Virus record (IMG/VR): IMGVR_UViG_3300030372_001471
Span: 1 to 27,346 of that record
Source: a virus
Lineage: Duplodnaviria > Caudoviricetes
Direction: 5' to 3' (one strand)
Length of the DNA stretch: 27,346 nucleotides
Positions 1-27,346 of the stretch are shown in pieces; within the stretch, counting starts at the first letter, position 1, and the number at the start of each line of letters is the position of its first letter. The translations under genes and the position numbers were made by a program. The notes beneath the pieces were generated by a model that searched no databases, was not told the origin of the DNA, and was given only the letters and a program-made list of their open reading frames with translations.

Positions 1-63
1 ATTAGCCAGAATATCCATATCAAAATCACCTGTATTTTTATTTAGTCTTATATTTAATTCTCT
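1..63 (+). repeat. 63-bp direct terminal repeat, left copy (probably a circular-assembly overlap)
   Basis: attagccagaatatcc...atttaattctct at 1-63 is identical to 27284-27346. Confidence 0.97.
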
Positions 64-303
64 TTCTTCTTCTTTTGATAGGTCTAATACTACACAATCT
101 ATTTCTATGTATTTAAGTTCTTTACATATCTTTAATCGTTGGTGTCCACCTATTACAGTATTATCTTTATTTACTATAACAGGATCAACTAAACCAAACT
201 TTTTAATTGAGGCTTTTAAATCGTTGTACTGTTTTGTGCTTATTTGTCTAGGATTATATGTAGCAGGTTTTAATTGTGTTATTAATTTACTTTCTATTTT
301 CAT
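1..303 (-). CDS. N-terminal ParB/Srx-like domain of a ParB-DNA methyltransferase fusion (continues across the join to 26429; about 385 aa in total)
   Basis: Not in the ORF track. ATG at 303 reads MKIESKLITQLKPATYNPRQIS...KASIKKFGLVDPVIVNKDNTVIGGHQRLK...LNKNTGDFDMDILAN, running into the MDILAN start of ORF 26429..27301. NPR, SI..FG...P and GGHQRL are ParB-N motifs. Confidence 0.9.
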   Translation of the reverse strand, partial: MKIESKLITQLKPATYNPRQISTKQYNDLKASIKKFGLVDPVIVNKDNTVIGGHQRLKICKELKYIEIDCVVLDLSKEEERELNIRLNKNTGDFDMDILAN

Positions 304-505
304 ATCTTTTATTTCTTTCTTTATATAATATAGTATAAATCGGTTCTTCTGTTTTCTTATCTGCAAAGAATATATTTTTAGTTCCTTCGCAAAATAATAA
401 CATAACCTCTTTTTTGTAGTACTTACTTGCTTTATTTTCTATAAATTCCCAATCATTTAAAATCCACCACTTAGCTTCATTATATGTCATTTTGTCTATT
501 TTCAT
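287..505 (-). CDS. hypothetical protein
   Basis: 72-aa ORF that overlaps both neighbours in the minus-strand operon. Confidence 0.65.
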   Translation of the reverse strand: MKIDKMTYNEAKWWILNDWEFIENKASKYYKKEVMLLFCEGTKNIFFADKKTEEPIYTILYKERNKRYENRK

Positions 506-782
506 TTAATCGTTTTTCTAATTGTATTAATGATACTATATGGATCATGACAAGCTCTAAGTGTTTTACTCTTACATACATATTGAAAGAACTTTCATTA
601 CAGTTTATATGACAATCTCTACATAAAGCAACTAGATTTTCAATGTAATCATTCTTAGTTTTATTTCTACGTTCTAAATGATGAATGTCTACCGCCCTTG
701 CTCCACATTCCATTTCACAGTTAATATATGAACTTTCATCATATCCAAAAAAGTTAAAATATACTTTAGTATGTTTCTGCAT
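480..782 (-). CDS. HNH endonuclease
   Basis: CEMECG...DIHH...DYIENLVALCRDCH matches the zinc-binding HNH pattern. Confidence 0.85.
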   Translation of the reverse strand: MQKHTKVYFNFFGYDESSYINCEMECGARAVDIHHLERRNKTKNDYIENLVALCRDCHINCNESSFNMYVRVKHLELVMIHIVSLIQLEKRLNENRQNDI

Positions 783-1144
783 TAGTCTAATTTACAACTG
801 TTTTCATATACCTTTTTAAGTTTAGATAAAGTCTGTTGTACACAACTACCGCAACTAGAAGGTTTTTTATTTTCATTAAATACTTTATTATATAGCTTTA
901 CTAATACCGCCTGTTCTTCACCTTTTATTGTACTTCCTTTTATCTTAGATATAGTATCTTCATATATATTTATTTCATCTTCTGTAAATTGTCTTACTTT
1001 ACCATAAGGGAATAGTTTATTAAGTTTATCTCTGCGTTCTTCACATCCACAATCATCACCTAAGACAGCTTTAGCAACCTTATCTATGCCTGTTGCTTTT
1101 AACGCCTTTTCTATTGAATCACCAAGTCCTTTACTCTTTGTCAT
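782..1144 (-). CDS. Cys-containing phage protein of unknown function
   Basis: GLGD...TGI...DCGCEERR..LN N-terminus and a C-terminal CGSC; tightly coupled to its neighbours. Confidence 0.75.
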   Translation of the reverse strand: MTKSKGLGDSIEKALKATGIDKVAKAVLGDDCGCEERRDKLNKLFPYGKVRQFTEDEINIYEDTISKIKGSTIKGEEQAVLVKLYNKVFNENKKPSSCGSCVQQTLSKLKKVYENSCKLD

Positions 1145-1370
1145 TATTTAATCCTTTTAAAATTTTATTTTTTAGTTTAACGTCATCAATTATATCAAAT
1201 GTTCTTTTTAATATAACATTTATAGAGTTTGTAATAATGTTCATATAGTGTGGTTGTTCTGCTAAAAAGTATTCTTTACCCTTTTCATCTTTAAAAGATA
1301 AAACACTGTCTGCTTTGAACTCATCATTTTTGCATTGTTTTAAAGCTCTTAGTATTCTGGTTTTTTTCAT
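1131..1370 (-). CDS. hypothetical protein
   Basis: 79 aa; ATGA overlap with the sigma-like gene. Confidence 0.7.
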   Translation of the reverse strand: MKKTRILRALKQCKNDEFKADSVLSFKDEKGKEYFLAEQPHYMNIITNSINVILKRTFDIIDDVKLKNKILKGLNNDKE

Positions 1371-1870
1371 AGTTCGTTTATTAAATAGTTCTTAACGTTC
1401 TTAACTGCCTTATATATTGTTGCTCTTGATATTTTAGTTTCTTTAGCCATTTGATTAAGACTAAAGCCCTCACGATAATATATACGGAATATCTCAGCAT
1501 CAAACCAATATAGATCTTTTAGCTTTTCTTCAATCCATTCTAGTTTTTCTTCTACTTCTTTTTTGTCTTTTATAGTGTATTCTGTATTATCTGCTGTGAT
1601 ATTTTCTATTGTAGTACAAGTATGGTATTCATAGTATTTATCATACTTATAATAGTATCTGCTAGTTTTACTGTGATATTGATTAAGCATTATTCTAACT
1701 ACATAAAAAGTCATCTGATCTTTTTCTATAATTTCTCTTAATCTAATCTGATCACATTTATATATTTCTTCAATAACAAAACTTAATAAATCTTCACCTT
1801 TGCCATTAGTTATATTATAAGATATATCTTTTAGCTTATCGTAATTATTTATTAAGTATTGATTTAACAT
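1367..1870 (-). CDS. ECF-like RNA polymerase sigma factor (sigma70 region 2 + region 4 HTH)
   Basis: 167 aa. The N-terminal YDKL..ISYNI...EDLL....YVVRIMLN resembles sigma2, and the C-terminal AEIFRIYYREGFSLNQMAKETKISRATIYKAVK is a sigma4-type HTH. Confidence 0.8.
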   Translation of the reverse strand: MLNQYLINNYDKLKDISYNITNGKGEDLLSFVIEEIYKCDQIRLREIIEKDQMTFYVVRIMLNQYHSKTSRYYYKYDKYYEYHTCTTIENITADNTEYTIKDKKEVEEKLEWIEEKLKDLYWFDAEIFRIYYREGFSLNQMAKETKISRATIYKAVKNVKNYLINEL

Positions 1871-2145
1871 ACTTTTATTATAGAGGGTACTTTATATTGT
1901 TTACAAAGGTTATATTCTGTGTGACTTAATTTGTCTGTATGTATTTCAGCTATATTGCTGAATCTCTTATGCAGTTTTTTATAAATATAATTTAATATAT
2001 TTTCGTTTTTTTTCAAATCTCGCAAAACAAAACTTAGTTCTGCACCACTTTCAAACAAAATTATAAACAAGTAATTGTTAATATCTGTGTAATTCCAATA
2101 CAATCTTTCGTTTCTACTATTGAAAAATGTTCTTTTAACTATCAT
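1864..2145 (-). CDS. hypothetical protein
   Basis: 93-aa ORF overlapping both neighbours. Confidence 0.65.
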   Translation of the reverse strand: MIVKRTFFNSRNERLYWNYTDINNYLFIILFESGAELSFVLRDLKKNENILNYIYKKLHKRFSNIAEIHTDKLSHTEYNLCKQYKVPSIIKVC

Positions 2146-2473
2146 GTAAAAAATTATTAATTACTTCTAGTGCTTCATCTATGCCTGTACATATCTCTGC
2201 TTTATATCCTCTTTTAATAAGTTCCTTTTGCCAATACAACTGTTCTTTAGTTGCTTTATTATATCCAATCTTTAATTCTATTGCTAAGCCATGATATTTA
2301 CCTTTTGGTTCATATATAAACAAATCGGGGAATCCTCGCTTATATCCACTCTTTTTAGCTTTAATACGCTGAGAATAATGTACCTGGTACTGTCCGCCCA
2401 TTGATCCACAGTATAAAACATTTTGTAAGTCTAAGTATTTACATATTGCTTTTTGTAATTGATATTCTTTCAT
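2135..2473 (-). CDS. VRR-NUC domain nuclease (PD-(D/E)xK family, probable resolvase)
   Basis: E..LQ...GYKRGFPDLFI...LAIELK...KATKEQ..W...L...GY. Confidence 0.88.
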   Translation of the reverse strand: MKEYQLQKAICKYLDLQNVLYCGSMGGQYQVHYSQRIKAKKSGYKRGFPDLFIYEPKGKYHGLAIELKIGYNKATKEQLYWQKELIKRGYKAEICTGIDEALEVINNFLHDS

Positions 2474-3222
2474 ACCTTATGTTTTTTTCTCCAAGTTGTT
2501 CCTGCTGTTGGTGAGTATACACTTTCAAACCCTAGTTGTTTTAAATGTTCTAAGTATTCCTGCCTACCTGTATTGTCTAATTTACTGTAAGCAAACTTGT
2601 CATAGTAGTCAAGGTATTTAGCTTTCTTATTTTTATTAAAGCCATTAGATGACCACCTTTTAAGTCTTAGGTTTATATCAAAGGTCTTTTGCATCTCAGC
2701 TCTAAACTTAGTACCACTTTTATTTTTTTCTGTCCAATATGCAAAGAAGTCGTTTTTATCTTCATTACTAATATCTTCTATTGCGTGGATGGATTTTTTA
2801 AAATCCTCTATTCTTTTATTAATACTTTTACTTTTACTAATACTAATACTAGCATTGCGGTCGCATTGCTTTGGCATAGCATTTGCATTATTCCATCTTT
2901 TAGAAGCACTTTCTTTTGCTTTATTAGACTTATTATTTATTTCTTCTATATGGTTATTTAAACGCTTAGAATAAAAGCATCCATCCTGTACTACAAATAA
3001 ATCAAAATCTTCTATAACAGCTTTAAGTTTATCTGCATCACATTGTAAGCTATAAGATAAAGGTTCATAGTCATCAATACATAGTTTATTTTCTTCAGTA
3101 AACAGTAATTCTAATACCGCCCAAAAGATTCCATAACCTTCCATGCCTAGTTTAGAACGCATCTTAATTATCTTGTAATCATAAAAGCTATTAGATTGGT
3201 GTAAAAAATAAGTTTTTTTCAT
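2470..3222 (-). CDS. Phage replication initiator, DUF4373 (Lin1244/Lin1753-like) N-terminal domain
   Basis: YFLH.S....D.KI..MR.KLGMEGYGIFWAVLELL...FYSKRL, then a low-complexity linker and C-terminal FFAYW...WSSN. The start is placed at 3222 (MKKTYF) rather than 3249, which lies inside a hairpin. Confidence 0.78.
   Translation of the reverse strand: MKKTYFLHQSNSFYDYKIIKMRSKLGMEGYGIFWAVLELLFTEENKLCIDDYEPLSYSLQCDADKLKAVIEDFDLFVVQDGCFYSKRLNNHIEEINNKSNKAKESASKRWNNANAMPKQCDRNASISISKSKSINKRIEDFKKSIHAIEDISNEDKNDFFAYWTEKNKSGTKFRAEMQKTFDINLRLKRWSSNGFNKNKKAKYLDYYDKFAYSKLDNTGRQEYLEHLKQLGFESVYSPTAGTTWRKKHKV
2823..2890. repeat. Candidate replication origin inside the initiator gene: four GCAT-led repeats at 11-bp period next to five TACTnn hexamers
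   Basis: GCATTGC at 2852 and 2863, GCATAGC at 2874, GCATTA at 2885; TACT at 2823, 2829, 2835, 2841 and 2847. Confidence 0.6.
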
Positions 3223-3237
3223 ATTAGTAAATTTAAA

Positions 3238-3273
3238 GACAACGCCCATATTACAAAAAATACAGGCATTATC
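3238..3273 (-). promoter_or_regulatory. 15-bp RNA hairpin between the SSB and initiator genes (attenuator or processing site)
   Basis: GAUAAUGCCUGUAUU-UUUUGU-AAUAUGGGCGUUGUC pairs fully with 4 G-U pairs, only on the sense strand. Confidence 0.6.
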
Positions 3274-3285
3274 AAAAACATAAAA

Positions 3286-3711
3286 TTAAAAGGGTGCTTT
3301 AGTGTCTGCAAAAGAAGGCATTTCTTTTACTTGACTTTTACCATGTACCCACTCAACAAAGCTATTAGCCATCTTTTCCCATTCATGTGGTTCAATCTTT
3401 TCTGCTACTACTAAATCAATAGCACATTTTAAAGATGATTGTTTTATAATATACTCCTGTACATTAGAATCTTTTTTAAATGATTGCTTAGGTGCAAAAC
3501 CTCCGCCATCTCTTTGTATCTTTATAGATCCTCTGTCATTTATCTCATAAGTAATCTCTTGACCTACTTCTACATATGGATTATCTTTTTGTTTAAAGAT
3601 AGCACCCTTATCTCCGTTGTCAAGTTCTAACTCAAAGACATATAATGTTTTACCATCATTGGTTACAAAGTCTTTTTTCTTTTCAATGTTTGTAATTTTT
3701 GCTGTTTTCAT
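3286..3711 (-). CDS. Putative single-stranded DNA-binding protein (OB-fold)
   Basis: Beta-rich N-terminus (YVFELEL..GDKG...VGQEITYE), a GGGF linker and a C-terminal ...DTKAPF tail typical of SSBs; lies next to the initiator. Confidence 0.65.
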   Translation of the reverse strand: MKTAKITNIEKKKDFVTNDGKTLYVFELELDNGDKGAIFKQKDNPYVEVGQEITYEINDRGSIKIQRDGGGFAPKQSFKKDSNVQEYIIKQSSLKCAIDLVVAEKIEPHEWEKMANSFVEWVHGKSQVKEMPSFADTKAPF

Positions 3712-3713
3712 AT

Positions 3714-3914
3714 TTATTTATTTATTAATTCTGTTAAACTTAGATTAAGTATACTACATAATCTTTTAGCATCTCTTATCTTTAACGATCCAGGATCATT
3801 AAGATACTTTAGCATTGTTGGGTATGAACAATCCATAATATCAGATAAGTCTTTTTTACTTAACTGATTCTTGAACATAGCATACTCAATAGCTGTTTTA
3901 AATTCTTGTATCAT
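3714..3914 (-). CDS. Cro/C1-type HTH transcriptional regulator
   Basis: LSKKDLSDIMDCSYPTMLKYLNDP...LCSILNLSLTEL. ATG at 3914 is preferred over GTG at 3938, which lies in the promoter. Confidence 0.8.
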   Translation of the reverse strand: MIQEFKTAIEYAMFKNQLSKKDLSDIMDCSYPTMLKYLNDPGSLKIRDAKRLCSILNLSLTELINK

Positions 3915-3937
3915 AATTTTTAATTTAAAATAATACA

Positions 3938-3967
3938 CAATAATAATAAATCTTTTTTAATACACAA
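3938..3967 (-). promoter_or_regulatory. Bacteroidota-type promoter (leftward early operon)
   Basis: TTG (3967-3965), 19 bp, TATTATTG (3945-3938); one mismatch to TTG-N19-TAnnTTTG. Confidence 0.55.
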
Positions 3968-3984
3968 TTAAATTAATTTAATAG

Positions 3985-4009
3985 TTATTAACATTTAATT
4001 TGTTAATAA
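3985..4009. promoter_or_regulatory. Perfect inverted repeat TTATTAACA-N7-TGTTAATAA (operator or DnaA-box-like pair)
   Basis: Arms at 3985-3993 and 4001-4009, centred between the divergent promoters. Confidence 0.6.
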
Positions 4010-4027
4010 GTAAAAACAAAACTTTAT

Positions 4028-4057
4028 TTCGTGTTAAATTTATTTTATATATATTTG
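4028..4057 (+). promoter_or_regulatory. Bacteroidota-type promoter (rightward operon)
   Basis: Perfect -7 box TATATTTG at 4050-4057, with TTC 19 bp upstream; an A-rich leader without SD leads to ATG 4079. Confidence 0.65.
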
Positions 4058-4078
4058 TTCTATTAAACAATTACAATT

Positions 4079-4291
4079 ATGACAAAATTATATTTAGAAC
4101 CAGGTGAAAAAACAACATTAGAATTTTCACTTATAGAATCAAAAGTAAATACAGAAGAACGTATTGAGTATTATAATGATAAACTTAACGGATCAAGTAA
4201 TACTGAAGATGTGAAAATATATACTGAATTACTAAAGGGTGCAAAGAATAAACTACAATCAATTACTAACCTATTAAATAAATTATTATGA
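4079..4291 (+). CDS. hypothetical early protein
   Basis: 70 aa; first gene after the promoter. Confidence 0.75.
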   Translation: MTKLYLEPGEKTTLEFSLIESKVNTEERIEYYNDKLNGSSNTEDVKIYTELLKGAKNKLQSITNLLNKLL

Positions 4292-4434
4292 GAACAGTAC
4301 AATTAGATACAGCAGACCTATCAACTAAAGAAGGTCGTATTAAATACCTTAACTATAAGAATAGTAAAGAATGGATATTATTAACCGACTGCATGGGTAC
4401 AGAAGCGGTCTTTGAAAAGATTATAAATGAATAA
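4288..4434 (+). CDS. small hypothetical protein (48 aa, not in ORF track)
   Basis: MRTVQLDTADLSTKEGRIKYLNYKNSKEWILLTDCMGTEAVFEKIINE; ATGA overlap upstream and 8-nt overlap downstream, filling the gap exactly. Confidence 0.75.
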   Translation: MRTVQLDTADLSTKEGRIKYLNYKNSKEWILLTDCMGTEAVFEKIINE

Positions 4435-4681
4435 GACATATAATATATTATGTAAAAGTTATGGCAAAATAACTATAGATAACTATTACTTTACAGGTAT
4501 TGAAACTACAGATATTAAAATCAGTAAAGAGCTTATCACTTTTAAAGGAACAGATAAACAGTTACAAAAGTTTCTTGATAAAGTTATTAAGAATGAAAGG
4601 TTTTTTAAAGTGATAGGAATACATGAACACAATGAAGAAGAAGAAGAATATTATAAAAAATTATTAACTAAAAAATTATGA
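4427..4681 (+). CDS. hypothetical early protein
   Basis: 84 aa, coupled to its neighbours. Confidence 0.7.
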   Translation: MNKTYNILCKSYGKITIDNYYFTGIETTDIKISKELITFKGTDKQLQKFLDKVIKNERFFKVIGIHEHNEEEEEYYKKLLTKKL

Positions 4682-4938
4682 AACATTATAAAATAAAAAA
4701 GCTAGTTAATGGTTACAGGGTTTCACCATTGCTAAAGACTAGAATCCTAGTAGCACTACCATATATAAACACATCAGAAAGCATCAGCGTGGTGTGTGGC
4801 AACGAAACAATGATTGTCAATAGAGAAACACCACTATTGCACCAAGAGTCGTTTAAAGACAAGTTTGGCAGAAATAGGAATTATACTTTGTATTATTATG
4901 AATGGTGTCCGAATGAAAATCAACAAAGGTTATTTTAG
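4678..4938 (+). CDS. hypothetical early protein
   Basis: 86 aa; ATGA overlap; ends QQRLF. Confidence 0.75.
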   Translation: MKHYKIKKLVNGYRVSPLLKTRILVALPYINTSESISVVCGNETMIVNRETPLLHQESFKDKFGRNRNYTLYYYEWCPNENQQRLF

Positions 4939-4940
4939 AG

Positions 4941-5013
4941 AATAGAATAGCACCTGTATTGAACACAATATACAGGATTAAGGAGATTCGCCTGTTACAG
5001 GTGCAATCCTATT
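4941..5013. other. Branched stem-loop at the convergence of the two transcription directions (terminator-like element or structured RNA)
   Basis: 18-bp arms at 4941-4958 and 4996-5013 (16/18 Watson-Crick) enclosing further CCTGT/ACAGG and ATTG/CAAT stems. Confidence 0.6.
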
Positions 5014-5146
5014 TCAAAGTATTAAGAATGTTATTTAGATGCCTTTTTACCTTTTTAGTATTATAAACTTTGTTATAATCTTTATCATAGGTGTATTCAA
5101 TTTCTAAATTTATATTCTTGCTATATGTATTTTTTAATTTACTCAT
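5009..5146 (-). CDS. small hypothetical protein (45 aa, not in ORF track)
   Basis: MSKLKNTYSKNINLEIEYTYDKDYNKVYNTKKVKRHLNNILNTLK; ATGA overlap with the phosphoesterase stop. Confidence 0.6.
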   Translation of the reverse strand: MSKLKNTYSKNINLEIEYTYDKDYNKVYNTKKVKRHLNNILNTLK

Positions 5147-5793
5147 AGTTTCATTAACAAATTTATAGGAAGTTTTCCGTTATTCAAAACGACCGCACAA
5201 CCTATAGCGGGTTTTTTTCCTGCCTTAGCGTATGCAAAGCTATATTCTGAAAAGTTTATACCGCAACCAACTTGAACGCCAAACACTCTAAAGTTTTGAC
5301 CTACATAATGCTCACAATATGCTTGTGTGTGTAGATGTCCTTGTACTGTGTTCATCATATCTGCTCTGCATTTTGTTCTTGCAGTACCGCCTTCACCATG
5401 TAAATACTGTACACCATCTTTTACATATCTTTCTACAAAAGACCAATTAGGTACTTCTAAAACCTCTTTATATGACTTAATCCATTTGCTAGGAATAGCA
5501 GATGTTTGAGCCTTTCTTGATACCATTCTATCATGGTTGCCCAAAATTACAGTAGCTTTAGGGAAGGCTTTATACCATCTTGCAATACGTTCTATTGAAA
5601 GTTCTAATTCATCAGCACCGCCCATACCATCAGCTGAGGTTTCATGATAAGATGCGTAATGATTATCTATGATGTCACCTATAAAGACAACTTCATTACA
5701 ATCAAATTCATCATATTTAGCTAAACAAAATTCTAGGTATTTATCAAGACAAAAAGGTTCATGGAGGTCACCAATTACTAGCACATTATTCAT
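5143..5793 (-). CDS. Calcineurin-like metallophosphoesterase (true start possibly ATA at 5880)
   Basis: All five motifs are present: GDLH, GDIID, GNHD, HG, GHLH. Confidence 0.92.
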   Translation of the reverse strand: MNNVLVIGDLHEPFCLDKYLEFCLAKYDEFDCNEVVFIGDIIDNHYASYHETSADGMGGADELELSIERIARWYKAFPKATVILGNHDRMVSRKAQTSAIPSKWIKSYKEVLEVPNWSFVERYVKDGVQYLHGEGGTARTKCRADMMNTVQGHLHTQAYCEHYVGQNFRVFGVQVGCGINFSEYSFAYAKAGKKPAIGCAVVLNNGKLPINLLMKL

Positions 5794-5876
5794 GCCGTTG
5801 CCTTCAGATTGGCGTAATTCTTTTACTAAGTCATGTTCTGACTTTGTAAGTCTTAGTCTATATTCTTTTGGTTGTT

Positions 5877-6257
5877 TTATTTCTTTTTAAATTTTTCAAA
5901 CGAACGCCCACCAAAGTAAGCTCCAATCACCGTTATTAAAACCAACTGCAATAAATCTATCCAATTATCTTTGACTTCAAAATCAATCATACCCGCCTCA
6001 ATAAAGATTAATATAATTGTTGATATAACTAAAAACGCAAGAGTTAAAGGTCTTATATTTGCAGGAAGCCATCCCGCTTTTGCGTCTGATTCCCATCTTC
6101 TAGTTATCTGTTCTTCAGCGTTTGCCTTAGCATCTAAAATCATTTGCTTAAACTTAATCTTTAATTCTTTTCGTTCAGCATCAGTTGTTACAACATTATC
6201 AACAAGTTTATTAACATCAAGATTAAGGTTTCCGAATAAGTTTTTTAAAAAGTTCAT
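5877..6257 (-). CDS. Holin, GTA-type '3TM' holin family
   Basis: RWESD...WLPANIRPLTL, hydrophobic segments, GAYFGGRSFEK with a basic tail; adjacent to the endolysin. Confidence 0.8.
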   Translation of the reverse strand: MNFLKNLFGNLNLDVNKLVDNVVTTDAERKELKIKFKQMILDAKANAEEQITRRWESDAKAGWLPANIRPLTLAFLVISTIILIFIEAGMIDFEVKDNWIDLLQLVLITVIGAYFGGRSFEKFKKK

Positions 6258-6751
6258 ATGCTATTATAGTTAGTTACAGTTCTGTATTTTGTTTTATTAT
6301 TTATGTCTTTATAAGCCACAAGCTCTTGACATCTATTGTCATTTATAGTATAGCTTAAATGAACCCAAGCGGGGTTTTCAGGATCAACATATTCTGTTGC
6401 ATCCCCGAACTCTAAAATCACCTGATCAAAAGGCAAAGCTAATTCTTTTAGTGCCTGGTATATTTTTATATTATCCATTTTGCCACGTTTAAAGTATTGT
6501 AAATCTACTGCTTCATATCTACAATGTTGAGAACGTGAACTTGATCCAATGGCTTCTGACAAAACAAAAGACCTGTAGCCACTCGTAACCCTCAAAGCCC
6601 CAAGACTATCACGTAGGGGTTGGAGAATTTGAGTAGCTAATAAGGTCAGTTTATATATACCTTCCTTAGAAGGTTCGTTATCTATGCCTAAACGTAAAGC
6701 CGTATTACTTCTTGTAAGTTCCTTTAATGTAAAGTTCTTAGATAAACGCAT
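6254..6751 (-). CDS. Peptidase M15 family endolysin
   Basis: LSKNFTLKELTRS..A.R.GIDN.P; SGYRS; SQH....AVD; WVH zinc ligands. Confidence 0.9.
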   Translation of the reverse strand: MRLSKNFTLKELTRSNTALRLGIDNEPSKEGIYKLTLLATQILQPLRDSLGALRVTSGYRSFVLSEAIGSSSRSQHCRYEAVDLQYFKRGKMDNIKIYQALKELALPFDQVILEFGDATEYVDPENPAWVHLSYTINDNRCQELVAYKDINNKTKYRTVTNYNSI

Positions 6752-7092
6752 TATTCAAATTTTGCTAGATATATTTTGTCTATTTCTTTTTGAATCTCTT
6801 TTCTAGTAGCTTCTAATTGCATCATTATATTAGCTTCAAATCTTATAACTTCTTCACCTTCATCAAATATAATAATTGTAGGTACAGACTTAATCTTGTG
6901 TTCTTCTTTCATCTCAGGTTGTTCACAAATAACAACATTTGATTTCTTACATTCTTTAAGCTCTGATATATCAAAACTGTTATCATCATTCCAACTGCTA
7001 TTAAATTGCATAACAGATACTTGACTAAAAGCAACACCATAGCAAAAAAATAAAAAACCCATTAACACTAATAATATATTGCTGATATTCAT
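6751..7092 (-). CDS. Exported thioredoxin-fold protein lacking CxxC
   Basis: Signal peptide ending AFS|Q; VMQFNSSWN replaces FxAxWCxxC; IKSVPTIIIFDEGEEVIRF is the cis-Pro motif. Confidence 0.75.
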   Translation of the reverse strand: MNISNILLVLMGFLFFCYGVAFSQVSVMQFNSSWNDDNSFDISELKECKKSNVVICEQPEMKEEHKIKSVPTIIIFDEGEEVIRFEANIMMQLEATRKEIQKEIDKIYLAKFE

Positions 7093-7370
7093 TATTTTAA
7101 TTTGTATAAACGTTCATCCATTATATCTAACTTGTTTTCAATAGCATCAAGTTTCTTGCTGTTACCCATAATTGTAGTACGTACTAGTTCATCTTTTAAT
7201 TCATACTCAGTAGCACTTACCCAGTTGCCCTTTTCTAGTGCTTTTTTATTAGCATCTATATCAGCTTTTAAAGTAAAGTAAGTGCCTGAAACAGAAGCAA
7301 CTAAAGTTACTATAATTCCAATAGTCTTTAAATCTAAAGTAAATTGTGACTTTTCATTTACTACACTCAT
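7092..7370 (-). CDS. Single-TM membrane protein with C-terminal coiled coil
   Basis: TIGIIVTLVASVSGTYFTL followed by heptads (LDAIENKLDIMDERLYKL). Confidence 0.75.
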   Translation of the reverse strand: MSVVNEKSQFTLDLKTIGIIVTLVASVSGTYFTLKADIDANKKALEKGNWVSATEYELKDELVRTTIMGNSKKLDAIENKLDIMDERLYKLK

Positions 7371-7558
7371 TTGTTACAACTTTTTCTGTCTGCAATTCCT
7401 TGACTAACTATTAAAGCGATAACAACCCAAATTAGATTTGCCATTTCCCCCTCACTAATACCAACAGATGATCCGCAGGTTATAATGATTAAGGTTGCAA
7501 AAGCATACCAAAATTTCTTTGATGTTAAAATTGATTTGATTGTATTTAAAATTTCCAT
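7367..7558 (-). CDS. Small 2-TM holin-like membrane protein
   Basis: 63 aa; SKKFWYAFATLIII...LIWVVIALIVSQGIAD. Confidence 0.65.
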   Translation of the reverse strand: MEILNTIKSILTSKKFWYAFATLIIITCGSSVGISEGEMANLIWVVIALIVSQGIADRKSCNK

Positions 7559-7559
7559 A

Positions 7560-8582
7560 TTATATAATTATTAAATTAATTCCTAAATTGATTGTGTAAT
7601 TTTCTCTATTAAAATATCTCAAGTATTCTAATTGAGTGTATAACGATAATGTCTTAGTTAATTTGTAATTAGTTGTTAAACCAAAATCATAGTCGTTTGT
7701 TTCTGATCCATATTCAGTTAGTTTATGATTAACAAAGAAATAGTTACCATAAGCTAATATAAAAAAATTGTCCTGATATATGTAATAAGATAAACCAACA
7801 ACACCAGAAAGCGTGTATTGGTTTCCTAGTTCTGCTAGTTTGTTTCTGTTATAATTTGTAGGTATTGTAGAATAATATTGTTGAAATTGTGCCGTATTGT
7901 CTGCAACTATATTTCCGTTTAAAGTCCATCTATAAAATGATTGCTCTAACCTATCTAAATAACCATTATTATTTACATCCATATACCAAAATTCTTTTTG
8001 ATAACCTAGACTTTGAGCAACAGCTTCAAAATCATTATAATTAGGAAAATCGTTTTTAAAGGGATTTAAGCCATAGATAGGGTGATACCTACCGACAGCA
8101 CCAAACGTTGCTCTTATGCCATTAAAATCATGTTTTAGGCGTAAGTCTAAGGATTTGTACTGTAGGTCTATGTAACCATTGTTAGATGACTCTATTTTTG
8201 TGCTAATATGCTCACCAATATATCTAAACCAAATTTTGTGATTATCATACTCCCTGCTAAATTGTTTTACTCTTTCATATTGCAATAAGTATTCAAACCT
8301 ATCTACAGGTGATCTTTTTAGACTAGCGTTTTTTTCTGTTCCATCATAATAGAACTTAGGTTTTTTCTCATATTTAAAACGACTAAGTTTCTTTATTCCT
8401 ATAAAGTACCTGTAATTAGATTCATCAGTATTTGTTGTTTCTATTAGCTGTCCATTATTATATGAATAAGTTTCTATTGGTTGTATTGTAGAATTAACAG
8501 AACCACCCAGATAAATAGTAGAGTATTTATAGAACTGACCAAAAGACAGTAAAGGCAACAATAATAATAACAATCTAATCAT
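7560..8582 (-). CDS. Putative outer-membrane beta-barrel protein with an EF-hand-like loop
   Basis: Signal peptide MIRLLLLLLPLLSFG|Q; about 12 amphipathic aromatic-rich strands ending YTINLGINLIII; loop DVNNNGYLDRLE. Confidence 0.65.
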   Translation of the reverse strand: MIRLLLLLLPLLSFGQFYKYSTIYLGGSVNSTIQPIETYSYNNGQLIETTNTDESNYRYFIGIKKLSRFKYEKKPKFYYDGTEKNASLKRSPVDRFEYLLQYERVKQFSREYDNHKIWFRYIGEHISTKIESSNNGYIDLQYKSLDLRLKHDFNGIRATFGAVGRYHPIYGLNPFKNDFPNYNDFEAVAQSLGYQKEFWYMDVNNNGYLDRLEQSFYRWTLNGNIVADNTAQFQQYYSTIPTNYNRNKLAELGNQYTLSGVVGLSYYIYQDNFFILAYGNYFFVNHKLTEYGSETNDYDFGLTTNYKLTKTLSLYTQLEYLRYFNRENYTINLGINLIII

Positions 8583-9118
8583 TAGCCAAGTTTTATTACG
8601 TGATATGTAATATATACATCTGCTGAAAAACTACCTGTAAAATTAGCACTTGCATACATTCTTAAAGGTACATTATCAATAGTAGTACCTGCAGGACTAT
8701 TAGAAGCAACCAGATAATATGTTATATTAGTTCCTATATTACGCATATATCTATCTTCTTTATTCCAATAGTATGTGGTCTGTGAAGTATCATAACCAAT
8801 CAATAAATTGATTACACTTGATTCTGTTGAGCTGTGAGTATTAACAATGGTACAGCTTAAAGGCACTATTGCAAAACCTGAACCCTGTGCTGATACTAAA
8901 TCTTTAAAAGTACCTGCACCACCTGTCGCGTCCATAGCTTGAAATTCTGCTGTTGATACAGAAATTTTATCTGTTTGAATTAAGAATTTAGAATCTAGTT
9001 TTTTAGATGTTCCTGCACTACTACCTGTAGTGTCGCTTACATCTACAACCATATATAAATCGCCACTTCCGGTGTGGTTATTTAACGCTGATTTGTCCGT
9101 TAGTCTTTGTCCTGCCAT
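8582..9118 (-). CDS. Virion structural protein (fibre/decoration-like)
   Basis: N-terminal RLTD..AL....GDLYMVVD......GTSKK adaptor-like motif; S/T/G-rich beta-type C-terminus. Confidence 0.6.
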   Translation of the reverse strand: MAGQRLTDKSALNNHTGSGDLYMVVDVSDTTGSSAGTSKKLDSKFLIQTDKISVSTAEFQAMDATGGAGTFKDLVSAQGSGFAIVPLSCTIVNTHSSTESSVINLLIGYDTSQTTYYWNKEDRYMRNIGTNITYYLVASNSPAGTTIDNVPLRMYASANFTGSFSADVYITYHVIKLG

Positions 9119-9200
9119 TTTTATTTATTTTTTTAATATAATTTTTTAGCTTTTTAAAGTTCTCCAAACTACTAGGATAAATTCTTTTTTTAACATCCAT
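9078..9200 (-). CDS. small basic protein (40 aa, not in ORF track)
   Basis: MDVKKRIYPSSLENFKKLKNYIKKINKNGRTKTNGQISVK bridges the 9119-9189 gap. Confidence 0.5.
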   Translation of the reverse strand: MDVKKRIYPSSLENFKKLKNYIKKINKNGRTKTNGQISVK

Positions 9201-9771
9201 ATATAGTAATGTCTGCACCCTGTAAAAAACTTTTTAATCTATTGCTTCTAGGTACGTTAATATCTAAGTTCATTCCTGCATAGTAATTTCTAGTTGTCGG
9301 ATCAAGGTCTGCACCTGTATTTGTACTATACTCAGGAAAAGAGCTTGTATTATTTCTAATATAGTCAATTAAACGCTGTCTGTAAAATTCACCTGCATCT
9401 TTTGACCTGTCAATCAAAGGCTTAATATCTTCATAAGAAGCACTGTCTGATTGATCTGTAGCACCCATAATTACTATTGCATTATTTACAAATCTAAGTC
9501 TTAGGAATGGTGCTAATTCTTGAAAAGCAAATTGTACTAAAGCAGGTTGTATATAAGTTTCAACTAAGGTTTTATAAGCACCTGTTAAAGAACCACCTTG
9601 TATATCTGCTTTTAGTTTATTATCTAAATCAGTACCCAATACAGGAAGTATAAACATATCTTGTGCCAATAGTATATAAGGCATAATAATATTGTCATCT
9701 ACAGAACCGCCTAAAGCTGTATCTTTTTTTATTCTTGTTGCTGAAATATATAATGTATGTTGTATTGCCAT
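9190..9771 (-). CDS. Putative head-tail adaptor/connector
   Basis: Helical 193-aa protein directly after the portal; AQD..I.PVLGTDL...IQPALV...F.EY pattern. Confidence 0.6.
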   Translation of the reverse strand: MAIQHTLYISATRIKKDTALGGSVDDNIIMPYILLAQDMFILPVLGTDLDNKLKADIQGGSLTGAYKTLVETYIQPALVQFAFQELAPFLRLRFVNNAIVIMGATDQSDSASYEDIKPLIDRSKDAGEFYRQRLIDYIRNNTSSFPEYSTNTGADLDPTTRNYYAGMNLDINVPRSNRLKSFLQGADITIYGC

Positions 9772-9780
9772 ATCGTTATT

Positions 9781-11937
9781 TTATTTTACTCCTGGATAGT
9801 GTCCTTCATTAGGCATATTTACAGGTGCTATTACTGCGTCTTTTATTCCTCTTGGTGTTGGTGTATACGTTTTAGGTATACTATTTACTTTATTATAATC
9901 ATCTAAACCTTGACCATCTTTTAATTCTGTTCCTTCTTTTAATCTATATAAGATTACTTTCCAAGCGTGTCTACAATATACACCGCCTTTAAATTTAAAG
10001 AGGTCATAAGCACGTCCTTTGTGTCCTAGTTGTTTATTAACTCCTTCTCTACTAGCTTTATCTATATCTTCAATCCTATATACAAAACCTGCTTTAGATA
10101 AAGTCATCATATTTTTACAAAACTCTCTTGTTGACTTATTTGGTTTTCTACTCTTTTTAATATATTTAAATCTTACTCTGTAGTATGATTTATCTAAATA
10201 ACTAAAAGAATCTTCTTTGCTTACTATTTCATCTGCAAAGTTTTCTTTATCTAGCTTTTCAATTAAAGCATCCGCCCAATCTTCATAATCTTCAATAAGT
10301 CCTTCATCTTGTTCATCAACTACTTCCCATTTATCTAAGTCTATTTGCTCACCTTTTAAAGCTTCAAATACATCATTAAATTCATCATCAGATAAATCAG
10401 CTCTGACGCCTTCTATTTCTTTAACTTTCTTTTTTGCCCAAGATTGACCTGCATCACCACCCCATAACGCCCAAGCTATACGCCCTGCACTAGGGAATCC
10501 ATCTTCACCTGGTTTAAAACCCTCTGCTTTTTTATCTACTTCATGTCTAGCAAAAAAACTGTTCATTCTACTAATAGTATCTAGTGATAAATCACCATTA
10601 ATTATAGACCTTGCTCTAGCAACTGCAATCTGTGTGCCACCACGTCCATACTCTTTACGCCATTCTAAACCCTTTTTAGCTTCTTCAATCATACCTTGTG
10701 TAGGTGAAGTGTCAATATCTTTTAAGTCTTTAAATTCTTTTTTTTTTAAAGATTCTTCATTTATATCTTCTTTTGTAACGCCTTCTTTTTCTTGATCTTC
10801 TTCAGATTGTGTTTTTGTAACTTCTAAATCAATGAAATCAGCAGGCTTAAGGGTTTTAAAGTATAAGTCAAGGTTTATATTGTTAACTGCAAATATCTTA
10901 TCTAAGCCTTTTAAAAGTATGTTCTGAAAAGGAATAATAACAGTATTATTAAATAAGCTGTAAGCATCTCTTAATTCATCTGCATTGTTACCTAAACCAC
11001 CACCTTCTGCACGTATTCCAAATAGAATCGGTGATGTTACACGATGCCCTGCCAGGATTTGTGAAACGGCTTGTTTAGACATACCCTCCCAAGCAGACTG
11101 TGCGTCATTCATTTGTATAGGTTCTATAATAGGTTGTGTTTCTTTACCATCATTAAAGGTTATAAGTATTTTACCTGCGTTGCCACTACCTGAAAACTTT
11201 TGATTTAATTGTCTTTCTATAGTACGTCTTTCTTCTTCTGTTGGTACGCCGTTAGAGAATCCAACGTGCATACTAGGTGTCATTCCTGAAGTTATATTAG
11301 ATAAATGAAACTGAGCTATCTCTAATTCCATTTGAATCCAATCAGTCGCAGCTACATAATCAGGTGCAAAGCCATAAAATAAAGCAGGGTTTTTATCTCT
11401 AATCATTAAGATTTGACTAGCTTGTGTTCTGTCTTTAGTATTAAACGCTTTATATGCTCTAGGTCTATATTCTCCTTTTTTGCTTTTTGACCAATCAGCA
11501 GAGTAGTAATAGTTCTCTACTTCACCATCAATCATTTTACCTGAACGTATATATTGTGCAGGTATATGTATTATCTTAGCTATGCGACTACGATCACGAC
11601 TCCATATTACGTTTACATAACACCCACCGAATAGCTTTAAATCCATTGCAAGGTCTTTTAAGACATCTTCACCTGAATTGTGTAGTAATTCATTTAAACG
11701 TAAAAAAGATTCTTTAGTGTCTGTATTATCATCAACATTAGTTGCACTTAAACCTTCACCATAAATCATAGCACCTATTGACTTAATTAAAGCACCATTG
11801 ATAGCACTTCCTAAGAATAAGTCTAGTAAATAGTTTGGATATAAATTATCTTCACCAAAACTAACCCAGTCATGTCTTGGATCTTCTACTAAGTGAGGTA
11901 TGTTATAATGTGATAATTTTATTAAATCTAAATTCAT
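9781..11937 (-). CDS. Portal protein with two fused C-terminal domains (AWALWGG domain and MuF-like domain)
   Basis: About aa 1-370 are portal-like (FGEDNLYPNYL; DLKLFGG; GSGNAGK; ILAGHRVTSPILFGI). An acidic linker follows, then GRGGT...RMNSFFARH...AWALWGG, then REFC...KGGVYCRHAW. Confidence 0.85.
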   Translation of the reverse strand: MNLDLIKLSHYNIPHLVEDPRHDWVSFGEDNLYPNYLLDLFLGSAINGALIKSIGAMIYGEGLSATNVDDNTDTKESFLRLNELLHNSGEDVLKDLAMDLKLFGGCYVNVIWSRDRSRIAKIIHIPAQYIRSGKMIDGEVENYYYSADWSKSKKGEYRPRAYKAFNTKDRTQASQILMIRDKNPALFYGFAPDYVAATDWIQMELEIAQFHLSNITSGMTPSMHVGFSNGVPTEEERRTIERQLNQKFSGSGNAGKILITFNDGKETQPIIEPIQMNDAQSAWEGMSKQAVSQILAGHRVTSPILFGIRAEGGGLGNNADELRDAYSLFNNTVIIPFQNILLKGLDKIFAVNNINLDLYFKTLKPADFIDLEVTKTQSEEDQEKEGVTKEDINEESLKKKEFKDLKDIDTSPTQGMIEEAKKGLEWRKEYGRGGTQIAVARARSIINGDLSLDTISRMNSFFARHEVDKKAEGFKPGEDGFPSAGRIAWALWGGDAGQSWAKKKVKEIEGVRADLSDDEFNDVFEALKGEQIDLDKWEVVDEQDEGLIEDYEDWADALIEKLDKENFADEIVSKEDSFSYLDKSYYRVRFKYIKKSRKPNKSTREFCKNMMTLSKAGFVYRIEDIDKASREGVNKQLGHKGRAYDLFKFKGGVYCRHAWKVILYRLKEGTELKDGQGLDDYNKVNSIPKTYTPTPRGIKDAVIAPVNMPNEGHYPGVK

Positions 11938-11939
11938 AA

Positions 11940-12491
11940 TTAATTTGTTAAATAGACATTTTCATTGTCAGAATCATTAGTTGTATATTCAGTATATTTT
12001 ACTTCTTCAAAATTACTTACACCTGTGGCGGTTTGCCCATACATATTTACTATGCCATTATATAAAACAGCTTTTGCATTATCAGGGTTTAATTCTGAAC
12101 CTGAATCTACTTCATATACTGTAAGGTCATAAAAGCCTAAAGGGAACTCTGCGTTTCCAACCAGTATTTCACCTGTAGATAAACTTTCTGTTGAAGATGG
12201 ATTTGTACTATATTTCCAACTTAAAGTAATTTGTCTGTCAAATTTATTAATACCTGTACTTATAACAGGATAAAAACTTGCACCTCTAGTAAATATCTTA
12301 GTTTTTCCTGTTTGTTGACTTTCTAGCTTATACAATATAAACGGAAATTGAAGCGAGTAATAAGTAGTTTCACCTATTGTTACAACATAAAATACAGGGG
12401 TTTGTACAATTTTATCTGATATATTTATCTGAAAACTTGTACTATAAGCAAAAGCTGTTGATGTTTGGTTATTTATTGGTGCTTGTATCAT
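11940..12491 (-). CDS. hypothetical virion protein
   Basis: 183-aa beta-rich protein in the structural operon before the portal. Confidence 0.7.
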   Translation of the reverse strand: MIQAPINNQTSTAFAYSTSFQINISDKIVQTPVFYVVTIGETTYYSLQFPFILYKLESQQTGKTKIFTRGASFYPVISTGINKFDRQITLSWKYSTNPSSTESLSTGEILVGNAEFPLGFYDLTVYEVDSGSELNPDNAKAVLYNGIVNMYGQTATGVSNFEEVKYTEYTTNDSDNENVYLTN

Positions 12492-12493
12492 GT

Positions 12494-12589
12494 TTACTTT
12501 TTTATTCTGTCTTTTACAAGTTCACCTGATGCAGTTATTCCTGTTACAATCCAAACCTCTTTACTTTCTTCTTCTTCTTTTTTAAACAT
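12494..12589 (-). CDS. small hypothetical protein (31 aa, not in ORF track)
   Basis: MFKKEEEESKEVWIVTGITASGELVKDRIKK; overlaps the upstream stop and ends 2 nt before the next ATG. Confidence 0.5.
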   Translation of the reverse strand: MFKKEEEESKEVWIVTGITASGELVKDRIKK

Positions 12590-12743
12590 CTTTCTTCTTA
12601 GTTTTAGATTGTTCTTTTATAAACAAAGCATTTCTAACTGATTCATTAAGTCCTGCAATTTGTTTCTGTGATAGGTCATCTAAAGGTATATTTAAGCTGT
12701 CTATACTTTTACCTTGCCATTCTTTTTTTAGTTTCCAAGCCAT
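12582..12743 (-). CDS. small hypothetical protein (53 aa, not in ORF track)
   Basis: MAWKLKKEWQGKSIDSLNIPLDDLSQKQIAGLNESVRNALFIKEQSKTKKKDV, directly downstream of a late-promoter motif. Confidence 0.75.
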   Translation of the reverse strand: MAWKLKKEWQGKSIDSLNIPLDDLSQKQIAGLNESVRNALFIKEQSKTKKKDV

Positions 12744-12754
12744 AGTTGTTTTAT

Positions 12755-12782
12755 TATAAATATAAATATAAGATTATTGTTT
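12755..12782 (-). promoter_or_regulatory. Late promoter motif copy (portal/lysis unit)
   Basis: AAACA-N11-TTTATATTTATA, 11 nt before ATG 12743 and just downstream of a terminator. Confidence 0.8.
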
Positions 12783-12792
12783 TTAAGTGTAC

Positions 12793-12820
12793 AAAAAAAG
12801 GGGGCAAAAACCCCCTCTTT
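12793..12820 (-). terminator. Intrinsic terminator after the major tail gene
   Basis: Minus strand AGGGGGTTTTTGCCCCC followed by TTTTTTT. Confidence 0.85.
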
Positions 12821-12840
12821 TATCTGTTATTGAGTAACGA

Positions 12841-13434
12841 TTAAGAACCTGCTGTAATAGTTAGATTCGCTTCATCAGCTAAACCATCAAATGGATATTT
12901 CGCTGTCGCTGCACCTGCACTAGCAGGAAGCTGTATTAAAGCATTCTTTTCTTCAGCACTCCATTCTATAGTGTAACCTGTCATGTCGCCCTTAGCCGTT
13001 CCTGTTACTACAGTACCACCTGATACGTGACATCCATTGTCAATACCTAATAAGAAAACATTGTCGTTAGTATCTTGTACAAAGATTTGACTTCTTGAAT
13101 AAGCCATAAGTCTAAGCTCATTAGTCATATCATGGTCAATCTTTTGTAGTGTTACAGATAATGCCTGAGTAAAAAATGTTGTACCATTAGCATTGTCTGA
13201 ATTGATAGTAACTGTCATGCTTGATAAATTAGGCACTAAGTCATATTTGAAGACTGTAACAGTACCACCACAGCAAGACCAATTCGCAAATCCAGCTGTA
13301 GTCATTTCAGTAGTGTTTATAATAGCAGTAGCACTAACATTATTACTATAAGACTTAGCTATAAAAATTGCTTTTAAGCCACCGATCTGGTCTTTACAAT
13401 CTATTAATCTTCCTCGTGTTATATCACAAGCCAT
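12841..13434 (-). CDS. Major tail (tube) protein
   Basis: MACDITRGRLIDCKDQIGG...NGTTFFTQ...FLLG..NG...GTAKGDMTGY; follows the capsid gene and is flanked by terminators. Confidence 0.7.
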   Translation of the reverse strand: MACDITRGRLIDCKDQIGGLKAIFIAKSYSNNVSATAIINTTEMTTAGFANWSCCGGTVTVFKYDLVPNLSSMTVTINSDNANGTTFFTQALSVTLQKIDHDMTNELRLMAYSRSQIFVQDTNDNVFLLGIDNGCHVSGGTVVTGTAKGDMTGYTIEWSAEEKNALIQLPASAGAATAKYPFDGLADEANLTITAGS

Positions 13435-13458
13435 AATTATTTAATTTTAAAAGTTAAT

Positions 13459-13484
13459 AAAAGGGGAGTATATTACAACTCCCC
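13459..13484 (-). terminator. Intrinsic terminator/attenuator after the major capsid gene
   Basis: GGGGAGT-N8-ACTCCCC then TTTT on the minus strand. Confidence 0.75.
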
Positions 13485-13498
13485 ATTTAAAGTATCTA

Positions 13499-14482
13499 TT
13501 AAGTCCAAACAGATGTAGCAAATACTCCATCAGTTCCAACTGCAGTTTGTACACCCATTGCAAAGTTCATAACAATTCTTACATTGTCAGAGCCATCATA
13601 TTGATATGTAGGTATTACTCTTGCCTCAGTCCAATCTGTAGCTAGGTTAGTTCCCACTACAAGGTTTTCAGGATATGTAGCAACGATTGTATCGTTAAAC
13701 ATTCCAGGACAAACGTATATTGGGAATCCCATGTAAGTTAAAGAATTAAAATCACCTGCAGCACCCAAAGATTGAAATGTAGTAGCAGAAGATAATTTTT
13801 GTGCATATAAAGCATAAGTTTTGTGATTCATATAGAATCCGAAACCTGGCTTAGATAAAATTCCTTGTACTGAAGCAACCACTTTATCATATACTGCAGC
13901 TAAATCATCTAATATATCAGCTGTAGTAATAGCACCATCTAAATCAACTTCGTGAAAGTCTTTCATTGCAGAAGCATCTGCACCTGTTTCATCTAAAGAA
14001 CCATCATCAGATTGAAAACCAACACCAAAAGGTGATGATCCTTTCCAAATCATATTTTCTATATGAGCACCTGCTTTTGCAGCAACAGTAGACAATAAAA
14101 AGTCCTCAAATGATCCTGGTAAGTTACCATTTCTGTCCATGTTTTCACCAATCCATGTAGGGAATACTGTACCCCTACAAACTTCTTGATTTACTTTCAT
14201 GTCAGCCAAAGTAAGCACTTGCTCAGTTAAAGCTAAATTTGCAGGAGCATCAGTTGTAGAAAAACTACAAGCTGCAGCCTGAACAGGATCTGAAATTCCT
14301 AAATTAGAAATTACCGCTTTACTATTTAAACCGTCTATTTGTCTTACATACCCTTTTGCAATTGTGTCTGGAGACTTAACTGCAGCAGTCACATAAGGCA
14401 ATGCTAATTTACCTGCATAGGTGTTATCAGTTACGGTTATATTGAACTGATAATCTTTACTTAAATTATAATTTTTCGCCAT
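13499..14482 (-). CDS. Major capsid protein (HK97-fold by inference)
   Basis: 327 aa after the protease and scaffold; YAG...YVTAA, IENMIWKG, YMGFPIYVCPGM, DGSDNVRIVMNFAMG. Confidence 0.85.
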   Translation of the reverse strand: MAKNYNLSKDYQFNITVTDNTYAGKLALPYVTAAVKSPDTIAKGYVRQIDGLNSKAVISNLGISDPVQAAACSFSTTDAPANLALTEQVLTLADMKVNQEVCRGTVFPTWIGENMDRNGNLPGSFEDFLLSTVAAKAGAHIENMIWKGSSPFGVGFQSDDGSLDETGADASAMKDFHEVDLDGAITTADILDDLAAVYDKVVASVQGILSKPGFGFYMNHKTYALYAQKLSSATTFQSLGAAGDFNSLTYMGFPIYVCPGMFNDTIVATYPENLVVGTNLATDWTEARVIPTYQYDGSDNVRIVMNFAMGVQTAVGTDGVFATSVWT

Positions 14483-14490
14483 TTTATTTA

Positions 14491-15165
14491 TTATTTATTG
14501 TTAATGTAATATGCTGCCCTTTCTTTAGTAGACAGTTTCGCTAAGTCAATAGTTGAATTAAAATTATAACCTTCAGGATTGTAATTAATACCTTCCGTTG
14601 CAGGTTCGCCACTCAATTCTACTATTTTGCTTTTAAGTTCTTCTATTTGTGTCATAAGATCACCTATAACCTCAGAACTCATTTCTGTTTTTTCTTCTTC
14701 TTTAACTTCTTCAGTTTCTTCAACTACTTCAGATGATGCTTCTACTTTATCAGCTTTTAGATCAGCCACAGCATCCTCTAAATTTTGAATTCTCTTTTCC
14801 ATACCTGCCCAATCTTCAACATCCGCTTCATCATCTTCTGCCATTTCTTCTTTGTTTTCTTCAGACATTTCTTCAGAAGCTTCTACATCTTCAGCTTCTT
14901 TTTCTTCGCCTAAGTCTAAGATTTCAGATGAATCACCTATTGTTAATTTGTTGCCATTTTCCATAGTGTAGCTTCCTGCTTCTAGCGTTTCAGCTTCACC
15001 ATCATCACCAACAGCAAATACTTTAGAACCAATCATAAATTGCTCATCTTCTGTAGCAATAACACGACCGTCATCTAGTTTCATTTCAGCGTATAATTTA
15101 ACGCTATTTGATTTTGATTCGTTTTTCATTTTAATAAGATTTAAGATTTTTTCTATTGTACCCAT
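14491..15165 (-). CDS. Capsid scaffolding protein
   Basis: Very acidic coiled-coil protein between the protease and capsid genes. Confidence 0.75.
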   Translation of the reverse strand: MGTIEKILNLIKMKNESKSNSVKLYAEMKLDDGRVIATEDEQFMIGSKVFAVGDDGEAETLEAGSYTMENGNKLTIGDSSEILDLGEEKEAEDVEASEEMSEENKEEMAEDDEADVEDWAGMEKRIQNLEDAVADLKADKVEASSEVVEETEEVKEEEKTEMSSEVIGDLMTQIEELKSKIVELSGEPATEGINYNPEGYNFNSTIDLAKLSTKERAAYYINNK

Positions 15166-15171
15166 AATATG

Positions 15172-15199
15172 TATAAATATAAATTGATTATTATTGTTT
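15172..15199 (-). promoter_or_regulatory. Late promoter motif copy (scaffold/capsid unit)
   Basis: AAACA-N11-TTTATATTTATA, 6 nt before ATG 15165. Confidence 0.8.
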
Positions 15200-15205
15200 A
15201 CTTCT

Positions 15206-16204
15206 CTAACGTTTTACTGTTCTATTTTTGATAGCAGAACATACCTTAGCCGCCGTTTCTTTGTTGCCATATTGTTTAATCTGATCACGCATACACTCAT
15301 CCCAAGAGTACTTTAACATTGCTTTTCTTTTAGCATAAGCAACATACTCTAACATCTTGTATTTCTTTTTGTATTTACGTTTTTTCTTTTTAGTATATAG
15401 TTCTTCTTTCATTGTAGCTGTAGAATGATCTGCACAAGGCATATATAGTTTTTCACCATCTACTGTATGAGGGTGTGAACCTATACAACCTTTAAACATT
15501 TCAGCATATATTTCAGCTTCTTCTTTAGTTCTAAATAAAGGTTCACCATCTAAAGATGATACAGGGTTTAATTCATTTTCTAAAATGATGTTCTTAATTT
15601 TACCTAGCATAATATCATCAGGACAATCTTCACATACTTCATCTAGTATATCTTTATTCTTAGATGCTTCTATTAGTTTATCGGTGAAATATCCTTCTAT
15701 ACTAAAACCGCGAACCTCTTTATTTTTAATCTTTTCCCAAATATCAGGATTATTTTCTGCACTTACTTGTACAAACCAAGTACCAACAGGCATATTCTTA
15801 AATCCGTAGACGTTTGACTTATCAAATTTTTCATCTTCTTTGATCCACGACTCTACGACAGTTAAACCTTCTACGGGTTCTTTGTGTTCTAGTGTGTGGT
15901 TATTGTTGTTTAGACTTGACATAAATAGGTTCTGTGCCTGTTTAATAGTTTCTTTAGTAAAGAATACATCATATTCTTCATTAGTGTCTTTATCTAGTCT
16001 TGGAATACGTTTCTCAGGAATAAGAACAGCACCTATTAATTGTTTTTGGTCTTCATCTATTTTTGCTAGACTTAGAAAGTCCTGATTAAAGAATACAAAG
16101 TTTTCTTCTATTGCAGGAAACTTAACAACGCTGATCGCATCAACGCCAAAAAAGTCTGCTGTTTCATCTATAATTAATTCTATTAATTTTCTTTTTTTGT
16201 CCAT
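15206..16204 (-). CDS. XkdF-like prohead serine protease with C-terminal Cys/His domains
   Basis: GAVLIP, TLEH, VVESW, GTWF, W..IK..EVRGFSIEG. Confidence 0.85.
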   Translation of the reverse strand: MDKKRKLIELIIDETADFFGVDAISVVKFPAIEENFVFFNQDFLSLAKIDEDQKQLIGAVLIPEKRIPRLDKDTNEEYDVFFTKETIKQAQNLFMSSLNNNNHTLEHKEPVEGLTVVESWIKEDEKFDKSNVYGFKNMPVGTWFVQVSAENNPDIWEKIKNKEVRGFSIEGYFTDKLIEASKNKDILDEVCEDCPDDIMLGKIKNIILENELNPVSSLDGEPLFRTKEEAEIYAEMFKGCIGSHPHTVDGEKLYMPCADHSTATMKEELYTKKKKRKYKKKYKMLEYVAYAKRKAMLKYSWDECMRDQIKQYGNKETAAKVCSAIKNRTVKR

Positions 16205-16210
16205 AATACC

Positions 16211-16238
16211 TATAAATATAAAGTTGTTAATTTTGTTT
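16211..16238 (-). promoter_or_regulatory. Late promoter motif copy (protease)
   Basis: AAACA-N11-TTTATATTTATA, 6 nt before ATG 16204. Confidence 0.8.
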
Positions 16239-17826
16239 ACAATGTAGCTTGTATTTCTAGTTCTTCTTGTAGTGCCTGAGCATCAGATATTTCATTCTCT
16301 ATTACAAACGCTTGTACAGGTTGCATCTCTGCATCAGGTGAAATAGAATTTATATTAGGTATTGTGCCACCAATACCACCCATAGCAGGAGTACCACCTA
16401 CTGCACCAACTGAAATATCACCACCATCACCTGCACCTGCTTTTGACAGTATGCCTTTAGCTGTTCTTAAATTAGTCATAACTGTTGCAATACCTGTCGC
16501 TATCGCTGCTAAGTTACCAGGAAAAGGCATAGATTGTGCCGCCTTTACTGCACCAGAAATAGCTAAAGCAGTATCAATTAATATATTAGAAACTGCCGCT
16601 GCTTTTGCAACCTTAGAACCTTCTCCTGCAATCGCTGTAGTTGCTTTTAGAATATCTTTCGCTGCTTTTATTTTAGCATTTTTTATATCTTCTTCATCTT
16701 TTGCGTCTTTATCTATAGCTTTCTTTTTTTCGTCTGCTGTTTGTTTAATTAAATCCTGTTCTTCTTTTAGTAAAGAATTTGTATTTACTAACTGCTCTGA
16801 TCTTTGACCTGCAATCCTTTCATCTAAATCAATTAATTCTGTTTTAGCATTTATTAAAGCAACTTGTAAATCTATATTTGTTTCATCTTGGTCTAATTCT
16901 AATTGTGCCAATTGTAAACTTTTTAACATTGCTGATCTTTCTGCTTTTGTTTGTTCGTCTAGTATTTCTCCTAGCCTTGTATTTGCCTCCTGTCTTTCTT
17001 GTATTGTTAAACTCACATCATCTCTAATTTGCCTTTGTATCTCAGCATCTTTTTGAAAGGTTAATTGTAATTGTCGTTGTTCAGCATCAGCTAGTTTAAC
17101 TTCATTTCTTAAACTTACAATAGCTTTTGAAGTATTATATATATTATCTTCACCTGTAATAAATTCTTCTTGCAAATCAGAAAACCTATCTTTAGCAAAA
17201 TCAAAACTTACACCAATTCCATCTACTTGGTCTTTAGCAAAGGTTTTAAACTCCCCTAGTTGATCTTTTAAGATTCCTGTTTGAGTACCTGCAAAATCAA
17301 GCATTTCACTACCTAAATTTTTAAGGTCATCTAGCGAGGTACTACCATCACCAAAAGGTGAAGCGTTCCATAATACAGAAGCAGTTTTCATACCCATGTT
17401 AAAATTATTCAATGCAAAATTCAAAGTATTGTTAAATATGTTACCAAGATTTTCTACACGACTTTGAAAAAACGCCATAAATTTCTCATTCTCTTGTAAT
17501 AAGTTTATAGAATCCATATAAAAACTAATAAGCCTTTTAAATGTTAGATTAAACATTTCCGTTGCAACATTAAAAGTATCCATAACTTTTTGATTCTGCA
17601 TCAAGGCACTAGAAAGACCTACTAAAGCAGAGATAACAATACCAATACCTGCAGATTTTAAAGCCAGACCTAAAGCCTTTGTGCTTAAAGTCATTCCTAG
17701 TATTGATGCTTGACTACCCTTAGCACCATCACCAACTCCTTTTACACCTTTTTCAAGACCTGCTAATCCTTCTTTAGCGCCAGATGTATCTGTTTTTATT
17801 ACAATAGTTTTTTCTAATTTCGCCAT
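16237..17826 (-). CDS. Tape measure protein (short)
   Basis: 529 aa, Ala-rich and helical, with hydrophobic segments (LKSAGIGIVISALVGL; FPGNLAAIATGIA) and a long coiled coil. Confidence 0.8.
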   Translation of the reverse strand: MAKLEKTIVIKTDTSGAKEGLAGLEKGVKGVGDGAKGSQASILGMTLSTKALGLALKSAGIGIVISALVGLSSALMQNQKVMDTFNVATEMFNLTFKRLISFYMDSINLLQENEKFMAFFQSRVENLGNIFNNTLNFALNNFNMGMKTASVLWNASPFGDGSTSLDDLKNLGSEMLDFAGTQTGILKDQLGEFKTFAKDQVDGIGVSFDFAKDRFSDLQEEFITGEDNIYNTSKAIVSLRNEVKLADAEQRQLQLTFQKDAEIQRQIRDDVSLTIQERQEANTRLGEILDEQTKAERSAMLKSLQLAQLELDQDETNIDLQVALINAKTELIDLDERIAGQRSEQLVNTNSLLKEEQDLIKQTADEKKKAIDKDAKDEEDIKNAKIKAAKDILKATTAIAGEGSKVAKAAAVSNILIDTALAISGAVKAAQSMPFPGNLAAIATGIATVMTNLRTAKGILSKAGAGDGGDISVGAVGGTPAMGGIGGTIPNINSISPDAEMQPVQAFVIENEISDAQALQEELEIQATL

Positions 17827-17990
17827 AGTATTCTTTTTATTTGTTTAAACATTCGTCTAAAGCTAGAGTGATATTCTTCTAAGCCATAAACAAAGTCGTA
17901 ATGTTTATCTTTGTATTCTACTAGCTGTATGTGGTCTATACTAAGAGGTATCAGCTTTGCAGTATGTTCTATATATTCTTTTAATTCCAT
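17814..17990 (-). CDS. small hypothetical protein (58 aa, not in ORF track)
   Basis: MELKEYIEHTAKLIPLSIDHIQLVEYKDKHYDFVYGLEEYHSSFRRMFKQIKRILWRN; overlaps both neighbours and fills the gap. Confidence 0.75.
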   Translation of the reverse strand: MELKEYIEHTAKLIPLSIDHIQLVEYKDKHYDFVYGLEEYHSSFRRMFKQIKRILWRN

Positions 17991-20900
17991 ATTAAATAAT
18001 CTCCGTTTTGTAATTGTATATTCCTAGAGTTTTGATACAACGCCCAATTCTCATCAAACCCTAAACTCATATTGTTAATTATATTTACATCAATATCTGC
18101 TGATATTTGCCAAACCCTTTTAGTATCTGATTGACTATCTAATAAGCCAAATCTTAGAACACCATTTGCAACATCTATATATAATGTACAAGTTGTTGGA
18201 TTTGCACCCTCTCTGATACTAAACTCCTGTTGCCCTCCTGCAGTGCTTAATTGTGTTGTTGTTCCATTTACATTTTTAAAAGCTGTATAATATGCAAAGG
18301 CTTCGGTGCTTCCTAGTGTATATGTAGCACTTGTACCACCTATAACAGTAGATATACCTTTAACTCTAATAATCATATTGATATTATTAGGTATTCTTAA
18401 AGGCGTTCCATATTGATCTGATTCTATATAAGCATAACCTTTAGCTGTTCCTGTTGTGTTACCTGATAACACTATCCTGTGTGATTCTCCCTGTAGTTGT
18501 GGTATGTTTCTTTTTTTAGTATTGTATTTAACTACAATGTCATCACCATATAGAGGAAGTAAAGATTGACTATACTTAGAATTGTTAACACCCCTTACAA
18601 GTGGTTTATTACGCCCTCCTATTTTATTGTAAATAAGTGTCTTTAGCTGTCCTGTATCTAATATATTATTAGCAGAGAATATACTCTTTAATCTTATAGG
18701 CAAACTACCTGAATTAGCCAAGCAAGGATAAAGACCATTTGACGCTTGTGATGTATAGTTGTACATTGGAATACCACCTGCACCTTCACAACAAGCAGGA
18801 TTAGCATAATAACCTAGTAAGTCACCAGAAGTAATATCAGGTGTACATCCTGGATTTGTTTCAGGACACCATAAATACCAATTTCCACTAGTATTATTAA
18901 CACCTATTGTTGAAGTTACATAATCACATTGTACAAGTTCATCTAATACTTTTATTAAAGTAACCTTTGTTGAAGCCTTAACACCTACTTGATAGTTAGA
19001 TATTTCTAATACACGCCAATAAGTATCTTTTATAAGAATTTCATCATTGAATTTAAAGTTAAATATATCTACTTCATTAAGATTAATGTAACACTCCATG
19101 ATTCTAGCTTGTGGATCGTAAAGAGAATCTAAATACTTTTTCCAATATAAGCCATATAATGAATTGTTAAACCAAGAACCTACATCATTACTATAATTAA
19201 ATACAGCTAGGTTTCCAACTAAAGGAGGTGTTGAGTTCCAATATAAAGACTTAGTTGTTGTGGATAGTGTAAATATATCACTAGAAGTCGTTATATCAAA
19301 AGGGCTACAAACAGGGTATTTAGTAAACTCAAAAGCTGTTACTGTTAAAGTACCTGAATTATCAAAAGACCTGTGCAGATTATATGTAACTGTTTCATTA
19401 TTAACATCTTTTACAGTTGTTGCTGTTCCACTATAAAAAAACAATTTAGGTTTTGTTTTCTTTATTTTGTTTACAAATACGCCTTCTGATTCTTCATAGC
19501 TAAATTCATATTGTGGTGACATATTAATTAAATACGTTCCTAGCTGTGTATTATCACTTGCAAATACTTGACTATTTATAAAAGGTGAAAATATAGATTT
19601 GTTTTTCATTTCACCTGTAGCAAATTCATTTGTACTGTCAGTTAGTTTTAAATGACCAAAAACATTAACATCAGGAAAACGTTCTTTTAATTCTTTGTTA
19701 TATAAATCTACATCTTCTTGGTCTGTGAGGTGTATTGTTTTATTCTGTAATGTAGTTGTATCTTTTACTATAATCTCTTTAGATGTATCTAGCTTATCAC
19801 TCCAATACTTTAAAGAACCACCATCTAAATAGTCATTATATGGTTCTATTATTAAGTTTGTATCATCATCAGGATCAGATAAAATCAATAAGTTAAATCT
19901 TTCTATAAGGTCTTTTAAAAAGTCTTTTTGTGTAATATCAGGATCAATACAAAAAGGCACGTTTATTGTACCACCAAAAGCATCTGTACTATAACCAACC
20001 CAATCTATACGAATGTTACTAAATAAGTCATTCCCAACAAAAAACCAATCGTAAATTCCATCAAAGCCTACAATACTTTTACCAACTGTTAATTCTAATA
20101 CTGAACCTGCAGTAACTTTTTTATAGTTATATACACGAATTATAATTTGTGCTGATGCACCTGTAGGCATATCTTCTAAACTAAGACTCCATTCATGAGT
20201 GCTTAAAGTTTCGTTAGACGCATTTGTTGTAACAACATCATCTTGAATAGAATAATTATAATCTAAATCAGGAGTATTAGTAGATGTGTCAAAAGGTCTT
20301 AGAAACGCTTCTATTTTAATATCTTCACCATTATCAGCTTGTATATTAGTTGCACCTAATACATGGCGACAATTAACCTGCGTCATTGTAATATCTGTTC
20401 TAGTAAAGTAGCTATATGTTTCATTCCATATATTGTCCGCATCTTGTGGTGCTGTGTTTCCTGTTGTAGGCGTTATTGTATCTGCAGGTACTATAACCTC
20501 ATTATCTTGAACGCCTGTAAAACCTGAAGCAGGAAGGTCTAAAACACCCCAAACAGTACTATTACCAACATCCATAAATCCTGAAGGGTTTGCATTAGTG
20601 TCTGTTGTAGGTAGTGTTGTTGTTTCTAGGTGGTTACCTGTAGTCATAAATAGCTTACCAAAATAAGAACCATCTATAAAAGTAGATGTATAAGAAAACC
20701 CTGCCCTTGCTAGAATCATCTTAAACATTGTTTTTAATTGTAGTGCAGGTCTGAACTGTGACATTTGAACACTAAGGTCAAAAGAAACATCACCATCATT
20801 TATACTATTTATTGTTGATTGATCCAACCTCAAGTATCTCTTTATATCGTTACCATCTGCATCTTGGTCTGAAGGATTGTAATAAAACTTTTCTCTAGTT

Positions 20901-21481
20901 ACAGATATTGGATATACTATCTGAGAAACACCTGCATCAGAATCATACAGAGATGTGCCTGTTGTATTGACTAAAGAGTTGCCCCAAGAATTAAATAATG
21001 TATTATTTGTTGAATTAGTATAAGTAAAGGTATGATTTAATTTAGCATCATAAGTGCCATTCTCATTTTTGAAAGCATCTCTTAGCTTCTGCGTTCCTAT
21101 TGTACTAAATAAAGATGCTGAAGTAGACATTATAACAACTTCATACATTTGAGCTTTTTTAAATACAGATTTTAATTGTAAAGAACCCTCAAATTGTGGC
21201 ACTGCACCAACATATAACACTGCATCAAATTTTGTTCTACTACTAAAAACTAAAGTATCTAAATTAACATTATACCAATTTTGAAAGAACTGATTATTAT
21301 TGTCTGTGAATGGCAACTTAAATGTTTGACTATAACTACCTTTTCTAGTTTCAGGATTTTTAACGTCTGAGAATTTATAATTTATAGAAACATTTGGTGC
21401 TTCTTGTAAATCTAAATTAAAAGCTGTAGTAGATGTAGCACCACTTGTAGCTTTACGATATGCAACTAGTCTAACATTCAT
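17981..21481 (-). CDS. Large tail tip/hub protein
   Basis: 1166 aa; LDL......I....SDVKN...RKGSYSQTFKLP....NN N-terminus, QKDFLK.LIERFNL, and a Cys-rich segment before the C-terminal domain. Confidence 0.75.
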   Translation of the reverse strand: MNVRLVAYRKATSGATSTTAFNLDLQEAPNVSINYKFSDVKNPETRKGSYSQTFKLPFTDNNNQFFQNWYNVNLDTLVFSSRTKFDAVLYVGAVPQFEGSLQLKSVFKKAQMYEVVIMSTSASLFSTIGTQKLRDAFKNENGTYDAKLNHTFTYTNSTNNTLFNSWGNSLVNTTGTSLYDSDAGVSQIVYPISVTREKFYYNPSDQDADGNDIKRYLRLDQSTINSINDGDVSFDLSVQMSQFRPALQLKTMFKMILARAGFSYTSTFIDGSYFGKLFMTTGNHLETTTLPTTDTNANPSGFMDVGNSTVWGVLDLPASGFTGVQDNEVIVPADTITPTTGNTAPQDADNIWNETYSYFTRTDITMTQVNCRHVLGATNIQADNGEDIKIEAFLRPFDTSTNTPDLDYNYSIQDDVVTTNASNETLSTHEWSLSLEDMPTGASAQIIIRVYNYKKVTAGSVLELTVGKSIVGFDGIYDWFFVGNDLFSNIRIDWVGYSTDAFGGTINVPFCIDPDITQKDFLKDLIERFNLLILSDPDDDTNLIIEPYNDYLDGGSLKYWSDKLDTSKEIIVKDTTTLQNKTIHLTDQEDVDLYNKELKERFPDVNVFGHLKLTDSTNEFATGEMKNKSIFSPFINSQVFASDNTQLGTYLINMSPQYEFSYEESEGVFVNKIKKTKPKLFFYSGTATTVKDVNNETVTYNLHRSFDNSGTLTVTAFEFTKYPVCSPFDITTSSDIFTLSTTTKSLYWNSTPPLVGNLAVFNYSNDVGSWFNNSLYGLYWKKYLDSLYDPQARIMECYINLNEVDIFNFKFNDEILIKDTYWRVLEISNYQVGVKASTKVTLIKVLDELVQCDYVTSTIGVNNTSGNWYLWCPETNPGCTPDITSGDLLGYYANPACCEGAGGIPMYNYTSQASNGLYPCLANSGSLPIRLKSIFSANNILDTGQLKTLIYNKIGGRNKPLVRGVNNSKYSQSLLPLYGDDIVVKYNTKKRNIPQLQGESHRIVLSGNTTGTAKGYAYIESDQYGTPLRIPNNINMIIRVKGISTVIGGTSATYTLGSTEAFAYYTAFKNVNGTTTQLSTAGGQQEFSIREGANPTTCTLYIDVANGVLRFGLLDSQSDTKRVWQISADIDVNIINNMSLGFDENWALYQNSRNIQLQNGDYLIWN

Positions 21482-22944
21482 TATGAATTAGTGTTTATAG
21501 GATTTGCGTATTCTATATTAATAGTGTATTGTATTAAGTTGTCATTAGCAGAAGTCTTTTTAACAAAGCTAGAGTCTGTAATTATTACGCCTTCTGTAAA
21601 ATCTGTATCTGCATTTTGAACTATTTGAGCATCTGTTGACATTAATAGCTTTTCAATTAAAACACCTTGTGCCTCTGTGATCCAATCTGTATTTAATGTT
21701 TCTTTTAATGTAGCTGTTGTTTGTCTAGTAGTTTGACCTCTTTGAGTGTTATTATAACGATATTTACTTTTGTTAAATGTTCCTATCATTGTACTATAAT
21801 TATCTCTTTTTATTTCTGTTGTCTGTGTTGATTTCTTTTTAAAGTTAAAATAGTCATAACCACCAACAGAATTACGCCATGCTAAACGCCTTACTTTAAA
21901 CCCTTTACAACTTCCATCTTCTTTTATAAAGTAATATGTTGCTGTCTTATAAGCAATAGTACCTGAATCATTACCTGTACCTCTAATTGTATAATAAGCC
22001 CATCCTGAATTATTAGAAGGTCTTGCAGAGGTTTCATCACTCTGTGCTTCTAGGTTACCTGCACCACAACCAAAATATAACAACCTGCTAGCATCAGCTA
22101 TAGAACCATCATTAGGAGGCAAACCACCATTAGCTGATATATTATCTATATAGTATTTACTGTTTATAAGTGAACCTGATGAATTATAATAAGCAATTTC
22201 AATATGGTCAATATCACTAGCAAAATTTGTAAAATCATTTAAGAAAGCTACAGTGTGATAGTCTGTATCTTGTATATAGTTAATATAACCACTTAAATTA
22301 TATTCGCCTGAATCACTTTGTAAATCACTTAAAAAGAGGTCTGTTGCACCTGCACCATTATATACATTGAAAGCATCAGATTGTACATAGTCTGCACTAG
22401 AACTCCTTGCTGTCATTAAAGGGAGTGATGCTTCTAAATAATATAAAGTATCTGTTACTGTATCAGTTGTTACTTCTGCAGGTGATGATGTTACACTTGT
22501 ACTATATTGTTGATAACCTTTAACAAAGATTTTTTGTATTTGTGTTCCGTCAGTATTCCTGTCACCATTAAAGCTAAAAGGTTTTGCAACAGTATTAACA
22601 CCTACTTTATGTATCGTTCTAAATGGTTGAGAATTATCATTTTGGTCAAATACTGTTGGTGTTAAAACACTATTTGCAATATCTCTAAGATCAAAAAACG
22701 CCCTTGCTTTATTATCGTTTATATCTACACTATAACCATTTCTACGTTGTTTAATCTTAGCAATTATTGTACCTGAAGCATCATCTAATCTAACTTCTAA
22801 AATTAGTTTATAGTAAAAATATGACGCTGTAGTTGCATCATCTTGGAAAAGCATATAACCAACCATTGGTGTCCAGTTAGTTATTACAGGTGCTTTGCTA
22901 GTTGTGTTTATTGGTTTCTGTTGAAATTCTAAAGCTGATGCCAT
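21481..22944 (-). CDS. Tail protein (distal-tail-like)
   Basis: 487 aa, beta-rich, with C-terminal WRNSVGGYDYFNF...LNTDWI...LLMS...QYTINIEY. Confidence 0.65.
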   Translation of the reverse strand: MASALEFQQKPINTTSKAPVITNWTPMVGYMLFQDDATTASYFYYKLILEVRLDDASGTIIAKIKQRRNGYSVDINDNKARAFFDLRDIANSVLTPTVFDQNDNSQPFRTIHKVGVNTVAKPFSFNGDRNTDGTQIQKIFVKGYQQYSTSVTSSPAEVTTDTVTDTLYYLEASLPLMTARSSSADYVQSDAFNVYNGAGATDLFLSDLQSDSGEYNLSGYINYIQDTDYHTVAFLNDFTNFASDIDHIEIAYYNSSGSLINSKYYIDNISANGGLPPNDGSIADASRLLYFGCGAGNLEAQSDETSARPSNNSGWAYYTIRGTGNDSGTIAYKTATYYFIKEDGSCKGFKVRRLAWRNSVGGYDYFNFKKKSTQTTEIKRDNYSTMIGTFNKSKYRYNNTQRGQTTRQTTATLKETLNTDWITEAQGVLIEKLLMSTDAQIVQNADTDFTEGVIITDSSFVKKTSANDNLIQYTINIEYANPINTNS

Positions 22945-22946
22945 AA

Positions 22947-23525
22947 TTATTTTTCTTTTACTATTATTTCTATGTCTATATCTTTTAACATTATGTCTAA
23001 TTCACTTTCTAAGTCTTTACTAAATGCTGTAGCAATTACATTTTCATCTACTTCTTCTTTAAAAGGTTTGCTAAAAAACTGAGTTCTTTCTAAACCCCTT
23101 TGTGCTATTGCTCTGCCTATTACAAATGAAGCACTTTCTATATTTGCTTTTGTCTTAGCTAAAAACCTACCATCAGAACCTCTTAATTTTAAAGGCTTGT
23201 TTTTGATCCATTTAGCTACAACTCCTTTTTTAATGTTATTCTTTTTAAATCTAAACGGGCTTCCTTTACCTCTAGCTTTACCACTACCTTTAAATCCTCC
23301 TGATCCTTTTACACCTTCATCAACAAATTTCCAATACTTTTTAGCTTTACCAAAAACAAACTCTAGTTCTACTCCTGTTTTACTTTTATTAACATTATAG
23401 TTAAATCCTTTTTCTAATCCTGCACTTTTAGTCCTTTTCTTTTTTTTCTTTAGAATACGTTTTCCTTTACGTACTACGTCAAAACCCATACTTTGCATTG
23501 CTTGTATTGTATTAGTAAAGTCCAT
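22947..23525 (-). CDS. Basic tail-completion/neck protein (HK97 gp10-like by inference)
   Basis: Lys-rich; YWKFVDEG.KG...PF...FVIGRAI..RG...TQFFSKP. Confidence 0.6.
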   Translation of the reverse strand: MDFTNTIQAMQSMGFDVVRKGKRILKKKKKRTKSAGLEKGFNYNVNKSKTGVELEFVFGKAKKYWKFVDEGVKGSGGFKGSGKARGKGSPFRFKKNNIKKGVVAKWIKNKPLKLRGSDGRFLAKTKANIESASFVIGRAIAQRGLERTQFFSKPFKEEVDENVIATAFSKDLESELDIMLKDIDIEIIVKEK

Positions 23526-24016
23526 TAGCTATTTGGTGTTATTGGTGCTATACATAGATTGTTTGGATTGTTAACATCAACATTAATAGTTGCAGACCAT
23601 CCTGTTAATATATTATCAAAACGTGCTGTAAAAGGTTCTGCTGATATAGGAAGTTCTAAAACAACTTCATCATCAACCCAAGATGTGGAATATAAAGCGT
23701 GTTTAAATTCATTTATAACGTCATGCAGTATTTGTAGATTCTCAGAATAAGTATCAATACGCCCTAGTCTTTGCTTATTAGGTGCATCACCTACTTCATC
23801 ATTAATCATATCTAAAACATATACTGTAAAAGAATAAGTCATAACGCCTGAATCAATAGTTACATTTCCAGGTTCTGCATATAGTATAACATAATCTGTA
23901 GCACCAAGTTTATTAATATCTACTTCATCAAGTTCACCACTGTGAAAGCTGTTAATCATCAGATGCTTGTCTGCAATGGTTTCTAAAAATCCGACTACGT
24001 TTCTAAAAGTTATCAT
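23525..24016 (-). CDS. Putative tail terminator/completion protein
   Basis: Acidic 163-aa alpha/beta protein; EPFTARFDN.LTGW. Confidence 0.55.
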   Translation of the reverse strand: MITFRNVVGFLETIADKHLMINSFHSGELDEVDINKLGATDYVILYAEPGNVTIDSGVMTYSFTVYVLDMINDEVGDAPNKQRLGRIDTYSENLQILHDVINEFKHALYSTSWVDDEVVLELPISAEPFTARFDNILTGWSATINVDVNNPNNLCIAPITPNS

Positions 24017-24254
24017 AATTATTACGTTGTTTATTGCTGTAATCCTGTTTAAAAGATAAAAATGTTAATACCTCCATTACAGGGAGTTCTGTTATTTTAT
24101 TTATATTAAGTATATTATCATTACACAAAGCATATAGAGTATTATACCAACCCCACTTACTGTTCATTGTTACGCTTTTTGTGGTTTCTTTTCCTGTGCT
24201 TTCAAATAGCTGTGCGAACTGTGTGCTAATTGTTCGCCTAAAGTCAAAAAAAAA
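24003..24254 (-). CDS. Tail assembly chaperone, -1 frameshift extension (gpT-like)
   Basis: The -1 frame relative to the upstream ORF is open across the T9 run: FFFDFRR...KWGWYNTLYAL...LTFLSF. Confidence 0.75.
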   Translation of the reverse strand, partial: FFFDFRRTISTQFAQLFESTGKETTKSVTMNSKWGWYNTLYALCNDNILNINKITELPVMEVLTFLSFKQDYSNKQRNNYDNF

Positions 24255-24751
24255 CCTAAGCAACATAACGCTATATCCATTGGACAACCCTTAAATAAAT
24301 CTTCTTTAAATTCATCAGGATCATAATTTTCAATAGCATATTTGTTACCACTCTTAAACGTTATTTTTCTATATAGTATTGACATAATAATATGTAAGTT
24401 CTTTATTGGTTCTTTACAGTATTCCTCAAGGTCTATATATTCACCTGTTGTAAGTTTACTTAAATTAGGAATAAACCCATACTGTTCGCCGTTAAACTCA
24501 AACCTTTTTCTAAACTTAGTCTTATCAGGTTCAGTATCAATCATCTTTTTTATTACACCAATAATCTCAATCATATCTTTATATTCCATCTGCTTGACTA
24601 TATTAGGTTTGACTTCACATAACAAAGACAGTATTTTAATTGCTTTGTTTTTATCACTCCCTTTTGCTTCTTGTATCTTAATATATTTCTGATAAGTTTC
24701 TATTGTTATATCAGACCATTCTGAAGGAATACTAAGTTTAATCTCTTTCAT
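24170..24751 (-). CDS. Tail assembly chaperone (gpG-like)
   Basis: IP..WSDIT...YQ; YGFIPNL..LT.GEYIDLE; slippery GGT TTT TTT TTG near the 3' end. Confidence 0.75.
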   Translation of the reverse strand: MKEIKLSIPSEWSDITIETYQKYIKIQEAKGSDKNKAIKILSLLCEVKPNIVKQMEYKDMIEIIGVIKKMIDTEPDKTKFRKRFEFNGEQYGFIPNLSKLTTGEYIDLEEYCKEPIKNLHIIMSILYRKITFKSGNKYAIENYDPDEFKEDLFKGCPMDIALCCLGFFLTLGEQLAHSSHSYLKAQEKKPQKA

Positions 24752-24755
24752 TACA

Positions 24756-24783
24756 TATAAATATAAAAGTTAATAATTCGTTT
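24756..24783 (-). promoter_or_regulatory. Late promoter motif copy (tail unit)
   Basis: AAACG-N11-TTTATATTTATA, 4 nt before ATG 24751. Confidence 0.8.
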
Positions 24784-24787
24784 TTTG

Positions 24788-25945
24788 TTACAGTATATAG
24801 TATTTGCCACTGTGATTTATAGATAGTTTATTTAAGCACAAGTATCTAGTAGCATCAATTAAATGATCATTGACTTTAACAGGAGTATTTAAAACATCAC
24901 CATTTTTATCAGTTGCCCATTTATAACCCCTAAATTCTTTTATTGCATTTAAGCTGTCCTTTGTTATATGCAGTTTGTATCTACGCATTATATCAATCCC
25001 TAGATGTATTCCTGCACCTTTCTTAGCAGGTTTTATGTTAAACCCCTGCCTGTATATTTCTTCTATTGATTTAGGTTCTGCAGAATCTCCGATTATTTCT
25101 GATTGTCTATCTATCCTAAACTCTTTTAGTTTATTTGCTAAATCTCTATTTGTTAATCTCTTTTCATATAGCATCTCTTTAATGTATAGGTTGTCATCAG
25201 ATTGATACACCGCAACTAAAGCAGAGGGTGAATTAGTAAATCCAAAGTCTAAGCCATAACCTATTAACCTTCCTTGTACATCATCTACTAATTCAAACTT
25301 TCTAAATATCATTGTTTGTACAGAACCTATTTCACCAAGACCATATACCTGCCAATAATCAGGATCAAGTTCTCTTAGTCTTTCAATCTCTGCTACTGTG
25401 TCTTTATCCAAAAAAGGGTTTGCTCTATATGTTGATTTAATAAAAGTACAATCATCTCTAACTACTACTTTGTCATATATCCAAGAATAAGGATCAGAAG
25501 GATTATAGTCTAAATAGATTTTGTCTGTAGTTCTAAGTATAAGTTGTTGCCAATCTTCATAAGTAAACTCATTAGCTTCATTAAGCCATAAATAATCACG
25601 TTTACGCCCTCTAATCTTTTGTGGTTGATCAACACTTATAAACTCTATTAGGTTGCCATTTAAGGCATAAGACAGTTCTGATTTGTTGTGGTTATCTTCT
25701 GTATATAATTCTAGTTCTTTAAGTATATTAAGGACATCACGATATGCTGTACCTTTAAGTGCAGGTAGTGTTTTTCTGCATATAGTAAATACTTTGCCTG
25801 TTTCTTCTAAGCATTTAACAATAAACAACTGACACAGCGAATAGGTCTTGCTAGAACGAGTACCCCCCTGTAAGCACGTTATCCTAGTTTCTGACCTATA
25901 CGCTTTGTGAAAGACATTTGTTGTATTAATCTTTGCCTGTGTCAA
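24788..25945 (-). CDS. terL: Terminase large subunit (PBSX/SPP1-like)
   Basis: Walker A GGTRSSKT, Walker B WLNEANE, DYNP, GLDFGF, DSAEP, NDHLIDATRY. Confidence 0.95.
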   Translation of the reverse strand: MTQAKINTTNVFHKAYRSETRITCLQGGTRSSKTYSLCQLFIVKCLEETGKVFTICRKTLPALKGTAYRDVLNILKELELYTEDNHNKSELSYALNGNLIEFISVDQPQKIRGRKRDYLWLNEANEFTYEDWQQLILRTTDKIYLDYNPSDPYSWIYDKVVVRDDCTFIKSTYRANPFLDKDTVAEIERLRELDPDYWQVYGLGEIGSVQTMIFRKFELVDDVQGRLIGYGLDFGFTNSPSALVAVYQSDDNLYIKEMLYEKRLTNRDLANKLKEFRIDRQSEIIGDSAEPKSIEEIYRQGFNIKPAKKGAGIHLGIDIMRRYKLHITKDSLNAIKEFRGYKWATDKNGDVLNTPVKVNDHLIDATRYLCLNKLSINHSGKYYIL

Positions 25946-26273
25946 TTACATTAATTTTTAATTCAGTTAGTGGTTTACCACCTGTAGTTATATCTAGCTT
26001 TTCAGCATAACCTCTTTCTTTAGCCTTAGACTTTAAATAAAAGATTATACTTGTTTCTTTACCCCTAGATATATTCTTTATCAATTCACCCTCAACATAG
26101 TCAATCTGTGCTTCCTTAATATCTTCTACTGCCTGTGCAAAATCTTTATCTTCACGCATATACCTATAGTATGTAGAACGGCTTATATTACCTGCCTTTT
26201 TACAAGCATGATAAATAAGTCCTTGCGTTTCTTGTAACGCCTTTAATAGTTTCTCTTTTTTATTCTGTGCCAT
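25926..26273 (-). CDS. terS: Terminase small subunit
   Basis: HTH ACKKAGNISRSTYYRY, IIFYLKSKAKERGY, KLDIT.GG; overlaps terL. Confidence 0.8.
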   Translation of the reverse strand: MAQNKKEKLLKALQETQGLIYHACKKAGNISRSTYYRYMREDKDFAQAVEDIKEAQIDYVEGELIKNISRGKETSIIFYLKSKAKERGYAEKLDITTGGKPLTELKINVIDTGKD

Positions 26274-26303
26274 TTGTATTATTTAAAGTGGTGATATATA
26301 GAT

Positions 26304-26441
26304 TTAACTATTACTTTTAGTACACTTATATTCACCATTATTATTGTCCTTATTTTTAAATAAATCTCTTTCATTTAAATCTTTAATTTTCTTTCTAAAT
26401 TCTTTTATCTTCTTTTTAGTGTCTATTTTTATACACCACAT
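26304..26441 (-). CDS. possible small basic protein (45 aa, not in ORF track)
   Basis: MWCIKIDTKKKIKEFRKKIKDLNERDLFKNKDNNNGEYKCTKSNS, overlapping the MTase stop. Confidence 0.35.
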   Translation of the reverse strand: MWCIKIDTKKKIKEFRKKIKDLNERDLFKNKDNNNGEYKCTKSNS

Positions 26442-27346
26442 TTAATTGCTTTTTGTCCTGTAAACTGTTCCCATCTTTCTATAATTACATCACAATACTT
26501 TGTATCTAATTCCATACCATAACATATTCTATTTGTTTTTTCACAAGCTATTAATGTTGAACCACTACCAAGAAACAAATCAGCTACTATATCTGCTTTA
26601 TGATTTTTAATTGCTCTAACACATAATTCTATTGGTTTTTGTGTTGGATGTAATTTATTAATGCCCTCTTTATCAATTTCCCATACTCTATTTTCTGTTG
26701 TACTACCTATAAAATTAGTTCTTGTGCCTTTTGGTTTCCATATTAAACAAGGCTCGTGGTTTTGTTTATAAGAAGCCCCTAATGCCCCATATCCCCCTTT
26801 CTTCTTCCATATAATCAAGGCTACTATTTCCCCTTTTACATCTTCAACACCTCTATATAGTCCAAACGGAACAGTGTCAGCATAAAACATAAAAACAACT
26901 CCATTTGAAAATTTATTAGCAATTGCAACTGCTTGATAATATAAATCCAAATCATCATTTTTAATTCCTTGTCTGTTGTTTTGTTCTAATCCGTTTTCTC
27001 CGTCTTTTAAGCCACCTGTGTAATTTACACCATAAGGGGGATCTGTAAATACCATATCTGCTTTATCTCCATTCATTAGTTTAGCAACATCACTTTCTTT
27101 TGTGCTATCTCCACACATTAATCTGTGTTTTCCAAGTTGCCAAACATCACCAAGTTTAACTCTGCTTTCTTTTACTTCTGGTATGTGGTCATCCTCTGTG
27201 TTGCCTTCTGTGATTTTATCTATATTAATATCTAAGTCAATATGCTTAAAACCCCAATCAGTAAGTTCATCAATATCAAATTCATTAGCCAGAATATCCA
27301 TATCAAAATCACCTGTATTTTTATTTAGTCTTATATTTAATTCTCT
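26429..27346 (-). CDS. N4/N6 DNA methyltransferase (beta class), C-terminal part of the ParB-MTase fusion
   Basis: GDVWQLGKHRLMCGDS, motif IV TDPPY, HPTQKP, motif I DLFLGSGST, GMELD; the frame is open to the window end and continues at 64-303. Confidence 0.93.
   Translation of the reverse strand, partial: RELNIRLNKNTGDFDMDILANEFDIDELTDWGFKHIDLDINIDKITEGNTEDDHIPEVKESRVKLGDVWQLGKHRLMCGDSTKESDVAKLMNGDKADMVFTDPPYGVNYTGGLKDGENGLEQNNRQGIKNDDLDLYYQAVAIANKFSNGVVFMFYADTVPFGLYRGVEDVKGEIVALIIWKKKGGYGALGASYKQNHEPCLIWKPKGTRTNFIGSTTENRVWEIDKEGINKLHPTQKPIELCVRAIKNHKADIVADLFLGSGSTLIACEKTNRICYGMELDTKYCDVIIERWEQFTGQKAIKCGV
27284..27346 (+). repeat. 63-bp direct terminal repeat, right copy
   Basis: Identical to 1-63. 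Confidence 0.97.

Follow-up and report, generated by a model that had tools for sequence, protein, structure and literature searches.

A module of three genes, designated A, C, and D, was identified in the window, i.e. the whole stretch of 27,346 bases that was analyzed (IMG/VR record IMGVR_UViG_3300030372_001471). The module consists of three genes and not of four; it is inherited in full or not at all and encodes a predicted outer-membrane β-barrel (A), a predicted inner-membrane protein (C), and a predicted periplasmic protein with a thioredoxin fold (D). It appears to be new by composition and by inheritance; its function is predicted and may be exerted at the outer membrane late in infection.

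Genome and gene arrangement

The genome is circular-complete, bases 1–63 recurring at positions 27284–27346 as a 63-nt terminal repeat. Profile matches to Pfam and PHROG identified genes encoding a terminase, a portal, a protease, an endolysin, and a holin; an integrase was not found among the 37 proteins scanned with Pfam, and scans for promoters and terminators gave a signal no better than chance. The closest cultured relative is Nonlabens phage P12024S/L, with 25% identity over a virion protein of 327 aa (13499–14482), which is likely the major capsid protein. This relationship, the Gln residue following the signal peptides, and type IX secretion system (T9SS) tails encoded by relatives together point to a host belonging to the Bacteroidota. 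The labels siphophage and podo-like used below for related phages are deduced from gene content. The portal gene (9781–11937, minus strand, 718 aa) contains an inserted domain (phrog_2859) at residues 404–508, and portal length ranges from about 566 to 811 aa across relatives. Four short opposite-strand genes (4079–4938, plus strand) beside a Cro/C1-type HTH gene (3714–3938) have no family match.

As described in the initial annotation, four tightly packed genes lie directly before the M15 endolysin and holin genes, all on the minus strand and abutting or overlapping by 1–4 bases (Table 1).

Table 1. Features of the module region
Feature	Position	Strand	Description
A	7560..8582	-	340 aa, predicted 12-stranded outer-membrane β-barrel, signal peptide; module core
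B	7367..7558	-	63 aa, 2-TM protein, probable holin family; optional insert
C	7092..7370	-	92 aa, single N-terminal TM and helical/coiled-coil tail; module core
D	6751..7092	-	113 aa, exported thioredoxin fold without CxxC; module core
M15 endolysin	6254..6751	-	Pfam Peptidase_M15_3, E 1.9e-12; start overlaps D stop codon
Holin	5877..6257	-	phrog_3427, E 4.3e-22
Cationic ORF	9078..9218	-	46 aa, +10, amphipathic; upstream of module; not module-specific

Protein A

An AlphaFold model of A (pLDDT 79, pTM 0.73) contains 12 long strands, residues 68–93 being of low confidence; hydrophobic and polar residues alternate in most strands, the weak one being 110–122. The best structural match was EstA (Z 15.6, rmsd 4.4, 209 aligned), followed by NalP (Z 14.7), KdgM (Z 14.6), and NanC (Z 13.8), all of them 12-stranded outer-membrane barrels, and Foldseek returned outer-membrane barrels only. 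The initial annotation had proposed a signal peptide followed by about 12 strands and had named a non-barrel model as evidence against the module; the predicted fold is a barrel. T9SS barrels such as PorV and PorP were not among the high-ranking matches of A, one translocon chain appearing at rank 49 with Z 7.8; kinship with them may still exist.

Signal peptides and TM segments, here and below, were called from hydropathy, the conserved Gln after the signal, and structure models; mature A likely starts at Gln16. If both ends lie in the periplasm, strand parity would place loop 66–95 on the periplasmic side and an 87-aa domain (168–254) carrying a DxNxNG loop on the outside. Among 27 diverse members, conservation amounted to 0.50 for the periplasmic loop, 0.52 for the strands, and 0.42 for the outer domain, and the charged strand residues K65, E97, R120, K129, R148, and R165 are invariant or nearly so. 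An invariant His was not found in these 27 members, which argues against an OMPLA/LpxR-type site; sites of this type use a catalytic His.

Pfam, PHROGs, and NCBIfam contain no family matching A or C at useful scores. A profile search with A yielded 185 proteins at E ≤0.001 among 1.84 billion; of 1,324 candidates, 85 were recognized as relatives, and Pfam domains were absent from all of these. Neither A nor D had a match in 50,697 GenBank phage records. Searching 185,579 bacterial and archaeal genomes with one peptide pattern revealed A at four loci, all in phage-like context inside metagenome-assembled genomes (MAGs), and the only hit among 401 genomes of one phylum was the same contig as one of these four. 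The A family is phage-restricted. The MAGs with module-bearing phage contigs (L209–L212) are named Sphingobacteriales, Parvibaculum, Nitrosopelagicus, and Rickettsiales; since these contigs are probably mis-binned, the names are not evidence for the host.

In 30 of 180 distinct A proteins the signal ends in a lipobox-like Ser/Ala-Cys followed by a short basic stretch, Cys-Cys, and Gln. The same start was seen in A, in one cargo protein, and in one D (L075:8001–9044, L077:3870–7223, L210:2915–3253); either the barrel bears a lipid anchor, or the module genes have exchanged a signal peptide. A genome of 245 kb (G002; L293, L294) contains A twice, at a distance of about 119 kb, representing a duplication or an assembly repeat.

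Proteins C and D

Protein C comprises one N-terminal hydrophobic segment and a heptad-rich helical/coiled-coil tail of about 58 aa without Cys, and is predicted to be a type II inner-membrane protein. The i-spanin topology assigned to it earlier agrees with this layout as far as sequence can tell, i-spanins being class II proteins with a helical layout according to the accessible part of PMC6139136. A match to an Rz-like PHROG was obtained for 1 of 69 C members and was weak (E 0.011). None of the 69 C proteins has a Cys within the last 55 residues, so that the periplasmic Cys characteristic of spanins is lacking. A comparison of C with the 75-aa TM-coil protein of L266 reached a probability of only 21%.

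The thioredoxin fold of D is indicated by a structural match (Z 12.1, rmsd 1.8, 83 aligned) and by a profile match to a thioredoxin (E 2e-8). Its active-site region reads N-x-x-[WF]-N-x-x-N, with three invariant Asn residues where the redox motif would be; CxxC occurs in 0 of 69 aligned members, and the cis-Pro position is kept (Pro71 in 69/69). The exported non-redox thioredoxin fold suggested by the initial annotation is thus well matched. Gln follows the signal in 68 of 69 members, and for D, signal cleavage and a soluble state in the periplasm are predicted. Two other roles for D were considered. A lipoprotein o-spanin was rejected, since Cys is missing ahead of the mature Gln in 29 of 69 members, Cys17 occurs in 9 of 69, and a lipobox is not conserved; an inhibitor of one particular endolysin is unlikely, since D is found with three endolysin families.

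Inheritance of the module

Loci were picked with the head-tail adaptor, which is independent of the module, and those 46 of 80 which reach an endolysin were counted. All three genes were present in 25 loci, none in 21, and only part of them in 0; these and the following counts overstate independent events, since the loci are redundant and related. In a quick tree containing one false adaptor hit (L071) and long branches, most module-less loci fall into one clade, the others being L227/L229 and L266. Of 33 loci inspected in the close clade, 14 were set aside because their flanks were short or a gene was cut; A, C, and D occurred together in 19/19 informative loci. Among the best 80 of 153 loci picked with distant A proteins, 29 were dropped and C and D were present in 50 of the remaining 51. 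The best 80 of 578 loci picked with D contained A and C in 29/29 siphophage and 26/26 other loci, after 10 and 15, respectively, had been dropped. In three loci seemingly devoid of A the gene was found just beyond the flank; two fragmentary records, L151 (19% complete) and L202 (58% complete), contain C and D without A.

Furthermore, A, C, and D stay clustered despite gene shuffles in siphophages, podo-like phages, and jumbo phages. The co-occurrence across unrelated phages expected from the initial annotation is therefore strict for these three genes. An estimated 1,100 stretches of ocean phage contigs match D patterns, indicating that the module is common.

Protein B and the holin slot

Matches of B to PHROG holins were weak (E 0.0014; relatives E 0.00095 and 0.0023). 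Of 21 module-less relatives, 16 have B in the holin slot, immediately behind the endolysin gene. Among 62 distinct module-bearing siphophage loci, the position of B is taken by B in 41 and by another 2-TM family in 13, and is empty in 8. B is probably a holin-family gene with a putative hole-forming role, and it is an optional insert; its earlier assignment to the module was abandoned.

Exported proteins encoded beside the module

In distant phages, i.e. podo-like and jumbo phages, a gene (T) encoding a signal-peptide protein of 600–1,400 aa with Cys-rich repeats, here called cargo, accompanies the trio in 48/51 and 24/26 loci, in the orders ACDT, CDTA, and TACD. When 86 cargo tails picked with a profile built by us were classed by hand, the T9SS type A C-terminal sorting domain TIGR04183 was found above cut-off in 55 and below it in 10, and 21 gave no match; the tail type without a match aligns to the matching type at 84% probability.

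Siphophage relatives encode an exported Cys-rich protein of 156–255 aa right after A in 33 of 62 loci (order ATCD). Its tail, which we take to resemble short T9SS tails, matched TIGR04183 in 0 of 4 cases, reached 3.6% in hhalign, and had 0 hits in 61 genomes, a search run without a positive control; cellular proteins sharing this tail (best 120 of 399) comprised only unannotated proteins of 88–303 aa. Small exported Cys-rich proteins inside the module at L138:4301–4981 and L247:3700–4182 have a repeat stalk of variable length and an N-terminal motif that is, in our opinion, reminiscent of LDL-receptor class A repeats. Neither the large cargo gene nor the small exported Cys-rich gene was found in the 27,346-base genome, and among 62 distinct siphophage loci, 29 retain the trio although cargo is absent.

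Position of the module relative to lysis genes

D abuts the endolysin gene in 19/19 and 29/29 informative siphophage loci, even where the endolysin belongs to a different family (L259, L261); this adjacency goes back essentially to a single inherited arrangement. In the podo-like genome L167, a siphophage-type A-C-D-endolysin-holin block without cargo is present, and in a close relative nested in the module clade of the quick tree (L227) the whole block is swapped for another lysis cassette. In distant loci, the endolysin gene abuts the trio in 0 of 50, is located within 1.5 kb in 4 and beyond in 34, and was not seen in 12. With the cargo gene counted as part of the block, an endolysin gene is found within 300 bp in 11/50 and a tail-type gene in 20/50. 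Three endolysin profiles detected an endolysin in 1 of 26 non-siphophage loci picked with D, and in the three complete module-bearing genomes, trio and endolysin gene are separated by about 2.7 kb (with the cargo gene in between), 10 kb, and 23 kb. The fixed place in a lysis cassette postulated in the initial annotation holds for the siphophage clade and not for distant phages, in which an abutting endolysin gene is absent and T9SS cargo is the usual neighbor.

Spanins and other outer-membrane lysis genes

Previously, no convincing lipobox-bearing o-spanin or u-spanin had been seen in this genome, and a six-frame scan of the complete sequence gave the same result. Considering all starts, no annotated gene has a lipobox; seven matches to loose or strict lipobox patterns represent six short opposite-strand ORFs and the Cys in the first TM of B. 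An ORF combining an N-terminal lipobox with a C-terminal TM, as in unimolecular spanins, was not found in the genome. An adjacent i-spanin/o-spanin pair was detected by lipobox and hydropathy scan neither here nor in 3/3 complete module-bearing podo-like genomes; canonical spanins beside the module, named earlier as a sign against its proposed role, are thus absent from all three. Three module-less genomes (92–100% complete) also contain neither D nor a spanin pair, one of them encoding an isolated 67-aa protein with a weak lipobox. Since module-less sisters lack spanins as well, the module is dispensable and has displaced no spanin, and the proposal that the barrel and the thioredoxin-fold protein replace an o-spanin is not supported. 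A TM-coiled-coil gene and a 63-aa lipoprotein gene of L046 were rejected as a spanin pair, being about 5 kb apart and without a spanin family match.

The cationic ORF upstream of the module has a helical moment of 0.72 (p 0.025 vs 2000 shuffles) and is possibly a disruptin-like peptide. Of 140 redundant loci, 139 have a basic ORF at this position, right after the head-tail adaptor gene, and module-less relatives show a smaller amphipathic moment for it. Module-less siphophages (L277:8643–8920 and relatives) carry a gene for a 1-TM protein of 50–60 aa and a cationic ORF of 38–46 aa before the endolysin gene, and no spanin. The 1-TM family occurs in 0 of 210 module loci; the cationic ORF was found in 19 of 21 module-less loci, and its profile matches 1 of 210 module loci. 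These two genes are a possible alternative, second set of lysis helpers. Additionally, P12024S gp12 (L290:8556–9194), a protein of 212 aa with one N-terminal TM, is encoded just before the endolysin; its layout presumably recalls T4 holin T.

Discussion

Proteins A, C, and D are predicted to occupy three envelope compartments, they are inherited all-or-none, and their genes stay together through shuffling; most simply, they would form one complex. Our first, tentative choice is that A, C, and D constitute a barrel-anchored bridge across the envelope which helps to breach the outer membrane at lysis. A would be put into the outer membrane by the BAM machine of the host, and D would bind A at its conserved periplasmic loop and C at its coiled coil. 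Once holin and endolysin have acted, such a bridge would pull both membranes together or open the outer membrane, the barrel being the outer anchor, a role played by a lipid in spanins. We rank this explanation first because outer-membrane lysis is a general need for which no known gene exists in these genomes, and because the module is found in the lysis slot and is relocated together with it. The siphophage adjacency of D and endolysin, the block carried by L167, and the block swapped in L227 all agree with it, as do module-less sisters which fill the same slot with other small proteins (the 1-TM family and the cationic ORF) and siphophages which keep the trio in the absence of cargo. The loose link to endolysin in distant phages argues against a bridge of this kind, as do the module-less sisters, which lack spanins too; furthermore, a bridge leaves the optional exported cargo gene unexplained, membrane fusion would not require the 87-aa surface domain of A, periplasmic Cys residues are missing from C and a conserved lipobox from D, and the cationic ORF alone could perform the outer-membrane step.

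The cargo is better explained if the outer domain of the barrel, together with T9SS cargo where present, masks, mimics, or blocks a phage receptor, either for superinfection exclusion or for guarding progeny from receptor-bearing debris, with D and C holding or assembling the barrel. We regard this as rather doubtful. Cargo accompanies the trio in nearly all distant loci and in four gene orders, most of its tails carry the sorting domain, and a second, small exported family lies inside the siphophage module; distances of A also correlate best with those of cargo (Spearman 0.75–0.87), a value confounded by linkage. The T9SS and its adhesins are suspected flavophage receptors in the accessible text of PMC9804748, and phage T9SS cargo, known by itself from Cryophage, is proposed for exclusion in the accessible part of that report (Bellas et al. 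2020, PMC7468147). However, the 27,346-base phage keeps the trio without any cargo, an inner-membrane protein that a pure surface decoy would not need is always retained, and a T9SS signal in the tail of the small siphophage protein is putative.

It is unlikely, but would cover the links to both surface cargo and holins, that the trio times lysis: A would sense incoming virions or a cargo-bound ligand at the surface and relay this via D to C, which would restrain a holin, in functional parallel to T4 lysis inhibition. Lysis inhibition in T4 involves holin T and the periplasmic antiholin RI, a small cleaved protein, and D is predicted to be cleaved, soluble, and periplasmic as well. In siphophages, the module encloses a second holin-type gene at 54 of 62 loci, holin-type genes lie within 300 bp of the block in 8/50 and 5/26 distant loci, and the periplasmic loop of A is as conserved as its strands. 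Signal, contact, and holin partner are hypothetical, though, the holin gene can be as far as about 30 kb away (G413, G415), and the trio persists with different holin families. In its general form, marine Bacteroidota phages of 27 to 245 kb would possess a trans-envelope signalling chain of their own which sets the time of lysis by outside cues, leading from a receptor barrel, often with a T9SS-displayed surface protein, via a redox-dead thioredoxin relay to an inner-membrane helix; we consider this improbable. Least probable of all is an island of separately acting envelope genes whose cohesion is due to linkage and late expression. Contacts between A, C, and D are putative, siphophage A distances correlate poorly with those of C (0.22) and D (0.26), values again confounded by linkage, and the fragmentary records L151 and L202 have C and D without A; all-or-none presence and clustering kept through four gene orders in unrelated phage types are difficult to reconcile with such an island. 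On balance, we retain the barrel-anchored bridge as the tentative choice.

Be its role at the outer membrane breaching, shielding, or sensing, the module appears to be novel. If it acts in lysis, many uncultured marine phages may use it as a hitherto undescribed means to open the outer membrane late in infection; the open question of spanin-less outer-membrane lysis is narrowed to three genes within 1.8 kb. The literature covered, which did not include subscription papers and supplements, contained no description of an A-C-D module and no phage system known to combine a barrel with a periplasmic adaptor and an anchor in the inner membrane, in agreement with the initial annotation, which knew of no characterized system of such composition.

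Among known barrels, A belongs to the same class as EstA, NalP, KdgM, NanC, and LpxR (Z 12.8–15.6), but shares only 6–11% identity with them, lacks a passenger domain, and has a large insert between strands 7 and 8. T4 lysis inhibition involves a small cleaved periplasmic protein in a lytic phage near lysis functions, as predicted for D; however, no link to the module in sequence or fold was found, and to our knowledge T4 uses no phage-encoded barrel for this purpose.

According to the accessible part of 10.1101/515445, about 15% of phages of Gram-negative hosts have no spanin gene. Extra lysis factors known from such accessible text are Lcc6 (10.1101/2024.01.23.576932) and disruptin (10.1101/515445), both peptides of <70 aa. 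Disruptin gp28 of phiKT likewise serves the outer-membrane lysis step in a phage without spanins, but it is described there as a single cationic peptide of 56 aa (10.1101/515445), which the ORF at 9078–9218 resembles in charge and amphipathicity and A, C, and D do not. Beside the module, related phages encode a protein that has a signal peptide and ends in a T9SS type A tail, as does Cryophage; in contrast, the accessible text on Cryophage mentions no barrel, anchor, or thioredoxin partner (PMC7468147), and the 27,346-base genome has no cargo. For Bacteroidetes phages, only unimolecular spanins are reported in the accessible part of a recent survey (PMC12596118). The two-component spanins such as lambda Rz/Rz1, as far as described in the accessible text of Kongari et al. 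(2018, PMC6139136), likewise comprise a helical inner-membrane protein of class II and, after it, a small exported protein; like them, the module is located next to holin and endolysin genes in siphophages, in a genome without another spanin. Unlike in spanins, D has a thioredoxin fold and is no lipoprotein, C is devoid of Cys, a 12-stranded barrel is obligatory, and the link to endolysin is loose in podo-like phages. Judged by the lipoprotein and cysteine features of Kongari et al., the module is not a spanin, but it may work like one.
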